A stretch of DNA of 64,000 nt from Acetothermia bacterium 64_32 (GTDB lineage Bacteria; Bipolaricaulota; Bipolaricaulia; Bipolaricaulales; Bipolaricaulaceae): assembly GCA_001508155.1 (NCBI GenBank), contig LGFI01000006.1, positions 35,157 through 99,156 on the forward strand, read 5' to 3'. The notes below the pieces were generated by a model, which had not been told where the DNA came from, ran no database searches, and saw nothing but the letters and a program-made list of their open reading frames with translations. Position numbers and translations under genes: made by a program. Positions 1 to 64,000 of this stretch are shown in pieces (the first letter of the stretch is position 1; the number at the start of each line of letters is the position of its first letter).

Positions 1-1190
1 GCACGCCGGCCACGGCCACGTTCATCTTCTTGCTGGGGCCGATGGGCCGCTCCGGCACCACGGGCGCCTCCACCACCCGGATGGGTTCTGCCGTCTCGGC
101 CTTGGCGATTCTTGCTTCCTGAAGCTTCCCTGCTAGGCTAGTGTACGAGCTCTTTAAAACCGAGATCTCGCGATCGAGCCGCTCCAGCTCCGCCTGTACC
201 TCCACCAGCCGGGCCTGCTTTTCCTTGAGCTCGGCCAGCGTGGTGGAGAGGGCGGATTCAAGGTAGCCGATCTCCTCCCGCAAGGTCTTGACGGCAACCT
301 GGGTTGAGGCGAGCTGCGAGCGGAGATCAAGATAGACGAAGTTAAGCTCTTGATCCTGGAGGGCGAGGGAGGGGAGGCTTGAGAGCTCCTGGGGGGTAGC
401 CCGCTGGGCGAGGAAGTTCCAAAGGGCCTCGTTGGAGACGGTCCTCATCAGGGTGAGGTACTGCGGCTCCTGGGCCAAGGCCTCCGTGAGGGCAGCCAGG
501 GTGGCTTCCTTGCTGGCAAGCTCCCGGCGTTTCTCCTCCAGCTGATCAAGGTAGGTCTTGTAGTCGGCCTCGAGCACCGCCACCTCGGCCTGAAGGATCT
601 CCAGCGGGTTTTCCTTTTGGTAAACCCTTTTCTCCTCCTCCTTGGCGAGGAGCTCCTCCTCTACCTCATCGAAGTTCTCCTTGATGTACTCGTAGGACTG
701 GGCGGCCCGGCTCATAAAAAGCTGGGCGTTGCGGGCGGTGAAGCCCTCCGTCCAGCCCTGGGCGAGTTGCTGTAGCCTTTCCGGATCGGTCCCGGTGAAG
801 CTCACGCGCAGGTAAAGGGGGAACCGTCCTGGGAACTCCTTGGCCGTGGTTTGCTCTATCTCCACCTTTATCCTGTCCTTGAGCTCCAGGGCCGAGGGGC
901 GGTCCCCCTCGGGATAGACCTTTGCGGCCACCTCCTGGAGGAGGTCGCTGGCCAGGGCCAGGCTCTTGTAGGTCTCCGGGGAGTAGACGGTCCCGGTCAC
1001 CTCGCCCCCCACCTCCCGGGCCAAGGGAGGGAGGATGAGGAGGGCGGTTTCGGTGCGATACTGTTTGGGAAGGCTGTAGGAGATCGCAAGTGCCGTTCCC
1101 ACGGCCACGAGGAAGGTTACGATTACAATCCACTTTTCCTTCCACAGGATCCTCACGTAATCCCGAAGATCGACCTCGTACTCTTCCATA
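1..1190 (-). CDS. Polysaccharide chain-length determinant (Wzz/GumC-like) protein. ATG at 1190; the 3' end runs off the window start.
   Basis: My translation of the reverse strand from 1190 gives MEEYEVDLRDYVRILWKEKWIVIVTFLVAVGTALAISYSLPKQYRTE. This is an N-terminal TM helix followed by a long coiled-coil region, typical of Wzz/GumC. The frame stays open to position 1. Confidence 0.65.
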
Positions 1191-1241
1191 ACGATTCCCT
1201 CCTATGAAACAAAGCTAGATTAATTATCCGAACTTGGATTG

Positions 1242-2537
1242 TCAAGGGTTCTGGTCGCGGATGAGCCTGCGCAGGCGGGCCAGTCTTTCGCGCAGGCGGG
1301 CCTCCCAGCCGACGTCCTTGGGGTGGTAGTACTCCCGACCGGAAAGGCCCGGAGGGAGGCACTCCATCTTCGCCACCCCCTCCGGGAGATCGTGAGCATA
1401 CTGATAACCCCTTCCGTAGCCAAGTTCCCGCATGGTATCCGTAACAGGGTTTCTCAGGTGTAGGGGCACCGGCTCGTCGATGGTCTCCCTGACGTCGCGC
1501 CTGGCCGCCTCGTAGGCGGTATATAGGGCGTTTGACTTGGGGGCCAAGGCCAAATAGACGGCCGCCTGGGCCAGGGCGAGTTCACATTCCGGAAGGCCCA
1601 CGAGCTCCACCGCCTGGGCGGCCGCGGCCGCAAGGCGCAGCGCGCCCGGATCGGCCAAGCCCACGTCCTCGGAAGCGATCCTTATAAGCCTCCGAGCCAG
1701 ATACCGCGGATCCTCTCCTGATTCCAGCATACGGGCCAGCCAATATAGGGTTGCATCTACGTCCGAGTTGCGGATGGACTTGTGCAGGGCGGAGATGAGG
1801 TTGTAGTGCTCCTCCCCGGCCCGGTCATAACGGGGGGCCTTCCTCCCCAGGGCCCGGGACAGCTGCTCCAGGGTGAGCTCCCCCTCCCCTTCGGCGGCCA
1901 CCGCCGTCTCCAGGGCGGTGAGGAGCCGCCGGGCATCCCCGTCGGCGTAGCGGATGAGGAAGGCCCTGGCCTCCGGGGTGAGGGAAACCCGGCCCCCGTA
2001 GCCCCGCTCGTCGGAAAGGGCGCGGGACAGGAGCTCAGCCAGCTCCTCCTCAGATAGGGGCCGGAAGACGAAGAGCTGCGCCCGGGAAAGGAGGGCCGGC
2101 CTGAGGGCGAAGGAGGGGTTCTCGGTGGTGGCGCCGATGAACAGGACCGAGCCCTCCTCAAGGTAGGGGAGGAGGACGTCCTGCTGGGCCCGGTTCCAGC
2201 GGTGGATCTCGTCCAGGAAGAGAAGATCCCGTCCCCCCGTCCTTTTCCAAAGCTCCCGGGATGCCTCCAGGGCCTTTTTGACCTCCCCGGTGGAGACTAG
2301 GGCCGCCGAGGCCCAGACGAACCTCGCCCCCAGCCGGGCGGCGATGATGCGGCCCAGGGTGGTCTTCCCCGTGCCCGGCGGCCCCCAGAAGATGAGGGCG
2401 GAAAAGCCCCCTCGCTCGATGAGGGCCCGCAGGGGGCCCTTGGGCCCCAAAAGGTGCCCCTGCCCCACCACCTCGGAGAGGTCGTGCGGCCTGAGCCGCT
2501 CTGCAAGCGGCCCCTCACCCTGCCACAGGCCCTTCAT
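1242..2537 (-). CDS. rarA: Replication-associated recombination protein A (AAA+ ATPase RarA/MgsA)
   Basis: Walker A GPPGTGKTT. The N-terminal LAERLRP and the C-terminal MgsA helical domain are typical across the full 431 aa. Confidence 0.9.
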   Translation of the reverse strand: MKGLWQGEGPLAERLRPHDLSEVVGQGHLLGPKGPLRALIERGGFSALIFWGPPGTGKTTLGRIIAARLGARFVWASAALVSTGEVKKALEASRELWKRTGGRDLLFLDEIHRWNRAQQDVLLPYLEEGSVLFIGATTENPSFALRPALLSRAQLFVFRPLSEEELAELLSRALSDERGYGGRVSLTPEARAFLIRYADGDARRLLTALETAVAAEGEGELTLEQLSRALGRKAPRYDRAGEEHYNLISALHKSIRNSDVDATLYWLARMLESGEDPRYLARRLIRIASEDVGLADPGALRLAAAAAQAVELVGLPECELALAQAAVYLALAPKSNALYTAYEAARRDVRETIDEPVPLHLRNPVTDTMRELGYGRGYQYAHDLPEGVAKMECLPPGLSGREYYHPKDVGWEARLRERLARLRRLIRDQNP

Positions 2538-2833
2538 CTCTTCCCCGCTCGCCCAAGGAGGCCTCTAAACTCCTCCTCCGTGTAGCCCTTGGGTTCCACG
2601 CCCGGGGCAAGCTCAAGGAGCATCCCGAACCGATCCTGGGGCCTCTGGGGCAGCCCTTTAGCCACCACCAGCACGTCCACATCGCTCCACAGGTTGAAAT
2701 CACCCCGTACCACCGGGCCGTAGACCCAAGCGGTCAAAGGCCCCAAGGCCCTTCGCGCCTCCACGAGGAACCTACGTGCCAGGGAAACCAGTTCCCTCTG
2801 CCGGGCAACCCTCGCCTCAATCCCCACCGGCAT
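2534..2833 (-). CDS. Minimal nucleotidyltransferase (MntA-like, DNA pol beta fold), orphan
   Basis: 99 aa with a GDFNLWSDVDVLVV nucleotidyltransferase motif. It overlaps the rarA start by 4 nt. There is no HEPN partner adjacent. Confidence 0.65.
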   Translation of the reverse strand: MPVGIEARVARQRELVSLARRFLVEARRALGPLTAWVYGPVVRGDFNLWSDVDVLVVAKGLPQRPQDRFGMLLELAPGVEPKGYTEEEFRGLLGRAGKR

Positions 2834-2925
2834 CCTCCATCGCCCCCTCCGAAGCCCAACACCACTCGAGCCTCAGCCAACGCCGGTACTCGGAAAGATC
2901 CCACATCCCGGAGGCATTTTATCCC

Positions 2926-2955
2926 TTGACAGGGCTCGGCGGGGCTTCGTAAGAT
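2926..2955 (+). promoter_or_regulatory. Sigma70-like promoter abutting the tRNA array (TTGACA, 18-nt spacer, TAAGAT)
   Basis: TTGACA lies at 2926-2931 and TAAGAT at about 2950-2955. This is 5 nt before the first tRNA 5' end at 2961. Confidence 0.4.
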
Positions 2956-2960
2956 TCGGC

Positions 2961-3033
2961 GGGCCGTTAGCTCAACAGGCAGAGCAGCGGACTCTTAATC
3001 CGCGGGTTGGGGGTTCGAGTCCTCCACGGCCCA
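2961..3033 (+). tRNA. tRNA-Lys (anticodon CTT)
   Basis: Cloverleaf read by eye: acceptor GGGCCGT/ACGGCCC, anticodon stem GCGGA/TCCGC with loop CTCTTAA, T-loop TTCGAGT. CCA is not encoded. Confidence 0.8.
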
Positions 3034-3097
3034 CAGCCAGTTGCAAGTTGACAAGTCCCAAGTCGAAAGGCATGTCGGGACTTGCGACTGGATTTTC

Positions 3098-3173
3098 GGG
3101 TCGTTAGCTCAGTTGGCAGAGCACCGGCCTTTTAAGCCGGGTGTCGCAGGTTCGATTCCTGCACGACCCACCA
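3098..3173 (+). tRNA. tRNA-Lys (anticodon TTT), CCA encoded
   Basis: Acceptor GGGTCGT/ACGACCC, anticodon loop CTTTTAA, T-loop TTCGATT, 3' ACCA. Confidence 0.8.
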
Positions 3174-3248
3174 GTCGCCGTCGTCTAGGCAGGCCTAGGA
3201 CACCGGGCTTTCAATCCGGTAACGGGGGTTCAAATCCCCCCGGCGACA
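3174..3248 (+). tRNA. tRNA-Glu (anticodon TTC)
   Basis: Acceptor GTCGCCG/CGGCGAC, anticodon loop CTTTCAA, T-loop TTCAAAT. It begins immediately after the CCA of the preceding tRNA with zero spacer. Confidence 0.75.
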
Positions 3249-3314
3249 CAAGGAAAGTCGAAGGTCCCAAGAAGCCGACTTTCGACTTGGGGCTTTTGAC
3301 TTGTAGCTGGGTTT

Positions 3315-3386
3315 GGGCGAGTAGCTCAGGGGGAGAGCATCCGGCTTACATCCGGAAGGTCAGAGGTTCAAATCCTCTCTCGCCCA
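3315..3386 (+). tRNA. tRNA-Val (anticodon TAC)
   Basis: Acceptor GGGCGAG/CTCGCCC, anticodon loop CTTACAT, T-loop TTCAAAT. Confidence 0.75.
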
Positions 3387-3448
3387 CTAGAGCCCCTGGA
3401 GGTGGTGGGGCGAGCTTGCTAAAATAGCGTGGTGCCCCAAAGAGGGGT

Positions 3449-3475
3449 CCCCGCAAAACCTGCGGTTTTGTGGGG
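3449..3475 (+). other. Stable spacer hairpin (12-bp stem CCCCGCAAAACC/GGTTTTGTGGGG, 3-nt loop) between tRNA-Val and tRNA-Asp
   Basis: Perfect inverted repeat with one G-U pair. The context is not T-rich, so it is more likely a processing structure than a terminator. Confidence 0.4.
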
Positions 3476-3482
3476 CATGAGA

Positions 3483-3561
3483 GGGGACGTGGTCTAGGCT
3501 GGACTAGGACACCGGATTGTCACTCCGGAGATCGCGGGTTCAAATCCCGTCGTCCCCGCCA
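3483..3561 (+). tRNA. tRNA-Asp (anticodon GTC), CCA encoded
   Basis: Acceptor GGGGACG/CGTCCCC, anticodon loop TTGTCAC, T-loop TTCAAAT, 3' GCCA. Confidence 0.8.
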
Positions 3562-3655
3562 AGAGCAGTCGCAAGTCGGCAAGTCCCAAGTTCATGGGGA
3601 CTTGTGGCCTAGGAATCTTTGAACTTGTGACTAGTTGACTTGCAACTGTCAGTGT

Positions 3656-3731
3656 GGCGAGGTAGCTCAGGTGGTAGAGCACGCGGCTGAAAACCGCGGT
3701 GTCCCCAGTTCGACTCTGGGCCTCGCCACCA
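3656..3731 (+). tRNA. tRNA-Phe (anticodon GAA), CCA encoded
   Basis: Acceptor GGCGAGG/CCTCGCC, anticodon loop CTGAAAA, T-loop TTCGACT, 3' ACCA. Confidence 0.8.
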
Positions 3732-3775
3732 GCATTTGACGCCCTGCTGGGGGCGGGGGTAGGCTTACCCCAGCC

Positions 3776-5110
3776 ATGGGGCAGACCGTACAGGAGATTT
3801 GGGAGCGGGCGAAGGCCCGCCTTGCCGAGGAGGTCCCACCCCCAAGCTTTGCCGCCTGGTTCTCCGACGCCACCCCCAAGGGGATCGAGGACGGGGCGTT
3901 TGTGCTGGAGGTGCCTTCCGTATTCGCCAAGGGGGGGATAGAAAGGAAATACCGGGCCCTCCTGGAGAGGGTGCTCGCTGAGGTGACGGGAAGGCAGCTT
4001 CCCATAAAGGTGGTGGTGGGCGATCAGCTCCCACCCCCTCCCCCACCCCCCACCTCCCCGGAGACCGCCCGTCGGTACCTGGGGACCTTGCCGCTGAACC
4101 CCGAGTACACCTTCGACACCTTCGTCCGGGGGAGGAACTCCCAGCTCGCCTACGCCGCCGCCGTAGCGGTGGCCGAGTCCCCGGCCCGGGCCTACAACCC
4201 CCTTTTCATCTACGGCAAGGTGGGCCTGGGGAAGACCCACCTGCTTCATGCCATCGGCAACCGGGTGCTGGCAAAGCCCGGGGACCTCACGGTGGTCTAC
4301 ACCACCTCGGAGCGGTTCGCCATCGAGCTCATCCACTCCATCGGCCAGGGCACCACCGAACAGTTTCGCTCAAAATACCGGAACGTGGACGTCCTCCTCA
4401 TCGACGACGTCCATTTCCTGCGCAACAAGGAGGGCACTCAAGAGGAGCTGTTCCACACGTTCAACGAGCTGTATGGGAACGGGAAGCAGATCGTGCTGTC
4501 CTCCGACCGCCCCCCGGACGAGCTGCAGGGGCTGCAGGACCGGCTGGTGTCCCGGTTCCGGTGGGGCTTGGTGGCGGACATCCAGCCACCGGACCTGGAG
4601 ACCAGGATCGCCATCCTCAGGGAGAAGGCCCGCCGGCGGGGCCTGGAGGTGGAGGACTCCATCCTGGAGATCATCGCCTCCCGCATCACCACCAACGTGC
4701 GGGACCTGGAAGGGGCCCTCATCCGGGCCATGGCCTATATCGAGCTCGGGGAAGGCCCCATCACCCCCAAGGTTTTGGAGGAGATCCTCCCCAAGGAGGA
4801 GACGGCCCGGCGGCTGACGGTGGAGGCGATCAAGGAGGAGGTGGCGGCCCGGTATAACGTGCCGGTGGCCGAACTCGAGGGCCCCTCCCGCAAGAAGGAG
4901 ATCGCCCAGGCCCGCCAGATCGCCATCTTCCTCGCCCGGGAGCTCACCGACTCCTCCTTCCCCGCCCTGGGCCGGGCCTTCGGCGGCCGCGACCACACCA
5001 CCATCATGCACTCCTACCAGAAGATGCAGGAACTCATCCGCCAGGTCCCCCTCCTCCGAGGGGAGATCGAAGGCCTGCGAGACGAGCTTGTGGCCAAATA
5101 CGGGAAATGA
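3776..5110 (+). CDS. dnaA: Chromosomal replication initiator protein DnaA
   Basis: Walker A GKVGLGKTHL, an AAA+ domain and a C-terminal DNA-binding domain (ARQIAIFLARELT). There is a proline-rich linker [10 protein letters not shown]. It lies only 44 nt after tRNA-Phe. Confidence 0.95.
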   Translation: MGQTVQEIWERAKARLAEEVPPPSFAAWFSDATPKGIEDGAFVLEVPSVFAKGGIERKYRALLERVLAEVTGRQLPIKVVVGDQLPPPPPPPTSPETARRYLGTLPLNPEYTFDTFVRGRNSQLAYAAAVAVAESPARAYNPLFIYGKVGLGKTHLLHAIGNRVLAKPGDLTVVYTTSERFAIELIHSIGQGTTEQFRSKYRNVDVLLIDDVHFLRNKEGTQEELFHTFNELYGNGKQIVLSSDRPPDELQGLQDRLVSRFRWGLVADIQPPDLETRIAILREKARRRGLEVEDSILEIIASRITTNVRDLEGALIRAMAYIELGEGPITPKVLEEILPKEETARRLTVEAIKEEVAARYNVPVAELEGPSRKKEIAQARQIAIFLARELTDSSFPALGRAFGGRDHTTIMHSYQKMQELIRQVPLLRGEIEGLRDELVAKYGK

Positions 5111-5111
5111 G

Positions 5112-5324
5112 TTTTCCACAGCCCCCTGGGGATGCCCCTGTGGATAACCGGCCCACGCCCTGTGGATTTCGCCCCTTTCCCCCGGACAAACCGGTGGGGA
5201 AAACTGGCGATTGTTCTTATCCCCAACGGAATTCCACCGCACAGGCCGCCCATCCACAGGTTTTCCACAAGGCTTTCCACAGCCTTGAGGGAAGATGTCG
5301 CGCGCGGTGGCGGAGTTTTCCACA
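5112..5324 (+). promoter_or_regulatory. Candidate oriC: a cluster of DnaA-box 9-mers
   Basis: TTTTCCACA occurs three times at about 5112, 5261 and 5316. A perfect TGTGGATAA is at 5139-5147. Further variants are TGTGGATTT at 5161, TTATCCCCA at 5217, CCATCCACA at 5250 and CTTTCCACA at 5273. All lie in a ~215-bp non-coding stretch. Confidence 0.6.
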
Positions 5325-5359
5325 GGTGATGTGTGTACCCTACAACAAGGACAAGGGTT

Positions 5360-5899
5360 ATGGATAAGGATGTAAGGCAGTGGTTAGCCCCCCTGGCCCG
5401 CAGGTGGGGGCTGGAGGGGGAGGTCAGGCGGCAGGGGGCGGTGTTCGCCTGGCCGGAGGCGGTGGGGGAGCAGCTGGCGAAGCTGGCGCGGGCGCTTTAT
5501 GTGGACGGGCATACCCTGCACGTGGCGGTGGCCAGTCCCGTGGTGGCCATGGAGCTGCGGCATCTGCAGGGGAAGCTGCTGGCGAGGCTCAGGGAGGTGG
5601 CGCCGGATGTCTCGGTAAAGAGGCTGCGGTTCCACGTGCGCCCCCAGGCCGTCCCGCCCCGGGGGCTGAAGGTGGAGGAGCCAAGGGAGGGTGATTGGCA
5701 GGCGGCCGAGCAGGCCGTGCCCCCCGATCTCCCCGCCGCCCTGCGGGCCCGGCTGGTCAGGATCGCGGCCTGGGCGCTGGCCCGCGATCGCGCCATCCTC
5801 GAGGCGGGGGGGCACCGCTGCCCCAGGTGTGGGGTGGCCCACCTCGGCCCGGAGGAGCTCTGCCCCCCCTGCTTTGCGGCCTGGGGTGGGGAAGGCTAG
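5360..5899 (+). CDS. DUF721/DciA-like protein with C-terminal zinc ribbon. Candidate DnaC/DnaI-antecedent helicase loader.
   Basis: Core matches the DUF721 pattern: WPEAVGEQLAKLARALYVDGHTLHVAVASPVVAMELRHLQGKLLARL. The C-terminal CPRCG...CPPCF is a zinc ribbon as in COG5512. ATG at 5360; the ORF track gives an alternative GTG at 5333. Confidence 0.65.
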   Translation: MDKDVRQWLAPLARRWGLEGEVRRQGAVFAWPEAVGEQLAKLARALYVDGHTLHVAVASPVVAMELRHLQGKLLARLREVAPDVSVKRLRFHVRPQAVPPRGLKVEEPREGDWQAAEQAVPPDLPAALRARLVRIAAWALARDRAILEAGGHRCPRCGVAHLGPEELCPPCFAAWGGEG

Positions 5900-5912
5900 A
5901 CTCAAAATCAGG

Positions 5913-6452
5913 ATGGCGATGGAAGCTACCACCGTGATCGCGCTGCGCTCGGAGGCGGCCCGCTGTGCCGTCATGGCCTGTGACGGCCAGGCCACCATGG
6001 AATCCCGGGTGGTGAAGGCGGGTGCCAGGAAGGTTCATCGCATCCATGGGGGGACGGTCCTGGCCGGTTTTGCCGGGGGGACGGCCGATGGCCTTGCGCT
6101 CCTGGAGCGGCTGGAGGGGAAGCTGAAGCAGTACGGCTCCCTCCGGCGGGCGGCGGTGGAGCTTTCTAAAGAATGGCGCACCGACCGGGCCTTGAGGCGC
6201 CTGGAGGCGGTGATCCTGGCCGCCTCGGAGGAGGCCTTGCTTCTAATCACCGGGCAGGGGGATGTGCTGGAGCCGGACGACGGGCTGGCCGGGATCGGCT
6301 CCGGCGGGGGCTATGCCCTGGCCGCCGCCCGGGCCCTGGTCCGCCACACCGACCTCCCCCCCGCTGAGGTCGCCCGAAATGCCCTTATCATCGCCTCGGA
6401 GATCGACGTCTACACCAACGACAGGATCGCATTGGAGGAGGTGCGCTGGTGA
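5913..6452 (+). CDS. hslV: ATP-dependent protease subunit HslV
   Basis: MEATTVIALR with the Thr N-terminus, plus the GGTADGLALLERLEGKL and GSGGGYALAAARAL motifs. The ORF track draws an upstream extension from 5691, which I judge spurious. Confidence 0.9.
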   Translation: MAMEATTVIALRSEAARCAVMACDGQATMESRVVKAGARKVHRIHGGTVLAGFAGGTADGLALLERLEGKLKQYGSLRRAAVELSKEWRTDRALRRLEAVILAASEEALLLITGQGDVLEPDDGLAGIGSGGGYALAAARALVRHTDLPPAEVARNALIIASEIDVYTNDRIALEEVRW

Positions 6453-7762
6453 CCCTGCCCGGCCTCACCCCCAGGGAGATCGTTCGGGAGCTGTCCCGCT
6501 ACATCGTGGGCCAGGAGGAGGCCAAGAGGGCGGTGGCCATCGCCTTAAGGAACCGCATCCGCCGGGCCGCCCTGCCCGAGGAGGTGCGGCGGGAGGTGCG
6601 CCCGAAAAACATCCTCATGATCGGCCCCACAGGGGTGGGGAAGACCGAGATCGCCCGGCGCCTCGCCCAGATCACCGACTCCCCCTTCCTCAAGGTGGAG
6701 GCCACCAAGTACACCGAAGTGGGGTACGTGGGGCGGGACGTGGAGTCCATGATCCGGGACCTGGTGGAGGTGGCGATCTCGCTGGTGCGGGCCCGGGAGG
6801 CCCGCAGGGTGGAGCGGGAGGCGGATAGGTTCGTTGAGGAAAGGCTCCTTGACGCCCTGCTTTCCGGGGCGGCAGGGGGGGAGGGGGCAAGGGAGCGCCT
6901 CAGGGAAAGGCTCCGGGCCGGGGAACTGGAGGACCAATGGGTGGAGATCCCGGTGAAGGAGTCGTTGGCCCCCCAGATAAACGTGTTCTCCGAGGCGGGG
7001 ATGGACCAGCTGGGGATAGATCTCTCTCAGCTTTTTGCGGGCTTCCCTGCCCCAAGGAGGCCCAAGCGGATGACGGTTCGGAAGGCGCGGGAGGTGCTCC
7101 GGGAGGAGGCCCTGGAGAGGCTTTTAAACATGGAGGAGGTGCGGGCCGAGGGGCTGCGCCTGGCCGAAGAGTCAGGGATCGTGTTCATCGACGAACTGGA
7201 TAAGCTCGCCTTGGGCGGGCCGGAGGAGCGGGGCGGGCCGGGGGTGTCCCGTCAGGGGGTGCAGCGGGACCTCCTGCCGCTCCTTGAGGGGACCACAGTG
7301 CGGACCCGGCACGGGACGGTGCGCACCGACAACATACTTTTCATCGCCGCCGGCGCCTTCTCCCAGGCCAAGCCCAGCGACCTCATGCCCGAGCTCCAGG
7401 GACGCCTCCCCATCCGGGTGGAGCTCCACCCTTTAACCGAGGAGCACTTCAAGCGGATCCTAGTGGAGCCGGAAGATGCCCTCACCAAGCAGTATCAAGC
7501 CCTGCTTTCCACGGAAGGGGTAGAGGTGGAGTTCACCGATGAGGCTGTAAGTGAGATCGCCCATGTAGCCGCCGAGCTCAACCGGGCCCTGGAGGACATC
7601 GGGGCGCGACGCCTGATAACCGTGATGGAACACCTGATGGAGGAGCTCTCGTTCTCCGCCGACCTGCACCGGGGGGAGAGGTTCGTCATAGACCGCAAGT
7701 ACGTGCAGGAGAGGGTTACCGGCCTGGCAGCCGACCTTGAACTCTCCCGCTACATCCTATAA
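6449..7762 (+). CDS. hslU: ATP-dependent protease ATPase subunit HslU
   Basis: IGPTGVGKTEIARRLA Walker A. Full-length HslU architecture. GTG start overlaps the hslV stop (GTGA). Confidence 0.95.
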   Translation: MTLPGLTPREIVRELSRYIVGQEEAKRAVAIALRNRIRRAALPEEVRREVRPKNILMIGPTGVGKTEIARRLAQITDSPFLKVEATKYTEVGYVGRDVESMIRDLVEVAISLVRAREARRVEREADRFVEERLLDALLSGAAGGEGARERLRERLRAGELEDQWVEIPVKESLAPQINVFSEAGMDQLGIDLSQLFAGFPAPRRPKRMTVRKAREVLREEALERLLNMEEVRAEGLRLAEESGIVFIDELDKLALGGPEERGGPGVSRQGVQRDLLPLLEGTTVRTRHGTVRTDNILFIAAGAFSQAKPSDLMPELQGRLPIRVELHPLTEEHFKRILVEPEDALTKQYQALLSTEGVEVEFTDEAVSEIAHVAAELNRALEDIGARRLITVMEHLMEELSFSADLHRGERFVIDRKYVQERVTGLAADLELSRYIL

Positions 7763-7814
7763 AAATAGCGGTAGGACGCCTTTCTTTGTGGACAACAACA
7801 TGGAGGTGACAGCC

Positions 7815-9062
7815 ATGTACAAGGGAAGGGGTTTTCTTCTCTTAACGTTCGGGATTCTTTCGATGGTCTTTCCGATTTTGGCCCAGGGAACACAGCGGGG
7901 TTTTGAGTTCTACACGCAATATCCGGCGTTGGTGATCTCCGAGGGGCGGGAGGTCTCCTTGGATGTCAAGCTCCATAACACCGGGCCTACCCCGGAGGAC
8001 GTGGTGCTTACGGTCTCCGGGCCGGAGGACTGGAACGGACGATTTGAGACCTCATCTTACCCCACTCTTCAGATAAGATCGGTACATCTCCTTCCCGGGC
8101 AGGAGGAGCCGCTCACGGTGCGGTTCAAGGCCAAGCCCCCGGAGGGCACCCCTGGTGGCGACTACGTCTTCACCTTGAGTGCCGTCACGGAGGATGGTGC
8201 CATCGAGCATTCCATCCAGGTGACCGTTACCCTGGAGGCGGAGGCCCCTCAGGAAGAGGAGGAGCCCGGGGAGGTGCTTCAGCTCCTTGTGGACTATCCC
8301 TCCCTGGAGAACGCGGCCGGAAAGGACTTCACCTTTACCATCCAGATCAAGAACCAGACCGACGAGGAGAAGGTGGTGGAGCTGTCCGGGCAGATCCCCT
8401 CCGGCTGGCGAGCCTACTTCACGCCACGCTGGGAGCAGGATACCCGCATCACCTCCATCAAGGTGGATGCCAACAGCACGGAGAACATCCGGTTTGTTCT
8501 GACCCCTCCTTACATGGTGCAAAAGGGCGACTACCCCATCCGGTTCATCGCCCGGGCCGGGGATTACGAGGCCGCCTTGGACCTGAAGGCGGTGGTCACC
8601 GGGAACTATGACCTGCAACTTGCCAGTGAGGCGGAGATCACCGGGGCCGGGGACACCTGGAACATCAAGGCGGTGGAGGGGAAAGAGCGGCACTTCACCC
8701 TTTATCTTTACAACGGCCTTCCCTCCAACCCCACCTCAGCCCCGGTGACGAACATCAGGTTCTACGCCACCAAGCCGGAGGGTTGGGAGGTGGAGTTCAA
8801 GCCTGAGACGGTGGAGTCCTTGCCGCCCACCCTCAGTGCCGCGGACCTGGCCAAGGTGGACGTGGTCATCACCCCGCCGGAGCGGGCCATCCCCGGGGAC
8901 TATCAGATCACCATTAACGCCTCCGGCCGGGAGGACCACGCCTCGGCCCAGCTGCGGGTGACCGTTGGTGCTTCCATGGGCTGGGGCTGGGTCGGGGTGG
9001 GGGTGGTGGTGTTCGTGGTGGCCGCCCTCACCGGGGTGTTCGTCCGCCTGGGGAGGAGGTAA
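7815..9062 (+). CDS. Secreted repeat protein with C-terminal TM anchor (NEW3/NPCBM-associated-like domains), ABC-2-transporter associated
   Basis: Signal peptide [25 protein letters not shown]. Repeated segments of ~100 aa. C-terminal hydrophobic anchor [16 protein letters not shown]. It is the first gene of an operon with an ABC ATPase and permease. A GGAGGTG RBS lies before the ATG at 7815. Confidence 0.55.
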
Positions 9063-9064
9063 GG

Positions 9065-9985
9065 GTGATGGTCGAGGCCCAGGGGCTCAAGAAGTCCTAC
9101 GGCCCGGTACAGGCGGTGGAGGGGCTGGACCTTCGGGTACAGGAGGGGGAGATCTACGGCCTTCTTGGGCCCAACGGCTCGGGGAAGACCACCACCATCC
9201 TGATGCTCCTCGGCCTCACCGAGCCCTCGGCCGGCCGGGTCCAAGTGGCGGGCTTCAACCCCACCCGGGAGCCCCTCAAGGTGAAGCGGGTGGTGGGGTA
9301 CCTCCCGGAGAATGTAGGCTTCTACGACGATCTCACCGCGCGGGAGAACCTCCGCTACATCGCCCGCCTGAACGGGATCCCGGACCGGGATTCAAAGAAA
9401 CGGATCGAGGAGGTCCTGGAGCAGGTGGGGCTTTCGGAGGTGGCCGACCGCCCGGTGGGCACCTACTCCCGGGGGATGCGTCAGCGGCTGGGGATAGCCG
9501 ACGTGCTCGTCAAGGAGCCGCGGCTTGCCATCCTGGATGAGCCCACCACCGGGATCGACCCGGAGGGGGCGAGCCAGATCCTGGACATGATCGTTAGGAT
9601 GCGAAACGAGCGGGGGATGACCATCCTGCTTTCCTCGCACCTGCTCCACCAGGTGCAGCGGGTATGCGACCGGGTGGGGATCATGCACCGGGGGAGGCTG
9701 GTGGCGGAGGGCACGGTGGACGAGCTTTCCGCCAGGACCTCCGGGGAGGGGCTGGAGTTCGAGGCCCAGGTGCGGGGGCTGAGCCCTGAGCTGGTGGCCG
9801 CCCTTAAGGGGCTGGATGGGGTGCGGGAGGTGGTTGCCCAAGGGGAGCGCCTGCGGATCCTGGCGGAGGTGGACGTGCGTTCCGCCGTGGCCCGCACCGT
9901 CCTGGAGAAGGGGGCGGAGCTCCTCGAGCTGCGCCAGCGCGCCTTCACCTTGGAGGAGATCTACCTCCGCTATTTCCAGGGGTGA
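9065..9985 (+). CDS. ABC transporter ATP-binding protein (ABC-2/NatA-like)
   Basis: Walker [10 protein letters not shown], signature [12 protein letters not shown], Walker [14 protein letters not shown]-loop SSHLL. Confidence 0.9.
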
Positions 9986-9991
9986 TCCTAA

Positions 9992-10921
9992 ATGAGGGTG
10001 GTATTCTGGAAGGAACTGGCGGACTACTTCGGCAGCAAGCGGTTCATCATCCTGTTCTTCCTCATCCTGATCGTGGCCGGGGCTTCGGCGTATCTTGCCA
10101 GCCAATCCCTGCGGGAGAGCCCTCCCCAGGACACCTCGTACGTTTATCTTGATCTCTTCACCCAGTCCTCCGGGGGCATGCCCTCTTTCCTTTCCTTTTT
10201 GGCCTTCTTCGGCCCCCTGATCGGGGTCCTCCTTGGGTTTGACGCCGTGAACTCGGAGTTCTCCCGGGGCACGGTTTCGCGGGTCCTCGCCCAGCCCATC
10301 TACCGGGACTCCTGGATCAACGGGAAGTTCCTGGCCGGGCTGGCCACGCTGGCCCTGGCCCTGGCCGGGATCATCCTCATCATCTTCGGGCTTGGGCTTT
10401 ATGCCCTGGGCTTCCCCCCGGACGGGGGGGAGCTTTCCCGCATGTTCACCTTCTTTGTGATCGGGCTCATATACCTTGGTTTTTGGCTCGCCTTGGGGAT
10501 CCTGTTTTCGGTGCTTTTCCGGCAGGCGGCGAGCTCCGCCCTGGCCTCCATCGCCGTCTGGCTTTTCTTCACCTTGTTTTTGTACATGGCGGCCGGGCTG
10601 ATCGCCGACCAGGTGGCCCCGGTGAGCCCTACCTCCCCGGCCCAGGTGTGGACGCGGAACGAGGAGATCCGCGATCTTGTGCTCCGCTTCTCCCCGGTGG
10701 CCCTGTTCGAGGAGGCCACAAGCGCCATCCTCATCCCCAGCTGGCGGGGTCTGGGGCTCGCCCAGCTCCTCACCCAGCGGGACATCCCCACCAACCCCCT
10801 GCCCTTGGGGCAGTCCCTCCTCATCGTGTGGCCGCAGCTGGTGAGCCTTATCGCCCTGACCTCGGTCTGCTTTGGCATCTCCTATGTGATCTTCATGCGC
10901 CGCGAGATCCGGTCCCTGTGA
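9992..10921 (+). CDS. ABC-2 family transporter permease
   Basis: Six predicted TM segments and the N-terminal MRVVFWKELADYFGSKRF typical of ABC-2 permeases. Confidence 0.75.
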   Translation: MRVVFWKELADYFGSKRFIILFFLILIVAGASAYLASQSLRESPPQDTSYVYLDLFTQSSGGMPSFLSFLAFFGPLIGVLLGFDAVNSEFSRGTVSRVLAQPIYRDSWINGKFLAGLATLALALAGIILIIFGLGLYALGFPPDGGELSRMFTFFVIGLIYLGFWLALGILFSVLFRQAASSALASIAVWLFFTLFLYMAAGLIADQVAPVSPTSPAQVWTRNEEIRDLVLRFSPVALFEEATSAILIPSWRGLGLAQLLTQRDIPTNPLPLGQSLLIVWPQLVSLIALTSVCFGISYVIFMRREIRSL

Positions 10922-10922
10922 G

Positions 10923-10946
10923 CCAGGGGGGTGGCCGCCCCCCTGG
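10923..10946 (+). terminator. GC-rich hairpin after the ABC-2 operon (CCAGGGGGG-TGGCCG-CCCCCCTGG)
   Basis: 9-bp perfect stem. There is no U-tract, so this may be a rho-independent-like stop or only a structural element. Confidence 0.35.
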
Positions 10947-10997
10947 CCTCCCCCTTCCCGGGGGTGCTAGTATGGGACCGGGAAGGGGGTGAAAGGG

Positions 10998-11429
10998 ATG
11001 TGGAAGGAGTTCCGGGATTTCATCTCGCGGGGGAACTTGGTGGAGATCGCGGTGGCCTTCATCATGGGCGCTGCCTTTGGGACGCTGGTGAAGTCCTTCG
11101 TGTACGATCTCATCATGCCTCTGGTGGGGAAGGCCGTGGGGGATGTGGACTTTTCCAACCTTTACATCAACCTCTCGGGCACGCCTTATGCGTCCGCCCA
11201 GGCGGCGCGGGAGGCCGGGGCGGCCGCCATCTACTATGGGGCGTTCATAAACGCCCTCATCAACTTCCTTTTAGTGGCCTTCGTGATGTTCCTCTTGGTC
11301 AAGGGGGTGAATCGGCTGAGGCGGCCTCCGGAGGCCCCGGCCCCCACCACCAAGGAATGCCCTTACTGCAAGCTGCAGATCCCCATGGCGGCCACCCGCT
11401 GTCCTCACTGCACGGCCGAGCTCGGCTGA
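10998..11429 (+). CDS. mscL: Large-conductance mechanosensitive channel MscL with C-terminal CxxC...CxxC extension
   Basis: MWKEFRDFISRGNLVEIAVAFIMGAAFGTLVKSFVYDLIMP is the MscL hallmark. It ends with KECPYCKLQIPMAATRCPHCTAEL. The ORF track gives an alternative GTG at 10989. Confidence 0.85.
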   Translation: MWKEFRDFISRGNLVEIAVAFIMGAAFGTLVKSFVYDLIMPLVGKAVGDVDFSNLYINLSGTPYASAQAAREAGAAAIYYGAFINALINFLLVAFVMFLLVKGVNRLRRPPEAPAPTTKECPYCKLQIPMAATRCPHCTAELG

Positions 11430-12266
11430 TCAGGGCAGCAGCTCCGGGACCCGGGCCCTGAGCTGCGGGGTCAGGTCCTGGAGCTGGCCTGCATCGAGGT
11501 ACAGGGCGTCCTCTTTTTCGAGCACCAGGGCGTAGCCCTGGGCCTGGGCGATCCTCTGGGTGGCCTTGGCCAGCATTGCCTGGATCACCTGGGACACCAG
11601 CTGATCCAGCTGGTTCAGGGAGGTGCTGAGCCCCTGGTATAGGCCGATGAAGGTGTTGAGGTCGCCTTGCTCGGCGGCGTTTTTCAGCTCGTCAAACTGC
11701 CCCTTCAGGGGGCGGAGTTGCCCTGTCAGCTCGGTGAGGGTTTTTTGGAGGTCGGAGAACTCCTGGGAGGCGGCTAGCCTGTCGAGCAGGTCCAGGTACC
11801 AGTTGAGGGGGGCGGCCAGGAGCTCCGCCTGCACCAGCATGGACTCCCTTTGGTATGTCTCGTCCTCGATCTGGCCCGCCTCGTGCCTTTGTCGTAGGTC
11901 CTGCAGCTCCTGGTTCTTGAAGTCCAAGGTGTTTTGAAGGGGTTGATAGAGCTCGTCCATCAGGCCCATTAGGTCCACGTAGGCCAGCTTGAGGGCGGGA
12001 TGATCTGCCCCGGTCGGGGCCGCTTCCGAGGGGAGCTCGGCCCTCAGGGCCTCTGTCTCCGCCTCGAGGCGGGAAAGCCGGTCTTGCGTTCGCTGAAGAA
12101 GCGTTGAGGCCTCGGCCAGGGACCTTTCCAACCCTTCCATCCTCTGAGTCAAGGCCTGTGTTTCGCGGGACTCCCCGCCCGAAAGCACGGCCACCCCGAT
12201 CAAGCCCCCCACAAGGCCCGCCCCCAACCCCAGGAGGACGCTTAAAAGCAGAACCTTGCCCGTCAT
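11430..12266 (-). CDS. OmpH/Skp-like periplasmic chaperone family protein
   Basis: N-terminal TM/signal segment, a long coiled coil, and an Skp-like C-terminus (AQAQGYALVLEKEDALYLDAG). Its stop abuts the mscL stop (TGATCA). Confidence 0.5.
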   Translation of the reverse strand: MTGKVLLLSVLLGLGAGLVGGLIGVAVLSGGESRETQALTQRMEGLERSLAEASTLLQRTQDRLSRLEAETEALRAELPSEAAPTGADHPALKLAYVDLMGLMDELYQPLQNTLDFKNQELQDLRQRHEAGQIEDETYQRESMLVQAELLAAPLNWYLDLLDRLAASQEFSDLQKTLTELTGQLRPLKGQFDELKNAAEQGDLNTFIGLYQGLSTSLNQLDQLVSQVIQAMLAKATQRIAQAQGYALVLEKEDALYLDAGQLQDLTPQLRARVPELLP

Positions 12267-12346
12267 CGTTCCTCCTTACCAGAGCCTTCTCGGCGGAAAG
12301 GGTAACGCCGACATCGATTTCGACAAGTCTTCTGACGGGGCTCAGG

Positions 12347-12456
12347 GATCTTTCATCTCTGCGGGGAAGCGAGGGTCGTGGGGTCAGGAGTTTACTTTTT
12401 GACATCCGTAGGCCTGCAGTGCAGGCGTACCCACCCCACCGGCATCAAAAGTAAAG
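12347..12456. repeat. Copy A of a ~110-nt structured intergenic element (12-bp terminal inverted repeat CTTTACTTTTGA / TCAAAAGTAAAG)
   Basis: It aligns at roughly 80-85% identity with 37793-37920, by eye, and shares the TTGACATCC...ACCCACCCCACC..CATCAAAAGTAAAG core. Confidence 0.5.
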
Positions 12457-12495
12457 ACACGACGCCTGCTCCTCGCAGGCCCTGAAGCAGCAGCT

Positions 12496-13470
12496 TTAGT
12501 CGCCGGCGATCTCGGCTAGCCAGTCCAAGGCACCCGGGACGTGATACCAGACGCTTCTGCTTTCCGCCACATAATCTACGGCCTCGCTCTCGTCCCCAAT
12601 TCCGACGCTCCTGAACGTGTCCGGCGGAAGCGGCTCCCACCCGAGGAGGTACTTCGGCACGTGGGGGTTGGCCGCAAGTGCCCGGCGCAGGAGCTTCCGG
12701 GCATAAGGGGTATCGCCCTCCCTGCGGAAGGCCCACAGAGCCCGGCTGTAGGCCCACCAGGCAGTGGGATCATCCCGGTAGCGCGCGAGGAGCTCTTTGG
12801 CCTCCTCGTCCCGGCCCAGGATGAGCAAGGCGTTTATGAGGAAAAAGCGCACCCCTTGGTTGTCGCGGGGGTTGAGGCGCAGGAGGTCCTTAAAGTGTTC
12901 AACTGCGGCCTCGTATTCCCCGAGCTCCCACAGGCACCGGGCAAGGCCCAACCGAGCCCGCATGTAGGGGCGGGTGGAAAGGAGCCCCCAGAAGTGGCCC
13001 GCTTCCTCCTTGAAGATCTCCGGGCCCAAAGCGCGCTCGGCGGCGGCCACCCCTTTAGCGTAGAGGTCGCGGGCCTCGCTCGTGCTGCAGGCGGTCTCCT
13101 CGGCCAGGATCACGTAGGCATCGGCACAATCGGGACAGACCTCGAGGGCCTTGCAGGCCAGGGCCACCCGCTCCGGGCCCTCGGTCTCCCACGCCTCGTA
13201 AACCAGGTTCTGAGCCTCCTCTTGCGGGGTGCGCGGCGCGGTCCGCGGGATCTTGCCTCCTGCTTCCGCAAGGGTCCGATCGAGAAACTCCTTTATCTCC
13301 TCTTTGGACTCGAAGGTGTGCTCCCCAAGGAGCCGATGGAGCTCGGCGAGCTCCCGCTCCAGGGCCCGGAAGTCTGAAGGAGGCCCTCGCCTTTCCTCCC
13401 CTTTCCCCTGCTGAACCCCCTCCCTTTTCTTCCCCTGCTTTTCCTTCCCCATGGGATCCTCCTTAGTCAA
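12496..13470 (-). CDS. Hypothetical TPR-like repeat protein with a Lys/Glu-rich N-terminus
   Basis: 324-aa ORF with a coding-like composition and helical repeats (LGEYEAAVEHFKDLLRLNPRD). No specific family recognised. Confidence 0.55.
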   Translation of the reverse strand: MTKEDPMGKEKQGKKREGVQQGKGEERRGPPSDFRALERELAELHRLLGEHTFESKEEIKEFLDRTLAEAGGKIPRTAPRTPQEEAQNLVYEAWETEGPERVALACKALEVCPDCADAYVILAEETACSTSEARDLYAKGVAAAERALGPEIFKEEAGHFWGLLSTRPYMRARLGLARCLWELGEYEAAVEHFKDLLRLNPRDNQGVRFFLINALLILGRDEEAKELLARYRDDPTAWWAYSRALWAFRREGDTPYARKLLRRALAANPHVPKYLLGWEPLPPDTFRSVGIGDESEAVDYVAESRSVWYHVPGALDWLAEIAGD

Positions 13471-13647
13471 AGCTTAGCTTACGCCCCTTTGGCTTACTTG
13501 CCCACCTGGAAGCAGCCCCGGGGGGATGATGTATCTTCTGCCCTATTTAAGCCCGGCCTTGAGGGCGGGCCACCACCTCCCGGACCATTTACTTTCCCAA
13601 CTTTGAACAGTAAAGCCGGCCTCAGAGGGGCTTATAATCGCGGCGCC

Positions 13648-14880
13648 ATGGATCTACTTATTCAAGGGATCGGGCAGCTGGTCACCCCGCTCGGGAAAGG
13701 CCCCCTTTCTGGCTCTGATCAGGGGAGGTTGCAGGTTCTAGACGATGCCTACATCGTCGTGAGGGAGGGAAGGATAGCCGAGGTGGGCCAGGGGAGCCCG
13801 CCAAGGCTTCCTTGCCCCACCATGGATGCCCAAGGGAGGCTCGTCACCCCAGGGCTTGTTGACCCCCATACCCACGCGGTGTTCGCCGGGACCCGGGTGG
13901 CCGAGTTCCTGGCCAGGACCCGAGGGGACCGCTACACCGGCGGGGGGATCCTCACCACGGTGGCCGCAGTGCGGGCCGCCTCCGAGGACGAGCTCGTGGA
14001 GCTCGCCCGGCCCCGCCTCCTCCGCATGCTCCAGGAGGGTACGACTACGGTCGAGATAAAATCCGGCTACGGCCTTACCACCGAGGATGAGCTCAAGATG
14101 CTCCGGGCCATCCGCCGCCTCTCGGAAGCCCTCCCCTTGACCGTGGTCCCTACCTTCCTGGGGGCCCACGCTTTCCCCGGGGAACTCCCCCGGGAGGAAT
14201 ACATCGAGCTCGTGGTAGAGGAGATGCTCCCCCAGGTGGCGAAAGAGGGCCTGGCCCGGTTCTGCGATGTCTTCTGTGATCGGGGCTTTTTCACGGTGGA
14301 GGAGGCGCGGCTCGTCCTCACCCGGGGACGGGAGCACGGGCTTTCCCCCAAGCTACACGCCGACGAGCTTGCGGACGTAGGGGCGGCAGGGCTCGCCGCC
14401 GAGCTCAAGGCCGTATCCGCGGATCACCTTCTGCACGTCTCTGATCGAGGGATGGAGAAGCTGGCCGAGGCGGGGGTGGTGGGGGTCCTCCTCCCCGGAA
14501 CGGCATTTGTCCTCTCCGAGCCCTACCCCCCGGCCAGAAGGCTGATCCAGGCCGGGGTGCCGGTGGCCCTGGGGACCGACTTCAACCCCGGCTCCTGCCC
14601 CATCTCCTCCCTGCCCCTGGTGATGTCCCTGGCGGTCTTGCGGCTAGGGCTCTCCCCAGAGGAGGCGCTGTGCGCCGCCACCCTGAACGCCGCGGCCGTG
14701 GTGGGCCTGGCGGAGGAAGTCGGCTCCCTGGAGCCGGGGAAGCTCGCGGACCTGGTGATCTGGGACGCGCACGAGCTGGGGGAACTTCCGTATTTCATCG
14801 GCCACCGGCTGGCCTTGGTGGTGGTGAAAGCCGGGGAGGTGGCATGGCGGACGTCCGGGTTCTCGCCTACGCCAAGCTGA
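13648..14880 (+). CDS. hutI: Imidazolonepropionase (HutI family amidohydrolase)
   Basis: DPHTHAVFAGTRVAEF...GGGILTTVAAVRAAS and EIKSGYGL match HutI conserved blocks, and there are metal-binding His/Asp. No hutH or hutU is adjacent. Confidence 0.75.
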   Translation: MDLLIQGIGQLVTPLGKGPLSGSDQGRLQVLDDAYIVVREGRIAEVGQGSPPRLPCPTMDAQGRLVTPGLVDPHTHAVFAGTRVAEFLARTRGDRYTGGGILTTVAAVRAASEDELVELARPRLLRMLQEGTTTVEIKSGYGLTTEDELKMLRAIRRLSEALPLTVVPTFLGAHAFPGELPREEYIELVVEEMLPQVAKEGLARFCDVFCDRGFFTVEEARLVLTRGREHGLSPKLHADELADVGAAGLAAELKAVSADHLLHVSDRGMEKLAEAGVVGVLLPGTAFVLSEPYPPARRLIQAGVPVALGTDFNPGSCPISSLPLVMSLAVLRLGLSPEEALCAATLNAAAVVGLAEEVGSLEPGKLADLVIWDAHELGELPYFIGHRLALVVVKAGEVAWRTSGFSPTPS

Positions 14881-15683
14881 ATTTGATCCTCAAGGTGGTG
14901 GGCCGAAGGGAGGACGGCTACCACCTCCTCCAAAGCTTGATGTGCGCCGTGGACCTTTACGACGAGCTTTTTCTGGTGCTTGCGGGCGACCTTACGGTGG
15001 AGGTGGAGGGCCTGGACATCCCGCCGGAGGACAACCTGGTCCTGCGGGCGGCCAGGCTCCTCCGCGACCGCGTCGGGACCGGGAAGGGCGCCCACATCAG
15101 AGTGATCAAGAGGATTCCGGTGGGGGCGGGCTTGGGCGGGGGGAGCTCGGACACCGCCGCGGCCTTGGCCGGGCTAAACCGCCTGTGGGGCTTGGGCCTC
15201 AGCCGAGCGGCCCTGCAGGAGGTCGGACTTAAGCTGGGCGCGGACGTGCCGTTTTTCTTAGGGGAGAGCCCGGCCTGGGCGGAAGGGGTGGGGGAGAGGC
15301 TCTCCCCAGCCCAGGTGAAACTGCCAGGCGCCTTCCTGATCCTGGTGCCCCCGTTCTCCTGTTCCACCCCGGAGGTGTATCGGCTCTACGACGAGCTTAG
15401 CCTCCCGCCATCCTGTCCCCTCCGCCTCGGCGGGGAAATCCGTTTTGATAACGACCTGTGGCCGGCTGCTGTAAGGCTCCGGCCCGAGCTCGGAAGGCTA
15501 CGGTCCCGGCTCGAGGCTTTAACGGGTTTAGGGGTGGGAATGACGGGTTCCGGCTCAGCCCTGTTCTGCGCGTTTTCTTCCCGGGACCAGGCAGAGAAAG
15601 CGGCCCAGAGCCTGAAGAAAACGGTGGAAGGGAAGTTGTTCGTTGCAGCACCGGTCCCCCGTGGATACAAGTTTGCAGCATGA
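14844..15683 (+). CDS. ispE: 4-diphosphocytidyl-2-C-methyl-D-erythritol kinase
   Basis: GHMP kinase motif IPVGAGLGGGSSDTAAAL and an N-terminal AKLNLILKV. It overlaps the hutI 3' end. Confidence 0.85.
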   Translation: MADVRVLAYAKLNLILKVVGRREDGYHLLQSLMCAVDLYDELFLVLAGDLTVEVEGLDIPPEDNLVLRAARLLRDRVGTGKGAHIRVIKRIPVGAGLGGGSSDTAAALAGLNRLWGLGLSRAALQEVGLKLGADVPFFLGESPAWAEGVGERLSPAQVKLPGAFLILVPPFSCSTPEVYRLYDELSLPPSCPLRLGGEIRFDNDLWPAAVRLRPELGRLRSRLEALTGLGVGMTGSGSALFCAFSSRDQAEKAAQSLKKTVEGKLFVAAPVPRGYKFAA

Positions 15684-16297
15684 GGATCGCCATCGATGGG
15701 CCGGCGGCGGCCGGTAAGACTACCTTGGCAAGAAGCTTGGCGGAAAAGCTGGGGTATCTGTTCGTCCCCACCGGGGCCATGTACCGGGCGGCGGCGCTGG
15801 CCAAGGAAAGGGGGCTTGCGCCCGAGAAGGCCCGCATTGAGGTGCGGGAGGGAGGCCGGATCTTGCTCGAAGGGGAGGACGTCACCGAGCTCCTGGAAAG
15901 CCCGGATCTGGATGAGCTCTCTTCCCAGGTGGCCGTGGACGGGCGGGTCCGCCGGCACCTTGTGGCCCTGCAGCGCGAGATAGCCCGGGGGCGCCAGGTG
16001 GTGATGGAGGGGCGGGACATCGGCACGGTGGTACTTCCGGACGCGGACCTGAAGATCTTCCTGTGGGCCGAGCCCGAGGAGCGGGCCCGCAGGCGCCTGG
16101 CCGAGCGGGGCGGCGACTTCCAGGAGGTCCTGGCCGCCATCCGCCGGCGGGACGAGCGGGATTCCACCCGGGAGGACTCCCCCCTGCGTCCGGCCCCGGA
16201 CGCCGTGATCCTAGACACCACCGGACTTTCCCCAAAGCAGGTACTTGCCCTGGCCCTCGAGCTCGTGGAGGAGCGCCGTGCTAGCATGGATTTCTGA
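15680..16297 (+). CDS. cmk: Cytidylate kinase
   Basis: MRIAIDGPAAAGKTT P-loop; ATGA overlap with ispE. Confidence 0.9.
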   Translation: MRIAIDGPAAAGKTTLARSLAEKLGYLFVPTGAMYRAAALAKERGLAPEKARIEVREGGRILLEGEDVTELLESPDLDELSSQVAVDGRVRRHLVALQREIARGRQVVMEGRDIGTVVLPDADLKIFLWAEPEERARRRLAERGGDFQEVLAAIRRRDERDSTREDSPLRPAPDAVILDTTGLSPKQVLALALELVEERRASMDF

Positions 16298-16904
16298 CCG
16301 GGTCCGGGACGTCTTGTACGGGGCCTTGGCCGTGCTGGCCAGCATGGTCGTTTGGCCGCTTTTTCGGCTCTCGATTCGGGGCCGCAAGAACCTTAAAGGA
16401 GAGGGCATCCTGGTGGCCCGCCACCGCTCCTATTGGGATATCCCCATCCTGTGTGTGGCGGCAGGGCCGTTTAGGCGCATCGGCTTTTTGGCAAGACGGG
16501 GGCTTCTTAAGAACCCCCTGTTTGCCCCGTTCGTGTGGGGGTTTGCCACGGTCATCGACCGGGAGGCCTTCAGCGCCCGGGACTTCCGCAAGGCCATCCG
16601 GGCGGCCGAGAGGAACAGGATAATCGGCATCTTCCCCGAGGGGACCACCCGACCCGGAGCGAAACCAAAGCCCGGCGCCATCCGGTTTGCTGAGCTCCTC
16701 GGCCGGCCGTTGATACCAGCCAACATAATCCCCCATGGTCCTTATCCCCCCTCCTACCCCTTCGGGTTCCCTAGGGTCGAGGTCCGGTTCGGCCGTCCCC
16801 TGACGGTGGAGGAGCTCGCCCAGGGCTTGCCCCCGGACATCTCGCGAAAGGAACGGTACAGGATCCTTTCCCAACGCCTGATGGAGAGGATCGACACCGC
16901 CTAG
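16278..16904 (+). CDS. plsC: 1-acyl-sn-glycerol-3-phosphate acyltransferase (LPLAT/PlsC family)
   Basis: HxxxxD motif (HRSYWD) and FPEGT motif. GTG at 16278; the ORF track gives an alternative ATG at 16245. Confidence 0.75.
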   Translation: MLAWISDRVRDVLYGALAVLASMVVWPLFRLSIRGRKNLKGEGILVARHRSYWDIPILCVAAGPFRRIGFLARRGLLKNPLFAPFVWGFATVIDREAFSARDFRKAIRAAERNRIIGIFPEGTTRPGAKPKPGAIRFAELLGRPLIPANIIPHGPYPPSYPFGFPRVEVRFGRPLTVEELAQGLPPDISRKERYRILSQRLMERIDTA

Positions 16905-17038
16905 TTTGAGTCCCCTCCCCAGGCGGGATAAGATCTGGGCAAATCTGCCCGGTAGGGGGTTCGCTGGATTCAACTTGGGTGCGGGCCCGCAAGGGGAAAT
17001 CCAACAAGGGGTGGTTCGAAGTGACGGATCGGATTCGA

Positions 17039-18688
17039 ATGGAGGACGCGCTCGACGCCAGCGACGTACGCCTGTTCAGCCGCGGGGATACGGTCACTGG
17101 CACGGTGGTAGAGGAGACCGAAGGCGAGTTCCTGGTCGACATCGGCTACAAGTCCGAGGCCCTCCTTCCCAAAGGGGAGCTGGCCCCGTTCCACGACCAG
17201 GTCTCCCCAGGGGAGGAGCTGGAGGTCATCGTCACCTACATCGACGAGGAAAACGGGACCGTCTTCGTCTCGGAGCGCCAGGCCTTCTTTGCCAAGAGGT
17301 ACGCGGAGCTGGAACGGGCCTATAGGTCGGGCGCGCCCGTCAAGGGGAAGGTCGTCGAGGAGGTGAAAGGCGCAGGATACCAGGTGAGCTTGGGCGGGAT
17401 CAGGGCGTTCTTGCCCGGCTCCCACCTGGGCAAGGGGATCTCCACCAAGTTCGAACGGCTTAAGGACAAAGAGCTCGACCTGAAGATCATTGAGTTCTCC
17501 CGCCGGGACAGGAACATCGTGGTATCCCGCCGCGAGTACCTTAAGGACCTGGAGGAACAGAAAAAGCGGGAACTCTTCTCCTCCCTCACCCCGGGGAAGG
17601 TCCTGGAGGGGAAGATAAAGAGCGTGGTCGACTTCGGGATATTCGTGGACGTGGGCGGCTACGATGGGCTGGTACACCGGACCGAGATCTGCTGGAAGGA
17701 CATCCCCGTCCCCCCCCAGGACAAATACAGGCCTGGACAAAAGGTGCGGGTGATGGTCCTGGAGGCGGACCCGGAAGAGGAACGCATCTCCCTTTCCATC
17801 AAGCGCCTGCGCCCTGACCCTTGGATCGGGATCGCGGATCGCTACCCCCCCGGCACCCGCGTCACCGGAAAGGTGGTCTCCGTCACCGACTTCGGCGCGT
17901 TTGTGGAGCTGGAAGAGGACGTGGAGGGGTTGGTGCACGTCTCCGAGCTTTCCTGGGGGTTCCCTAAGCACCCCAAGGAGGTGGTGCAGGAAGGGGACAC
18001 GGTGGACGTGGTGGTGCTCGGAGTGGACGAGAAGAAAAAACGCATCTCCCTCTCCCTGCGGAGGACCCTGCCCGACCCCTGGGAGGACGTGGAGCACCGC
18101 TATCCCCGGGGGGCTTTGGTGGAGGGCAAGGTCACCAAGATCACCGAGTTCGGGGCCTTCGTGGAGTTGGAGGAGGGGGTGGAGGGCCTGATCCACGTCT
18201 CGGAGCTCTCTTGGAAGCGCATCTCTCATCCTAAGGAGCTCATGGAGGAAGGGCAGACCGTTCGGGCCATGGTGCTCAAGGTGGATCAGGGCCAGCGGCG
18301 GATCAGCCTGTCGGTCAAGGCCCTGGAGCAGGACCCCTGGGAGCAGTTCCTGGAACAGTATTCCGTGGGGTCGGTGGTCTCGGGGCCGGTGACCCAGATC
18401 AAGGACTTCGGGGCGTTTGTGCGCATCACGCCGGCGGTGGAGGGGCTGATCCACGTGTCCGAGATCGCCCAAGAGCGCATAAACACCCCCTCGGAGGTGC
18501 TACGGCTGGGCCAAGAGGTGACCGCCAAGATCATCGGGATAAACGAGGCCAAGCGACAGGTGCGGCTTTCCATCCGCAAGCTTCAGGAGGAAGCGGCCGA
18601 ATCGGAGAAGGAGCGGTTCATCCAAGGCCCTGGCCGGGAGACCGTAACCCTGCGGGAGCACCTCAAGGGCCTGTCCGGGGAGGGGTGA
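17039..18688 (+). CDS. rpsA: 30S ribosomal protein S1
   Basis: Six S1 repeats with recurring GxV..ItdFGaFVel..gveGLiHvSE. ATG at 17039; the ORF track gives an alternative GTG at 16979. Confidence 0.9.
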   Translation: MEDALDASDVRLFSRGDTVTGTVVEETEGEFLVDIGYKSEALLPKGELAPFHDQVSPGEELEVIVTYIDEENGTVFVSERQAFFAKRYAELERAYRSGAPVKGKVVEEVKGAGYQVSLGGIRAFLPGSHLGKGISTKFERLKDKELDLKIIEFSRRDRNIVVSRREYLKDLEEQKKRELFSSLTPGKVLEGKIKSVVDFGIFVDVGGYDGLVHRTEICWKDIPVPPQDKYRPGQKVRVMVLEADPEEERISLSIKRLRPDPWIGIADRYPPGTRVTGKVVSVTDFGAFVELEEDVEGLVHVSELSWGFPKHPKEVVQEGDTVDVVVLGVDEKKKRISLSLRRTLPDPWEDVEHRYPRGALVEGKVTKITEFGAFVELEEGVEGLIHVSELSWKRISHPKELMEEGQTVRAMVLKVDQGQRRISLSVKALEQDPWEQFLEQYSVGSVVSGPVTQIKDFGAFVRITPAVEGLIHVSEIAQERINTPSEVLRLGQEVTAKIIGINEAKRQVRLSIRKLQEEAAESEKERFIQGPGRETVTLREHLKGLSGEG

Positions 18689-19022
18689 GCCCCTCTGGGA
18701 GCACTACCATCGCCACGGCGAAGCTGTCCGTATGGCTGAGGGAAAGTGGGTAACAGTTTCCTTGCCAGCGGAGGGAGGGTTTGCGGCCTGTTGAGACGAC
18801 CTCCAGCTCCCGGAAGGGGACCGGGCGGCCCAAGGCTTTGATGAACGCCTCCTTGGCGGCCAGCCGCGCGGCCAGCCGCTGGTAAGAGAGCGGGGGGCGG
18901 GCACGCAAGGCGTAGTTGATTTCGTCTGGGGAGAAGAGCCGGGTCAGGAAGCGCTCCCCCCTCCTTTCCACAAGGTCCCTTACGCGGGCCACCTCAACAA
19001 GATCGATCCCGAGGCTCAACAT
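18663..19022 (-). CDS. acpS: Holo-[acyl-carrier-protein] synthase
   Basis: MLSLGIDLVEV...AAKEAFIKALG...SLSHTDSFAVAMVVL is classic AcpS. It is the C-terminal part of the ORF-track ORF 18663..19679, which I do not accept as one gene. ATG at 19022. Confidence 0.8.
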   Translation of the reverse strand: MLSLGIDLVEVARVRDLVERRGERFLTRLFSPDEINYALRARPPLSYQRLAARLAAKEAFIKALGRPVPFRELEVVSTGRKPSLRWQGNCYPLSLSHTDSFAVAMVVLPEGLTPPRTGP

Positions 19023-19639
19023 CGGGTGATACGCCTGCGCTCGGCGATCACGATCGCCTCCAGCTGCCGCACGGCCTCCTCCAGTCGATCGTTCACCACA
19101 AGGTAGTGAAACTCGGGGATGTGGCGGACCTCCTCCCTGGCGATGGCAAGCCGCGCGTCGAGGGCCTTTTCTGACTCCGTGCCCCGGGCCCTGATGCGGG
19201 CGGCGAGCTCCTCCCAGGTGGGGGGGATCATGAACACCAGCACCACCGGGTAAGGGAGGCCGGCCCGGGCGATGGCCAAGGCCCCCCGTACCTCCACATT
19301 GAGCAGCACATCCCTTCCTTGTGCCAACACATCCACCACCTGGCTGCGGGGGGTCCCGTAGCGGTGGCCCTGGTACTCGGTCCACTCCAAAAGCTCCCCC
19401 CGCTGGATCAAGCCATCGAACTCCTCCTCTGAAAGGAAGTAGTAGTCCCGCCCATGCACCTCCCCGGGCCGCCGGGGCCGGGTGGTGGCCGAGACCGAAA
19501 ACGAAAGACGCCCGTCCCGCCGCAGGAGCTCCCCGATCACCGAGGACTTCCCGGCCCCCGAGGGGCCGGTGACCACAAAGGCAATCCCCCCCTCCCCCTG
19601 AACCCCCCACCCCTCCGGTAGAAACCCTCGCCCCGTCAT
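19016..19639 (-). CDS. gmk: Guanylate kinase
   Basis: VVTGPSGAGKSS P-loop and the guanylate kinase fold motifs. The true start may be internal. Confidence 0.9.
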   Translation of the reverse strand: MTGRGFLPEGWGVQGEGGIAFVVTGPSGAGKSSVIGELLRRDGRLSFSVSATTRPRRPGEVHGRDYYFLSEEEFDGLIQRGELLEWTEYQGHRYGTPRSQVVDVLAQGRDVLLNVEVRGALAIARAGLPYPVVLVFMIPPTWEELAARIRARGTESEKALDARLAIAREEVRHIPEFHYLVVNDRLEEAVRQLEAIVIAERRRITRC

Positions 19640-20493
19640 TCCACGTTGCGGGCTTGTTCCCGGATTCGCTCGGCGGCAAGGCGGATCGCCAAGGCGGTCT
19701 TGCCCAAGGCCGTCGAGCGGGCCTTGGCCGAAAGGGTCCCCGCCTCCCGCCCCAGTTCCTGGGCCAGGAACTCCAGCTCCCTGCCCACCGGCCCCCGCTC
19801 CTTGAGGAGCTCCCGCAACCGCCTTGTATGGGAAGCCAGCCGATCCAGCTCCTCGGTCACGTCAGCCCGCTCGGCCCACAGCACCAGCTCCTGTTCCAGC
19901 CGCCCGGGATCGGCCTCGATCTCAAGCTCCCTCAGGCGGGCCCGCAGCCTGCCCCCCACCTGCTCTAGGGCCGCCGGGGCCTCCTCCCGGGCTTGGGATA
20001 ACAACTCCTCTAGCACGTCGGCCTCCCGGGCCAGCGCCTCGGCCAGACGTTCCCCTTCGGCCTCCCGTGCCGCCAGCACCCCAGCGATCGCCTGCTCCAG
20101 CGCCTCACTTAACCCAGGCCAAAGCACCTCCTCCTCAGGGAGGATCTCTTGAAAGGCGCCCAGGCTGATGAGATGCGAAAGCCCTGGTTCCTCCTTGATT
20201 GCAAGCTCCTTCCTTACCTGGGAAAGATCGGCCACAAGTCGGCGGGCTGCCTCTAAATTGAGCCGTCTTGGTCGAACTTCTCCGCAAAGTTCCCAGCGTA
20301 CAGTGAGTTCCAGGGCCCCTCGGGTGAAGGCCTCCCGCAATTTCTCCTCGCAGCGATGGGCCAATTCCGGTAGCTCGGAAAGCCCTCTAACCCGCACCTC
20401 CAAGAAGCGGTGGTTTACCGACCTCAGGTCGCACTGAACGAGGAACCCGCCCGAGCAGGCCCGACCGCGGCCGAAGCCGGTCATGCTAAGCAT
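19636..20493 (-). CDS. yicC: YicC family stress-induced protein
   Basis: N-terminal MLSMTGFGRG and a C-terminal DUF1732-like region. The yicC-gmk linkage is common. Confidence 0.8.
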   Translation of the reverse strand: MLSMTGFGRGRACSGGFLVQCDLRSVNHRFLEVRVRGLSELPELAHRCEEKLREAFTRGALELTVRWELCGEVRPRRLNLEAARRLVADLSQVRKELAIKEEPGLSHLISLGAFQEILPEEEVLWPGLSEALEQAIAGVLAAREAEGERLAEALAREADVLEELLSQAREEAPAALEQVGGRLRARLRELEIEADPGRLEQELVLWAERADVTEELDRLASHTRRLRELLKERGPVGRELEFLAQELGREAGTLSAKARSTALGKTALAIRLAAERIREQARNVE

Positions 20494-21322
20494 CTTCCCC
20501 CCGGAAGAGCACCGCCGCGTAGCCCACCACCTGGTCCCGCATCCCCGCGACCTCCCCCGAGGTACGATAGGAAAGGAGCTTTGCCCTCAGGCCTGCCTTC
20601 TTGGCAAAGGAGATTAGGATCCCTACAGCACCCACCCCGCAGATGCTGATCCTGTGCCTTTCCACCGCCTCCAGGAAGCCCTCCAGGTCCAGGTTCAGGA
20701 TCTCGGCCAGGGCCCGTTGATCCTTCTTGCGGGCCACCTCATCGGGCTCGTAGTGGGTGAAGTCCGAGGAGGCGATCACGGCCACCGGGCGATGAGCAAG
20801 CACGGTTGCCAGTGCCTGGCCCACCTCCTGGCAGAGACGGGGGCCATGGGAACGGACCACGGCGGGGACAAACGGTATGGGACCAAACAGGTACCGGAGG
20901 AAGGGGAGCTGGACCTCCACGGAGTGTTCTTCCAGGAACGGGAGGTTGGTCCGTTCTGCCCCGGTGGCCAGCTGGAGCTCCCGGGAAAGCCCCTCGTCCA
21001 CCGGGAGGGGGCCGAGGGGGGTGGCCCATTCCCCCGGCTCCCCCAGCACCAGGGGGCCTCCCAGGCCGGTGTGGTTTGTGCCCAAAATGACCACTTGTTC
21101 GGGCCTGCCGAGCCCCCACAGGGCGCGGAAGCCCGCCCCGGCCACCGGCCCTGAGTACAGGTAGCCGGCGTGGGGGAGGATGAGCCCCACTGGGCCAGAA
21201 AGCGGAGGGGGTGGAGGGCCGAGCTCCGCACCCCCACCCAGGCAAGCCTCCACCTCCCTGCGCAGGGCCAGGGGATCGGAGGGATAAAACGTGCCGGCCG
21301 CACATGGCCTTCTCAGCGCCAT
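20486..21322 (-). CDS. MEMO1 family protein (AmmeMemoRadiSam system protein B-like)
   Basis: Motifs LPHAGYLYSGPVAG and SSDFTHYEP typical of the Memo/extradiol-dioxygenase-like fold. Confidence 0.7.
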   Translation of the reverse strand: MALRRPCAAGTFYPSDPLALRREVEACLGGGAELGPPPPPLSGPVGLILPHAGYLYSGPVAGAGFRALWGLGRPEQVVILGTNHTGLGGPLVLGEPGEWATPLGPLPVDEGLSRELQLATGAERTNLPFLEEHSVEVQLPFLRYLFGPIPFVPAVVRSHGPRLCQEVGQALATVLAHRPVAVIASSDFTHYEPDEVARKKDQRALAEILNLDLEGFLEAVERHRISICGVGAVGILISFAKKAGLRAKLLSYRTSGEVAGMRDQVVGYAAVLFRGEDA

Positions 21323-21370
21323 CGAAAACAGATTGTATGGGAGCCTCCCCTGCCGAACAACGCCGCCTGG

Positions 21371-22228
21371 CTACCCCCTCCTAAGGCGAGCCAGCCTGAC
21401 GTGGGGCAACATGATGCCCACGAAGATGAGCGCGGCGCCCAGGATCTGGGGCCCGGCCAGCGACTCCCCTAAAAGCAGCCAGCCGAACAGGGCGGCGAAG
21501 GCGGGCTCGGTGGAGAGCACGATGGCGGTGTAGCTGGCGGTGGAGCGCCGCTGTACCCAACTCAGCAGGAAGAAGGCCAGGGTGCTGGCCAGGGTCCCGG
21601 TGACCAGGATGGCCCGCCAGGCCACCCAGGACAGGGAGAGGGTTGGCTCCTCCCAGGTGGCGGCGCCCGCCAGGGAGAGCAAGGCCACGACCCCCAGCTG
21701 GGCGGGGAGCATGGTGAGGAAATCCCCCTTTTTTGTGTACCGGTCAAGCAGCACCAGGTACAGGGCGAAGGCCAGGGCACAGATCAGGGTGAGCAGGTCC
21801 CCGAACCCGGTGGGGCCCAAGGCAGCCTCCCCGCCCAGCACCAAGAGCACCAGGCCACCTGCCGCCAAGCCCACCCCGGCCCAGGTCTTGGCGGGGGTGC
21901 GCTGGCCGAGCAGGTAGGCGATGGGGGGCACCAGTACCACGGAAAGTCCGGTTATGAGCCCAGATTTTTGGGCGGTGGTGTAGACCAAGCCCCAGGTCTG
22001 GAAGTAATAACCGAGGAACAGGGTGAGCCCCACGATGGCCCCCCTGCCCCAGTCCGCCCCCCGGGTGCGGTGGAGCCTTCCGGCGAGCAAGAGGAGGGAA
22101 AGCAGGGTGGCCAAGGAGAACCTCAATCCCAGGAACCAAAACGGCCCCACCTCCGCCACCCCCTCCTTCACCAGGACGAACGTCCAACCCCAGATACAGG
22201 TGGCCAAAAGCAGGGCCAGGGTCCCCAT
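21371..22228 (-). CDS. EamA/DMT family transporter
   Basis: Ten TM helices in two EamA repeats. Confidence 0.75.
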   Translation of the reverse strand: MGTLALLLATCIWGWTFVLVKEGVAEVGPFWFLGLRFSLATLLSLLLLAGRLHRTRGADWGRGAIVGLTLFLGYYFQTWGLVYTTAQKSGLITGLSVVLVPPIAYLLGQRTPAKTWAGVGLAAGGLVLLVLGGEAALGPTGFGDLLTLICALAFALYLVLLDRYTKKGDFLTMLPAQLGVVALLSLAGAATWEEPTLSLSWVAWRAILVTGTLASTLAFFLLSWVQRRSTASYTAIVLSTEPAFAALFGWLLLGESLAGPQILGAALIFVGIMLPHVRLARLRRG

Positions 22229-23313
22229 CAGGCGCAGACAAAATGGATCACATCCCCGTCCCTCACCAGGTAATCCCGGCCCGCACGGGTGATCTTCCCC
22301 TGCTCCCGCAACGCCTTTTCGGAGCCGGCGGCCAAAAGCTCCTCCAGGTCCATCACCTCAGCCAGGACGAACCGATCCCGGAAGTCGGAGTGGATGACCC
22401 CGCCCGCCTCCGGGGCGGTGGTGCCCTGGGGGACGGTCCAGGCCCGCACCTCCGACCCCGCGAACGTGTAGAAGGTCACCAACGAGAGGAGCCCGTAGGC
22501 CGCCCGGGTGAGCCGGACCAGGGCGGATTCGGCGAGGCCCCACTCCGAGAGGAACGCCCGCCGCTCCTCCTCCCCCTCGGCCGCCTCGGCCACCTCCGCC
22601 TCCAACCTCCCCCGGATGACCACACACCCTGCCCCCCGCTCCCGGGCCAGCCGCTCCACCTCCGCCGAGAGCTCGTTCTCCCCCTCGTCCCCCACGTTGG
22701 CGACGAACAGGACCGGCTTGGCCGTAAGGGGGGAAAGGTCCCGGAGGCGCGCGAGGTCCTCCTCCGGGAGCCCCAGGGCCCGGATCGGGGTCCCCTCCCC
22801 CACCGCCCGGATCAGCCCCTCGATGAGTTCCAGTTCCTTCTTGGCTTCCTTGTCGCCGGTCTGGGCCAGCTTCCTTATGCGGGCCCGCCTCCTTTCCAGG
22901 GTCTCAAGATCCTTTAAAAGGAGCTCGGCCTCCACGATCTCGATGTCAGTTCGGACGTCCAGGCTCCCTGTGGGGTGGGAGACCTCCGGGTCCTGGAAGC
23001 AGCGCACCACATGTAAGATGGCGTCCACCCCCCGGATCTCCGAGAGAAACTGGTTCCCAAGGCCCTCCCCTTGAGAGGCGCCCTTTACCAGCCCAGCGAT
23101 GTCCACCACCTCGATGGCCGCCGGCACCTTCTTCTTCTCCGGGAACAGGGAGTGGAGGGCGTCCAGGCGGTCATCCGGGACCGGAGCCACCCCGTGGTGG
23201 GGCTCGATGGTGCAGAAGGGGTAGGCCTCCACCTTGGCCCCGGCGGCGGTGAGGGCGTTAAAGATGGTGGATTTCCCCGCATTGGGCAAGCCCACCAGCC
23301 CGAAGCTCTTCAC
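22228..23313 (-). CDS. ychF: Redox-regulated ATPase YchF (Obg-family GTPase)
   Basis: [13 protein letters not shown]-loop and a TGS-like C-terminus. Confidence 0.95.
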
Positions 23314-24179
23314 CTAAGCCTCTCCCTTACCAGCTCTGCCACCTGGGCCGGGGTCCTGGCCACCGGGATCCCCCGGGACTCGAGGCGCTGGGCCTTGGCC
23401 TCGGCGGTGCCCTCGGTCCCGGAGATGATGGCCCCGGCGTGGCCCATCCGCTTCCCCGGCGGGGCGGAAAAGCCAGCTATGTAGGCCACCACAGGCTTTT
23501 CCATGTTCTGGGCAACGTAGTCGGCCGCCTCCTCCTCGGCGGCCCCACCGATCTCCCCCACCAGCACCACCAGCTCCGTCTCCGGGTCCTCCTCGAAGAG
23601 GGGCAGGAGCTCCACGAAGGTGGAGCCGATGATGGGGTCGCCGCCGATCCCCACCACCGTGGACTGGCCGATCCCGGCCCGGGAAAGATGGGAGGCGATC
23701 TCGTAGGTTAGGGTGCCGCTTCGGGAGATGATCCCCACCGGCCCGGGGGAGAAGACCTCGCCGGGCATGATCCCGACTTTGGACTTCCCGGGGGAGATGA
23801 GCCCCGGGCAGTTGGGGCCGATGAGGCGGGCCCCGTAGCCCCTGATCAGGTGGTAGGCCCGCAGCATGTCGTGCAGGGGGATCCCCTCGGTGATGCAAAC
23901 GAGCAGGGGGATCCCGGCTTCGGCCGCCTCCAGCATGGCGTCACAGGCGAAGGGGGCGGGCACGAATAGGATGGAGGCGTCAGCCCTGTGGTCCTCCACG
24001 GCCTGGCGCACGGAGTCGTAGACCGGGATCCCCTCGAAGGACTGCCCCCCCTTCCCCGGGGTGACCCCGGCCACCACCTTGGTGCCATAGGCCAACATCT
24101 GTTTGGTGTGAAAGGCCCCTTCGCTCCCCGTCATCCCCTGAACCAAAACGCGCGTTGCCTCGTTCACAAGGATTGCCAC
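23310..24179 (-). CDS. sucD: Succinate--CoA ligase [ADP/GDP-forming] subunit alpha
   Basis: Motifs GMTGSEG, IGPNCPG and SRSGTLTYE, with the phospho-His loop. No sucC is adjacent. Confidence 0.95.
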
Positions 24180-24296
24180 CCTGTTTCACCTCACGTTGGT
24201 GGCAAGGATAGGCCCCCAGCCCCTGTGGGGCAAGTCAGGTGGCTTGACGGCCACCGGGAGCCGATTAGACTTAACCCACCCCGGGTGGGATTGTCG

Positions 24297-24590
24297 ATGG
24301 AATACATGGGGAGTTTGCGAGAGGAGCCCCGGCTCAAGGCCCAGCTTTTGCGGCAGATCCGCACCGCCGAAGGGCACCTGGCGGGCATCCGCAAGATGGT
24401 GGAGAACGACCAGTACTGTGTGGACATCCTCAAGCAGATCGCGGCCGTGCAGGGGATCCTGTCCGGGGCAGCCCGGGAGCTGGCCCGCTCCCACACCCGG
24501 CACTGCGTGCGCCGGGCCATCCAGGAGGGCAAGGGCGACATGGCCATCGACGAGCTCTTCGAGGCCCTCAAGTACCTGAAGCACTTTTAA
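24297..24590 (+). CDS. csoR: CsoR/RcnR family metal-sensing transcriptional repressor
   Basis: LRQIRTAEGHLAGIRKMVENDQYCVDILKQIAAVQ (DUF156). Confidence 0.85.
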   Translation: MEYMGSLREEPRLKAQLLRQIRTAEGHLAGIRKMVENDQYCVDILKQIAAVQGILSGAARELARSHTRHCVRRAIQEGKGDMAIDELFEALKYLKHF

Positions 24591-24594
24591 AGTA

Positions 24595-24622
24595 AAAGGG
24601 GGCTTCAGGTAAAGCCCCCTTT
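24595..24622. terminator. Bidirectional rho-independent terminator (AAAGGGGGCTT-CAGGTA-AAGCCCCCTTT)
   Basis: 11-bp perfect stem flanked by an A-run and a T-run. It sits between the convergent csoR and metalloprotease genes. Confidence 0.6.
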
Positions 24623-24634
24623 CCAGACCGGATT

Positions 24635-25390
24635 TCAGTCCATGATGTCCGGGGTTCCCGAGCAGATGCCAAGCCCCCAGTACAAAAGTGGGTTGGAGGC
24701 GTTACGACAGTTCTTGGCGCTCTGCACGTTTGGGTTGTCGCAACAAAAGCCGCTCGGCTCCATGTTCGAGCCCGGAGTGCTCGCTGCCAGCCCACCGGAT
24801 GGGCCGGGCGGATGTGCCAGGTTCAGCGCGTGCCCCAACTCATGAGCAAGATGGTAGTAATTGACCGCCCCGGTTTGACAAGGAGGGCATGGAGGACAGG
24901 TCGCAGGGCAGTAACCAGGGCAAGGACATGGGGCAGGGATGCTAAGCTGCTGGTCACAGGTAACGATCTTCGCCGACGCCGTCCCAGATGAAAAGCACGC
25001 CCCACCTCCCCAAGAGCAAGCGAAGTCCATCCTGTCAACTACAAACACTTCCACGGCATCTGCGACGTTTACTTCTGCCAGCAGGCTTATGGCCTCCGCT
25101 TCGCTTTCCAGCACCTTGTATGCTGGTTTATTCAAGTAGATAGGGGTGTTAGAAATTATCTTGATACAACGGACGCTCCCGCACCGATTCCAAAGCTCGG
25201 CGGCCTTCCGGATAAGCGTGGAGAAGACACTCCCGGTGGCGTTGGGATCCGAGGATCCGGTTCCGATGAACACCGGCTGCACCCGTAAGACCTGGGCGGG
25301 GGAGAGGAACCTTGTCCAGGCAAATTCGATGTATACGTGCAAGCTCACGAGCCTCACCACGCCCAGTTTGCGGCCACCCTCATACACCAA
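24635..25390 (-). CDS. Metzincin-like zinc metalloprotease with Cys/Pro-rich segment
   Basis: HELGHALNLAH fits HExxHxxGxxH spacing with Asn in place of Gly. A downstream SNMEP could be the Met-turn. The Cys-rich stretch is CPCPGYCPATCPPCPPC. It lies in the lower-GC island. Confidence 0.55.
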   Translation of the reverse strand: MVYEGGRKLGVVRLVSLHVYIEFAWTRFLSPAQVLRVQPVFIGTGSSDPNATGSVFSTLIRKAAELWNRCGSVRCIKIISNTPIYLNKPAYKVLESEAEAISLLAEVNVADAVEVFVVDRMDFACSWGGGACFSSGTASAKIVTCDQQLSIPAPCPCPGYCPATCPPCPPCQTGAVNYYHLAHELGHALNLAHPPGPSGGLAASTPGSNMEPSGFCCDNPNVQSAKNCRNASNPLLYWGLGICSGTPDIMD

Positions 25391-25460
25391 CCCTCGCTCG
25401 TGGTGCTGGACGAACCAGGTAATCCTCTCAGGTAGCCTATCAGTCGCTTTTGGGAAGAAA

Positions 25461-25679
25461 CTCTATGGGTGGTTTGTACCCCTAGGCGGGGAACTGGAGG
25501 GGGTGTCTGAGGTCAAAAGGCAGGGGCGCGGCTGGCTCCTTCGCCTTTTTCCTGGGACCGAGCCCAAAGACGTCCTACAGTTACTTCTAGCACGGGGGCA
25601 CGATATTAATGAATTCAGAGCTGTAATGCCTAGTTTAGAAGACATATTCGTTCAGGTGGTGGGTGAGGGCCATGAATAG
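25461..25679 (+). pseudogene. Remnant of an ABC transporter ATP-binding protein (C-terminal ~70 aa only)
   Basis: LRLFPGTEPKDVLQLLLARGHDINEFRAVMPSLEDIFVQVVG is an ABC-2 ATPase C-terminal domain. No Walker A, Walker B or signature motif lies upstream in any frame. The region upstream is occupied by the opposite-strand metalloprotease gene. Confidence 0.5.
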
Positions 25680-26658
25680 GTTCTGGGCGGTTGCGCGGCA
25701 TGAGTTTACGGTCACCGTCAGGCGGCGAGGCTTCCTCGGCTTAACCGCCGTCATTCCTCTGCTCATCGGCCTTTTGGCAGCCCAATTGGCGGGAAGACAA
25801 AGTTCGACCCCCGGGGGTGAAACGGTGGTGGGCTTTTGGGACGGGGCTGTTCCGGGGGCAGTGGGAACAGGACCGGGTGACTTACAAACCCTTTCCCAAC
25901 CAGGAGGCCGCGATCCAGGCTTTCTCAAACGGCGAGCTCGATATCTTGATCTTCATCCCCTCCGATTACGTGGAGACAGGCGCCGTGGTCCGAATAGAGC
26001 GTGGAAGAATCGGTCTTCTTCAGGACTTAGCCCCTCCAGGCCTGGATGCCTTCCTTAGGGGCAATCTCCTCCGAGGCGAGGTGTCAAGCGATGTCCTGGA
26101 GAGGATTCAATGGCCCGCACGTGGCACCCTCTTGCAAGTGGACGAGGAAGGACAGCTTTCCCCTCCCCCGGTTTTGGACCCCGGACAGCTGATTTTCTTC
26201 GGTGCGCTGATGGTTATGATTACGTTTTCCGTGCTCACGACGTCGAGTTATTTCTTGGAAGGCCTCAGCGAGGAGAAGGAGAATCGGGTTATGGAAGTCC
26301 TGCTCTCCTCCCTTTCCCCACAGGAATTGATGTTGGGAAAGCTAGTAGGACTGGGAACGGCGGGGTTAATCCGATTAGTGCTCTGGGTGGCATTCGGAGC
26401 AGTGCTGTTGGGCGTGGCCAAGGAAACCTCGCTCACCCTTCCCTCGATGCTTGCGGAGTTGCGCTTCCCTCTCTTCGGCCCGGCCATCTCTGGGTTTCTC
26501 TACTGCTCATGGGCTTGCTACTTGGGGCAGTGGGTGGCGTGACCTCAAGCTACAGGGAGGCTGGGCAAGCCACCGGGCTGGTCATCATCCCCTACATGCT
26601 TCCCCTGTGGCTGTTGAACCCATTGATTCAAAATCCCGACGGAGGATACTTGCAGTGA
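25663..26658 (+). pseudogene. ABC-2 transporter permease disrupted by two frameshifts
   Basis: The permease-like sequence continues across three ORF-track pieces: 25663..26058 in frame 1, 25817..26542 in frame 2, and 26110..26658 in frame 1. The shifts are near G/T homopolymers at about 25850 and about 26505. Confidence 0.55.
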
Positions 26659-26826
26659 GCGCCTGTTTGGCAGTGATCTTCACGCTGAGGCTATTCCGGG
26701 CCCATCTCCTTTCGTACGGGCAAAACCCAGGGATTTTGCGGATCGTCCGCACAATGATATGGGGAGGAGGGAAGCTGGGTATGGGGGGAGCCTGAGCGGT
26801 CAGAACTGGCGCGAGGAGGGTGCTTC

Positions 26827-28338
26827 TTAGAACTCCACCTCCCAGGCGGTGGTGAGGGAGGGGGAGCCCTCAGGGCTCTCGGGATCGCTGCTCTCCCAGG
26901 AGAGCTCAAAGCTCGCCTCCTTGCCCAGGGAGAGTTCCAGGGTCACAAGAAGCCGGGTGAGGGAAAAGAGGGCCTCTTCAACAGGGCCCAGGTACATGCA
27001 CAAAGAAAGCTCCCATCTCTCAGACGGCCCATACCCCCTGCGGGCCAGGACAAGTAGCCCATCCTCGTACTCACCGGTGGCCGCTATCCTCTTGAAGTCG
27101 GCATCCGTGTACCAGCTCGGCCTGGGGGAAGGCGGGCGCTCAAACACCAGCAAAACCTGCCATTTCGTGGCCACAAGGTGCCCTTTTGCCCCCACCCCAT
27201 AGAGGGAAAGCTCGGACACCCCCCCTTTCCCCGTTGCCCCGGCATACAGGGACACACACCCCCCGGATACGGACAGGCTAGGGGTGCAAGAGAGCACGAG
27301 CCCCGAGGGGGAAAGCTCAAGCGAGATGTCGAACCTCATCCCAGCGAGGCCGGGCAATCCCGCCAGTGTCCCGCCAAGCGAGATCCCCTCACCAAGCGAG
27401 AGCTCAAACTCCCCTACGCCCCCGAAAAGGGGCCAGCCCTCCCCCTCGAGGCAGAGTTCGGCAAAACTTGTTTTACCTCCTTCCCCCGAGAAGACGCCGG
27501 AAAGCTCCAGGGTGCGTCCGGGCCAGGGCTCTGAATTCCAGCCCAGCGTGTACTCTTCAAAGTGGCTGTACCACACGTAGACCTTGACCAACTCTGGCTC
27601 GATGGGCTCCCGCAGCAGCCACCCGTCCGGGTATTTGGCGTCCAGATACGCCAGCGCCTCCGGGGCCAAGGCGAACGGCTCGAAAGCCTCCTTGGGTTGG
27701 AAGAGGACGCGCAGATTGTACTCCGTCCTCGACCTCCACCTGCCATCCACAAACGCCTTAAGCCGGACCCTCCCTGCGACGAACGCCCTCTCCCTAACCC
27801 CGGCTGAGGTCACCGCAAGCGGCCGCCAGCGTCCCCCCTCCCACCGGTAGGCTTCGGTGAACATGAAGTAGTCGATCTCAGAGGCGGAGTTGGACCGGTG
27901 GTAAGCCTTGGCCCAAAGCTCCCCGGAGGCCAGGGGAAGCTCGCCCTTGATCCAGCCGTAGCGCCAGTGGGGGCCCGGGACCTGCCACAGGAGCTGGGGG
28001 AACCTCTCGTCTTCTATGGTCCTGTAAAGGTGCTTGAGGACCTTGCCTTGGGGGGAGAAGGCAGCCTTGCCCTCCAGGGTCAGCCGATAGTCGAGGGCAA
28101 ACCCTGCAAGCTGGAACGTTTGGTCCGAGAAAAGGCCCTGCTCGATTTCGGACTCGCTTTTCAGGGTCCAGGCGCCAAGGGGAACTTCAAGGGTGAGGGT
28201 GGCCTGGTGGAGGGCAAACCGTGGGTAGAGGGAAAGCTCACCCTCCCACTGGCCCGAAAGCGGCTCGGGCAGCCCGAAAGCGGGTACGAGCAACGCACCC
28301 ACCAGGGCTGCCCACAGCACCCTGAAACAAGCCGACAC
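26827..28338 (-). CDS. Secreted outer-membrane-type protein ending in a C-terminal Phe (WEVEF)
   Basis: Signal peptide MSACFRVLWAALVGALLVPAFG. Alternating-polarity beta-strand-like stretches and a terminal aromatic residue. Confidence 0.55.
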   Translation of the reverse strand: MSACFRVLWAALVGALLVPAFGLPEPLSGQWEGELSLYPRFALHQATLTLEVPLGAWTLKSESEIEQGLFSDQTFQLAGFALDYRLTLEGKAAFSPQGKVLKHLYRTIEDERFPQLLWQVPGPHWRYGWIKGELPLASGELWAKAYHRSNSASEIDYFMFTEAYRWEGGRWRPLAVTSAGVRERAFVAGRVRLKAFVDGRWRSRTEYNLRVLFQPKEAFEPFALAPEALAYLDAKYPDGWLLREPIEPELVKVYVWYSHFEEYTLGWNSEPWPGRTLELSGVFSGEGGKTSFAELCLEGEGWPLFGGVGEFELSLGEGISLGGTLAGLPGLAGMRFDISLELSPSGLVLSCTPSLSVSGGCVSLYAGATGKGGVSELSLYGVGAKGHLVATKWQVLLVFERPPSPRPSWYTDADFKRIAATGEYEDGLLVLARRGYGPSERWELSLCMYLGPVEEALFSLTRLLVTLELSLGKEASFELSWESSDPESPEGSPSLTTAWEVEF

Positions 28339-28396
28339 GCGAGGTCAACCTCCGACCTGGCGCCCGGTGCCTCAGGGACGACTTGCCTATGCTAGC

Positions 28397-28930
28397 TCAA
28401 GGCCAGAACAAGACCATGGCCACGGCGGCTATCCCGAGGAGGACCCCGGTGATCCCAAGCAGGAAGTTCGTCTGTACCCGGCCGGAAAGGCCCGCGGGGG
28501 CCTGCGTCTTCAGGCTCTGTACCTCACTAGAAATGGAGTTCACGCTGGTCTTGAGGCTGCTTATCCCACTGGCGTTGCTGGCCACGTCCGCTTGCAAGTT
28601 CTGCACCTGGGCCTGGAGGGAGTTCAGGCGGCTTTCGAGTCCGGCCACGTCCACCCCGGCCTGGGCCTGCCCCATCCGTTGCATGGCCCGGTAAAGCCAC
28701 TGGGCGGCATCGTAGCGCAAAAGGGCACTGTCCCCTCGGAACTCCCCGCCGGTGTCCGCGATGGAGATGACCCCCGTGTCTATCAGGTACTTGACCGCCG
28801 GATAAGCGGGATGCGAGGGGTCGACGTCCAGCACCACTCCCCCCCCACCCCCGGCGATCCCCGGGGTCAACCCCCACACGGAAACCAGCACCAGCCCAAC
28901 CACCACCAACGCGAGCAACCTACCCCTCAT
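28397..28930 (-). CDS. SLH-domain protein with coiled coil and C-terminal membrane anchor
   Basis: SLH motif SHPAYPAVKYLIDTGVISIADTGGEFRGDSALLRYDAAQWLYRAM, an N-terminal signal and a C-terminal TM. Confidence 0.7.
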   Translation of the reverse strand: MRGRLLALVVVGLVLVSVWGLTPGIAGGGGGVVLDVDPSHPAYPAVKYLIDTGVISIADTGGEFRGDSALLRYDAAQWLYRAMQRMGQAQAGVDVAGLESRLNSLQAQVQNLQADVASNASGISSLKTSVNSISSEVQSLKTQAPAGLSGRVQTNFLLGITGVLLGIAAVAMVLFWP

Positions 28931-29050
28931 CCAGATCCCCCCTTCGCAAGTGATGACACCTGCGCTAGCCTAGGAAAATCGCGTTTCCCTGTCAACCCCA
29001 AAGTTCTCGTCCCCCACATGGAGTGGTAGGGGCCGGTATACTCCGGGCGC

Positions 29051-30457
29051 ATGAGGCTGAAGGCGCCGTCGCGTGAGGAGATCTTGTCCGGGCCGGCCCT
29101 CCCCATCATGGCCAGGATTGGGGGGCCGGCGGTCTTGTCCTCGCTTCTTTTTACCCTGTACAACCTGGCCGATGCCTTCTGGATTGGGAGGCTCCCGCGG
29201 GACCAGTCCGCCGCGGTGATGGCGGGGATCCAGGTTTCCTGGCCGATCGTTTGGTTTCTCATCTCCCTTGTGGCCGGCTTCGGCGGGGCAGCGGTCACCG
29301 CCCTGGTGGCCCAGTACCTGGGGGCGGGGAGGGAGAGGGAAGCCCGACTGGCCATGAACCAGCTGTTTTCCCTTTCCATCCTCTCCGGGATCGCCCTGGG
29401 GGTGGCCGGGTACCTGGCCTCACCGTGGCTACTTGGGCTCCTGGTGCAGGGACCGGAGGTGGCCGAGGCCGCTGGCCTTTACATGGAGGTGATCTTCCTG
29501 GGGCTCCCCACCATGCTCATCCCAGGCCTGTTCCACTTCGCCCTGGCCGCCTGTGGGGACACCCTAACCCCGCTTCTTGTGAACGGGGCCGGCACGCTCC
29601 TCAACATGGCCCTGGACCCCTTGCTCGTCTTGGGCTGGGGGCCGGTCCCCAGGATGGGGATCCTGGGGGCGGCCTATGCCACGGTGGCCGCCCAGGGCCT
29701 CGCCTCCCTGGCCTTCGTGGGGCTGTTCGCCCTGGGAAGGGGGCCCTTGCGGCTTGACCCCCGTGGGCTCATCCCCCGCTGGCAATGGGTGAAAAAGGCG
29801 GTGCGGATCGGGCTTCCAGCCGCAATAGGCCAATCCAGCACCGCCTTTGGGTTCGTGGTCATGACCGGGGTGATCGGGCGCCTCCCGAACCCGGAGGTGG
29901 CCCTGGCCGGCTACGGGATAGGCGACCGAATAATCGGGATCCTGTTCATCGTGACCGACGGCCTGAGCATCGGCCTTTCCACCATGGTGGGCCAAGCCCT
30001 GGGGGCAGGGCGGATGGCCCGGGCGAAGGAGGTGGTGCGGAAAGGGGTCTGGACGCTGCTTGTCGTGCTGGTGATCGAAGCCGGGGTGCTGTGGCTCCTA
30101 CGCCGGGGGCTGGTGGCCCTGTTCATCCCGGGAAGGCCGGACGTGATCGCGGTGGGGGCGAGCTTCGTCCAGGCCTTCGCCCTGAGCATGCCCTTCCTAG
30201 GGGCCTTTTTCGCCGCCATGGCCGTCTTCCGCGGGGCCGGACATAACCTGCCCACCATGATCCTGGGGATCTTAAGGCTCTGGGTCCTCAGGATCCCACT
30301 TGCGTACCTGTTCGGTTTTACGCTGGCCTGGGGGGCGGATGGGGTGTGGTGGGGGATGGCGCTTTCCAACGTGGTCTCCGGGGGTTGTGCCATCGGGCTC
30401 CTCTTGAGCCGCAGCTGGCAGCGGAGCGTGGTGGAGCCGTGCCGGGAAAAGGGGTAG
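29051..30457 (+). CDS. MATE family efflux transporter
   Basis: Twelve TM helices with two MatE repeats. Confidence 0.85.
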   Translation: MRLKAPSREEILSGPALPIMARIGGPAVLSSLLFTLYNLADAFWIGRLPRDQSAAVMAGIQVSWPIVWFLISLVAGFGGAAVTALVAQYLGAGREREARLAMNQLFSLSILSGIALGVAGYLASPWLLGLLVQGPEVAEAAGLYMEVIFLGLPTMLIPGLFHFALAACGDTLTPLLVNGAGTLLNMALDPLLVLGWGPVPRMGILGAAYATVAAQGLASLAFVGLFALGRGPLRLDPRGLIPRWQWVKKAVRIGLPAAIGQSSTAFGFVVMTGVIGRLPNPEVALAGYGIGDRIIGILFIVTDGLSIGLSTMVGQALGAGRMARAKEVVRKGVWTLLVVLVIEAGVLWLLRRGLVALFIPGRPDVIAVGASFVQAFALSMPFLGAFFAAMAVFRGAGHNLPTMILGILRLWVLRIPLAYLFGFTLAWGADGVWWGMALSNVVSGGCAIGLLLSRSWQRSVVEPCREKG

Positions 30458-31356
30458 CCCTGTACGGGTATTTCGGACATGGAAACCTGGGGGACGAGGC
30501 GCTCCGTGAGGCCTGGATCAGGGCTCTTTCCCCGGATTTTGAGGTCCGTACCCTGGCCCCACCCCGCCTCCCAAAAGGGAAGGGGCCCTGGCTCTTCTGC
30601 GGGGGGATCCTCCAGGACCGCACTTCCCTGCGCTCGCTCCTGTTTTACGTCGCCGCCATCCGGCTCGCGGCCCGGGGCGGGCCGGTGGGGCTCGTTGCAG
30701 TGGGATGTGAGCTCTCCTCCCCCCTGGGAAGAAGGCTGGTGCGGGGGGTTCTTCGCAAGGCGGGCTTCGTCTCCGCCCGGGATGAGGAGGGCCTTCGTCA
30801 GCTCAGCGCCCTGGGTGGGGATGTGCGCCCGGCCCGGGACCCGGTCCTGGCCTGGCCCCCACCCCCACGGGGGGGAAGCGGCCCCATCCTGGTGAACCTC
30901 GTACCCTCACTTCCCAGAACCGTTTGCAAGGAGGTGCTGCAAAAGGCTCGGGACCTGGCGGAAAAGCTCGGCAGCCCTCTGCAGGGGCTCGTCATGGCCC
31001 CTGAGGACGCACGGGCCCTGGGAGGGCTTCCCCTCTTGCGGCCGACCACCCCAAAGGAGGCACTCAAGGCGATCGCCTCCTCCCCGCTCCTTGTGGGGGC
31101 CCGGCTGCACGCGCTGGAGCTTGCACTGGTGGCCGGGACCCCTTTTGTCCCCCTCCCCTATTCGGCCAAGGTGGAGGGGTTCCTGTCGCTTGTGGAACGA
31201 GACCTTCCGGCCCGGGTGCCGCGCACGCCGGATCGGCCGGAGGAAGCCTTGAGCCCGAGCTTGCGGGAAGGCCTCCTGCGAGCCAGGGCCCGCCTGGCCG
31301 AGGAAGCCCAAAAAGGGATTGAAGATGTCCGGAACTGGCTCCGCAGCCTGGCATGA
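30439..31356 (+). CDS. csaB: Polysaccharide pyruvyl transferase CsaB
   Basis: N-terminal LYGYFGHGNLGDEAL matches the CsaB hallmark GYYGfgNlGDEA. GTG at 30439 overlaps the MATE gene's 3' end. The ORF track draws an upstream extension from 30346, which I judge spurious. Confidence 0.75.
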   Translation: MPGKGVALYGYFGHGNLGDEALREAWIRALSPDFEVRTLAPPRLPKGKGPWLFCGGILQDRTSLRSLLFYVAAIRLAARGGPVGLVAVGCELSSPLGRRLVRGVLRKAGFVSARDEEGLRQLSALGGDVRPARDPVLAWPPPPRGGSGPILVNLVPSLPRTVCKEVLQKARDLAEKLGSPLQGLVMAPEDARALGGLPLLRPTTPKEALKAIASSPLLVGARLHALELALVAGTPFVPLPYSAKVEGFLSLVERDLPARVPRTPDRPEEALSPSLREGLLRARARLAEEAQKGIEDVRNWLRSLA

Positions 31357-32230
31357 GCCGGTGATGCTGGGGGAGGTGCTCTCCTTCCTCCGGCCAAAGG
31401 AAGGAAAGCTCATCCTAGACGCCACCGTGGGAACCGGTGGGCATGCCGAGGCCATCCTGGCTCGGGGTGCCTGCCTGATCGGCCTAGATCGGGACCCTGA
31501 GGCCCTGGAGCTTGCCCGAAGGCGACTTTCCCGGTTTGGGGAAAGGACACGTCTTGTGCACGCCAACTTCCGTAACCTAAGGGAGGTCCTTTCCCACTTG
31601 GGGGTAAAGCAAGTTGATGGGGTGTTGTTTGATCTGGGGGTAAGCTCCCTTCAGCTCGACCGGCCGGCCCGGGGGTTCTCGTTCCGGGAGGAGGGGCCGC
31701 TGGACATGCGCATGGACCCCACCCAGCCCCTCAGTGCGGCCGACCTCGTGAACCGGCTTCCGGGGGGAGAGCTTGTCCGGCTCCTCCGCGAGTACGGAGA
31801 GGAGCGCCATGCGCGCCGGATCGCCCGGGCCATCGTCCGGGCCAGAGAAAAGGCCCCCATCCGCTCGACCACGGAGCTGGCTCGGCTCGTGGCCCGCTGC
31901 TACCCCCCAGGGCGCCACCGCATCCACCCCGCCACCCGCACCTTCCAGGCCCTCAGGATCGCGGTGAACGACGAGCTTTCCGCCCTGGAGGAGGGCCTGG
32001 CCCAGGCGATCGAGGTCTTGCTCCCCGGCGGGGTCGTCTGCGTGCTCTCATTCCACTCCTTGGAGGACCGTATCGTAAAGAACATGTTCCGCGGGAAGGC
32101 AGCCCAAGGGGCTTTAGAAATACTCACCAAAAAGCCCTTAAGGCCGCATCCTGAGGAGGTGAGGAAAAACCCCAAGGCGCGTTCGGCGAAGCTCCGGGCG
32201 GCCCGGGTGCTGGAGGTCGCTCAGGCCTAG
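31319..32230 (+). CDS. rsmH: 16S rRNA (cytosine1402-N4)-methyltransferase RsmH
   Basis: SAM motif DATVGTGGH and DLGVSSLQLD. Confidence 0.9.
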   Translation: MKMSGTGSAAWHEPVMLGEVLSFLRPKEGKLILDATVGTGGHAEAILARGACLIGLDRDPEALELARRRLSRFGERTRLVHANFRNLREVLSHLGVKQVDGVLFDLGVSSLQLDRPARGFSFREEGPLDMRMDPTQPLSAADLVNRLPGGELVRLLREYGEERHARRIARAIVRAREKAPIRSTTELARLVARCYPPGRHRIHPATRTFQALRIAVNDELSALEEGLAQAIEVLLPGGVVCVLSFHSLEDRIVKNMFRGKAAQGALEILTKKPLRPHPEEVRKNPKARSAKLRAARVLEVAQA

Positions 32231-32278
32231 GTCAGCTGTCCTCCCTGCCCGGTACCCTTGGGCATAGGGTAAGGTGGG

Positions 32279-32635
32279 ATGAGGTCCTCCGCTCGCTGGG
32301 AAGCCATCTTGAGGCCGGCCGCCAGCTCCTGGGCCATCCCCAGGGCTTGGGCCCTGGCCCTCACCCTGATCGGGGCTGGGATGGTGGTGGCCGGGCTGGC
32401 ATTCCTGTACCTGTGGCTGGGCTCCACCGTAACCATGCTGGAAGCGGAACGGGCCCGCCTCGTCCTCTCCCTGGAGGAGCTTTCAAGAGACCTCACCCTG
32501 CTTTCTGTTCAGGTTACGCAGGCTTATTCCCCCCAGGCGATAGCCGAGCGGGCCAAGGCCCTGGGCATGGAACCGTTCACAGAGGACCGCACGGGTTACC
32601 TGATCATGGAAGATGACGAGGGATCAGGCGGTTAG
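32279..32635 (+). CDS. ftsL: Cell division protein FtsL-like (septum formation initiator)
   Basis: Small bitopic protein with a TM helix then a coiled coil. It sits between rsmH and ftsI. Confidence 0.6.
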   Translation: MRSSARWEAILRPAASSWAIPRAWALALTLIGAGMVVAGLAFLYLWLGSTVTMLEAERARLVLSLEELSRDLTLLSVQVTQAYSPQAIAERAKALGMEPFTEDRTGYLIMEDDEGSGG

Positions 32636-34295
32636 GCGTGCGGCGGTGGTGTTCCTCCTGCTCGGCCTGGGGGCCCTTGCCATCGTAGGGCGGCTGATCC
32701 AGCTACAGATAGTGGAGCACGACCACTGGGCGGCCCTGGCCGAGGCGATGCAAGAGGACGTGGTGGAGATCCCCCAGCGGAGGGGGACGATCTACGACCG
32801 TGCAGGAAGGCCCTTGGCTTGTGATGTCCCTGCCTACTCCATCGCCCTGGATAACTATCACATGACCAAGCCCGAGCTTTTGGTGGGGCTGCTTGAGGAA
32901 GAGCTGGGCCTGTCGGAGGATGAGGCGGCCGACAAGGTGTATCGGGAGGCCTACTTCACCTGGATCGCCCGGCAGGTGGACCGGGAGGTGGGGGACCGGA
33001 TCAAGGCCCGGGCCGGAGAGCTGGGGATCGCGGGGCTCCTTTTCTTCGACACCTGGAAGCGGGCCTACCCCCAGGGGAGGCTGGCCCCGGAGGTCCTGGG
33101 CTTGGTGGGGGTGGACGGGGAAGGCCTCGAGGGCTTGGAGCTGGTGTTCGATGAGGTGCTCCGGGGAAGCCCCAGCCGGTATCACATCCTGCGGGGGAGG
33201 GACGGGAGGGTCTACGACCTGTGGGTTGAGGCCGCCGGCACCCCGGGTGGGGACCTGTCCCTCGCCTTGGATGCCGATTTCCAGAGGATCTGTGAGCAGA
33301 AGCTCTCCCTGGGGGTGAACCGGTTTAAGGCTGACCGCGGGTTTGCCCTGATCATGGACCCCCGGACCGGAGAGATTCTCGCCTTGGCCCAGGCCCCCCG
33401 CTACGACCCGCAAGCCCCCGACCCCGGGCTCCTTCACTCCTGGGCGGTGACCGACGTGTTTGAGCCCGGCTCCACCTTGAAGGCGCTGGTGGGCCTGGCC
33501 GCCCTGGACCAGGGGGTGGTGACCCCGGAGGACACCTTTTCCGGGGATTCGCCATACATCGTCATTGGGGTGCCGATAAGCAACGCGGAGAGCACCTCCT
33601 ATGGCACCATCACCTTCCGCTACGCGATCGTGAAGTCCGTGAACACGGTGCTCATCCAGGTGGCAAGGCGCCTGGGCATCGAGCTCACCTACGAGTACCT
33701 CTCCAGGATGGGGTTCGGGAGGCCCACCGGGATAGAGCTTCCCGGGGAGGCCGCGGGCATCCTGCGGCCGGCGGAGGAGTGGACCGAGCTGGACTTGGCA
33801 GTCGCCTCCTTCGGCCAGGGGGTGGCGGTGACCGGGGTGCAGCTGGGGGCGGCGTTCTGTGCCCTGGCAAACGGCGGCACCCTCCTGCGCCCACACCTTT
33901 TGACCGGCCCGCCCCAGCCCGTGGCCAAGGTGGCCTCCCCGGAGGCATGTGCCACCATGCGGGCCCTCCTGCGGGACGCCGTCCGGCTGCCCGGGGGGAC
34001 CGGCCACTGGGCGGACCTGGAAGGGTTCCTCATCGCCGGGAAATCCGGGACCGGGGAGAAGGCCCTGCCCGGCAGGGGCTATGTGGAAGGACACTACACT
34101 TCCCTCATGGCGGCCTTCCTCCCCTACAACGACCCGGAATACGTGATCATCGTGGGATACGACGAGGTCAAGACTTCTCCCTATTGGGGGGGGTCAACGG
34201 CCGGCCCCACGGTGCGTTACATCGTAGAGGACCTGGCAAACGCGGGGTTGATCTCCCCTTACACCGAGACCACCGCGCTGGGCCGATCGGGGTAG
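32613..34295 (+). CDS. ftsI: Peptidoglycan D,D-transpeptidase FtsI (class B PBP)
   Basis: Motifs STLK, SVN and KSGT, with an N-terminal TM anchor. Confidence 0.9.
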   Translation: MTRDQAVRRAAVVFLLLGLGALAIVGRLIQLQIVEHDHWAALAEAMQEDVVEIPQRRGTIYDRAGRPLACDVPAYSIALDNYHMTKPELLVGLLEEELGLSEDEAADKVYREAYFTWIARQVDREVGDRIKARAGELGIAGLLFFDTWKRAYPQGRLAPEVLGLVGVDGEGLEGLELVFDEVLRGSPSRYHILRGRDGRVYDLWVEAAGTPGGDLSLALDADFQRICEQKLSLGVNRFKADRGFALIMDPRTGEILALAQAPRYDPQAPDPGLLHSWAVTDVFEPGSTLKALVGLAALDQGVVTPEDTFSGDSPYIVIGVPISNAESTSYGTITFRYAIVKSVNTVLIQVARRLGIELTYEYLSRMGFGRPTGIELPGEAAGILRPAEEWTELDLAVASFGQGVAVTGVQLGAAFCALANGGTLLRPHLLTGPPQPVAKVASPEACATMRALLRDAVRLPGGTGHWADLEGFLIAGKSGTGEKALPGRGYVEGHYTSLMAAFLPYNDPEYVIIVGYDEVKTSPYWGGSTAGPTVRYIVEDLANAGLISPYTETTALGRSG

Positions 34296-34996
34296 GTGAG
34301 GTACAGGCGACCCGCCCAGCCGTCCATGGCGCGGGCCACCGCCTCCAGCGCCAGGGCGGGGGAGTTGTTCTCCTGGGAAAGGTGCGCGAGGAGGACCGCC
34401 TGAAGCCCTTTCCGGGCTAGCCCGGCCACCGCCCGGGCCGCTTCATCGTTGGAGAGATGCCCCCTGGGGGACATGATCCGCATCTTAAGGTGCCAAGGGT
34501 AGGGCCCGGAAAGCAAAAGCGGAAGGTCGTGATTCGCCTCCAGGACCACGAGCCTGCAGCCGGAAAGGGCGGAGAGAACCTCCTGGGTGACCTGCCCCAG
34601 GTCCGTGGCCAGGCCGAAGGCGGCCCCATCGAGCTCGAACCGGAAGCCAAGGGGCTGTGCCGCGTCGTGGGACACCCGGAATGGCCGAAGGCAAACCCCC
34701 AGGATCTCCTCCCCGCCGGCTATGGGCTTGCCGGGAACCCCCAGTGCCCGCAGGGTCCCGGGGCTGGCCCACACCTCCACCCCCCGGCGCAGCAGGGTGG
34801 AAAGCCCCCGTACGTGGTCGGTGTGCTCGTGGGTAAGGAGCACCGCGGACGGGCGGTCAAGCTGCACCCCCACCTTTGCCGCGCGACGGCGGAGCTCCCG
34901 CCAGGGGAGCCCCGCGTCCACGAGAACCCATCCCCGGGGCGCCTCTACCAAAAAGGCGTTCCCGGAAGACCCGCTCCCCAGCGAAAGGACCCTCAA
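34259..34996 (-). CDS. MBL-fold metallo-hydrolase (YycJ-like)
   Basis: [17 protein letters not shown] followed by [11 protein letters not shown] start at 34996 overlaps the SPFH stop. I reject the longer ORF-track ORF 34259..35299. Confidence 0.7.
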
Positions 34997-35742
34997 TCCT
35001 GGTTTCTCTTCTGAAGGGCCGCAAGTAGGTCGATGGGCACTGGGAACACCACCGTACTTGCGTTCTCGGTGGCTATCTCGGCCAGGGTCTGCAGGTACCT
35101 GAGCTGAAGGGCCCCGGGGGAACGCTGCATGATCTCCGCCGCCTCCCGGAGCTTCTCCGCCGCCTGCAGTTCCCCTTCTGCGTTGATGATCTTGGAGCGG
35201 CGCTCCCGCTCCGCCTCCGCTTGGCGAGCGATCGCCCGCTGCATGTCCGTGGGGATCTTCACGTCCTTTATCTCCACCGTGATGACCTTTATCCCCCACG
35301 GGTCGGTGTGCTCGTCGATGATCTCCTGGAGCTGTTGGTTGAGCTTTTCCCGCTCGGCCAGGATCTCGTCCAACTCCGCCCTGCCCAGGACCGAGCGGAG
35401 GGTGGTCATGGAGATCTGGCGGGTGGCCTCGATGAAGTCGAGCACCTCCACCACCGCCGCCTGGGGGTCCATCACCCGGAAGTAGACCACCGCGTTCACG
35501 TTCACCGGCACGTTGTCCCGGGTGATCACCTCCTGGGGGGGTACGTCCAACGTGATGGTCCTGAGGTCCACCTTGACCATCTTATCCACGATGGGAATGA
35601 TCAAGAATAGCCCTGGGCCTTTGGCTCCCACAAGCCGCCCAAGACGAAAGATCACGCCCCGCTCGTACTCCCTGACGATCTTGATGGCGCTTGCCAAAAA
35701 CAGCACTACCAGCGCAACTATGATGCCTAAGGTCATGCCCAT
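34993..35742 (-). CDS. SPFH/band-7 (stomatin/prohibitin-like) membrane protein
   Basis: N-terminal TM, an SPFH core and a coiled-coil tail. Confidence 0.9.
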
Positions 35743-35821
35743 AGCCCCCTCCTTACCTTATCCCCTTGCAAGCCTCATAATAGGGCCCTAGGATGGGCTT
35801 TGTCAAAGGAAGGAGCCGAAG

Positions 35822-36577
35822 ATGAGGACCCCTATTGTGGCAGCCAACTGGAAGATGCACAAGACGGCGGGGGAGGCGGTGGGCTATTTCCGCCGCCTGC
35901 TGGAGCTGGTGGCCCCGCAGCCCAAGGTGGAGCTGGTGGTCTTCCCGCCGGCCACCCTCCTCTCCCTGGCGAAGAAGCACCTTGAGGGGAGCCCCATCGG
36001 CTGGGGGGCTCAGAACGCCTACCCCGAGCCCCAGGGGGCGTTCACCGGCGAGGTATCGGTGGTGCAGGTGGCGGACCTGGGCGCGAGGTATCTGATCTGC
36101 GGCCACTCCGAAAGGCGCCATATCTTCGGGGAGGGCGATGAGCTCATCGGGCGGAAGGTGCGCGCTGCCCTGGATACCGGCCTTGTTCCCATCCTGTGTG
36201 TGGGGGAACTCCTGGAGGAAAGGCAAGCCGGCCGCGCCTGGGAGGTGGTGGAGCGCCAGCTTTCGACTGCTTTGGCCGACGTTTTCCTCCCTTCCCCGGA
36301 GCGGTTGGTGGTCGCCTACGAGCCGGTGTGGGCCATCGGAACCGGGGTTCCGGCCAGGCCGGAGGACGCCCAGGGGATGGCAGCCCGCATCCGCAAGTGG
36401 CTGGAAGGGAGGTTTGGAAAGCCCGGCCGGGCGATCAGGATCCAGTACGGAGGCTCGGTGAAGCCGGAGAATGCCCGCGAGTTCTTGGGCCTTCCGGACA
36501 TCGACGGGGCCCTGGTGGGGGGGGCGTCCCTGGACCCGGACAAGTTCTGGGCCATCGCCCAAGCTGCCCTAACTTAG
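35822..36577 (+). CDS. tpiA: Triosephosphate isomerase
   Basis: Motifs AANWKMHK, CGHSERR and AYEPVWAIGTG. Confidence 0.95.
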   Translation: MRTPIVAANWKMHKTAGEAVGYFRRLLELVAPQPKVELVVFPPATLLSLAKKHLEGSPIGWGAQNAYPEPQGAFTGEVSVVQVADLGARYLICGHSERRHIFGEGDELIGRKVRAALDTGLVPILCVGELLEERQAGRAWEVVERQLSTALADVFLPSPERLVVAYEPVWAIGTGVPARPEDAQGMAARIRKWLEGRFGKPGRAIRIQYGGSVKPENAREFLGLPDIDGALVGGASLDPDKFWAIAQAALT

Positions 36578-36613
36578 GAGGGAAACCTAGGCTAAATTGG
36601 CCTATAGACACCC

Positions 36614-37177
36614 ATGACCTGGACGATTCCCAATCAGATCACGCTTGCCAGGATCCTGGCGATCCCGCTCTTCATGTATTTCCTGTTCGCCGAGGGCACG
36701 ATATACAAGATCCTGGCCCTGGCCATCTTCGCCCTGGCCGCCGCCTCCGACGCGGTGGACGGGTACCTAGCCCGCTCCCTGAACCAGGTCACCCCGTTCG
36801 GGAAGTTCGCCGACCCCATCGCCGACAAGATCCTGGTGGCCGCCGCCCTGGTTTCCTTCGTCCAGCTGGATGAGCTCACCGCCACCCCGGTGGTGACCAT
36901 CCTCTCCCGCGAGTTCCTGGTGACCGGGCTGCGCATCCTGGCTGTGGCCGAGGGGCAAATGATCCCCGCCTCTTTCCTGGGCAAGGCCAAAACGCTTTCC
37001 CATATCGGGCTTGTGCTTTTCATCCTGGCCACCCGCTATTTCGGCATGGGGCCCATCGGCCTGGTCCTAAAGGACGTCTTCCTGTATCTGGCCGTGGCCC
37101 TGGCCATCGTCTCCGGGGGGGAATATTTCTGGAGGTCAAGGGAGCTCTTCGTGCATGGCTTGAAGGGGCAGAAATGA
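36614..37177 (+). CDS. pgsA: CDP-diacylglycerol--glycerol-3-phosphate 3-phosphatidyltransferase
   Basis: CDP-alcohol phosphatidyltransferase motif DAVDGYLAR...GKFADPIADK. Confidence 0.9.
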   Translation: MTWTIPNQITLARILAIPLFMYFLFAEGTIYKILALAIFALAAASDAVDGYLARSLNQVTPFGKFADPIADKILVAAALVSFVQLDELTATPVVTILSREFLVTGLRILAVAEGQMIPASFLGKAKTLSHIGLVLFILATRYFGMGPIGLVLKDVFLYLAVALAIVSGGEYFWRSRELFVHGLKGQK

Positions 37178-37635
37178 GGAAACTACTTGGCCCAGACGGG
37201 GAAATAGACCTCAACGCCCTCCCCCTGGACGGCCTCCTCCGCCAGGCCATGGAGGGGGGAGAACGGGCCTGGCCGGCGGTCCGCCTGCTTCAGACGATGC
37301 ACCGAGGGGGGAGGACGGAAGCGGGCGTGTTCCTGCTTGGGCTCCTTGCCGCCTCTGGAGAGGATTGGAAGAGGCGAGAGAAGCTGGTGGAGTCCCTGGA
37401 CGGGTTCCACCACCCCGGTTGCGTGCACTACCTGGTGGGGGAGTTGCGCCGGGTGAAGGGCAGCAACTCCACCCGCGGGTATCTGAACGCCATCCTCCGG
37501 GTGCTTGAGCGGATGCCCGCCGAGCTGGTGAAGGATGAGCTCTTTGAACTGGCGAACGACCCAGGCCTTTCCCGGCGCATGCGCCAAAAGGCGGAGCAGG
37601 CCTTTTGGGCCGTTGTAATGAGGGATGGAGGCTAA
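37174..37635 (+). CDS. Hypothetical protein
   Basis: 153-aa ORF, ATGA-coupled to pgsA, with coding-like composition. No family recognised. Confidence 0.45.
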   Translation: MRKLLGPDGEIDLNALPLDGLLRQAMEGGERAWPAVRLLQTMHRGGRTEAGVFLLGLLAASGEDWKRREKLVESLDGFHHPGCVHYLVGELRRVKGSNSTRGYLNAILRVLERMPAELVKDELFELANDPGLSRRMRQKAEQAFWAVVMRDGG

Positions 37636-37792
37636 ACATAGGTTGGTTCCCCTAGCTATTCGGCGATCGGGTTTGCCTCGAGTAGTACACGGAGTAGAGC
37701 GAGGTTAGAAGCTTGCCGGACATGATTGCCCTGAATCCTGAGGGCGGGGTAAGGTGTCGTGGGTTGACATTAGCTCCCTTTTCACGTGAAGA

Positions 37793-37920
37793 GGATCCTC
37801 CGCGAGTTCTTCCATGAGGGGAAGGGCGCCGACCCCATAGTCCACTTCCCAATCATGTTCAAATCTTTGCTTTTGACATCCATCGGCCTCTCGGTGTAGG
37901 CGAACCCACCCCACCAACAT
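37793..37920. repeat. Copy B of the ~110-nt structured intergenic element (TIR CTTTGCTTTTGA / TCAAAAGTAAAG)
   Basis: Aligns with 12347-12456. It lies in a ~300-nt lower-GC stretch without convincing ORFs. Confidence 0.5.
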
Positions 37921-37957
37921 CAAAAGTAAAGCCCTGAACCCGCGGGGTGGCGAGGCT

Positions 37958-38377
37958 CTAGGGGCGAGCCTCGCCGAAGGTTTCCTCCAGCCAGCGGGCG
38001 ATCCCGTCCCTGACGCGCCGGAAGGCGGCTAGGCGCTCTTCCTCCGTCCCCTCGGCGGCCGCCGGGTCGGGGAAGCCGGCGTGGAGGTACTCCTTGGCCC
38101 CGGGGAAGAAGGGGCAGGTCTCTTTGGCGTGGTCGCATACGGTGACCACGTAGTCGAACTCCTGTCCCAGGAACTCTTCGATGGATTTGGAGTGCTGGTG
38201 GGAGATGTCGATCCCCAGCTCGGCCATGACTTTGATTGCCAGGGGATGGACCCCGGTGGGCTTGATCCCGGCGCTTTTGGCCTCGAAGCGGTCGCCGTAG
38301 CGGGCGTTCACGAGACCCTCAGCCATCTGGGAGCGGGCCGAGTTATGAGTACAGATGAAAAGCACCTTCTTCTTCAC
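37958..38377 (-). CDS. arsC: Arsenate reductase (thioredoxin-coupled, LMW-PTP type)
   Basis: CTHNSARSQMAE P-loop. Confidence 0.9.
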   Translation of the reverse strand: MKKKVLFICTHNSARSQMAEGLVNARYGDRFEAKSAGIKPTGVHPLAIKVMAELGIDISHQHSKSIEEFLGQEFDYVVTVCDHAKETCPFFPGAKEYLHAGFPDPAAAEGTEEERLAAFRRVRDGIARWLEETFGEARP

Positions 38378-39444
38378 ACTCTCCCCTCTGCTGGAGCGGA
38401 AAAACGGGCGAACCAGGGTTTGGTCCTGTTGGCGATCCAGACCAGGGTGAGCATGATGGGGACCTCCTCTAGCACCCCCACCACCGTGGAAAGGGCCGCC
38501 CCGGACTCAAGGCCAAAAAGGGAGATCGCCACCGCCACGGCGAGCTCGAAGAAGTTGGAGGCCCCGATCTGGGCCGCCGGCGCCGCCACGGGATGCGGGA
38601 CCTTAAGGAGCCACGCCGCCCCGTACCCCAACGCGAAGATTAAGAAGGTCTGGATGGCCAGGGGCACCGCGATGAGGAAGATGTGGGCCGGGTTCTGGAT
38701 GATCTTCTCCCCCTGGTAGGAGAAGAGGATCACCAGGGTAAGGAGAAGCCCACCGATGGTCACCGGCCGCAGCCTGCGCAGAAAGATGCTCTCGAACCAC
38801 TCCTCCCCCCGCCGGGAGATGAAGTAGCGGCGGGTAGCGTACCCCAGCGCCAGGGGGATCACCACGTAAAGGACCACCGAAAGGAGCACCGTATCGTAAG
38901 GGACGTAGATCCGTGAGAGCCCCAAAAGCCCCTTCACGATGGGGGCATAGAGGAGGATCAGGACGAGATCGTTCACCGAAACCTGGATCAGGGTGTAGGC
39001 CGGATCGCCCCGGGAAAGATAACTCCACACGAACACCATGGCGGTACAGGGCGCGGCCCCCAGGAGCACTGCCCCGGCGTAGTACTCCCGGGCAAGCTCG
39101 GGTGGGATCCAGTGCTTGAAGAGGACGAACAGGAAGAGTGCCGAGATCCCGGCCATGGTGAAGGGCTTTATCGCCCAGTTCACGGTAAGGGTGAGGGCGA
39201 GGCCCTTGGGGCGTTTCCCCGCCTCCACGATCCGGGAGAACTCGATCTGGGCCATCATGGGGTAGATCATGAGCCAGATGAGGATCGCCACCGGGATGGA
39301 GACGTGGGCCACCTCCGCCTTCTTGAGGGCGGCGGGGAAGGCCGGGAACAGCCAGCCGATCCCGATCCCGACGAGGATGCAGAGGGCAACCCAAACGGAA
39401 AGGTACCGCTCGAACGTGGAAAGGCCTTTCTCCTTCTCCATCAT
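38374..39444 (-). CDS. acr3: Arsenite efflux transporter ACR3
   Basis: Ten-TM ACR3-family architecture. Confidence 0.9.
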   Translation of the reverse strand: MMEKEKGLSTFERYLSVWVALCILVGIGIGWLFPAFPAALKKAEVAHVSIPVAILIWLMIYPMMAQIEFSRIVEAGKRPKGLALTLTVNWAIKPFTMAGISALFLFVLFKHWIPPELAREYYAGAVLLGAAPCTAMVFVWSYLSRGDPAYTLIQVSVNDLVLILLYAPIVKGLLGLSRIYVPYDTVLLSVVLYVVIPLALGYATRRYFISRRGEEWFESIFLRRLRPVTIGGLLLTLVILFSYQGEKIIQNPAHIFLIAVPLAIQTFLIFALGYGAAWLLKVPHPVAAPAAQIGASNFFELAVAVAISLFGLESGAALSTVVGVLEEVPIMLTLVWIANRTKPWFARFSAPAEGRV

Positions 39445-39839
39445 CTACCTCCACGGGGGCCGATGACGCACACCCCTCCCTTTCGCTTCTTCATGCGCTC
39501 CTTAAGGCGCGCGAGGTCATCCGGGTGCGGGGAGAGGAAGGGCCTGAGTGCCTCGATGAGATCGGAGGGCACCGGCTCGTAATAAACCCAGGGGCCTTTG
39601 TGTTCGCCCTTGACGAAACCGACGGCCTTAAGGGCGGAGAGGTGCCGGGAGACCTTGTATTCAGGGAGGCTCAAAGCATCGGCGATCTCGCACACGCACA
39701 CTGGCTTTCCCACGGCAAGAAGGAGCGTCATGATCCGCACACGCATGGGACTTCCCAGCGCCTTTAGCCGCATCGCAAGGGCCTTTTGCACCATTTTGCA
39801 GTTGCATTTTACAGCAAATACCTCCGGTGTAAAGGCCAC
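39441..39839 (-). CDS. arsR: ArsR/SmtB family transcriptional repressor
   Basis: Winged HTH with the CVCEI metalloid-binding motif. Confidence 0.85.
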   Translation of the reverse strand: MAFTPEVFAVKCNCKMVQKALAMRLKALGSPMRVRIMTLLLAVGKPVCVCEIADALSLPEYKVSRHLSALKAVGFVKGEHKGPWVYYEPVPSDLIEALRPFLSPHPDDLARLKERMKKRKGGVCVIGPRGGR

Positions 39840-39876
39840 CCTTAGGGTGGCGGGGAAAACGATCTTCTGCCCTGGT

Positions 39877-41046
39877 TCAATCCGCCGCTTGGGACAGCGC
39901 GGCCCGGGCTTCCTCTACCATGGCAGCGAGGTTCACGAACCTGACCTTGACCCCCTGTATCGTCCGACTATAGGGCTCTGCCACATCGCTTGTTACCACG
40001 TAGCAGCGGGCGTTTGGGTAGCGGCGCACCAGGGCCTTGAGCCCTTGGGGCGAAAAGGCGTCGGCCTTCCACTTGGCCTCGATGGCGATGATCGCACCCC
40101 TCCGGAGGGGGATCACGAAATCCACCTCGTGCCCCTTCTTGTCGCGCCAGTACCTGATATCCCGCGTTTCCAGTTTCGCCTGAAGCTCGTTCAGCACGAA
40201 ATGCTCCCATAGGTATCCATAATCATCCGGCCTGAGGCTTACCCAACCCCGAAAATAGCAGACGAAACCCGTGTCAAACGCGTATACCTTGGGCGCGGCC
40301 ACGATCTCGCTAGGACGGTGGGTACTGTAGGGACGGATCACATGGGCCACGTAAGTGGCCTCAAGCACGGATAAGTAGTTGGAGATCGTGGTCCGACTCA
40401 CCTCACACGGGCGCGCGAACCGTGTGGCTTCGAAGATCCCCCCGCTGGTGGCGAAAAGGAGCTCCATAAACCGGAGAAAGGAATAACGACGTTCCAGCCG
40501 GAAAAGTTCCAAGATGTCTTTCGCCCAAAAGGCATCCATCCACTCCTGGAAATCGCGCTCCGGGAGCTCAGCGGCCAAGAAGAACGGGGGCAACCCCCCA
40601 TGCAGGAATCGGTGGGAGAGGTCCGTGTTGCCGAAGTCCCGCAAGTCGTCAGTGATCATCGGGGTTAGCCATACCTCGGCCTTCCTGCCGGTCAAGGTGT
40701 CGCGGAACCTGGCGGAAGCGCCCAGGAACGACGAGCCGGTGGCTAGGATCCGCACGTCCGGATAGTGGTCGGCAGCGATCTTCAGGATCTCTGATGGGTT
40801 GGGCAGGCGATGGATCTCATCCAAGATTACGCGCTGCCCCCGTCGTTCCGCCAGAAAGGCCTCCGGGTCCTCCAACAGGCGCCGCACCCGTGGGAGCTCG
40901 CAATCGAAATACTCCACATCCTTCAGGCTCAAGCTTAGGCACGTCTTTCCCACCCGCCGCACCCCCGCAAGCCACACCACTGACCGCCGCCTCCAGGCCT
41001 CCTCTACGCGCCTGATCCAATATCTCCGCGGTACCATGTGCAACAA
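39877..41046 (-). CDS. AAA+ ATPase with DUF4143 C-terminal domain
   Basis: Walker A GVRRVGKT, followed by a restriction-endonuclease-like DUF4143 region. Confidence 0.75.
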   Translation of the reverse strand: MLHMVPRRYWIRRVEEAWRRRSVVWLAGVRRVGKTCLSLSLKDVEYFDCELPRVRRLLEDPEAFLAERRGQRVILDEIHRLPNPSEILKIAADHYPDVRILATGSSFLGASARFRDTLTGRKAEVWLTPMITDDLRDFGNTDLSHRFLHGGLPPFFLAAELPERDFQEWMDAFWAKDILELFRLERRYSFLRFMELLFATSGGIFEATRFARPCEVSRTTISNYLSVLEATYVAHVIRPYSTHRPSEIVAAPKVYAFDTGFVCYFRGWVSLRPDDYGYLWEHFVLNELQAKLETRDIRYWRDKKGHEVDFVIPLRRGAIIAIEAKWKADAFSPQGLKALVRRYPNARCYVVTSDVAEPYSRTIQGVKVRFVNLAAMVEEARAALSQAAD

Positions 41047-41172
41047 ATATAACGCATGGTTCTACCAAATGCAAGAATGCTTGCATTTGGTTCCACAACT
41101 CGTGGCCGGACAATCTTCGCATTGGGTTGCCCATTACAGGCGGCATGGGCTAAGGTAGCTGAAGGGGTACGG

Positions 41173-41658
41173 ATGAAGACGTTGGTGGCCATTTATTCCA
41201 GGAGCGGGACTACGCTTTCCGTTGGCAAAAGGATCGCCGACGCGCTTGGAGCTGACCTGGAGGTCATCGAGGATCGGGTTAACCGAAGGGGCATCTTGGG
41301 TTTCCTGCGCTCGGGGTACGAGGCGCTTGCCAAGAGGGTCCCGCCCATAGCCGAGCCGAAGCACGATCCTGGCGACTACGACCTCGTGGTCGTGGGGACC
41401 CCCATCTGGGCGGGGAGGATGTCGAGCCCGGTGAGGGCTTATCTCCACCGTTTTCGGGGGAAGCTACCCCGGGCGGCCTTCTTCGCCACCTCCGCGGGCG
41501 GCGGCCACACAAAGGCCCTGGCCGAGATGGCGGAAGTAGCCGGCGTGGAGCCCCTTTCCACCCTCGAGCTGACAGCGGATCAGCTGGAAAGCGAGGAGGC
41601 CACCAGGGCCGTCGGCGAGTTCACGGCGGAGCTCTCCCGCCGCGCCAGGGTCCGTTGA
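41173..41658 (+). CDS. Flavodoxin-like protein
   Basis: KTLVAIYSRSGTT and GTPIWAG flavodoxin motifs. ATG at 41173. Confidence 0.7.
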   Translation: MKTLVAIYSRSGTTLSVGKRIADALGADLEVIEDRVNRRGILGFLRSGYEALAKRVPPIAEPKHDPGDYDLVVVGTPIWAGRMSSPVRAYLHRFRGKLPRAAFFATSAGGGHTKALAEMAEVAGVEPLSTLELTADQLESEEATRAVGEFTAELSRRARVR

Positions 41659-41676
41659 AGGGAAGGGGGCAGGAGG

Positions 41677-42819
41677 ATGTCTTTCGAATGGCACCAATGG
41701 TCTCTTGCTGGTTTTTTCGGCGCCCTTTTTCTCATCGCCCTCTCCAACCTCTGGGGGATCCCCCGGCTTCGAAGAAAGGCCCCGCCTGATTTCCCCAAGG
41801 TTTCCATCCTCATACCCATGCGCGATGAGGCCGGGAACGCGAAGACAGCGATCTCATCGGTCTTGGCCCTCGACTACCCGGATTTTGAGCTGCTGGTTTA
41901 CGAGGAGGGATCGGTGGACGCGACGTGGGAGGTCCTCAAGAGCGTTTCCGATCCACGGCTGAGGGTCATCAAGGGGAGTGCCCCGCCGCCTGGGTGGACT
42001 GGGAAGAACTGGGCCTGCCATAACCTGGCCAATGAGGCAAAAGGTGAACTCCTCTTGTTCGTCGATGCCGACGTGCGCCTGGAGGCGCAAGCACTCCGCG
42101 CTGCGGTGGCAGAACTTCTAAATGGTCGCTATCACATGGTCTCCGTGCTCCCCCACCAGGAAGTGGGTTCGCTGGGGGAACTGCTTTTGGTGTCTTTAAT
42201 TCCGTGGTCGGTGATGAGCTTTTTCCCGTTGCTCTTGGTGAAGGCGACCAGGATCATAAAGATCCAGGCTACGGTGGGGCAATTTATCCTGGTGAGGCGA
42301 GATGCCTACGAAGAAGTCGGAGGTCATAAGGCGATAAAGGGAGAAGTGTTGGACGATTTCGAGCTCGGCTGGAGGATTAGGGGACACGGCTTCAGGGTGG
42401 GCCTCTTCTATGGCGGAGATCACGTGCGCTGCCGGATGTACCGGGGCTTTAGGGAAGCACTCGACGGACTCTCCAAGAACCTGTTCCTCGTCTTCCGGCG
42501 TCGGTTGGTCTTGTTTGCCTTCGTTTGGACGTTCGTGCTCTACAGCTCCTGGGAGCCGCTTGTGGTTTCGGTGGCGGCGGGCCTGGGGGCACCTGTCCCG
42601 GCGGGGACATTTCGCGCTTCCTTGTTGGCCACGTCCCTCTCCTTGGCATTGTGGGAGATCACAACCCTCAGGTTCGGCTTGCCCCTTTACCTTCCGTTTA
42701 TCCACCCGCTCGTCACGGCCACCGCCTTCGCCACCGCGGTCCGGTCCGCTTACTGGCACCTTGCCGGACGAGGTACCTGGAAGGGACGCACCATTCACGT
42801 GGAAAGGAGGGAGAGTTGA
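41677..42819 (+). CDS. Membrane-anchored family 2 glycosyltransferase
   Basis: N-terminal TM, VSILIPMRDE, a DXD-type motif (FVDADV), and C-terminal TM helices. Confidence 0.8.
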   Translation: MSFEWHQWSLAGFFGALFLIALSNLWGIPRLRRKAPPDFPKVSILIPMRDEAGNAKTAISSVLALDYPDFELLVYEEGSVDATWEVLKSVSDPRLRVIKGSAPPPGWTGKNWACHNLANEAKGELLLFVDADVRLEAQALRAAVAELLNGRYHMVSVLPHQEVGSLGELLLVSLIPWSVMSFFPLLLVKATRIIKIQATVGQFILVRRDAYEEVGGHKAIKGEVLDDFELGWRIRGHGFRVGLFYGGDHVRCRMYRGFREALDGLSKNLFLVFRRRLVLFAFVWTFVLYSSWEPLVVSVAAGLGAPVPAGTFRASLLATSLSLALWEITTLRFGLPLYLPFIHPLVTATAFATAVRSAYWHLAGRGTWKGRTIHVERRES

Positions 42820-43619
42820 AAAAGTGGGCGATCCTAGCTGTTGTCTTTGCTGTTGTCTTTTTGTCCTTTTCTCTCCTGGCTGGGGAGAAGCTCGAGTGGC
42901 CGGATCTAGCTGGTCAATGGGCGCTGTTCCAGGTGGTATCTGATTACTGGGAAGCGCCGCTCCTCGGGGAACGTCCCCGCCGGATCTACCAGATCGCAAA
43001 GATCGCGATCGCGCAGGACGGCCCCGACCTTGTGCTTCGTTCGGAGGGGATATGTCTTATGAAATTCGACATGGGGACATCCATGGTGCGGCTTTCGGTG
43101 TCCCCCGAGTTCCTGAAGGTGGCGCATATCGGCCCTTTACGGGGTAGCCTCAGCCGGGAAGGGGATGAGGTGCTCCTGAAGATCCCCACCTTCACCGTGT
43201 TAAACGGCGTGAGGCTTGCGGAACCTGAAACCGAACCCCTTCCCACTTCCCCGGAAGATCCCCGGGTGGTGGATATAGACGGCGATGGGAAACCTGGTTT
43301 CACCGTGTACGTGAGGATATTAGGGTTTATTCCCGGGGAGACCTATGTGGTCCAGAGGTTGCGCCAAGAGTACCATGGCAGGGTGTGGGGACCGGATCTC
43401 GTGCGTGGGGTTATCGCTTGGGAAGATGAGCAGGTGACTTTGGGGGCCTCCGGGAGCTTCTTCCTTATTTCTGGAAGGGGAAGGCCCGATCCTGATCCAA
43501 ATCACTCCTTCTTCATCCTAAGGAGGATCACCGGCACGGAAACCTGTGACGAACTAATCGGGCTTTTCCAGGAGGAGCTGGAAGGTCAAGCTTCCTTTGG
43601 TATGGTGAATTGCTTGTGA
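42816..43619 (+). CDS. Secreted/periplasmic hypothetical protein
   Basis: TTG start behind RBS GGAAAGGAGG. Signal peptide KKWAILAVVFAVVFLSFSLLAG. TTGA coupling to the GT2 gene. The ORF track draws an upstream extension from 42525, which I judge spurious. Confidence 0.5.
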   Translation: MKKWAILAVVFAVVFLSFSLLAGEKLEWPDLAGQWALFQVVSDYWEAPLLGERPRRIYQIAKIAIAQDGPDLVLRSEGICLMKFDMGTSMVRLSVSPEFLKVAHIGPLRGSLSREGDEVLLKIPTFTVLNGVRLAEPETEPLPTSPEDPRVVDIDGDGKPGFTVYVRILGFIPGETYVVQRLRQEYHGRVWGPDLVRGVIAWEDEQVTLGASGSFFLISGRGRPDPDPNHSFFILRRITGTETCDELIGLFQEELEGQASFGMVNCL

Positions 43620-43625
43620 TAACAA

Positions 43626-44288
43626 ATGTGGAACTTTGAGCGGGGTTTGGCCAAGGTAGTGGGGATGATGCTCCACCGAGAACTTAAGGCGGGCGTGCGG
43701 GCGGTATACCTAGAGGGGAAATTCCCACCGCCGCCCTTCGTCCTCGCCATGAATCACCACTCATACTTCGACGGGCACCTCGTCTATCTCCTGTTTCGGA
43801 GTTTCGGCTTTAGGGGGAAGCTGCTCATTTCCCCGGAGAACGTGGCCGCGTTTCCCATCTTCAGGCCCCTGGGGGCGCTTGAGGCAAGCCGGGTGCGGGC
43901 CGCACTGCAGGCGCTCGGGGCGGGGGAGGTGGTGGCGGTTTTCCCCGAAGGGGATCTGCGCTGCCACGGGAAGCTCGGCGAGCTTAAGCGGGGGGCGGTT
44001 TTCTTGGCCCAAAAAGCAAGGGTCCCATTGGTCCCTTGTGCGGCCCGCCTTTTTCCACGGGGCTTTCCCCGGCCGGAGATCTATATTTGGATCGGCGATC
44101 CCGTGGATCCAGACTTAGGAGCCCTGCGTGTGGCTTTGGAGAGGATGCTTTCCGCGATGGACGAGCTCGTAGAAAAGACGCATCCCCGCGAGCCCATCCC
44201 CGGCTTTCACCCGCTTTTCACCGGCCATCGCGGCCTCGACGAGCAGATGGCTGGGATCTCCCGCGCTTTGGGGAGGTTCTTGAGGTAA
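43626..44288 (+). CDS. Lysophospholipid acyltransferase (LPLAT family)
   Basis: NHHSYFD (HxxxxD) and FPEGD motifs. Confidence 0.75.
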   Translation: MWNFERGLAKVVGMMLHRELKAGVRAVYLEGKFPPPPFVLAMNHHSYFDGHLVYLLFRSFGFRGKLLISPENVAAFPIFRPLGALEASRVRAALQALGAGEVVAVFPEGDLRCHGKLGELKRGAVFLAQKARVPLVPCAARLFPRGFPRPEIYIWIGDPVDPDLGALRVALERMLSAMDELVEKTHPREPIPGFHPLFTGHRGLDEQMAGISRALGRFLR

Positions 44289-44300
44289 CAAGTACCTTTC

Positions 44301-44864
44301 TTACCCCGATTCGATGTTGGGAGATTGATCTATTGGCACGAACTTTTCCCACTCATACCCGTTCCGCTTCAGGATCGACCTGATTTCTTCCAGTGTGGGC
44401 TCGGGCAAGGTGGGGGAGCGGCTCAGGATCCAGCCATACTTTCTCTTCGGCTCGCCCACCACGGCCCAGGAGTAGTCGGGCCCCAAAGCCAGGATCCAGT
44501 AGTTCCCTGGGAAAAGCCAGTGCCCAAGGAACTTGAAGAAGCTCACCCTGAGCTTCCCCGGCTCTTTGGGGTTCGGGACCCAAGCACGGCCGCGGGCGAC
44601 TTTTTTCTCGCCACGGGCGTTGAAGCACTCGTTGACTACCTCGATTGTGCCATCGGGAAGGAGGGTGTAAGTGGCGGTGGTCCCTGACTTACAGCCCCGC
44701 TCGAACCAGGTGGGGATGTGGGCGATAGCGTACCACCTGCCCACGTAGTGCTCGAGATCCACTTTTTCCACGACTTCTGGCAAGGAAGTCGGCCGCTCAA
44801 CCATTGCCACCAGGGCAATAAGCCCCACCGCAGCCAGAAAAAGCCACTCCGTGTTCGAAAGCAT
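44301..44864 (-). CDS. blc: Bacterial lipocalin (Blc-like)
   Basis: YVGRWYAIAHIP and the SWAVVGEPKRKYGWILSR lipocalin signature. Confidence 0.85.
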   Translation of the reverse strand: MLSNTEWLFLAAVGLIALVAMVERPTSLPEVVEKVDLEHYVGRWYAIAHIPTWFERGCKSGTTATYTLLPDGTIEVVNECFNARGEKKVARGRAWVPNPKEPGKLRVSFFKFLGHWLFPGNYWILALGPDYSWAVVGEPKRKYGWILSRSPTLPEPTLEEIRSILKRNGYEWEKFVPIDQSPNIESG

Positions 44865-45027
44865 CTCGCCACCTCCTCATCAATGCTTTCCGCCCCGGAG
44901 ATCCGAGCGCGGGGTCGGAAGATGTCGTTCATGTGGATTCAGTTTAGCAGATAAGCCGGCATTGACCGACTGCCAGTGGCCCCCACTCTCTATACAGCAT
45001 AGGCAAAGGGCGCCCGCCAAGAGCCGC

Positions 45028-45221
45028 ACGCTGGAGAACTGGCTCTGGAAGGCGGCCTGTGCCATCCGCAGCCCCGCCGACGTCCCGAAGTTCAAGGATT
45101 ACATCCTGCCCTGTTCTTCCAGAAGTGGCTTTCCGATGTGTTAGACGATGAGGCGGCCCGCCGGGTCGCCCCGACCACCCACGCTGGATTGACCCTTGAC
45201 CGCTCTCTAACCGCCATTTAA
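45028..45221 (+). pseudogene. N-terminal remnant of a type I R-M methyltransferase subunit (HsdM_N-like), frameshifted and truncated
   Basis: LENWLWKAACAIRSPADVPKFKDYILP, then after a -1 shift LFFQKWLSDVLDDEAA, matches the HsdM N-terminal pattern LWKAADxLRG...[22 protein letters not shown]. No MTase core follows. Confidence 0.4.
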
Positions 45222-45256
45222 ACTGGTCTGAGACTGGTCCATAAGAGGTGAAGAGG

Positions 45257-45493
45257 ATGGAAGAGATTGGAGCTTATGAGGCCAAGGCGCAGTTTTCCGA
45301 GCTCCTACGGCGTGTGGAGAAGGGTGAACGGTTCGTGATTACCCGACATGGGGTTCCCGTGGCCGTTTTGGGACCTGTCTCACCCCGTCACCGGGACGTC
45401 AGGGAAGTGATCAGGGCCCTAAAGGAATTCCGGAAAAAACACACCCTGGGCGGTTTGAAGATCAAAGACCTGATAGAGGAAGGACGCATGTGA
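45257..45493 (+). CDS. vapB: Type II antitoxin VapB (Phd/YefM-like)
   Basis: AYEAKAQFSELLRRVEKGERFVITRHGVPVAVL. 4-nt overlap with vapC. Confidence 0.8.
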   Translation: MEEIGAYEAKAQFSELLRRVEKGERFVITRHGVPVAVLGPVSPRHRDVREVIRALKEFRKKHTLGGLKIKDLIEEGRM

Positions 45494-45924
45494 TGAAACG
45501 GGTTCTGTTTGTGCTAGACGCATCAGTGGCCCTGGCCTGGGGGTTAGAGGACGAAAGTAACCCATATACCGATGCGGCTCTGGATGCGCTGGAACACGGA
45601 GAAGCACTCGTTCCATCTATCTGGCCGCTGGAAGTCAGTAATGCCCTTCTGATGGCGGAGCGGAGGGAGCGCATCTCCCAGGCCATGGTAGCGGAATTTC
45701 TGGAGTACCTTCGATCATTGCCCATCGTTGTGGAGCAATCCGGTCCGGAACAGATCTTCGGGGAAGTGCTCCTTCTGGCGCGCGAACAGGGCCTCTCCGT
45801 CTATGACGCGGCCTATCTGGACCTTGCCCTTCGCCGCGGACTTCCTTTGGCCACACAGGACCGGGCCCTTAGGACCGCCGCCTTCAGGATGGGCGTTGAG
45901 ATCTTCGGCCCGCAGGAGGGATGA
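45490..45924 (+). CDS. vapC: PIN-domain ribonuclease toxin VapC
   Basis: PIN acidic residues (VLDASV, D..YDAAYLDLA, ATQD). Confidence 0.85.
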   Translation: MMKRVLFVLDASVALAWGLEDESNPYTDAALDALEHGEALVPSIWPLEVSNALLMAERRERISQAMVAEFLEYLRSLPIVVEQSGPEQIFGEVLLLAREQGLSVYDAAYLDLALRRGLPLATQDRALRTAAFRMGVEIFGPQEG

Positions 45925-46122
45925 TGGAACTCCGTCGCGCAGGGTCTGCCGGAGCCCGAGTTTCAGAACCAGGGGTGGCCTTCTGGTCACTTTAGCCAAG
46001 GACCCCCTACACGCCGGAGGGTTTGTGGCGCGGGGGCTCAGCGAACGCAGATCCGAAAGTAGGGAGGGCCTTTTGTTGCCGAAAGTGAGAGGGGATTCGG
46101 GGAACAGAAAGGGGCAAGAGGC

Positions 46123-46422
46123 ATGATGGGAAAAATTGAGTTGCCCGAGGCGGAAATTGCGGCGTTTTGCCGTCGCTATAAGGTGCGGAGGCTTTCCCTT
46201 TTTGGCTCCGTACTGCGGGAGGATTTCGGTCCTAAGAGCGATATCGATATGCTTGTGGAATTCGAGCCCGGAGCACAGGTGGGTTTCTTGACCCTCAGCC
46301 GCATGGCACGGGAACTTTCCACCATCCTGGGCCGTCCGGTGGACCTCGTGCCGAGGAGCGGCCTCAAACCGGCAATCCGCGACGCCATACTGAAAGAAGA
46401 GCACGTTATTTATGCGACCTGA
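46123..46422 (+). CDS. mntA: Nucleotidyltransferase antitoxin MntA
   Basis: GSVLREDFGPKSDIDMLVEF. Confidence 0.85.
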   Translation: MMGKIELPEAEIAAFCRRYKVRRLSLFGSVLREDFGPKSDIDMLVEFEPGAQVGFLTLSRMARELSTILGRPVDLVPRSGLKPAIRDAILKEEHVIYAT

Positions 46423-46756
46423 GCGGCTGTATCTGCTGGACATCATAGAAGCAGCCGATGCCATCGCTCGCTTCCTCACCGATGTGGATGAGGGAACTTT
46501 CATGCAGGACGAATTAAGGCAAAGCGCGGTGCTGCACAAGCTTATTGTCATAGGTGAGGATGCGGCCCGTTTGCCCGCCGAATTCAAGGAGCAACATCCG
46601 GAGATCCCATGGTCGGACATTGTGGCTTTTCGTAACATTGCGGTTCATGCGTATTTCTCGGTCGACTGGCGAATTGTCTGGGTAACAGCCACGCAGGAAG
46701 TGCCTGAATTGCGCCGCCAGATCGCTTTACTGCTAGAGGACCTTGGCGATGAATGA
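46412..46756 (+). CDS. hepT: HEPN-domain toxin HepT (DUF86)
   Basis: Rx4HxY motif RNIAVHAY. Overlaps mntA. Confidence 0.85.
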   Translation: MRPERLYLLDIIEAADAIARFLTDVDEGTFMQDELRQSAVLHKLIVIGEDAARLPAEFKEQHPEIPWSDIVAFRNIAVHAYFSVDWRIVWVTATQEVPELRRQIALLLEDLGDE

Positions 46757-46940
46757 GGTGAAAAACGTATCGCACGATGACTACCGCATGACCGAACTCG
46801 GCCCCCTGCTCGAAGAGTAGCAGGTGGTGAGGTTATTGAAGCCATTAAAACCAGTCTGTGGTGGAAAACACTTGACCATGCAAAAGAACGCCTGCGTGCG
46901 GTCCTAGCGCGCAAAGCAACGCGCTGATTTCCAGGAGCGT

Positions 46941-47168
46941 GTGCGGGCTAAGGAAGAAGTTCTAGCCCGATATCAGGCGATCTTCTCTCCGGATCATATC
47001 TCCCACCTTACTGAAGAGGCGTTTCGTTCCTTTCTTTACTTCGAAAACAACAAGCATTGGACCGGTTTGTACCGCCAGGCGAACCGGCTTACCGCAGATA
47101 TGGAGGCGTTACGGGGTGCGCTTGCTATCCTGGTGGATGCATACGATTTTGGAAAAGGTGCTTTATAG
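46941..47168 (+). CDS. Orphan small ORF or gene fragment (motif LTEEAFRSFLYFENNKHWTGL)
   Basis: 75-aa GTG-initiated ORF in the lower-GC part of the island. It is preceded by an in-frame-looking fragment ...EVIEAIKTSLWWKTLDHAKERLRAVLARKATR*. The family is unknown to me. Confidence 0.3.
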   Translation: MRAKEEVLARYQAIFSPDHISHLTEEAFRSFLYFENNKHWTGLYRQANRLTADMEALRGALAILVDAYDFGKGAL

Positions 47169-47173
47169 AGCTG

Positions 47174-47211
47174 ATGTTCACGATTAAGCTATGTTCACGC
47201 ATCGTGAACGT
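47174..47211 (+). promoter_or_regulatory. Candidate operator: ATGTTCACG at 47174 and 47191 as direct repeats, plus inverted CGTGAACGT at 47203
   Basis: Read directly. It lies about 170 bp upstream of the AbiEi-like ORF. Confidence 0.3.
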
Positions 47212-47381
47212 CCAAAAATAGTGACCAATGGATAAAAAAGGATTTTAGACGGCTGTCTGTGGGCACTCTGTGGCCGGTTGAGGCTTGAAATCTCCCCTAT
47301 CCCGGTGGAAGAGCAGGTTAGCCCAGTCCGCCCGGATGCAGTGGTACGACTGACCCTCCCGAGCGGGAAAACTATCGACGT

Positions 47382-48275
47382 GTGGTTGAAGTCAAAGCCC
47401 GACTCCGGCCATCTACGGTCCCTGAGATCCGACCCAGCTCGCCACTTACAAGGAACAGGCAGGCTGCAGTGCTAGTCGCTGCGCCCTACGTCCCGGAGAC
47501 GCTAGCTCAAAAGCTTCGTGATCAGGGGCTTTGGTTCGTGGGCAGTCTGGGCAATGCATACATTGAAATGCCAGGGGAAATACTGATCTACACTACCGGA
47601 AAACGACCGGCTCGCTGGCAGCCCCCAAACGCATCTTGGATGAGCGCACAGGGTGCCAAGGTCCTATTTCAGCTTCTCATCCTCGGCTCCAGAGTCCACG
47701 CCACCTATCGCGACATTGTCCGAAACACTGGTGTGTCGCTCGGAATGGTTTCCAAAATCATCACGAGCCTCCTCGGAAGAGGAGTAATCAGCCCTCGTGC
47801 CCGGGGCGTCTACGAGATCGTAGAGCCCCACCGACTCTTGGAGATGTGGAGTGACGCTTACGCGCTCAAGTTGCGGCCGAAGATCTCGCTGGGACGGTTC
47901 CGATCGCTGTACGGCGCGGACTTCGCCAGGATGTTCAAGGAGACGAGCAAAGCCGAGATGAAAAGTGTGGTCATTGGTGGAGAATATGCAGCGGACAAGC
48001 TGACCGGGTACCTGCGGGCCGGCTTGGTGAGCCTTTATGTGCCCCCAGATCGTGTCCGGGCCGTGCTAGGGGTGTTGAGGCTGGCCCCCTCATCGGAGGG
48101 GAACATAGAACTGTACGAGGCATTCGCTAAACGGCTCACGATGCCCCGCTCCAGAAAATGGCCACCCCTCGCACATCCAGTCCTTGTATACGCCGAGCTT
48201 TTGGCCACCGACGATCCCCGCTGCGGGGAGGCAGCCCGCAGGCTAAAGGAAAGGTATCTACCATGGATCCAGTAA
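47382..48275 (+). CDS. AbiEi-like putative type IV antitoxin / wHTH regulator
   Basis: wHTH segment GVSLGMVSKIITSLLGRGVISPRARGVYEIV. It overlaps the start of a downstream AbiEii-like NTase remnant, as abiEi/abiEii genes do. The ORF-track start is GTG at 47382; an alternative in-frame ATG lies at 47640. Confidence 0.45.
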   Translation: MVEVKARLRPSTVPEIRPSSPLTRNRQAAVLVAAPYVPETLAQKLRDQGLWFVGSLGNAYIEMPGEILIYTTGKRPARWQPPNASWMSAQGAKVLFQLLILGSRVHATYRDIVRNTGVSLGMVSKIITSLLGRGVISPRARGVYEIVEPHRLLEMWSDAYALKLRPKISLGRFRSLYGADFARMFKETSKAEMKSVVIGGEYAADKLTGYLRAGLVSLYVPPDRVRAVLGVLRLAPSSEGNIELYEAFAKRLTMPRSRKWPPLAHPVLVYAELLATDDPRCGEAARRLKERYLPWIQ

Positions 48276-49045
48276 ACGCCTTGAGCCGCATATTGTCGCG
48301 GCTCTATGCCATGTTACAAACGCGCTTACCCGATCTCGGCTTCCCTACGCGTTGATCGGGGCGAACGCATTGATCCTTCAGGGAGTGAAGTTAAGCCGTT
48401 CAACGCGTGACCTCGACTTCGTGATGGCTCTCCACCGCGGATTGGATTCTGAAACGGGCCGGAATGCGCTCTTCCAGTATCCCTCATCGCTTTTACACGG
48501 AGTCAGGGGTTGAGCTGGATGTGCTACCACTGGATCCGCCAGCGGAACGTCAACAAGAGATCCACTTTCCGAATGGAGAAAGGATTTCCGCCATTGGACT
48601 TGCCGAAGCCCTGCGATGGTCCTCGGAGATCAACGTTGGGTAGTGCATCGTCCGTGTGGCCAAGTTACCCGTTTTAGTCGCCCTGAAGCTCCACGCTGCA
48701 ACGCACCGGGTTGGAGAGCAAGACCTCCGGGATGCCTTCACTGCGATGCAGCAATACGCCAGCGAAGGGGAGCGGCGGTTCCTCGAAGTAAATTATGAAA
48801 CACACCCCGAGCTCGAGTACGAGGCCGCAGGCGCGTTCCTCCTCGCTCGCGACCTGCACAAACACGCTGACGAGTCAAGACTAATCCACATCCGGGCAGA
48901 CGTGGAGACACTCCTCGCGGATGAAGGCATGAGCAGCCAACGAGAACTTGGCCTTCGCTTTGATCCACTCCTCCGTGCTTTTCGGTTGGGCCTGGAAGAA
49001 AGTCTTTTCAATGTCCGGCTACAAGTCCCCCACCTGCAAGCCTAG
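48264..49045 (+). pseudogene. AbiEii-like (DUF1814) nucleotidyltransferase toxin gene, multiply disrupted
   Basis: Pieces: ...LPDLGFP, then after a -1 shift YALIGANALILQGVKLSRSTRDLDFVMAL, a stop, ...TESGVELDVLPLD..., a stop, IVRVAKLPVLVALKLHAATHRVGEQDLRD... The pieces are separated by a frameshift and in-frame TGA and TAG. Confidence 0.5.
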
Positions 49046-49288
49046 GATCTCCAAGACATCGACTGCGTGGGCGCAGCCAAGGCAGGCCAGTTGTGGCCGC
49101 GTTCGAGTTTGCCCGCCGCTTCTTCCAACGGGCAAAGAGGGAGATCACCCGGCAGCTTGCTGAAGCAGGGAAAATCCCGGGGATTGAGCCTTCAGACCAC
49201 CTCATCGTTACCCGGGGAGGTTGGCTTTCCCTCCGGCGCGAAGGACACCTCTAACTTGTGTCGTGGCATTCCTGGCTTCCGGGCTACC

Positions 49289-49338
49289 TTGACGTAGTAG
49301 GGTGGGCCTTTTATCATAATATTGCAAAGTTGTGCAAT
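49289..49338 (+). promoter_or_regulatory. Promoter and candidate ArsR operator of the second ars-type operon
   Basis: TTGACG, a 17-nt spacer, TATCAT/CATAAT, then the inverted repeat ATTGCAAAGTTGTGCAAT at 49321-49338. RBS AGGAGG lies before the ATG at 49355. Confidence 0.5.
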
Positions 49339-49354
49339 AAAGCAAGGAGGCTGA

Positions 49355-49642
49355 ATGGACAAAGACTTCCTAATCGCGAGCGTGGCCAAGGCGCTGGCGA
49401 GCCCGGTGAGGGTCCGGATCCTCAAAATCCTGGAGGAGGGGGAGCGGTGTGGATGTGAGCTTGTGCCGCTCCTTTCGCTCGATCCCTCGGTGGTCTCACG
49501 GCACCTCTCGGTCCTCGCCCGGGCGGGGCTGGTGGAGTCCCGCCGGGACGGGGTCAGGATCCTCTGGCGACTTTCCAGCCCCGAGATTTCCCGGCTCCTT
49601 CGGTGTCTTGAAAGCCTGGCCTGCGAAAAGGAGGCCGTATGA
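49355..49642 (+). CDS. arsR: ArsR/SmtB family repressor (CxC type)
   Basis: ERCGCELVPLL corresponds to the ELCVCDL metalloid site. Confidence 0.85.
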   Translation: MDKDFLIASVAKALASPVRVRILKILEEGERCGCELVPLLSLDPSVVSRHLSVLARAGLVESRRDGVRILWRLSSPEISRLLRCLESLACEKEAV

Positions 49643-50952
49643 GCCGGAACCTCAAGCTCTTCGCCTGGATCGCGGGGACGTTCCTCTTCGCCTACTTCGT
49701 CCCCTTCTCCCACCCCAAGGTCCAAAAGGCGCTCACCGAGGCGTTCCTCATGCTTCAGGAGTACGCGCGAGAGCATGTCCTCACCTGCCTTGTTCCCGCC
49801 TTCTTCATCGCCGGGGCGATCTCGGTCTTCATCTCGCAGGCGGCGGTGATCCGGTATCTGGGGTATCGGGCGAAGAAGGTCCTGGCCTACGGGGTGGCCT
49901 CGGTTTCGGGGACGATCCTTGCCGTGTGCTCCTGCACCGTCTTGCCCCTCTTCGCCGGGATCTACAAGCGCGGGGCAGGGCTCGGGCCGGCCATCGCCTT
50001 CCTCTACTCGGGGCCGGCGATCAACATCCTCGCCATCATCCTCACAGCCAGGGTCCTGGGGGCCTCTCTCGGCCTTGCCCGGGCGGTCGGAGCGGTCCTC
50101 TTTTCCGTCGTCATCGGCCTCTTAATGCACCTAATCTTCCGCAAAGAGGAACGTGAAAAGGCCGAGGCGGCCCTGGCAATGCCCGAGCCCGAGCGCCCGA
50201 AGCGTCCCCTATGGAAGACGGCGGTGCTTTTTGCCCTGATGATCGCGGTGCTTGTGTTCGCCAACTGGGGGCGGCCGAGCTCGGTGACCCTGCACCTTTC
50301 TGACGGCACGGTCATCACCGGGATCCGCGCCGGGGAGGAGGCCGATGCCATCCTCGTGAAGCTTCCCGATACCGGGGAGATGCTGCACGTGGCCAAGGCC
50401 GAGATCGTTTCCACCGAATACGCCCAAAGCGCCTACACGACGCTTTGGCGCTACCGGTTTGCGGTGGCGGGCGTCTTCCTCCTCGTCCTCCTTTCTCTCC
50501 TTCCCGCCTGGATGGAGCGAGAGGAGGGGAAGGCCTGGCTACATTCCACCTGGGATTACGCGGTGATGATCCTTCCCTATCTCTTCGGGGGGGTGCTTGT
50601 GGCCGGGTTCCTTTTGGGCCGTCCGGGGTCAGAGGCCCTGATCCCGGCCCGCTGGATCCAGGTCGCAGTGGGAGGCAATTCCTGGGCGGCGTGCGCCATC
50701 GCGTCGGTGGCCGGGGCCCTCATGTACTTTGCCACCCTCACCGAGGTCCCGATCCTTCAGGGCCTCATCGGAGCGGGGATGGGTCCGGGGCCGGCTTTGG
50801 CGCTGCTCCTCGCGGGCCCTGCCCTTTCCCTTCCCAATATGCTCGTCATCCGCAGGATCCTGGGGACCAAGAAGACCTTGGCCTACGTGACCCTGGTGGT
50901 GATCGCCGCCACCCTGACCGGAAAGCTCTACGGGACGGTGGTGGGACCATGA
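49639..50952 (+). CDS. DUF318-type permease, ArsP-like (CSC motif)
   Basis: Two permease halves. VCSCTVLPLF resembles the ArsP TPFcSCS motif. A ~90-aa soluble insert lies between the halves. Confidence 0.65.
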   Translation: MSRNLKLFAWIAGTFLFAYFVPFSHPKVQKALTEAFLMLQEYAREHVLTCLVPAFFIAGAISVFISQAAVIRYLGYRAKKVLAYGVASVSGTILAVCSCTVLPLFAGIYKRGAGLGPAIAFLYSGPAINILAIILTARVLGASLGLARAVGAVLFSVVIGLLMHLIFRKEEREKAEAALAMPEPERPKRPLWKTAVLFALMIAVLVFANWGRPSSVTLHLSDGTVITGIRAGEEADAILVKLPDTGEMLHVAKAEIVSTEYAQSAYTTLWRYRFAVAGVFLLVLLSLLPAWMEREEGKAWLHSTWDYAVMILPYLFGGVLVAGFLLGRPGSEALIPARWIQVAVGGNSWAACAIASVAGALMYFATLTEVPILQGLIGAGMGPGPALALLLAGPALSLPNMLVIRRILGTKKTLAYVTLVVIAATLTGKLYGTVVGP

Positions 50953-51194
50953 AGAGGTGTTGTGATCTGAGGAGCATCGAGTTCATCGAGGTCCAAGGCA
51001 GGAAGGTGGGGATCTTCGGGCTGCGGGAGGCGATCGCGGAGGTCTCTTCCCTTGGACTTTCGGACGAGGAAAGGATCGCCGAGGAGCTCCTTTCGCGGAT
51101 CGCCGCCCGGAACTACGTCTCCCGCGAAGCCCGTCCCGCTTACAAGGAGGCGCTCCTCCGGGAGTACCGAAAGGCGGTGAGAAAGAATGGTTGA
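50949..51194 (+). CDS. Small hypothetical protein with an N-terminal CC pair
   Basis: 81 aa starting MKRCCDL, ATGA-coupled to the permease. The ORF track draws an upstream extension from 50445, which I judge spurious. Confidence 0.45.
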   Translation: MKRCCDLRSIEFIEVQGRKVGIFGLREAIAEVSSLGLSDEERIAEELLSRIAARNYVSREARPAYKEALLREYRKAVRKNG

Positions 51195-51549
51195 GAGGGC
51201 GCTTCTTGTCTGCTTCGGCGGGATGTCCAACGTGGGGACCATGACGGGCCTTGCGGCTCTGGAGCTTGCCCGCGCCGGTGAGGCCACCATCTTTTGTCTA
51301 GCATCGCTCGCAAACGGCGATCCGGTGGTGAGAAAGCGCCTTAAAGAGGCGGAGAGGATCGTGACGGTGGACGGTTGCCCCCTCGCTTGTGCCAAGAGGA
51401 TCGCGGAGCGGGCCGGCTTCCCCCCACACCGGTCCCTGGTGCTTTCCCAGGACCTGGGGATCGCCAAGGGCCCGCCGATGAAGGTGGCCGAGGAGGACGT
51501 GGCCCGGGCCGCCGCACTTATCCGGGAGGCGCTGGGAGAGAAAGCTTGA
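51187..51549 (+). CDS. DGC-domain putative zinc-binding protein
   Basis: VTVDGCPLACAKR (DGC motif) plus additional Cys residues. Confidence 0.6.
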   Translation: MVERALLVCFGGMSNVGTMTGLAALELARAGEATIFCLASLANGDPVVRKRLKEAERIVTVDGCPLACAKRIAERAGFPPHRSLVLSQDLGIAKGPPMKVAEEDVARAAALIREALGEKA

Positions 51550-51553
51550 GGCG

Positions 51554-51835
51554 ATGAAAAAGGACCGCGGGCTATTGAAGGGGTTTGCGTACATCAAGAC
51601 GTCGTTTCCCCCTTGTCATCCGGGGGAGGCGGAGTGGGTGCGGGCCCTCATAAACCCCACCTGGGAACGCCGCGGGGAGATCGAGCCGAGCTACAAGACT
51701 TGGGCCAAGCTCACCGCACTCTGGGTCTACAGGCATCTCCCCAAGAACAACCGTGGCCGTTGCGGGCAACTCACATGCATGGCATCCACCCTCAGGCTCG
51801 TGGGAGAGGGGGCGACGATCCAGCGTTGGGTGTGA
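51554..51835 (+). CDS. Hypothetical Cys-containing protein
   Basis: 93-aa ORF within a tightly coupled operon. Confidence 0.4.
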   Translation: MKKDRGLLKGFAYIKTSFPPCHPGEAEWVRALINPTWERRGEIEPSYKTWAKLTALWVYRHLPKNNRGRCGQLTCMASTLRLVGEGATIQRWV

Positions 51836-51848
51836 AACCTAAAAGGAG

Positions 51849-52097
51849 GTGGTTTTAATGAAGATCGAGGTACTCGGGACCGGCTGTCCCAAGTGTCAGG
51901 CGACCATCAGGAACGCGGAGCAGGCGGTGCGGGAGCTTTCGATCCAGGCGGAGATCGCCAAGGTGGATGATCTTGCGGAGATCGCGGCCCGGGGGGTGAT
52001 GGTGACCCCGGCCCTGGCCATCGACGGCGAGATCAAGTGCTCCGGCCGCATCCCGACGGTTGAGGAGATCAAGTCCTGGCTTAAGGAGGACCCATGA
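51849..52097 (+). CDS. Thioredoxin-fold redox-active disulfide protein (small CPKC protein)
   Basis: KIEVLGTGCPKCQ...PALAIDGEIKCSGRIPTVEEI. Confidence 0.75.
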   Translation: MVLMKIEVLGTGCPKCQATIRNAEQAVRELSIQAEIAKVDDLAEIAARGVMVTPALAIDGEIKCSGRIPTVEEIKSWLKEDP

Positions 52098-53131
52098 GGG
52101 TTTGGTGTTTGGTGTTGCTCGTGGGGCTGGGGGCCCTGGCCGGCCCCCAGCTCCGGGTGGACCAGCCGGTTTACGACTTCGGGCAGGTCACCGAGGGTTA
52201 CGTGGTGAAGCACACGTTCCTCATCACGAACGTAGGGGATGCCCCGGCGAGGTTCACCTATCCCCCCATCACCAGCTGCGGCTGCACCACCGTCCCGCTG
52301 CCCAAACAGGAGCTTGCCCCGGGCGAATCCATGGAGCTTCCCGTCCTGTTTGACTCAAGCGGCTACGGGGGAAAGGAGGTCACCGAGACGGTGACCCTTT
52401 ACCTGGAGGGGGAAAGCCCGTTGCGCCTGGTATTGCAGGGCTTTGTGGAGCCGGCGGGGGAGCACCAGCGGCCGGCCTCCACCCTGTTTTACAGCTACTA
52501 CATCCTGGTGGACGTGCGGGCCCCGGAGGCGTTCGCCAGGGGGCACCTTTTGGGGGCAGTGAACATCCCGCTTGCGGAGCTCCCCAAGCTCATGACACGG
52601 CTGCCCGAGGGGGCCAGGGCCGTGCCCATCTTCGTCTATGACGAGACAGGCCAGGGAGCATCCCAAGGAGTTGGGGTGCTCGTGGAAGGGGGCTTTTACT
52701 TTGCCCGCAGTCTGGCCGGAGGGCTCTCGGGCTGGTGGCAAGGCTACGGGGACCTCTTCTGGCTCGGGGAGCCCCCCACCGGGCTTGGCGCCCCAGAGGA
52801 GGGGGAAAGGGCGGTGTCCTCGGGGAGACTGGCCAGGGACTACCTGCTCCTCTTGGACCTGCGGCCCGCCGAGGAGTTCGCCCAAGGGCACCTCCCCGGG
52901 GCGGTGAACGTGGAGCCGGAGGCCCTCCCGAGATGGGTATGGGGACTTCCTCTGCCTGAGGCCCTCCCCCCCGGGGTCAAGCTCACCGTTTGGTGCCTTG
53001 ACGAGGATGGGGAGGTGGCCGCTCGGGTGGCGGGTTCCCTGCAAGCGGCCGGGCTCCCCGCCTACGCCGTGGTGGGGGGACTTAATCAGTGGCGAGAGCT
53101 TTACGGACAGGACCTCTTCTGGAGGCCATAG
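52094..53131 (+). CDS. Secreted DUF1573-domain protein fused to two rhodanese-like domains
   Basis: Signal peptide. PVYDFGQV...ITSCGCTTV (DUF1573). Two LVDVRAPEEF / LLDLRPAEEF rhodanese repeats. The first active-site position is Asp, not Cys. Confidence 0.7.
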   Translation: MRVWCLVLLVGLGALAGPQLRVDQPVYDFGQVTEGYVVKHTFLITNVGDAPARFTYPPITSCGCTTVPLPKQELAPGESMELPVLFDSSGYGGKEVTETVTLYLEGESPLRLVLQGFVEPAGEHQRPASTLFYSYYILVDVRAPEAFARGHLLGAVNIPLAELPKLMTRLPEGARAVPIFVYDETGQGASQGVGVLVEGGFYFARSLAGGLSGWWQGYGDLFWLGEPPTGLGAPEEGERAVSSGRLARDYLLLLDLRPAEEFAQGHLPGAVNVEPEALPRWVWGLPLPEALPPGVKLTVWCLDEDGEVAARVAGSLQAAGLPAYAVVGGLNQWRELYGQDLFWRP

Positions 53132-53150
53132 GCCTCCTTCCCCCGTGCCC

Positions 53151-53179
53151 TTGACCCCCGGGAACCGCCCAGATAAAAT
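53151..53179 (+). promoter_or_regulatory. Sigma70-like promoter (TTGACC, 17 nt, TAAAAT) for the GntR operon
   Basis: Read directly. It is followed by the small inverted repeat TCGGTTGACCGA. Confidence 0.45.
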
Positions 53180-53199
53180 TTGCTCGGTTGACCGGACAA

Positions 53200-53910
53200 A
53201 TGGAGGAAAAGCTCTACGCGAGGATCAAGGACTGGCTTCGTCTTGAGATCGAGGCGGGGCGGTATCGGCCCGGGGACCGCATCCCCACGGAGCATGAGCT
53301 GATGGAGAGGTTCGGGGTGTCCAGGGCCACGGTGCGGCATGCCATTCAGGAGCTGGTCCTGGAGGGCTGGCTTTACAGGGTGCAGGGGAGTGGGACCTTC
53401 GTGGCCAGGCCGAAGTACCGGCAGACCCTGTCCCGCCTCACCAGCTTCACCGAGGACATGCACCTTTTGGGCCTCACCCCCCGGGCCCGGCTGCTCCAGT
53501 TCCAGGTGGAGGGGGCAAGGCCCCCGGTGGCCGAGGCCCTGGGGATCCCCCCCGGGTCCCAGGTGCTCAGGATAGAGCGGCTGCGCTATGCGGACGATGA
53601 GCCCATGGCGATCAACCTTTCCATCCTGCCCCGGGAGCTTTTGCCCGACCTGAACCCCGCCGAGCTGGAAGGGAAATCCCTTTATAACATTTTAGAGAAA
53701 AAATATGGCTTTATCCTATCAAGGGCTGAGCAGACGTTGGAGCCGGCCCTGGCCGATGAGTACACGGCCAAGCTGCTTGAGGTCCCGGTGGGGTCGCCGC
53801 TCCTTTTGGTGGAGGGGGTGGTGTACCTGAAGAACGGGGTCCCCATCGAGTGGGTGCAGATCCGTTACCGCGGCGACCGCTACAAGTTCCACATCGTCTC
53901 TGTCAGATAG
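53200..53910 (+). CDS. GntR family transcriptional regulator (HutC/UTRA type)
   Basis: N-terminal wHTH RIPTEHELMERFGVSRATVRHAIQEL and a UTRA effector domain. The ORF track gives an alternative TTG at 53188. Confidence 0.85.
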   Translation: MEEKLYARIKDWLRLEIEAGRYRPGDRIPTEHELMERFGVSRATVRHAIQELVLEGWLYRVQGSGTFVARPKYRQTLSRLTSFTEDMHLLGLTPRARLLQFQVEGARPPVAEALGIPPGSQVLRIERLRYADDEPMAINLSILPRELLPDLNPAELEGKSLYNILEKKYGFILSRAEQTLEPALADEYTAKLLEVPVGSPLLLVEGVVYLKNGVPIEWVQIRYRGDRYKFHIVSVR

Positions 53911-53984
53911 GGGGTGATATATGGAAGATAGACCCTGACAAAACAGAAATCTTTACTCAACTCAGTAATTAAGGAGGGATTAAT

Positions 53985-55565
53985 ATGAAAAAACTTATGG
54001 TCGGTGTCTTTTTATCCCTGTTGATCGGGCTTTTGGTGGTCGGCCAAGGGGTTCCCCGTGAGCGGACGCTGGTCATCGCCACTGGGCTGCAGCCCTCGAC
54101 ATTGGACATCGGGGTGGGGTACGAGGCGGCCGCGATAAACGTGAACTTGGCGGTCTATGAGCGCCTTGTCCGCTATAAACCCGGGACCGTGGAGGTGGAG
54201 CCGGAGCTTGCCAAGTCCTGGACTGCCTCTCCCGACGGCTTGGTTTGGACCTTCACGCTCCATCCGGGGATCGTTTTCCATGACGGCACCCCGTGTGACG
54301 CGGCGGCGGTGGTGTTCAGCTTCCAACGGGCCGTGGCCATCAACCTCGGGCCGGCCTGGATGCTCGAACCCATAGAGAAGGTCGAGGCGGTGGATGATCT
54401 TACCGTCCGGTTCACCCTCAATCGTCCCTATCCCGAGTTCCTACAGGTTTTGGCCAACATCTTCGGCACGGGGATCGTCTCCCCCAGCGCCGTCGAGGCC
54501 CACGCCACCGCGGATGACCCCTGGGCCCAGGAGTGGCTGGCAAGCCACATGGTGGGGACCGGCCCTTACAAGTTCGTGGAGTGGGTCAAAGGCCAACACA
54601 TAATCCTCCGCCGGTTCGAGGGATACTGGCGCGGTTGGAGCGAAAAAAAGAACAACATCGAGCAGGTCATCATCCGTTACATCACCGAGCCCTCGGTACA
54701 GCGGCTCTTGCTCGAGCGGGGGGATGTGGACATCGCCATGGACATCTCCGTAGACGACTGGGCGCTTCTCAAAAACGCCTCCGGGGTAGTCCTCGTTGAA
54801 GAGCCCTCCATGCATGCCACCTACCTCCGGTTCAACTGCGCTGCCGGGCCCACCGCCGATGTGCGGGTCCGCAAGGCTGTTCGTGCTGCGCTTGACTATC
54901 AGGGGATGATCGACTACGTGCTTCAGGGGCATGCCGTGCAGATGCAGGGTGCTGCGGCCATCGGGCTCCCCTGTCATAACGACGAACTCCCCCTGCCAAA
55001 GCAGGATCTGGACCTCGCCCGGAGGCTTTTGGCCGAGGCCGGGTACCCAAACGGGGGCTTTACCTTGGAGTACGTATACGAATCCGGCCACGAGGATCGC
55101 CGTAGGGTGGGAGAGGTCCTCCAGGCGAGCCTAGCAGAGCTCGGAATCGACCTCAAGATCACCGAACTCCCCTGGCCGGACCTGTGGGAGCGGGTCTCCG
55201 CCTCTGATCCGGAGCGGACCCCGGCCATCGTGGCCAACGGTTGGTGGCCGGACTACGCCGACGTGATCAACTTCCTCTACCCCATGTACCACTCGAGCCA
55301 ATGGCCCCCGGTGGCGTTCAACATCGGCTTTTACAAGGACGAAGAGGTGGACAAGCTCCTGGATCAGGCCCAGGTGGAAACAGACCCCACCGTGCGCTGT
55401 GATCTCCTCAAGGATGTCCAAGCCCTGATCTACGACGACTGCCCCGATATCGACCTCTACCACCTTACCACCCGGGTTGCCCTGCGTGACTGGGTGAAGG
55501 GCTACGTCTACAGCCCCATCTACACCGAGGGCTTTTTCCTCTACGACATGTGGCTGGAGAAGTGA
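53985..55565 (+). CDS. ABC transporter substrate-binding protein (peptide/nickel family 5)
   Basis: Signal peptide and the SBP_bac_5 architecture. Confidence 0.9.
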   Translation: MKKLMVGVFLSLLIGLLVVGQGVPRERTLVIATGLQPSTLDIGVGYEAAAINVNLAVYERLVRYKPGTVEVEPELAKSWTASPDGLVWTFTLHPGIVFHDGTPCDAAAVVFSFQRAVAINLGPAWMLEPIEKVEAVDDLTVRFTLNRPYPEFLQVLANIFGTGIVSPSAVEAHATADDPWAQEWLASHMVGTGPYKFVEWVKGQHIILRRFEGYWRGWSEKKNNIEQVIIRYITEPSVQRLLLERGDVDIAMDISVDDWALLKNASGVVLVEEPSMHATYLRFNCAAGPTADVRVRKAVRAALDYQGMIDYVLQGHAVQMQGAAAIGLPCHNDELPLPKQDLDLARRLLAEAGYPNGGFTLEYVYESGHEDRRRVGEVLQASLAELGIDLKITELPWPDLWERVSASDPERTPAIVANGWWPDYADVINFLYPMYHSSQWPPVAFNIGFYKDEEVDKLLDQAQVETDPTVRCDLLKDVQALIYDDCPDIDLYHLTTRVALRDWVKGYVYSPIYTEGFFLYDMWLEK

Positions 55566-55609
55566 GGGGGATGTGAAGGGAGGGGCCTTAAGGCCCCTCC
55601 CTTTCTATC

Positions 55610-56617
55610 ATGTGGGCATACTTTCTGCGCCGGCTGGGATACACCTTGGTAACCCTCTGGGGGCTTACGCTTATCACCTTCGTGCTCACCAGGGTGGTCC
55701 CGGGGGACCCAGCCCGCACCGCCGCTGGTCCACAAGCCCGGCAAGAGCAGGTGGAGGAGGTTCGGAAACTTTACGGGCTGGACAAGCCCCTGTGGGTTCA
55801 GTATGGGGTATATATGAGAAACCTGCTCCGTGGTGATTTCGGAAAATCCCTATGGTCTAAACAGCCCGTTGTGACGGATATCAAGGCGTATTTTCTTCCC
55901 ACCTTGGAGTTAGGTGTTTTCGCGGGCGTCCTTTTCTTTACGCTGGGAGTCCCCCTCGGCGTTTTATCTGCCGTTTACCGTAACAGCCTTTTGGATCACG
56001 GATCGCGTCTTCTCTCACTGGCCGGGGTTTCTCTCCCCGTATTTATCCTCGGCTTGCTGCTTCAGCTCGTTTTCTACAAGCTCCTCGGTTGGTTTCCGGC
56101 AGGGGGCCGATTCGATCCGTTCGTCTCGCCCCCACAACACCTCACAGGCCTTTATATCCTGGATAGCCTGCTAACCGGGAACTGGAAGGCCCTCGCCTGT
56201 TCTTTACACCATATATTCCTTCCAGCGGTTACCTTGGCTTACGGGTCCCTGGCCGTGGTTTCGCGTATGACTCGCGCCAGCCTCCTAGAGGTATTCGGCC
56301 AAGATTATATAAAGACCGCCAGAGCTAAGGGGCTTTCAGAGCGGGCAGTGCTGCTCAAGCATGCGCTGCGCAATGCCATGGTGCCCATCCTTACGATAAC
56401 CGGGCTCCAGGTCGGCTCCCTGCTCGGAGGGGTGCTTCTTGTAGAGGTTATCTTTTCCTGGCCTGGACTAGGCACTTATGCTTATACAGCCGTCACGGTG
56501 CTCGATGTTAATGCGATCATGGCCATCACCCTGATCACTGGGATCATCTACACGGGTGTGAATTTCTTGGTTGATTTCCTTTATACAGTGGTTGACCCAA
56601 GGATTAGGTATCAATGA
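55610..56617 (+). CDS. ABC transporter permease (DppB/OppB-like)
   Basis: BPD_transp_1 EAA loop and an N-terminal IxRLLxxIP-like region. Confidence 0.9.
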   Translation: MWAYFLRRLGYTLVTLWGLTLITFVLTRVVPGDPARTAAGPQARQEQVEEVRKLYGLDKPLWVQYGVYMRNLLRGDFGKSLWSKQPVVTDIKAYFLPTLELGVFAGVLFFTLGVPLGVLSAVYRNSLLDHGSRLLSLAGVSLPVFILGLLLQLVFYKLLGWFPAGGRFDPFVSPPQHLTGLYILDSLLTGNWKALACSLHHIFLPAVTLAYGSLAVVSRMTRASLLEVFGQDYIKTARAKGLSERAVLLKHALRNAMVPILTITGLQVGSLLGGVLLVEVIFSWPGLGTYAYTAVTVLDVNAIMAITLITGIIYTGVNFLVDFLYTVVDPRIRYQ

Positions 56618-57462
56618 TAGAAGGGCTTTTTGGCATATGGAGGTTTGTGCGGCCGAGCAGGAACCCTTTGGGTTTCCTCGGGGTGGTGCTGGTTGCGGGG
56701 GTGGCCATCTGTGCGGTGATGGCCCCAATGCTGGCACCCTACAGTCCCTACAAAGTGGAGCTGGCAGCAAGGTTGCACCCCCCGTCTTGGGAACACCCCT
56801 TCGGAACGGATGAGCTCGGTCGGGATATCCTGTCCCGTGTCTTGGTCGGAACGAGGATATCCCTCCAGGCGGCAGTGGTAATCATAGGGCTGTCGGTCAT
56901 CCTGGGCACCCTCCTCGGCACGATGGGAGCGCTGACCGGGGGATGGGTGGATGACGTGCTTATGAGGCTCACCGATTCTTTCCTGGCTTTTCCCTATCTC
57001 ATCTTTGCCATGCTTGTATCAGCCGTGTTGGGTCCTAGCCTCCCCAACGCGATGCTCGCCATCTCGGTCACCTGGTGGCCTTGGTACGCACGCCTTGCCA
57101 GGGGACAAGTGTTGTCGATAAAAGGCCAGCTTTACGTAGAGGCTGCCAGAGCAGTGGGCGTTGGAGGAATGAGACTTTTCTTTTACTACCTTTTAAGGAA
57201 TGCTCTGTCGCCGTTGATCGTGCAGGCGACCTTGGACGTTGGGTATGCAATCCTTTTGACCTCCAGCCTGAGCTTCATCGGCTTGGGGGCACAACCCCCA
57301 ACCCCGGAGTGGGGCCGCATGGTAGCAGATGGGCGGCAGTACCTGCTCTCTTATTGGTGGGTTCCCATCTTCCCTGGGCTCGCCATCTTCGTCACTGTGC
57401 TTGGGTTCAACTTAATCGGCGATGCAATCCGGGATTTCGCGGATCCGAGGACGAGGAGATGA
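56614..57462 (+). CDS. ABC transporter permease (DppC/OppC-like)
   Basis: OppC-type permease. ATGA coupling. Confidence 0.9.
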   Translation: MIEGLFGIWRFVRPSRNPLGFLGVVLVAGVAICAVMAPMLAPYSPYKVELAARLHPPSWEHPFGTDELGRDILSRVLVGTRISLQAAVVIIGLSVILGTLLGTMGALTGGWVDDVLMRLTDSFLAFPYLIFAMLVSAVLGPSLPNAMLAISVTWWPWYARLARGQVLSIKGQLYVEAARAVGVGGMRLFFYYLLRNALSPLIVQATLDVGYAILLTSSLSFIGLGAQPPTPEWGRMVADGRQYLLSYWWVPIFPGLAIFVTVLGFNLIGDAIRDFADPRTRR

Positions 57463-58370
57463 ACTCAAAGCTAGTTTCCATTGGGGATATCAACTGGGAT
57501 GTGATAGTGAGGGTTCCCGGGCTCCCCGGGCCGGATGGGGAGGTGGAGGCAAGCGGCCTTTCGGAGGCCCCGGGCGGGGACGCCTGCAACGTGGCGGTGG
57601 CCTTCTCCCTGCTGGGCGGCCGGGCCGGGATGATCGGGGCCGTGGGCCAAGACCCGGTGGGGGAGGCCCTCCTGCGGCGGCTTTCGGAGGCGGGCGTGGA
57701 CACGGCCGGGGTCAGGCGCGTTGACCTCCCCACCGGCAGGGCCTTCTCCCTGGTGGAGCCGGGCGGGGAGCGCCGGTTGCTTTACCTGCGCGGGGCAAAC
57801 TCCCTCCGGAAACTGGAGGAAGCCGACCTCGAGCTGCTCGGGGAGGCGGACTGGATATTCCTGGCCGACCCCCTCCCCTTTACCGTGGCGCAGCTGGGCG
57901 GCTGGCTTGCGGCCGGGAAGATAAGAAAAGGGCTCGCTCTGGACCCTGGATCGGGCGGCGCGGCAAAAGGCCTTGGCTTCTTCTCCCCCTTGCTCCCCCA
58001 CCTTTCCGTGCTTTTCCTAAACGAGCCGGAGGCGCTCGCCCTCTCCTCCCAGGACGAGCTGAAAAGCGCCGTCCAAAGCCTCCTTCAACTTGTCCCCCTG
58101 GTGGTGGTAAAGAGGGGACGAAAGGGGGCCCTGGCCGCCTCCCAAGAGGGGACCTTCCATTCCACCGCCCTCCCGGTAAGGGCAGTGGATACCACCGGCT
58201 GCGGCGACGCCTTCAACGCCGCCTTCCTCCTCTCCTGGATCCAAGGAAGTTCCCTGCAGGAGGCGCTTCTCTGGGGCAACGCGGCCGGGGCAATCGTGGC
58301 CACAAGATACGGCGCCCAGATGCCAACAAAAAAAGAGCTGGAAGAACTTGTAAAGGAGGTGAAAAGGTGA
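57459..58370 (+). CDS. PfkB family carbohydrate kinase
   Basis: Motifs GGDACNVAVA and DTTGCGDAFNAAFL. The ORF track draws an upstream extension from 57075, which I judge spurious. Confidence 0.85.
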   Translation: MNSKLVSIGDINWDVIVRVPGLPGPDGEVEASGLSEAPGGDACNVAVAFSLLGGRAGMIGAVGQDPVGEALLRRLSEAGVDTAGVRRVDLPTGRAFSLVEPGGERRLLYLRGANSLRKLEEADLELLGEADWIFLADPLPFTVAQLGGWLAAGKIRKGLALDPGSGGAAKGLGFFSPLLPHLSVLFLNEPEALALSSQDELKSAVQSLLQLVPLVVVKRGRKGALAASQEGTFHSTALPVRAVDTTGCGDAFNAAFLLSWIQGSSLQEALLWGNAAGAIVATRYGAQMPTKKELEELVKEVKR

Positions 58371-59185
58371 GCCTTTCTCATCTTTTTGAAGTTAAAAAGC
58401 CCATAGTTGGGATGGTCCATCTTCCTCCGCTTCCCGGCTCCCCGGGCCATCGGGGGGGGCCTTTGGAGGGGATCGTTCGGTTTGCCCTTCGGGAGGCCAA
58501 GGCCCTGGAGGAGGGAGGGGTGGATGCGATCCTGGTGGAGAACTTCCACGACTACCCCTACCCCACCGACAGGGTCCCCACCCCCACCCTGATCGCCATG
58601 GCGGCCGTGGCCTACCGGGTCAAGGAATCCACTTCCCTCCCGGTAGGGGTAAACCTTCTCTTCAACGACGCAGAGGATGAGCTTTACCTGGCCTGGTGCC
58701 TGGGGCTTGATTTCATCCGGGTGGAGGGGTTCGTGGATCTCCTCTTCTCCGACATGGGCCCGCTTTTCCCAAAGGCCCCCGACCTTATGCGGCTCAGGCG
58801 CCTGCTTGGCGCCGAATCGGTGGCCATCCTGGCCGACGTGCAGGGGAAGTACACCCACCCCTACCCTGAACGGCCCCTCCTGGAGTCCGCCCGGGACGCC
58901 TTCGAACGCGGTGGGGCCGAGGCAGTGATCCTCACCGGGGCCCGCACCGGCCAGGCCGCCCCATTGGAAACCGTACGGTTTTTGAAAGAAAAGTTCCCGG
59001 AAAAGAAGATCCTGTTGGGCAGCGGGATAACCCCGGAGGCGATTCCCGAGCTCCTGGCGGTGGCCGATGGGGCGATCGTGGGCAGCTACTTCAAGCAGGA
59101 GGGGAAGGTGGAAAACCCGGTGGACCCGGCCCGGGTGCGCAGGCTGATGCGGGTGGCGCGAAGGGCCAGAGGGGAGGGGGGATGA
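58367..59185 (+). CDS. BtpA/SgcQ family protein
   Basis: IVGMVHLPPLPGSP...VDAILVENFHD (BtpA TIM-barrel family). Confidence 0.8.
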   Translation: MSLSHLFEVKKPIVGMVHLPPLPGSPGHRGGPLEGIVRFALREAKALEEGGVDAILVENFHDYPYPTDRVPTPTLIAMAAVAYRVKESTSLPVGVNLLFNDAEDELYLAWCLGLDFIRVEGFVDLLFSDMGPLFPKAPDLMRLRRLLGAESVAILADVQGKYTHPYPERPLLESARDAFERGGAEAVILTGARTGQAAPLETVRFLKEKFPEKKILLGSGITPEAIPELLAVADGAIVGSYFKQEGKVENPVDPARVRRLMRVARRARGEGG

Positions 59186-60459
59186 AGGTCCTCGTCGTCG
59201 GACACGGGGCGCGGGAGCACGCCATCGCGGCGGCCCTATGCCGTTCCCCCTCCCGGCCGCGGCTGTTCGCCTACATGGCCACCCCCAACCCGGGGATAAA
59301 GGCCCTGGTGGAGGACTGGAAAGAAGGGGACCTGGGTGATGTAGCTTCCCTCCTTGATTACGTCGCCCGGATAAGGCCCCGGCTTGTAGTGTTCGGGCCC
59401 GAGACGCCACTTGCCGCAGGAGCCGTCGACGCCCTCGAGGAGCGGGGCGTCCCCTGTGTGGGGCCGAAGAAGGCACTGGCCCAGATAGAGATGGACAAGT
59501 CCTTCATGCGGGATTTCATGGCCCGGAATTTGGGCAGGGGGTTCCCGCGCTGGTGGGTGCTCAGCGACCTTCCCGCCGTGGAAAGGCGCCTGCGGGAGTG
59601 CCCGGATGTGGTCCTAAAGCCCCTGGGCCTTACCGGGGGCAAGGGCGTGCGCGTCATGGGGAAGCAGCTTTCGGACATCGGCCAGGCCCTACGGTACGCC
59701 CAGGGGTGCCTGGAAAGGGACGGCGCCATCCTGATAGAGGAGCGCCTGGAGGGGGAGGAGTTCTCCCTCATGGTGTTCACGGACGGGAGGAAGGTCCTCC
59801 CCATGCCCCTGGTGCAAGACTACAAATACGCCTACGAGGGGGATAAGGGGCCGATGACGGGGGGCATGGGCTCTTATTCCTGCGCCGACCATCTCCTCCC
59901 CTTCCTCGGGGAAGGGGACGCCGAGGCCGCGTTCGAGATAGTAAAAGAGGCCGTGGTGAACCTGGGGCGGGAGGCCGGCGCCTCTTACCGGGGCATCCTG
60001 TACGGCCAGTTCATGCAGACGCAAGATGGCCCAAAGGTCATAGAGTTCAACGCGCGCTTTGGGGACCCGGAGGCGATGAACGTGCTCTCCCTCCTCAGGA
60101 CCGACCCCCTGGAGGTGTTTTCCTCCATCGCCGCAGGGGACCTGGTTGATGGGGTGAGGTTTGCAAAACAGGCCACCGTGTGCCGATACCTTGTTCCCGA
60201 GGGGTACCCGGAGAGCCCCAGGGTGGGGCTCCGGTTCTCCTTGCCGGTGGAAGAGCTCTCGGGGCTGGGGGTGGAGGTCTACTTCGGCTCGGTCTCCGAG
60301 GCCGATGGCATGTATGTGACCACCGGCTCAAGGAGTGTGGCCCTTCTCACCAGAGGGGAGAGCCCCGAGGCGGCGCGGGCGCTGTTGGATGGGGTTTTGG
60401 AGCGTTACAGTCCTCCGGGGCTTTATTTCCGCCGTGATATCCCCAAGCTCCCCGCGTGA
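59182..60459 (+). CDS. purD: Phosphoribosylamine--glycine ligase
   Basis: ATP-grasp PurD architecture (MKVLVVGHGAREHA...GDPE). Confidence 0.9.
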   Translation: MKVLVVGHGAREHAIAAALCRSPSRPRLFAYMATPNPGIKALVEDWKEGDLGDVASLLDYVARIRPRLVVFGPETPLAAGAVDALEERGVPCVGPKKALAQIEMDKSFMRDFMARNLGRGFPRWWVLSDLPAVERRLRECPDVVLKPLGLTGGKGVRVMGKQLSDIGQALRYAQGCLERDGAILIEERLEGEEFSLMVFTDGRKVLPMPLVQDYKYAYEGDKGPMTGGMGSYSCADHLLPFLGEGDAEAAFEIVKEAVVNLGREAGASYRGILYGQFMQTQDGPKVIEFNARFGDPEAMNVLSLLRTDPLEVFSSIAAGDLVDGVRFAKQATVCRYLVPEGYPESPRVGLRFSLPVEELSGLGVEVYFGSVSEADGMYVTTGSRSVALLTRGESPEAARALLDGVLERYSPPGLYFRRDIPKLPA

Positions 60460-60461
60460 GG

Positions 60462-61328
60462 TCAGAGGACCCCCCGCAGCCTGGGGTCCAGGGCGTCCCT
60501 GAGGCCGTCCCCCAGGAGGTTGAACCCCAGTACTGTGAGCATGATGGCCAAGCCGGGGAACGTGGCGAACCACCAGGCCGTGCGGAGGTACTTGCGCCCC
60601 TCGGACAGCATGGCCCCCCAATCCGGGGTTGGGGGCTGGGCCCCGAGCCCCAGGAAGCTGAGGGTCGCCGCCGAGAGGATGGCCGTGGCCATCCGCAGGC
60701 TCGCCAGGACGAGGATGGGGGCGATGCAGTTCGGCAGAAGATGCCGCAGTGCCACCCGAAACGATCCGCATCCCATCGCCCTGGCGGCCTGGACGAAGTC
60801 CTCCTCCCGGAGCCGCAGGACCGAGGCCCTGACCATCCGGGCGAACATCGGCACCGACCACACCCCCACCGCTATCATCACGTTGAACAGCCCCGGCCCC
60901 AGGATCGCCACCACCACTAAAGCGAGAAGCACCCCCGGGAAGGCCATCATGATGTCTATGATCCTCATTATGATGTCATCCCACCATCTTCCCCCGTATC
61001 CGGCGGCCAGCCCCAACGGGACCCCTATCCCCAACCCAATCCCCACGGAGATGAAGCCAACCATGAGGGAGATCCTAGCCCCGAAGAAGATCCGACTTAA
61101 GAGGTCCCTTCCGTGGGCGTCGGTGCCCAAAGGGTGTTCAGGGCTCGGGGGCTTTAGCCTTTCCAAGAGGTGTTGTTCATAGGGGTCGTGGGGGGAGAAG
61201 AAAGGGGCACAGATGGCCACCAGGGAAACCGACAGGATGACGGCAAGGCCCAACAAGGCGTTCTTGCTGCGAAAAAGCCGCCGCAGGAGGTCCTTACTCA
61301 TAGCGGATCCTCGGGTCCAGGAGCCCAT
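60462..61328 (-). CDS. ABC transporter permease (DppC/OppC-like)
   Basis: OppC-type permease. Confidence 0.9.
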   Translation of the reverse strand: MGSWTRGSAMSKDLLRRLFRSKNALLGLAVILSVSLVAICAPFFSPHDPYEQHLLERLKPPSPEHPLGTDAHGRDLLSRIFFGARISLMVGFISVGIGLGIGVPLGLAAGYGGRWWDDIIMRIIDIMMAFPGVLLALVVVAILGPGLFNVMIAVGVWSVPMFARMVRASVLRLREEDFVQAARAMGCGSFRVALRHLLPNCIAPILVLASLRMATAILSAATLSFLGLGAQPPTPDWGAMLSEGRKYLRTAWWFATFPGLAIMLTVLGFNLLGDGLRDALDPRLRGVL

Positions 61329-62235
61329 AGAGGAGGTCGACTGCTAGGTTTATCAGGGAAAAGGAGGCGGCCATGAGGAGAACCCCACCCCGGATCACGG
61401 GGAAGTCCCGGGCGAAGATGGAGTGGACCAGGAGCCTTCCGATCCCGGGCCAGGCGAACACGCTCTCGATCACCACCGTCCCCCCAAGGAGCCACCCGAA
61501 CTGCATCCCCGCCATGGTGACCACGGGGATGAGGGCGTTCCTCAGGGCATGCCGCATCACCACGCGCCGCTCTGAAAGGCCCTTGGATCTGGCGGTGGTG
61601 ACGTAGTTCTGGTTCAGGACCTCAAGCAGCGAGGACCGGGTGAGCCGGGACAGCATGGCGGCCGCGCCCAGGCCCAGGGTGAGGGAGGGGAGGATTATGT
61701 GGCGAAGCCACTCCCAGCTTAGGAAGGGCTCCCCCCGACCCGAGGCAGGGAGCCATCTTAAGGTCAGGGAGAAGAGGAGCATCAACATCAAGCCTCGCCA
61801 GAAGCTGGGCATGCTCACCCCCAGGACCGCCGTGGTCATGGTGAGGTAGTCCCACACGGTGTTCGCTTTGGTGGCGGAGATCACCCCCGCCGGTATCGCG
61901 ATCAGCAGGGCTATGAGGAGGCTGATCACCGCCAGCTCCGCCGTGGCGGGGAAGCGCGCAAGGAGGCTCTCCGCCAACGGCCTCCCCGTGCGGATGGACT
62001 CCCCGAGATCTCCCCTGAGAACGGCCCCGATATAGCGGAGGTACTGTACATGCAAAGGAAGATCCAAACCGAGTTTCTTCCGCATGAGCTCGATGTCCTC
62101 CTGGGAGGCATCGATCCCCGCCATCACCCGGGCTGGATCGCCGGGGACGAGGTGGACCATGAGGAAGGTCAAGACCGATACGGCAAAGAGGATAAACACC
62201 AAATAAAGAAGTCGCCTGACTATATACGCGAGCAT
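61294..62235 (-). CDS. ABC transporter permease (DppB/OppB-like)
   Basis: OppB-type permease. Confidence 0.9.
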   Translation of the reverse strand: MLAYIVRRLLYLVFILFAVSVLTFLMVHLVPGDPARVMAGIDASQEDIELMRKKLGLDLPLHVQYLRYIGAVLRGDLGESIRTGRPLAESLLARFPATAELAVISLLIALLIAIPAGVISATKANTVWDYLTMTTAVLGVSMPSFWRGLMLMLLFSLTLRWLPASGRGEPFLSWEWLRHIILPSLTLGLGAAAMLSRLTRSSLLEVLNQNYVTTARSKGLSERRVVMRHALRNALIPVVTMAGMQFGWLLGGTVVIESVFAWPGIGRLLVHSIFARDFPVIRGGVLLMAASFSLINLAVDLLYGLLDPRIRYE

Positions 62236-62282
62236 CTGGCCTGTATCAGGGGCCGGGGGTTAACCCCCGGCCCCCAGGGACC

Positions 62283-63836
62283 TCACCCCCCCTCCAGCCA
62301 TGCCTGGAGGAGATCCAACGTCCTGGTACTGGAGTAACGATAGCCATTCAGGCGCGAGGTGTGAGCCGCGATCCCCAAGTGGTTATACAGGGGGATGAAG
62401 ACGGCATCCCGGTGGATGATCTCCTGCGCCTGGCGATACAGCTCCTTGCGGGTTTCCTTGTCCACCACGGTGACGGCCTGGGTCAGGATTTGGTCTAGCT
62501 CGGGGTTGGAGTAGCCAAAGAGGGCAGCCCGCCCGCCGGTCTTCACCAGGGCATCTGTGAACTTGGAGGGTTCGAAGGTGGACTGCATCCAGCCCAGGAA
62601 CACCATGTCGAAGTCCTCGGCGAACACCCGATCCACCCACGTCCCCCATTCCAGGACCTCCACCGTGGCAGCCACCCCGATTGCCTTCCACTGGTGCATG
62701 GCCACTTCGCAGATCTCCTTGTCGCGGAGATAGCGGCCATCGGGGGACATGATGGTGAACCTGAGCTCCATCCCGTCCTTCTCCCGGACCCCGTCACCGT
62801 CGACATCTATCCAGCCCGCCTCCTCCAGAAGCGCTTTGGCCTTTTCAGGGTCGTACTCATAACGGCCCGGGTCGTGATAGGCCCAGCTGTTCACGGGGAT
62901 GACGCTGTTGCCGATGATGGCCACCCCTTTCAGGAAGGCCGCAAAGATCTCTTCCACGTTCAGGGCATGGCTCAGGGCCCGGCGCACCCGTACGTCCGCA
63001 AAGGGCGGGAAGTGCTTTTGGTGGAACCACAGGCCGCGGATGCTGGCATAGGGGGCACGTTGGACCACGATATCGGGGTTGGATTCAAGCCGCCCAAGCT
63101 CCTCCGGCGGGACCTCAAAGATCAGGTCTACCCCGCCGGTTTCCAGCTCCACCACCCGGGTGGTGAGCTCGGGGATGGGGCGGAAGATCACCTTCTCCAG
63201 CTTAGGGGCTCCCGCCCAGTAATCCTCGTTCCTAACCAGCACCACCTGTTCGGCCTCTTGATATTCCTCAAAAATGAAGGGGCCGGTGCCCACGGGGTTG
63301 AGGGCGATCTTCTCCCCGTATCTTTCCACCGCAGCGGGGCTTGCAATCATGGTCGCGTTGCTGATGACGTAGCTTTCGATGAAGGCCACGTCGGGCCGGG
63401 CGAGCACGAAGCGGACCGTGTACGGATCTGGTACCTGTATCTCGCTTATCAAGCTAGCGTACATGTTGCGTTGGGGGCTGGCCCACGCCGGATCGAGCAG
63501 CCGCTCGAAATGGGCCTTGACGGCATGGGCGTCGAATGGGGTCCCGTCGTGGAAGGTCACCCCCTCACGCAGGTGGAACGTGTAAACGGTGGCATCCTCG
63601 GAGACCTCCCAGGAGGAAGCCAGCCCCGGGCGGAGCGAGCCGTCGAAATCGAACTCCACTAAGGTGTCGTAAATGAGGTCGGCTACTGTACTGGACGGGG
63701 CATCTTGTATGTAAATGGGATCAAGTTTTGTGATGTCGGTGGGAAGGGCGATCTTCAAGGTCCCACCTTCTCCCAACGCAAAACCGAAGTAGAACCATGC
63801 CAAAATGATAATGCCTAAAAGCTTATGGATTTTCAC
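62283..63836 (-). CDS. ABC transporter substrate-binding protein (family 5)
   Basis: N-terminal signal/TM segment and the SBP_bac_5 architecture. Confidence 0.9.
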   Translation of the reverse strand: MKIHKLLGIIILAWFYFGFALGEGGTLKIALPTDITKLDPIYIQDAPSSTVADLIYDTLVEFDFDGSLRPGLASSWEVSEDATVYTFHLREGVTFHDGTPFDAHAVKAHFERLLDPAWASPQRNMYASLISEIQVPDPYTVRFVLARPDVAFIESYVISNATMIASPAAVERYGEKIALNPVGTGPFIFEEYQEAEQVVLVRNEDYWAGAPKLEKVIFRPIPELTTRVVELETGGVDLIFEVPPEELGRLESNPDIVVQRAPYASIRGLWFHQKHFPPFADVRVRRALSHALNVEEIFAAFLKGVAIIGNSVIPVNSWAYHDPGRYEYDPEKAKALLEEAGWIDVDGDGVREKDGMELRFTIMSPDGRYLRDKEICEVAMHQWKAIGVAATVEVLEWGTWVDRVFAEDFDMVFLGWMQSTFEPSKFTDALVKTGGRAALFGYSNPELDQILTQAVTVVDKETRKELYRQAQEIIHRDAVFIPLYNHLGIAAHTSRLNGYRYSSTRTLDLLQAWLEGG

Positions 63837-64000
63837 GTTTTTCTCACCTCCTGGATGTACCGCTTGGCACAGGAAGGCTTTTTATCATCACCCCCTTTCC
63901 GTGCCGTTTGAAAGTACTTGTTTAGCGTGAGTAGCCCTCGGGGCTGAAGTTTTCCTGCCTAGCGGCAAAGTTCCCTTGGAAAGGTGCTTTATGTAATACA

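What the first reader, a model, noticed from the sequence alone, without database searches (positions are those of the whole stretch)
44865..49350. Decayed defence island: hsdM remnant followed by VapBC, HepT/MntA, orphan fragments and an inactivated AbiE-like module
In ~4.5 kb, with patches of lower GC, there are four elements. First, a frameshifted N-terminal fragment of a type I R-M methylase. Second, two apparently intact toxin-antitoxin pairs, VapB/VapC and MntA/HepT. Third, orphan ORF fragments at 46760-47168, and a fragment at 49067-49260 translating to VAAFEFARRFFQRAKREITRQLAEAGKIPGIEPSDHLIVTRGGWLSLRREGHL. Fourth, an AbiEi-like gene whose partner AbiEii-like nucleotidyltransferase is broken in at least three places. 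TA and Abi modules embedded in hsd loci are a known architecture. Here the R-M core has been lost and only the addiction and abortive-infection parts are partly retained.
Basis: partly seen in the sequence, partly recalled or inferred. Interest (0 to 1): 0.7.

Follow-up and report, generated by a model that had tools for sequence, protein, structure and literature searches.

The report
Decayed restriction-modification island with surviving toxin-antitoxins
This 4.5-kb stretch of an uncultured Acetothermia (Bipolaricaulota) genome is the wreck of a type I restriction-modification operon and its passenger defence genes, where only two toxin-antitoxin pairs remain intact; it is a clear but ordinary case of defence-island decay.

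Summary
Between a lipocalin gene (44301-44864, -) and arsR (49355), all on the + strand, lie:
- an hsdM remnant: the 5' ~55 codons, frameshifted, joined to the last ~12 codons
- intact Phd/YefM-PIN (VapBC)
- intact MntA-HepT with both signature motifs
- a 19-codon hsdS 5' remnant with TGG->TAG
- the N-terminal ~90 codons of a restriction-type protein
- an AbiEi_2/AbiEii pair
- the 3' end of the native radC gene

Both AbiE genes are dead. AbiEi has four frame-breaking deletions. AbiEii has two, plus a nonsense codon.

The island is identical in the window and four independently assembled contigs, so the lesions are not assembly errors. Sister-lineage contigs (~80% identical flanks) carry different hsdM pieces, orthologous vapBC (dN/dS 0.05-0.08), a longer hsdS remnant and an intact radC at the same site. 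This shows decay in place.

TA modules embedded in type I R-M loci are well known. Interest is low.

The parts
45019..45221 (+). hsdM pseudogene. The 5' ~55 codons (one frameshift near 45113, no start codon left) are joined to the last ~12 codons. The stop TAA is at 45219-45221. About 1.4 kb of the gene has been deleted.
   Evidence: The repaired reading matches Pfam HsdM_N at 1.3e-7 (32.7 bits) and PADLOC MTase_I at 3.6e-19. It is 65-78% identical to HsdM N-termini. The 3' end and stop align with the hsdM stop of relatives L065-L070.
45257..45493 (+). vapB: an intact Phd/YefM-family antitoxin of 78 aa (an alternative GTG start lies at 45248). A promoter-like site lies at 45196-45224.
   Evidence: Pfam PhdYeFM_antitox 2.7e-11 and NCBIfam phd_fam 4.4e-12. 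The orthologue in L065 is 82% identical, with dN/dS 0.05. Promoter scan.
45493..45924 (+). vapC: an intact PIN-domain toxin of 143 aa. Its start overlaps the vapB stop (ATGTGATG).
   Evidence: Pfam PIN 1.5e-10, covering profile positions 2-119 of 120. The orthologue in L065 is 76% identical in global alignment (tblastn local 79%), with dN/dS 0.08.
45921..46100 (+). Remnant of the C-terminal third of a HATPase_c_4 (AlbA_2-type 'ATP-binding protein') gene, read across at least three frames.
   Evidence: tblastn against the Rhodothermus plasmid ATP-binding protein, residues 137-207; that protein is HATPase_c_4 at 1.3e-23. The stretch is 75% nt identical to a longer remnant in L067/L070, which matches the same protein at 2.6e-28.
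46123..46422 (+). mntA: an intact minimal nucleotidyltransferase antitoxin of 99 aa, with GSX10DXD at residue 28.
   Evidence: Pfam NTP_transf_2 8.9e-16, NCBIfam MntA_antitoxin 1.2e-12, PADLOC PDC-S09 6e-31. Motif.
46412..46756 (+). hepT: an intact HEPN RNase toxin of 114 aa, with RX4HXY at residues 74-81. It overlaps mntA by 11 nt.
   Evidence: Pfam HepT-like 1.5e-27, covering profile positions 1-118 of 120. Motif.
46783..46840 (+). hsdS 5' remnant: 19 codons reading MTELGPLLEE*QVVRL, with TGG->TAG.
   Evidence: It aligns at ~80-85% nt identity with L065/L066/L067. The longer L067 remnant matches PADLOC Specificity_I at 1e-11, profile positions 6-69 of 392.
46875..47168 (+). N-terminal ~90 codons of a restriction-type protein. 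The effector part is deleted, there is an in-frame stop at about 46905, and a 75-aa ORF remains at 46941-47168.
   Evidence: It is 50% identical to residues 5-96 of a Paracoccus NucS_C-domain protein encoded between hsdM and hsdS. The same domain heads 497 representative protein clusters, including McrB-like AAA_5 proteins and an HsdM fusion.
47228..48275 (+). abiEi (AbiEi_2 type) pseudogene. The ATG at 47228 runs into TAG at 47246. There are 1-nt deletions after 47384 and 47430, a 5-nt deletion after 47472 and an in-frame 3-nt deletion after 47941. The longest remaining ORF is 47382-48275.
   Evidence: Pfam AbiEi_2 2.8e-23. Intact homologues are 351-352 aa. Supported by tblastn across three frames and a DNA alignment with L005.
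48265..49045 (+). abiEii-like nucleotidyltransferase pseudogene. The start overlaps the abiEi stop. There is a 1-nt deletion after 48276, a 14-nt deletion after 48446, and CGG->TAG at 48641-48643.
   Evidence: There are 31 homologues, and the intact ones are 250-263 aa. Alignment with L005. Of 27 homologues, 21 match PF08843; the family profile matches PDB 8an4, an AbiEii/AbiGii toxin, at 0.0019.
49076..49254 (+). radC remnant: a mid-gene piece at 49076-49132 and the last ~38 codons at 49140-49254. This is the native gene next to arsR, truncated in this lineage.
   Evidence: NCBIfam RadC 6.6e-10 and Pfam RadC 27.6 bits. The relatives L065 and L066 carry radC at this position: L065 has the intact 221-aa gene beside arsR, and in L066 the contig ends after codon 131.

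Best explanation
The region is what remains of a chromosomal type I restriction-modification operon. That operon lay between the lipocalin gene and radC/arsR in an ancestor of this Acetothermia lineage.

Like many hsd loci, it had collected passenger genes between its subunit genes:
- vapBC
- an AlbA_2/HATPase_c_4 gene
- mntA-hepT
- a restriction-type protein with a conserved N-terminal domain
- an AbiE module

The R-M genes and most passengers were then destroyed in place:
- A ~1.4-kb internal deletion plus a frameshift hit hsdM.
- hsdS was truncated to 19 codons and carries a nonsense codon.
- hsdR was lost completely.
- Seven small frame-breaking deletions or nonsense changes hit abiEi and abiEii.
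- A deletion took the 5' two-thirds of the neighbouring radC.

Only the two small toxin-antitoxin pairs are still whole.

Inferred mechanism of the survivors, from family knowledge and not shown here:
- VapC is a PIN-domain RNase. It is held inactive by direct binding of the Phd/YefM-type VapB, which also represses the operon.
- HepT is an RX4HXY HEPN RNase. MntA inactivates it by adding AMP to the motif tyrosine (Y81 here).

The TA pairs probably persist because losing the labile or enzymatic antitoxin releases a stable toxin. Deletions that remove them are therefore counter-selected, whereas loss of the R-M and Abi functions is tolerated. They may also still contribute to abortive-infection-type phage defence.
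For: Shown:
- The identity of each piece is established by HMM or homology.
- Exact lesions come from alignment with intact AbiE modules L005/L006.
- Two contigs match the window exactly over 34301-54864. Two more match over the ~5.3 kb they cover, apart from one mismatch at 44169, outside the island. The four come from different samples.
- Sister-lineage contigs L065-L070 carry, at the same site, complementary hsdM remnants, orthologous vapBC, a longer HATPase_c_4 remnant, an hsdS 5' remnant and an intact radC.
- vapB and vapC have dN/dS of 0.05 and 0.08 against L065, which indicates purifying selection.
- MntA has GSX10DXD and HepT has RX4HXY. These are the motifs shown to mediate poly-AMPylation in PMC7641770.
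- The same architecture occurs elsewhere. L062 is a fragmented type I locus with embedded MntA/HepT and AlbA_2-HATPase_c_4. DarTG2 is embedded in an E. coli type I system, and the hsdS-hsdR gap has been proposed as a hotspot (PMC12255303).
Against: - No hsdR remnant was found in the window or in the relatives, so a complete three-subunit system in the ancestor is inferred, not shown.
- mntA-hepT, the N-terminal-domain fragment and the AbiE module are absent from the relatives. They may have arrived after the R-M genes decayed, rather than being original passengers.
- No genome with an intact operon at this site was found. The genome-contig scan returned only 48-49% identical lipocalins, and L016 showed no synteny beyond the acyltransferase gene.
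- Activity and expression of the TA pairs were not tested.
- dS for vapBC is saturated (1.8-2.5), so the dN/dS values are approximate.
Confidence: 0.85

Rival explanations
1. This is a recombination hotspot that received already-truncated fragments from several donors, through illegitimate recombination or partial transfers. It is not one operon that decayed in place.
For: Cargo between vapBC and radC differs completely between the window and L065/L066, which carry an ATPase_2-like gene plus an AAA_14/DUF4143 gene. GC varies from piece to piece, 0.51-0.64. vapBC has a dS three to five times that of flanking genes, which could reflect allelic exchange. The closest intact AbiE module is only ~83% nt identical and sits in an unrelated context.
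Against: The hsdM 5' end in the window and the hsdM middle and 3' parts in the relatives sit at the same position, and the stop codons and the hsdM-vapB junction align. The hsdS 5' remnant and the HATPase_c_4 remnant are shared at 75-85% nt identity. All pieces lie on one strand in operon-like order. No integrase, IS element, tRNA or flanking repeat was found.
Confidence: 0.1
2. The frameshifts are sequencing or assembly errors, or reversible phase variation at short runs, and the AbiE and hsdM genes are functional in the cell.
For: Two of the lesions lie in A-runs right after start codons: A6 at 47234-47239 and AAA at 48274-48276.
Against: The same sequence, lesions included, occurs in four other assembled contigs from different samples. 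The lesions include 5-nt and 14-nt deletions, a nonsense codon that needs two substitutions, a ~1.4-kb hsdM deletion and wholesale truncations. No single slip could restore function.
Confidence: 0.02
3. The remaining 268-297-codon abiEi ORF still makes a useful protein containing the wHTH and the AbiEi_2 C-terminal domain. It would act as an orphan regulator, so the module is only half dead.
For: A long ORF persists at 47382-48275 and keeps the full Pfam AbiEi_2 match. dN/dS against L005 is 0.17.
Against: The native start and the first ~80 codons are destroyed by four indels. The ORF begins at GTG, and no promoter-like site was found upstream. The low pairwise dN/dS mostly reflects divergence that accumulated while both copies were functional. 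The toxin it would neutralise is dead.
Confidence: 0.1

Closest known systems
Type I R-M operons with embedded defence or TA genes, for example the E. coli RRDM island with DarTG2 between hsdS and hsdR (PMC12255303), and 'guilt-by-embedding' loci
   Same: The hsdM and hsdS genes have TA, Abi and nuclease-type genes interleaved on one strand. The passenger families are the usual ones: HEPN/MNT, AlbA_2-HATPase_c_4, PIN and AbiE.
   Different: Here the R-M core is dead (hsdM and hsdS are remnants, hsdR is absent), most passengers are pseudogenes, and no RptR-like regulator was seen.
HepT/MntA type VII toxin-antitoxin of Shewanella oneidensis (PMC7641770)
   Same: The antitoxin gene is upstream and overlaps the toxin gene. 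MntA has GSX10DXD and HepT has RX4HXY. The proteins are about 100 and 115 aa.
   Different: It scores below the NCBIfam equivalog cutoffs (47.6 and 37 bits against 60), so it is a divergent member. AMPylation was not tested.
VapBC type II toxin-antitoxin with a Phd/YefM-type antitoxin
   Same: A PIN toxin with full-length domain coverage, a small upstream antitoxin with overlapping stop and start, and strong purifying selection.
   Different: The RNA target is unknown. The antitoxin is of the Phd/YefM rather than the AbrB or MazE fold class.
AbiE (AbiEi/AbiEii) type IV TA / abortive-infection system (PMC3985639) and the MenT DUF1814 toxins (PMC7450476, PMC10435456)
   Same: A bicistronic, overlapping pair: a wHTH antitoxin with a C-terminal AbiEi domain, followed by a DUF1814-type nucleotidyltransferase with the RDLD motif.
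   Different: The antitoxin is of the AbiEi_2 (PF09952) type, and about 100 N-terminal residues have no Pfam match. The toxin family is small (31 clusters) and only marginally matches PF08843. Both genes are pseudogenes here.

Membership tests
Type I R-M methyltransferase HsdM | HsdM_N domain at the N-terminus | tested here: met
   After repair of one frameshift, Pfam HsdM_N scores 32.7 bits (cutoff 24.5), covering only profile positions 1-44 of 135. PADLOC MTase_I scores 3.6e-19.
Type I R-M methyltransferase HsdM | N6_Mtase catalytic domain and an uninterrupted reading frame | tested here: not met
   There is no N6_Mtase sequence in the window. The remnant jumps from about codon 55 to the last ~12 codons. 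The relatives keep N6_Mtase pieces.
Type I R-M system (hsdMSR) | hsdS and hsdR partner genes present | tested here: not met
   hsdS is a 19-codon remnant with a stop codon. No hsdR similarity was found with two HsdR queries.
VapBC (PIN toxin with antitoxin) | Full PIN domain with conserved acidic residues, and an upstream overlapping antitoxin gene | tested here: met
   PIN 1.5e-10 over profile positions 2-119 of 120; Phd/YefM 2.7e-11; overlapping stop and start. The acidic residues (D9, E47, D105 and D122 in the 143-aa reading) were seen by eye in the sequence and not checked against a structure.
VapBC (PIN toxin with antitoxin) | Toxicity of VapC and its neutralisation by VapB | not testable with these tools
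   This needs expression assays. Only purifying selection (dN/dS 0.05-0.08) speaks for function.
HepT/MntA type VII TA | RX4HXY in the HEPN toxin and GSX10DXD in the adjacent MNT antitoxin | tested here: met
   RNIAVHAY at HepT residues 74-81 and GSVLREDFGPKSDID at MntA residues 28-42. The motifs are as defined in PMC7641770.
HepT/MntA type VII TA | Scores above the NCBIfam equivalog cutoffs (NF047751, NF047752) | tested here: not met
   37.0 and 47.6 bits against cutoffs of 60. The Pfam HepT-like and NTP_transf_2 cutoffs are passed.
AbiE type IV TA / Abi | AbiEi-family antitoxin domain | tested here: met
   PF09952 AbiEi_2 at 2.8e-23 (83.3 bits, cutoff 21) on the remaining ORF.
AbiE type IV TA / Abi | DUF1814/AbiEii nucleotidyltransferase partner | tested here: inconclusive
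   The repaired pseudogene gives no Pfam hit and only 0.013 against PADLOC AbiEii. Its closest intact homologue, P0001, passes PF08843 (25 bits, cutoff 22.5). Of 27 homologues, 21 match PF08843, and the family profile hits PDB 8an4 at 0.0019.
AbiE type IV TA / Abi | Both reading frames intact | tested here: not met
   There are four frame-breaking lesions in abiEi and three in abiEii, relative to L005/L006.
RadC (UPF0758_N + JAB) | Full-length gene with UPF0758_N and JAB domains | tested here: not met
   Only RadC profile positions 83-120 of 121 remain (27.6 bits). The L065 orthologue is an intact 221-aa gene.

The most novel reading that the evidence does not exclude
The ~65-residue domain encoded at 46941-47138 may belong to an undescribed, promiscuous N-terminal module of restriction-type proteins.

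- It has no Pfam, NCBIfam or PADLOC model.
- It heads about 500 representative protein clusters.
- These have very different effector parts: McrB-like AAA_5 GTPases, an EVE fusion, a 1216-aa HsdM fusion, NucS_C/PD-(D/E)xK nucleases and Ymh-type proteins.

It could be a shared sensing or partner-binding domain. In this window it is only a dead remnant, so the locus itself would still be ordinary.
Probability: 0.3. Interest if true: 0.35.

Novelty: new member of a known kind. Interest (0 to 1): 0.2.

Why it matters
It is a well-resolved natural example of how defence islands die. In two sister lineages of an uncultured phylum the same type I R-M operon was eroded by different deletions. The small toxin-antitoxin passengers stayed intact, and vapBC, the pair shared by both lineages, is under purifying selection. 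This fits the view that addiction modules outlive the systems they ride with. In practical terms, the locus should not be scored as an R-M or AbiE system. It should be scored as two TA pairs plus pseudogenes. radC should be recorded as lost in this population. None of this changes current understanding.

Tried and rejected
- The exact look-up of the 297-aa abiEi ORF found nothing, because gene callers use 268- or 211-aa starts.
- The genome-contig scan with the lipocalin returned only 48-49% identical, non-syntenic hits.
- The metagenome scan with the acyltransferase gave one 71% relative (L016) whose synteny stops at that gene.
- The word-indexed search with the hsdM fragment returned only short HsdM_N fragments, so no full-length closest HsdM could be chosen. 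Their contexts were still informative.
- The word-indexed search with the 46941 fragment found only three proteins. The exhaustive representative search was needed.
- Searches for hsdR, hsdS-body or hsdM-body remnants in the window with Paracoccus and L063 proteins were negative.
- No tRNA, IS element, integrase or meaningful repeat marks the borders.
- The long antisense ORFs (45715-46638, 49192-49776 and others) have no family match and were treated as GC-driven artefacts.
- The 270-aa gene upstream of abiEi in L007-L010 was tested as a source of the 46790-47168 fragment and rejected. It matches only the wHTH of abiEi.
- A PD-(D/E)xK reading of the AbiEi_2 N-terminus (D...EVK in L005) was dropped because the EVK is VVR in L007.

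Full report
**Source and reliability**

The window comes from Acetothermia bacterium 64_32 (Candidatus Bipolaricaulota). Proteins encoded here are identical to KUK270xx and HAF706xx entries. The window matches NCBI DMDO01000013.1 and JGI Ga0136451_100000049 exactly over 34301-54864. Two Logan contigs from other runs differ only at 44169, outside the region. All the lesions described below are therefore reproduced in independent assemblies.

**Anatomy**

All elements lie on the + strand, between a lipocalin gene (44301-44864, -) and arsR (49355-49642).

1. **hsdM remnant, 45019-45221.**
   - One frameshift near 45113 splits '...TLENWLWKAACAIRSPADVPKFKDYILP' from 'LFFQKWLSDVLDDE...'.
   - When repaired, it passes Pfam HsdM_N (32.7 bits) and PADLOC MTase_I (3.6e-19). 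It is 65-78% identical to HsdM N-termini.
   - The reading ends at TAA 45219-45221. In a DNA alignment this stop coincides with the hsdM stop of the relatives. The gene therefore lost about 1.4 kb internally.
2. **vapB (45257-45493, Phd/YefM) and vapC (45493-45924, PIN).** Both are intact and overlap. A promoter-like site lies at 45196-45224.
3. **HATPase_c_4 remnant, 45921-46100.**
   - It matches a Rhodothermus plasmid protein.
   - It is 75% nt identical to a longer remnant in L067/L070.
4. **mntA (46123-46422) and hepT (46412-46756).** Both are intact. They carry GSX10DXD and RX4HXY.
5. **hsdS 5' remnant, 46783-46840.** It reads 'MTELGPLLEE*QVVRL' and is shared with L065-L067. The L067 copy matches PADLOC Specificity_I at 1e-11.
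6. **N-terminal domain fragment, 46875-47138** (ORF to 47168).
   - This is the N-terminal ~90 codons of a restriction-type protein.
   - It is 50% identical to a Paracoccus NucS_C-domain protein encoded between hsdM and hsdS.
   - An exhaustive search shows that the same ~65-residue domain heads about 500 protein clusters. These include McrB-like AAA_5 proteins, an EVE fusion and a 1216-aa HsdM fusion. No Pfam model covers it.
   - Other plasmid examples are not inside hsd operons.
7. **abiEi, 47228-48275, and**
8. **abiEii, 48265-49045** (see the next section).
9. **radC remnant, 49076-49254**.

**The AbiE module is dead in both genes**

- The repaired nucleotidyltransferase has 31 homologues. 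Intact ones are 250-263 aa, and the best is 73% identical.
- Intact modules (L005-L010) pair it with a 351-352-aa AbiEi_2 protein whose stop overlaps the toxin's start.
- Alignment with L005/L006 (83% nt identity) locates the lesions.
  - abiEi: the start frame is lost (ATG 47228 runs into TAG 47246). There are 1-nt deletions after 47384 and 47430, a 5-nt deletion after 47472, and an in-frame 3-nt deletion after 47941.
  - abiEii: a 1-nt deletion after 48276, a 14-nt deletion after 48446, and CGG->TAG at 48641-48643.
- The family is AbiEii-like. Of 27 homologues, 21 match PF08843, and the profile matches PDB 8an4. The pseudogene itself does not reach any Pfam threshold.

**Comparative evidence for decay in place**

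Contigs L065-L070 come from a sister lineage. Their flanks are ~80% nt identical, and the lipocalin is 87% aa identical. They are syntenic on both sides. Between the lipocalin gene and arsR they carry:

- hsdM pieces that the window lacks, namely the start of the N6_Mtase domain (the 'GEFYTP' stretch, profile positions 7-39) and the last ~95 codons. Both pass the N6_Mtase cutoff.
- vapBC orthologues (82% and 76% aa identity)
- a RAYT-like pseudogene or a longer HATPase_c_4 remnant
- the hsdS 5' remnant
- two ATPase genes
- an intact 221-aa radC next to arsR

From this I conclude:

- hsdM-vapBC-(HATPase_c_4)-hsdS was present in the common ancestor and was eroded differently in each lineage.
- The window's 'VAAFEF...' fragment is the tail of the native radC, truncated here.
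- vapB and vapC have dN/dS of 0.05 and 0.08, so they are under purifying selection. Their dS (1.8-2.5, saturated) exceeds that of flanking genes (0.4-1.0).
- mntA-hepT, the N-terminal-domain fragment and AbiE are absent from the relatives, so their time of arrival is open.
- No hsdR trace was found.

**Mechanism**

The living parts are two TA pairs.

- From family knowledge, VapC is a PIN RNase neutralised by binding of VapB.
- HepT is a HEPN RNase. MntA silences it by adding AMP to the tyrosine of RX4HXY, as shown for Shewanella (PMC7641770).
- Their survival amid general decay fits addiction: deletions that remove the antitoxin are lethal.
- All of this is inference. No expression or activity data exist.

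**Comparison with known systems and verdict**

- TA and other defence genes embedded in type I R-M operons are documented. DarTG2 sits between hsdS and hsdR in E. coli, and that site has been proposed as a recombination hotspot (PMC12255303).
- Similar decaying loci occur elsewhere. L062 has fragmented hsdM/hsdS/hsdR with embedded MntA/HepT and AlbA_2-HATPase_c_4, and L059-L061 have an orphan HsdM_N in a TA cluster.
- No mobile-element signature marks the borders.
- The finding is correct and well supported, but it is an ordinary case of defence-island decay.

Noticed in passing
window 46941-47138; proteins P0119-P0267: The ~65-residue domain in this fragment has no Pfam, NCBIfam or PADLOC model. 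It sits at residues ~30-100 of about 500 representative protein clusters with very different C-terminal parts: AAA_5 McrB-like, EVE, DUF2461, HsdM_N+N6_Mtase, Hypoth_Ymh and NucS_C.
   Followed up: partly
window 45257-45924 versus L065 7352-8022: vapBC orthologues have a synonymous divergence (dS 1.8-2.5) three to five times that of the flanking genes (0.4-1.0), although they sit at the same site. This suggests allelic replacement or an older split of the TA alleles.
   Followed up: partly
L065 (reverse complement) about 7861-8200; also in L066: The relatives carry a REP-associated tyrosine transposase-like (IS200/RAYT-type) pseudogene between vapC and the hsdS remnant ('...YFVTICTHERAPLFG...VVMPNHVHGIIW'). 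I recognised it by eye; there was no Pfam hit at E<=0.1.
   Followed up: no
L062 4560-16282: A 462-kb metagenome contig holds a heavily fragmented type I R-M locus: several HsdM_N and N6_Mtase pieces, split hsdS and split hsdR. It has embedded MntA/HepT, AlbA_2-HATPase_c_4, PDDEXK_3 and YgjP-like genes. It is a second example of the same kind of decay.
   Followed up: no
L007 8848-12707: Next to an intact AbiEi_2/AbiEii module, a Type ISP-like enzyme appears split into an N6_Mtase gene (631 aa) and a Type_ISP_C gene (435 aa), with a HEPN + nucleotidyltransferase pair inserted between them.
   Followed up: no
L005 5685-6743 and L007 6958-8013 (intact AbiEi_2 proteins); window 47228-47480: AbiEi_2-type antitoxins of this family have about 100 N-terminal residues with no Pfam match. 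L005 shows a PD...EVK pattern that is not conserved in L007. All four frame-breaking lesions of the window's abiEi fall in this part.
   Followed up: partly
window 39877-41046 (-) and 38081-39600; L065 4081-5334: An AAA_14/DUF4143 ATPase gene lies 4 kb left of the island, beside an arsR-SBF-LMWPc arsenic-type cluster. A paralogue of it in L065 matches the PADLOC candidate-defence family PDC-S01 at 2.8e-83. In the relatives that paralogue sits inside the variable region next to radC.
   Followed up: no
window 49284-49354: Upstream of arsR there is a promoter-like site (TTGACG-17-TATCAT, 49289-49317) and an inverted repeat, ATTGCAAAGTTGTGCAAT. The repeat looks like an ArsR operator.
   Followed up: no

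Follow-up and report, generated by a model that had tools for sequence, protein, structure and literature searches.

The intramembrane Cys-Ser-Cys pair is the hallmark soft-metal(loid) site of the ArsP family, and the ArsEFG system of Shewanella putrefaciens (Chen, Zhang and Rosen 2019, Environ Sci Technol 53:6182) reportedly consists of an ArsE-ArsF-ArsG trio. C. jejuni ArsP pumps out MAs(III) and trivalent roxarsone, but not arsenite (PMC6205960). Selenoproteins of the SO_0444 family carry Sec-Ser-Cys in place of the CSC (bioRxiv 10.1101/2022.07.06.499078), and this replacement marks the CSC as the functional site. Trx_3 and CcdA in ars operons were earlier proposed to serve reduction (PMC2963123). 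The window, i.e. the whole 64-kb stretch of DNA analysed here, contains a real and conserved operon of seven genes from an uncultured Bipolaricaulota bacterium, and this operon belongs, as a local variant, to a gene module widespread beside arsenic-resistance genes.

All seven genes are on the plus strand where the original prediction had placed them, in the order arsR, ArsP_1 permease, p81, DGC, 93-aa ORF, MTH895/ArsE-type thioredoxin and exported DUF1573/rhodanese protein (Table 1). Overlaps of 4 nt are found at the arsR/permease, permease/p81 and thioredoxin/DUF1573 junctions and one of 8 nt at the p81/DGC junction, and the 93-aa ORF is flanked by gaps of 4 nt and 22 nt. The clear -35/-10 promoter described before is present, being one of only two such sites in 5.1 kb, and its -35 TTGAC is invariant in the upstream regions of five orthologous loci, amid flanking DNA that has diverged. 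The presumed 18-bp operator palindrome turned out to be an inverted repeat with arms of 6-7 nt around a 6-nt spacer, not a full palindrome. The window has a single copy of its sequence ATTGCAAAGTTGTGCAAT (49321-49338), with 0.02 expected, and the putative operator is kept upstream of arsR in eight Bipolaricaulota loci whose flanking DNA has diverged. ArsR would bind to this inverted repeat. As proposed, the genes form one transcription unit under predicted ArsR control, apart from the classical arsR-acr3-arsC set.

Table 1. Features of the operon and of the second ars locus in the window
Feature	Position	Strand	Details
Sigma-70-type promoter	49289-49317	+	TTGACG-17 nt-TATCAT; 10/12 consensus matches
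Putative ArsR operator	49320-49339	+	Inverted repeat TATTGCA-N6-TGCAATA, between -10 element and ribosome-binding site
Ribosome-binding site	49344-49350	+	AAGGAGG, sequence reading; 4 nt 5' of arsR ATG; conserved in orthologs
arsR, ArsR/SmtB repressor	49355-49642	+	95 aa; HTH_5; NF033788 79.9 vs cutoff 55
ArsP_1 (DUF318) permease	49639-50952	+	437 aa; PF03773, E 1.6e-74, 251 bits
p81	50949-51194	+	81 aa, starts MKRCC; unannotated family associated with ars clusters
DGC-domain protein	51187-51549	+	120 aa; PF08859, 90 bits
Decayed PF04060 [4Fe-4S]-type protein gene	51554-51835	+	93 aa; Pfam 21.8 vs cutoff 23
MTH895/ArsE-family thioredoxin-like protein	51858-52097	+	79 aa; PF13192 95.5 bits; TIGR00412 104.8 vs cutoff 62
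Exported protein	52094-53131	+	345 aa; signal peptide, DUF1573, two rhodanese-homology domains
Classical arsR-acr3-arsC set	37958-39839	-	

The CGCEL metalloid site expected in ArsR is found within ERCGCEL, with the CGC in helix alpha-3, and the protein has two C-terminal Cys. In an alignment with R773 ArsR the CGC matches Cys32 and Cys34, which are As(III) ligands, and an equivalent of the third ligand Cys37 is absent. Among the Bipolaricaulota ArsR orthologs both the CxC and a C-terminal C-x6-C are conserved. Across phyla, the CxC sensor site is kept in 29 of 32 ArsRs encoded directly upstream of ArsP_1 genes.

The Pfam check against an unrelated family was run, and the match firmly supports the permease as a true ArsP_1/DUF318 member. 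Its predicted ArsP-like CSC motif lies at residues 97-99, inside a membrane helix according to hydropathy. The insert described earlier as 90 aa and soluble does exist, but alignment and hydropathy give a central insert of ~105 aa, in which two membrane helices (192-210 and 272-290) surround an acidic soluble loop of ~60 aa (211-271). It is common to Bipolaricaulota and, in divergent form, to some Planctomycetaceae. At least two ArsP_1 subtypes could be distinguished, with AVCSCT (the window type) and PFCSCS. The permease is below the curated subfamily cutoffs, scoring 127 vs 300 for SO_0444 and 120 vs 325 for SaoE, and its best NCBIfam match is SO_0444 Cu/Zn efflux.

This match could suggest that the operon exports a soft metal (Cu, Zn, Cd or Hg), using an SO_0444-like permease, a thiophilic-metal-sensing ArsR and Cys-rich metal chaperones, which we consider unlikely. 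The CxC sites of helix alpha-3 occur also in Cd/Pb/Zn sensors of the ArsR/SmtB family, and the NCBI label for DGC proteins is 'putative zinc-binding', both in line with such a function. On the NT-26 plasmid the genes permease-Trx_3-rhodanese-OsmC are followed by a heavy-metal P-type ATPase, but the same locus also adjoins arsR-arsC-arsC-acr3. The low SO_0444 score argues against metal efflux as well, and so does the synteny of related loci in other genomes, which is with acr3, arsC, arsA/arsD and arsM, while cop, czc and mer genes are not part of it. The set of Ca. Bipolaricaulis sibiricus is followed directly, in the same orientation, by acr3 and an LMWP-type arsC.

We surveyed 80 DGC-anchored loci from Bipolaricaulota, Chloroflexota, PVC phyla, Desulfobacterota, Leptospirales, Firmicutes and several archaeal groups, counting the partners within 4 kb on the strand of the DGC gene. 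ArsP_1 is found in 54 of the 80 loci, Trx_3 in 59, the two together in 49, ArsR in 49, and Acr3 or ArsC in 33. The gene set had been called unusual; its core ArsR-ArsP_1-Trx_3-DGC is instead widespread, and the co-occurrence analysis suggested as a check shows that the families co-occur widely. The survey HMMs gave zero stray matches in the remainder of the 64-kb window. The arsenic link made originally is supported by the ars synteny, the CxC of the ArsRs, the export of trivalent organoarsenicals by ArsP as characterised member of the permease family (PMC6205960) and the MTH895/ArsE thioredoxin.

A secreted CIPC thioredoxin plus a CcdA-like or DsbD-like membrane protein is encoded in 45 of the 80 loci, and OsmC and DsbA-like proteins are also found in module loci elsewhere. 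Such redox-relay parts dominate the module in other genomes, and they raise the idea of thiol-disulfide maintenance with no toxicant export: on arsenic stress the cell would make proteins able to re-reduce or shield dithiols that have been damaged, with a thiol compound or some other solute as the cargo of the permease and with the exported CGC protein protecting the cell's outer face. It would fit that ArsG is itself a DsbD_TM-type protein and that Trx_3 and CcdA had been given a reduction role (PMC2963123). We find this doubtful, as the window operon has lost exactly the relay parts and kept the permease, the only characterised ArsP_1 members export metal(loid) species, and the CSC motif is within a membrane helix. 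The system had been pictured as possibly periplasmic and thiol-based; its periplasmic part is weak here. The usual extracytoplasmic partners in other genomes are a CIPC thioredoxin and a CcdA/ArsG-like protein, in some cases together with ArsF, and none of these was found across the whole window.

In PVC bacteria and Leptospirales the wider module includes all three of ArsE, ArsF and ArsG, and the window thioredoxin falls fully within the MTH895/ArsE family. Still, it is hardly credible that the operon works as an ArsEFG-type pathway, reducing the nitro groups of aromatic arsenicals (roxarsone, nitarsone) and then exporting the amines. ArsF and ArsG are missing from the operon and the entire window, a gene content that largely refutes this candidate, and synthetic nitroaromatic arsenicals would be an implausible selective agent for an uncultured Bipolaricaulota lineage.

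The newest element of the operon is p81, whose family is nameless and, like most of the helper proteins, has never been studied. The protein consists of a flexible N-terminal tail with vicinal Cys, then a beta-hairpin and three helices. Neither p81 nor its family, which comprises at least 565 clusters at E<=1e-3, is covered by a Pfam or NCBIfam model. The members have CC/CxC in an N-terminal tail or are fused to an ArsE-like domain: the vicinal Cys pair of the tail is present in 77 of 121 stand-alone members versus 3 of 29 fused to an ArsE-type Trx_3 (Fisher p 1.5e-7), and in one case the fusion partner is an ArsF-family domain. All five members with genomic context read (family profile E<=1e-12) are in an ars-type cluster. 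The contexts of p81 include ArsP_1-p81-Trx_3-DGC-Acr3 in a Methanomicrobiaceae archaeon, PadR-ArsP_1-p81 in two loci (one then with ArsM, 360 bits) and ArsR-Trx-DsbD_TM-p81-Acr3. It is dispensable, being deleted in the B. sibiricus lineage and present in 13/80 module loci.

The DGC-domain protein is present as predicted and has four conserved Cys in the alignment (C9, C37, C64 and C68). Its AlphaFold2 model (pLDDT 94.7) shows a three-layer alpha/beta fold, to which no solved structure is closely related. The 93-aa ORF, listed before as a Cys-containing hypothetical protein, is the degraded gene remnant of a PF04060 Fe-S protein, whose full-length relatives have 175-185 aa. Compared with a 185-aa ORF in locus L002 and its 179-aa ortholog in L007, it has a 67-aa internal deletion and has lost its C-terminus and two of the four cluster Cys; the identical 93-aa form is found in independent assemblies. 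Given this decay within the operon, selection on the set may be relaxed. The CPKC thioredoxin-fold, redox-active-disulfide protein was correctly recognized, with matches to TIGR00412 and PF13192 and the motif GTGCPKC. It starts at ATG 51858 and not at GTG 51849, based on the gene calls made for the identical sequence in other assemblies (L001 and a Logan contig) and on the L002 ortholog.

The secreted protein with DUF1573 fused to two rhodanese-like domains was also found as described. Its N-terminus is MRVWCLVLLVGLGALAG|PQ, and its DUF1573 domain is Ig-like with an S-C-G-C motif. Asp at the catalytic Cys position had been noted in the first rhodanese domain, which is right, but it is not limited to that domain: the residue matching GlpE Cys65 is Asp in both, and likewise in both domains of all ten Bipolaricaulota orthologs read. 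Lacking the catalytic Cys in both domains, the protein cannot be a sulfurtransferase. Both rhodanese loops are acidic, a property that disfavours the binding of anions (e.g. arsenate or thiosulfate). The HMM scan found no CcdA-like or DsbD-like gene in the 64-kb window, which leaves the exported protein without a local source of reducing power.

The rhodanese, the DUF1573 and a thioredoxin of families with selenoprotein members also bring to mind sulfur or selenium trafficking, e.g. making or handling thioarsenates or persulfides outside the cell. Genes for cysteine desulfurase, NifU, TusA and YeeE are near some related loci, and single-domain rhodaneses with a true catalytic Cys are found in related Chloroflexota clusters and on the NT-26 plasmid. 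These genes and the weak NCBIfam matches to DUF1573/OS_HP2, DF-family and TsoB/TsoR agree with such trafficking, which we nonetheless regard as quite improbable. The Tso and selenoprotein matches are all far under their cutoffs, the catalytic Cys is replaced in the window protein and its orthologs, and only 10/80 module loci have DUF1573/rhodanese.

The most likely function is arsenite- or organoarsenical-induced thiol-assisted efflux, with an organoarsenical, arsenite or another soft metal as candidate substrates. We think it on balance probable that this is an accessory arsenic-resistance operon, self-repressed by ArsR and induced by trivalent arsenicals, in which helpers assist the efflux. 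Reading the observed gene content, motifs, operator and gene-order conservation and ars synteny, we infer the inducer, the substrate, the transport direction and the role of each helper as follows. ArsR would sit on the inverted repeat between the -10 element and the ribosome-binding site, and leave the DNA when a trivalent arsenical bridges the Cys-Gly-Cys pair of helix 3, possibly with a C-terminal Cys as third ligand. Arsenite could be the inducer, as could a methyl or aryl arsenite, for which two sulfur ligands are enough. The ArsP-family permease would be the main effector, expelling the thiol-bound species. A cytoplasmic layer for thiol hand-over and maintenance may be formed by p81 with its Cys-Cys tail, the DGC protein with its four Cys and the ArsE-like thioredoxin with its CPKC; their tasks would be to capture the arsenical, to maintain it or the Cys pair of the permease in reduced form, and to pass it on to the permease, by a logic comparable to ArsD feeding ArsA. 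At the outer face, the exported DUF1573 (CGC) protein is probably a binding or receiving protein and not an enzyme. Several features count against arsenical efflux: the permease is far below both subfamily cutoffs and its nearest named relative is a Cu/Zn exporter; the Cys37 equivalent is missing, p81 is dispensable and one gene has decayed; the exported protein has acidic rhodanese loops and no local reducing power.

Among the known systems, ArsP (TCDB Organo-Arsenical Exporter family) shares with the window permease the PF03773 domain (251 bits), the Cys-x-Cys signature in a membrane helix, ArsR control and an acr3 in the genome. The window permease differs from ArsP in its 105-aa central insert, with two extra helices and an acidic loop, and in its dedicated thiol partner genes. 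For ArsEFG, whose NCBIfam models are TIGR00412, NF040494 and NF040495, the window thioredoxin is an ArsE-family member, relatives of p81 are fused to ArsE-like domains and one to an ArsF-like domain, and the wider module with the window's core genes holds ArsE-ArsF-ArsG in other phyla. However, the window has no ArsF or ArsG, and the published trio has no ArsP_1, DGC or p81. It is unlikely that the nitroreduction chemistry applies here. The SO_0444 and SaoE/SaoT (SAO) systems likewise combine a CSC ArsP_1-type permease with a thioredoxin-like protein of small size, and their partner proteins, like those of the window operon, repeatedly carry CC/CxC motifs (10.1101/2022.07.06.499078). In contrast, the window permease is far under both equivalog cutoffs, SaoP, SaoA, SaoB, SaoX and SaoL are absent among its neighbours, and the genomic association is with arsenic genes. 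Compared with the CcdA/DsbD-TlpA relays in ars operons (PMC2963123), where DGC is usually followed in the module by genes for a secreted CIPC thioredoxin and a CcdA-like protein, the window operon has neither and ends in an exported DUF1573 protein with two pseudo-rhodanese domains. ArsD, the arsenic metallochaperone of the ArsAB pump, offers a functional parallel to p81 and to no other protein of the set: each is a small protein of the cytoplasm that has vicinal Cys close to its N-terminus and a gene next to that of the transporter it would serve.

The seven-gene operon headed by arsR is a local variant of a widespread module. The original interpretation is partly supported: synteny and family assignments fit an ArsP/ArsE-type accessory ars module, but the gene set is not unusual, given how widespread the module is. 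The operon itself was confirmed after corrections to the 93-aa ORF, the rhodanese Asp, the permease insert and the palindrome, and the family assignments were upheld by Pfam and NCBIfam. It comes from an uncultured member of the Bipolaricaulota (Acetothermia), and its sequence recurs identically in a JGI metagenome and in other assemblies. We describe below its gene content, motifs, conserved operator and synteny as directly observed. The gene junctions include three ATGA-type 4-nt overlaps and one 8-nt overlap.

Features of the accessory ars operon and of the classical ars set in the window
Feature	Position	Strand	Remark
Promoter-like site TTGACG-17-TATCAT	49289-49317	+	1 of only 2 such sites in 5.1 kb
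Inverted repeat TATTGCA-N6-TGCAATA	49320-49339	+	3' of the promoter-like site
Ribosome-binding site AAGGAGG		+	between the inverted repeat and the seven tightly packed genes
arsR	49355-49642	+	Pfam and NCBIfam
ArsP_1/DUF318 permease	49639-50952	+	251 bits
81-aa protein starting MKRCC (p81)	50949-51194	+	without Pfam/NCBIfam family match
DGC protein	51187-51549	+	Pfam
93-aa ORF	51554-51835	+	remnant of a PF04060-type gene
Thioredoxin_3 / TIGR00412 'MTH895/ArsE family' protein (Trx_3)	51858-52097	+	CPKC
345-aa protein	52094-53131	+	signal peptide, DUF1573 domain, two rhodanese domains
Classical arsR-acr3-arsC set	37958-39839	opposite to the operon	

The regulatory DNA is conserved where a repressor would be expected to act. 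What had been described as an 18-bp palindrome is really a 6-7-nt inverted repeat around a 6-nt spacer, and it occurs once in the 64 kb with 0.02 occurrences expected. An alignment of five orthologous upstream regions keeps the -35 TTGAC and the TGCA-N6-TGCAATA block, while the DNA farther upstream is unalignable among strains. The core pattern is present in one copy in each of eight Bipolaricaulota loci, directly 5' of arsR in those checked by coordinates or alignment (L002-L004, L011 and L014). This regulatory site thus appears to be under selection. Its location between the -10 element and the ribosome-binding site suits a repressor, and ArsR probably binds to the inverted repeat.

The type-1 As(III) site of R773 ArsR consists of three Cys of helix alpha-3 (Cys32, Cys34 and Cys37; CVCDLC), and a two-Cys site suffices for methyl or aryl arsenite. 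The window regulator belongs to the ArsR/SmtB family (PF01022, 59.5 with a cutoff of 22; NF033788, 79.9 with a cutoff of 55) and has the winged-helix HTH_5 domain. In an alignment with the R773 ArsR sequence, its CGC (Cys24 and Cys26) appears to match Cys32 and Cys34, with Val in the Cys37 column. C-x-C is found at the sensor position in 29 of 32 ArsRs encoded directly 5' of an ArsP_1 permease in the fetched loci, mostly as GERCVCEL. Two C-terminal Cys are kept in the Bipolaricaulota orthologs; a C-terminal Cys could act as the third metalloid ligand, and with such a ligand arsenite would be possible too. The window ArsR is predicted to be of the arsenite-sensor kind.

The permease covers profile positions 4-293 of 294 in ArsP_1/DUF318 (PF03773, 251.2 bits with a cutoff of 32.3), and its CSC motif (residues 97-99) lies within a hydrophobic segment. 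The proposed 90-aa soluble insert has to be redrawn: relative to the short family members there are ~105 additional residues, in which two helices, a hydrophobic one at 192-210 and another at 272-290, flank an acidic loop (211-271) with predicted solubility. The charge distribution indicates that the loop probably faces outward. We know of no ArsP_1 protein other than that of C. jejuni with demonstrated arsenical transport. The substrates of C. jejuni ArsP are MAs(III) and trivalent roxarsone; arsenite is not exported (PMC6205960). Members of the SO_0444 subfamily, annotated for Cu/Zn efflux, may have Sec-Ser-Cys in place of CSC (bioRxiv 10.1101/2022.07.06.499078), so that the operon might be thought to encode a soft-metal efflux system. 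The window permease falls below the cutoffs of both curated subfamilies, scoring 126.9 with a cutoff of 300 for SO_0444 (NF033936) and 119.6 with a cutoff of 325 for SaoE (NF040736), and we consider soft-metal efflux unlikely.

The same genes travel together in many other genomes. We used the DGC protein as the anchor for a genome scan with one genome per species, because the p81 family has no stretch conserved enough to search, and collected 80 loci. The bacterial ones are from Bipolaricaulota, Chloroflexota, Lentisphaerota, Planctomycetota, Verrucomicrobiota, Desulfobacterota, Leptospirales and a Desulfofundulus isolate, and the archaeal ones from several lineages including Bathyarchaeia, Hadarchaeota and Methanohalophilus. 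HMMs of the window proteins and their homologs were compared with all ORFs of each locus, counting matches within 4 kb on the DGC strand. Trx_3 was found in 59/80 loci, ArsP_1 in 54, both together in 49, ArsR in 49, a secreted CIPC thioredoxin in 51, a CcdA/DsbD_TM-like protein in 50, Acr3 in 28, ArsF-like proteins in 18, ArsC in 14 and the PF04060 protein in 14, all of these being minima because many loci end at contig ends. As a small negative control, the same HMMs recovered only the expected genes over the 64-kb window.

The typical order is ArsR-ArsP_1-(p81)-Trx_3-DGC-Trx(CIPC)-(ArsF)-CcdA-like, followed in some loci by ArsR-ArsC-Acr3; in Bipolaricaulota the recurring order is ArsR-ArsP_1-p81-DGC-(FeS)-Trx_3-(DUF1573/rhodanese). 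The closed genome of Ca. Bipolaricaulis sibiricus carries, all co-directional, ArsR, ArsP_1, DGC, a secreted thioredoxin, a DsbD_TM protein, Trx_3, DUF1573/rhodanese, Acr3, a DsbA-like protein, LMWP-ArsC and a large DsbD-like protein, and one ars cluster there corresponds to the two separate loci of the window. A minimal pair, 'permease, thioredoxin family protein', occurs on proteobacterial plasmids; NT-26, an arsenite oxidiser, has a rhodanese and OsmC after it, next to arsR-arsC-arsC-acr3. The many thioredoxin-like and DsbD-like partners would also fit a thiol-disulfide maintenance module in which the toxicant itself is not exported. The window operon, however, lacks these relay parts and keeps the permease, and we regard such a module as improbable. 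One locus, L012 (CAZEYM010000020.1, labelled 'uncultured Thermotogaceae'), has ArsR, ArsP_1, DGC, FeS and Trx_3 in the Bipolaricaulota order and a DGC 74% identical to that of the window; its sole p81 match came from an iterated HMM that we discarded. It looks like a binning error or a recent transfer.

Sequence comparison places the 81-aa protein p81 in a large family that lacks annotation and is linked to genes of arsenic-resistance transport. A word-indexed search gave only six close homologs; 1.84 billion cluster representatives, searched exhaustively with a profile, yielded 565 clusters at E<=1e-3 and 57 at E<=1e-10. No family member tested has a Pfam or NCBIfam match in the p81 region. 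Of the 150 best-ranked representatives, 29 carry a C-terminally fused ArsE-type Trx_3 domain (G-x-G-C-x-x-C), and one carries a fused transmembrane segment plus an ArsF-family domain. A vicinal Cys pair (CC, CxC or CxxC) in the N-terminal tail occurs in 77/121 stand-alone members vs 3/29 fused ones (Fisher p 1.5e-7, indicative only because the sequences are related). This pattern suggests that p81 is a constant core whose dithiol is supplied by its own tail or by the fused domain.

By a clean alignment-based HMM, p81 is present in 13/80 DGC loci, and in the Bipolaricaulota loci it starts 0-3 nt past the permease stop. An earlier count of 43/80 loci with 'fusions' was rejected as an artefact of the iterated HMM, which had picked up long ORFs crossing the permease gene in another frame in GC-rich genomes; that HMM also matched an out-of-frame ORF of the window and was replaced by the clean one. 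The surroundings of five further members (E<=1e-12, readable contigs) are ars-type clusters in every case: a Methanomicrobiaceae archaeon has ArsP_1-p81-Trx_3-DGC-Acr3, two loci have PadR-ArsP_1-p81, one of them adjoining an arsenite methyltransferase (360 bits), and subsurface metagenomes have ArsR-Trx-DsbD_TM-p81-Acr3. A weak fused member (E 2e-7) has an unrelated context. The PadR-headed loci (L094 3506-6125 and L092 3684-7308) encode a short ArsP_1 (~305 aa), p81 and a conserved 53-aa ORF without family match, and then the arsenite methyltransferase (L094) or a cysteine desulfurase and a NifU-like protein (L092). The module can dispense with p81, which is deleted in the B. sibiricus lineage. 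Two independent deletion scars were seen, one in the B. sibiricus locus (L005 7001-7411), where the DGC protein begins with 'MSGC...' as a leftover of the p81 N-terminus, and one in protein P0033, where the p81 stretch 'GIVGLREAITEV' is joined straight to the DGC stretch 'SNVGTLTG'.

The DGC protein is a clear member of PF08859 (90.1 with a cutoff of 27). An alignment of 22 sequences shows C37, D62 and C64 without exception and C9, G63 and C68 in at least 90%, giving four conserved Cys (C9, C37, C64 and C68). Its predicted model, of very high confidence (pLDDT 94.7), has a three-layer alpha/beta fold and no close solved relative. The thioredoxin, with the motif GTGCPKC, passes the MTH895/ArsE model (TIGR00412, 104.8 with a cutoff of 62). 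The 93-aa protein between them, taken at first for a hypothetical protein, turned out by comparison with locus L002 and Chloroflexota homologs to be a gene remnant of a PF04060 [4Fe-4S]-type protein, a family of the RnfB / CdhE N-terminal type. The L002 ortholog is a 185-aa ORF (174 aa as called on the contig) and the Chloroflexota homolog (locus L007) has 179 aa; both show a clear PF04060 motif (49.8 and 42.4 bits), while the window ORF scores 21.8, below the cutoff of 23. Relative to these intact orthologs it has a 67-aa in-frame internal deletion and has lost its C-terminus; in the C-x2-C-x4-C-x16-C motif, the first Cys has become Arg and the truncation has removed the fourth. Independent assemblies show the same form, and it is therefore no assembly error.

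The exported 345-aa protein combines a Cys-bearing domain with two altered rhodanese domains. It matches DUF1573 (PF07610, 63 with a cutoff of 26.1) and contains SCGC, the orthologs having C-[GS]-C. DUF1573 selenoproteins carry U-G-C (PMC13188914); the identical motif, compared unaligned, makes CGC the likely counterpart of UGC and so likely a functional site. The rhodanese fold is recognised over two stretches (PF00581, 95.8 bits with a cutoff of 22.2) and also by PDB matches to rhodanese proteins. These domains and the selenoprotein-like motif might point to sulfur or selenium trafficking. However, an alignment with E. coli GlpE places Asp in the Cys65 column of both domains, so the Asp noticed in the first domain is correct but not limited to it, and the B. 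sibiricus ortholog also has Asp in both. With neither domain retaining the catalytic Cys, the protein is no sulfurtransferase, and we consider sulfur or selenium trafficking very unlikely. Around the second loop the only Cys is found two residues upstream, where the B. sibiricus ortholog has Val; D-x-x-G is kept in both loops in 10/10 Bipolaricaulota orthologs read. The loops are acidic (D-E-T-G and D-E-D-G), which would argue against binding of thiosulfate or arsenate anions. Iterated 'DUF1573' and 'Rhod' HMMs built from full-length proteins were indistinguishable, and the sequences were read directly instead.

One Bipolaricaulota MAG (L011, 3-2357 and 6064-7128) encodes two paralogous DUF1573 proteins, each with two rhodanese domains: the gene upstream of arsR is of the window type (TCGC, WCLDEDG), the gene downstream of Trx_3 of the B. 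sibiricus type (NCSC, WIVDDDG). On the NT-26 plasmid (NZ_FO082821.1; L090 6228-6722), the rhodanese after the permease-Trx_3 pair retains the catalytic Cys (VACAVGARS). CGC and CC motifs abound in its C-terminal tail, a vicinal-Cys tail of the kind that p81 also has.

The regions on both sides of the operon were also inspected. Between a lipocalin gene and the operon, a small toxin-antitoxin/defence islet (window 45257-48275; 2309-5327 of L001, the same sequence in another assembly) encodes PhdYeFM-PIN, a nucleotidyltransferase (MNT)-HepT pair and an AbiEi antitoxin-like regulator. Its cargo is strain-variable: L002 has an AAA_14/DUF4143 ATPase and RadC, and in L003 the lipocalin gene is followed directly by arsR. 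About 1 kb downstream of AbiEi (48158-49200) holds only short ORFs in shifting frames, and even at E<=1 the broken ORFs between 48.16 and 49.05 kb had no Pfam match; this stretch may be a decayed AbiEii partner or non-coding. Directly 3' of the operon (53151-55565) lie a GntR/UTRA regulator and a peptide/nickel-type ABC transporter (SBP_bac_5, BPD_transp_1). No intrinsic terminator was detected after 53131 between the operon and this unit, which has its own promoter-like site (TTGACC-17-TAAAAT, 53151-53179) and appears unrelated to the ars genes.

On balance, we think it probable, if modestly so, that this is an accessory ars operon induced by trivalent arsenicals. A trivalent arsenical would cause ArsR to leave its operator, and the cytoplasmic layer of p81, DGC and the ArsE-like thioredoxin might capture, reduce and hand over the arsenical. 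The thiol-bound arsenical would then be exported by the ArsP-type permease via its CSC site, with the exported CGC protein acting at the outer face. For the substrate, the transport direction and the roles of the partner proteins, this is what we infer. Compared with the usual module, the window operon lacks the extracytoplasmic relay and adds p81 and a DUF1573 protein that carries two pseudo-rhodanese domains.

Few detoxification systems are mapped as well as arsenic resistance, and the general picture of arsenic handling in the cell is unchanged by our analysis. Beside acr3 and arsC in dozens of phyla there is a module annotated merely as 'permease', 'thioredoxin family protein' and 'putative zinc-binding protein', and placing the operon in it links the characterised ArsP and ArsEFG pieces. 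The genes of the DGC and PF04060 proteins and, most of all, those of the unnamed p81 family become candidate ars genes. The Bipolaricaulota, which to our knowledge have no cultured representative, would gain a second, independently regulated arsenic response.

The module also encloses a known gene trio. NCBIfam names TIGR00412 the 'MTH895/ArsE family', ArsF (NF040494) a 'nitrophenyl compound nitroreductase subunit' and ArsG (NF040495) an 'aromatic aminobenzylarsenical efflux permease'; the three models reportedly correspond to the 2019 ArsEFG work of Chen, Zhang and Rosen. Among module loci from PVC bacteria, Leptospirales and unclassified bacterial MAGs, 3/3 loci tested have an above-cutoff ArsF match (93-105 bits vs 60) in the gene that follows the CIPC thioredoxin, and in five the CcdA-like gene scores above the equivalog cutoff for ArsG (264-291 bits vs 200). 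The characterised trio therefore lies inside a larger module with ArsP_1 and DGC. Five loci (L043, L056, L061, L064 and L077, from PVC-group bacteria, Leptospirales and an unclassified MAG) show the string ArsR-ArsP_1-ArsE-DGC-Trx(CIPC)-ArsF-ArsG. Equating ArsF with the DGC protein and ArsG with the ArsP_1 permease was rejected, the NCBIfam ArsF being a separate membrane-anchored CxxC domain and ArsG CcdA/DsbD-like.

This raises the question whether ArsG, of the CcdA/DsbD_TM type, is an electron conduit instead of the named exporter, with ArsP_1 as the exporter. We tentatively offer, as a possibility that is doubtful when taken as a whole, that p81 is a new and widespread class of small adaptor for arsenic-resistance transport. 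Its hairpin-plus-three-helix core would dock to a transporter, usually the ArsP_1 permease, and present a dithiol from its own CC/CxC tail or a fused ArsE-type thioredoxin; by extension, ArsP_1-ArsE-DGC-Trx(CIPC)-ArsF-ArsG would form one integrated thiol-relay and efflux machine. If so, p81 would be the secondary-permease counterpart of the ArsD-ArsA metallochaperone pair, the published ArsEFG would be a mere fragment of the machine, and ArsG might be an electron conduit, not an exporter. For the window operon, ArsEFG-type nitroreduction might be proposed from its ArsE-like protein, but it is largely ruled out by gene content and we consider it extremely unlikely. ArsF (NF040494) and ArsG (NF040495) gave no match among the seven operon proteins, and neither a CcdA-like or DsbD-like ORF nor a CIPC thioredoxin was found in the 64-kb window. 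Compared with ArsEFG, the operon thus has an ArsE-like protein without an ArsF or ArsG match, and combines it with an ArsP_1 permease and a DGC protein.
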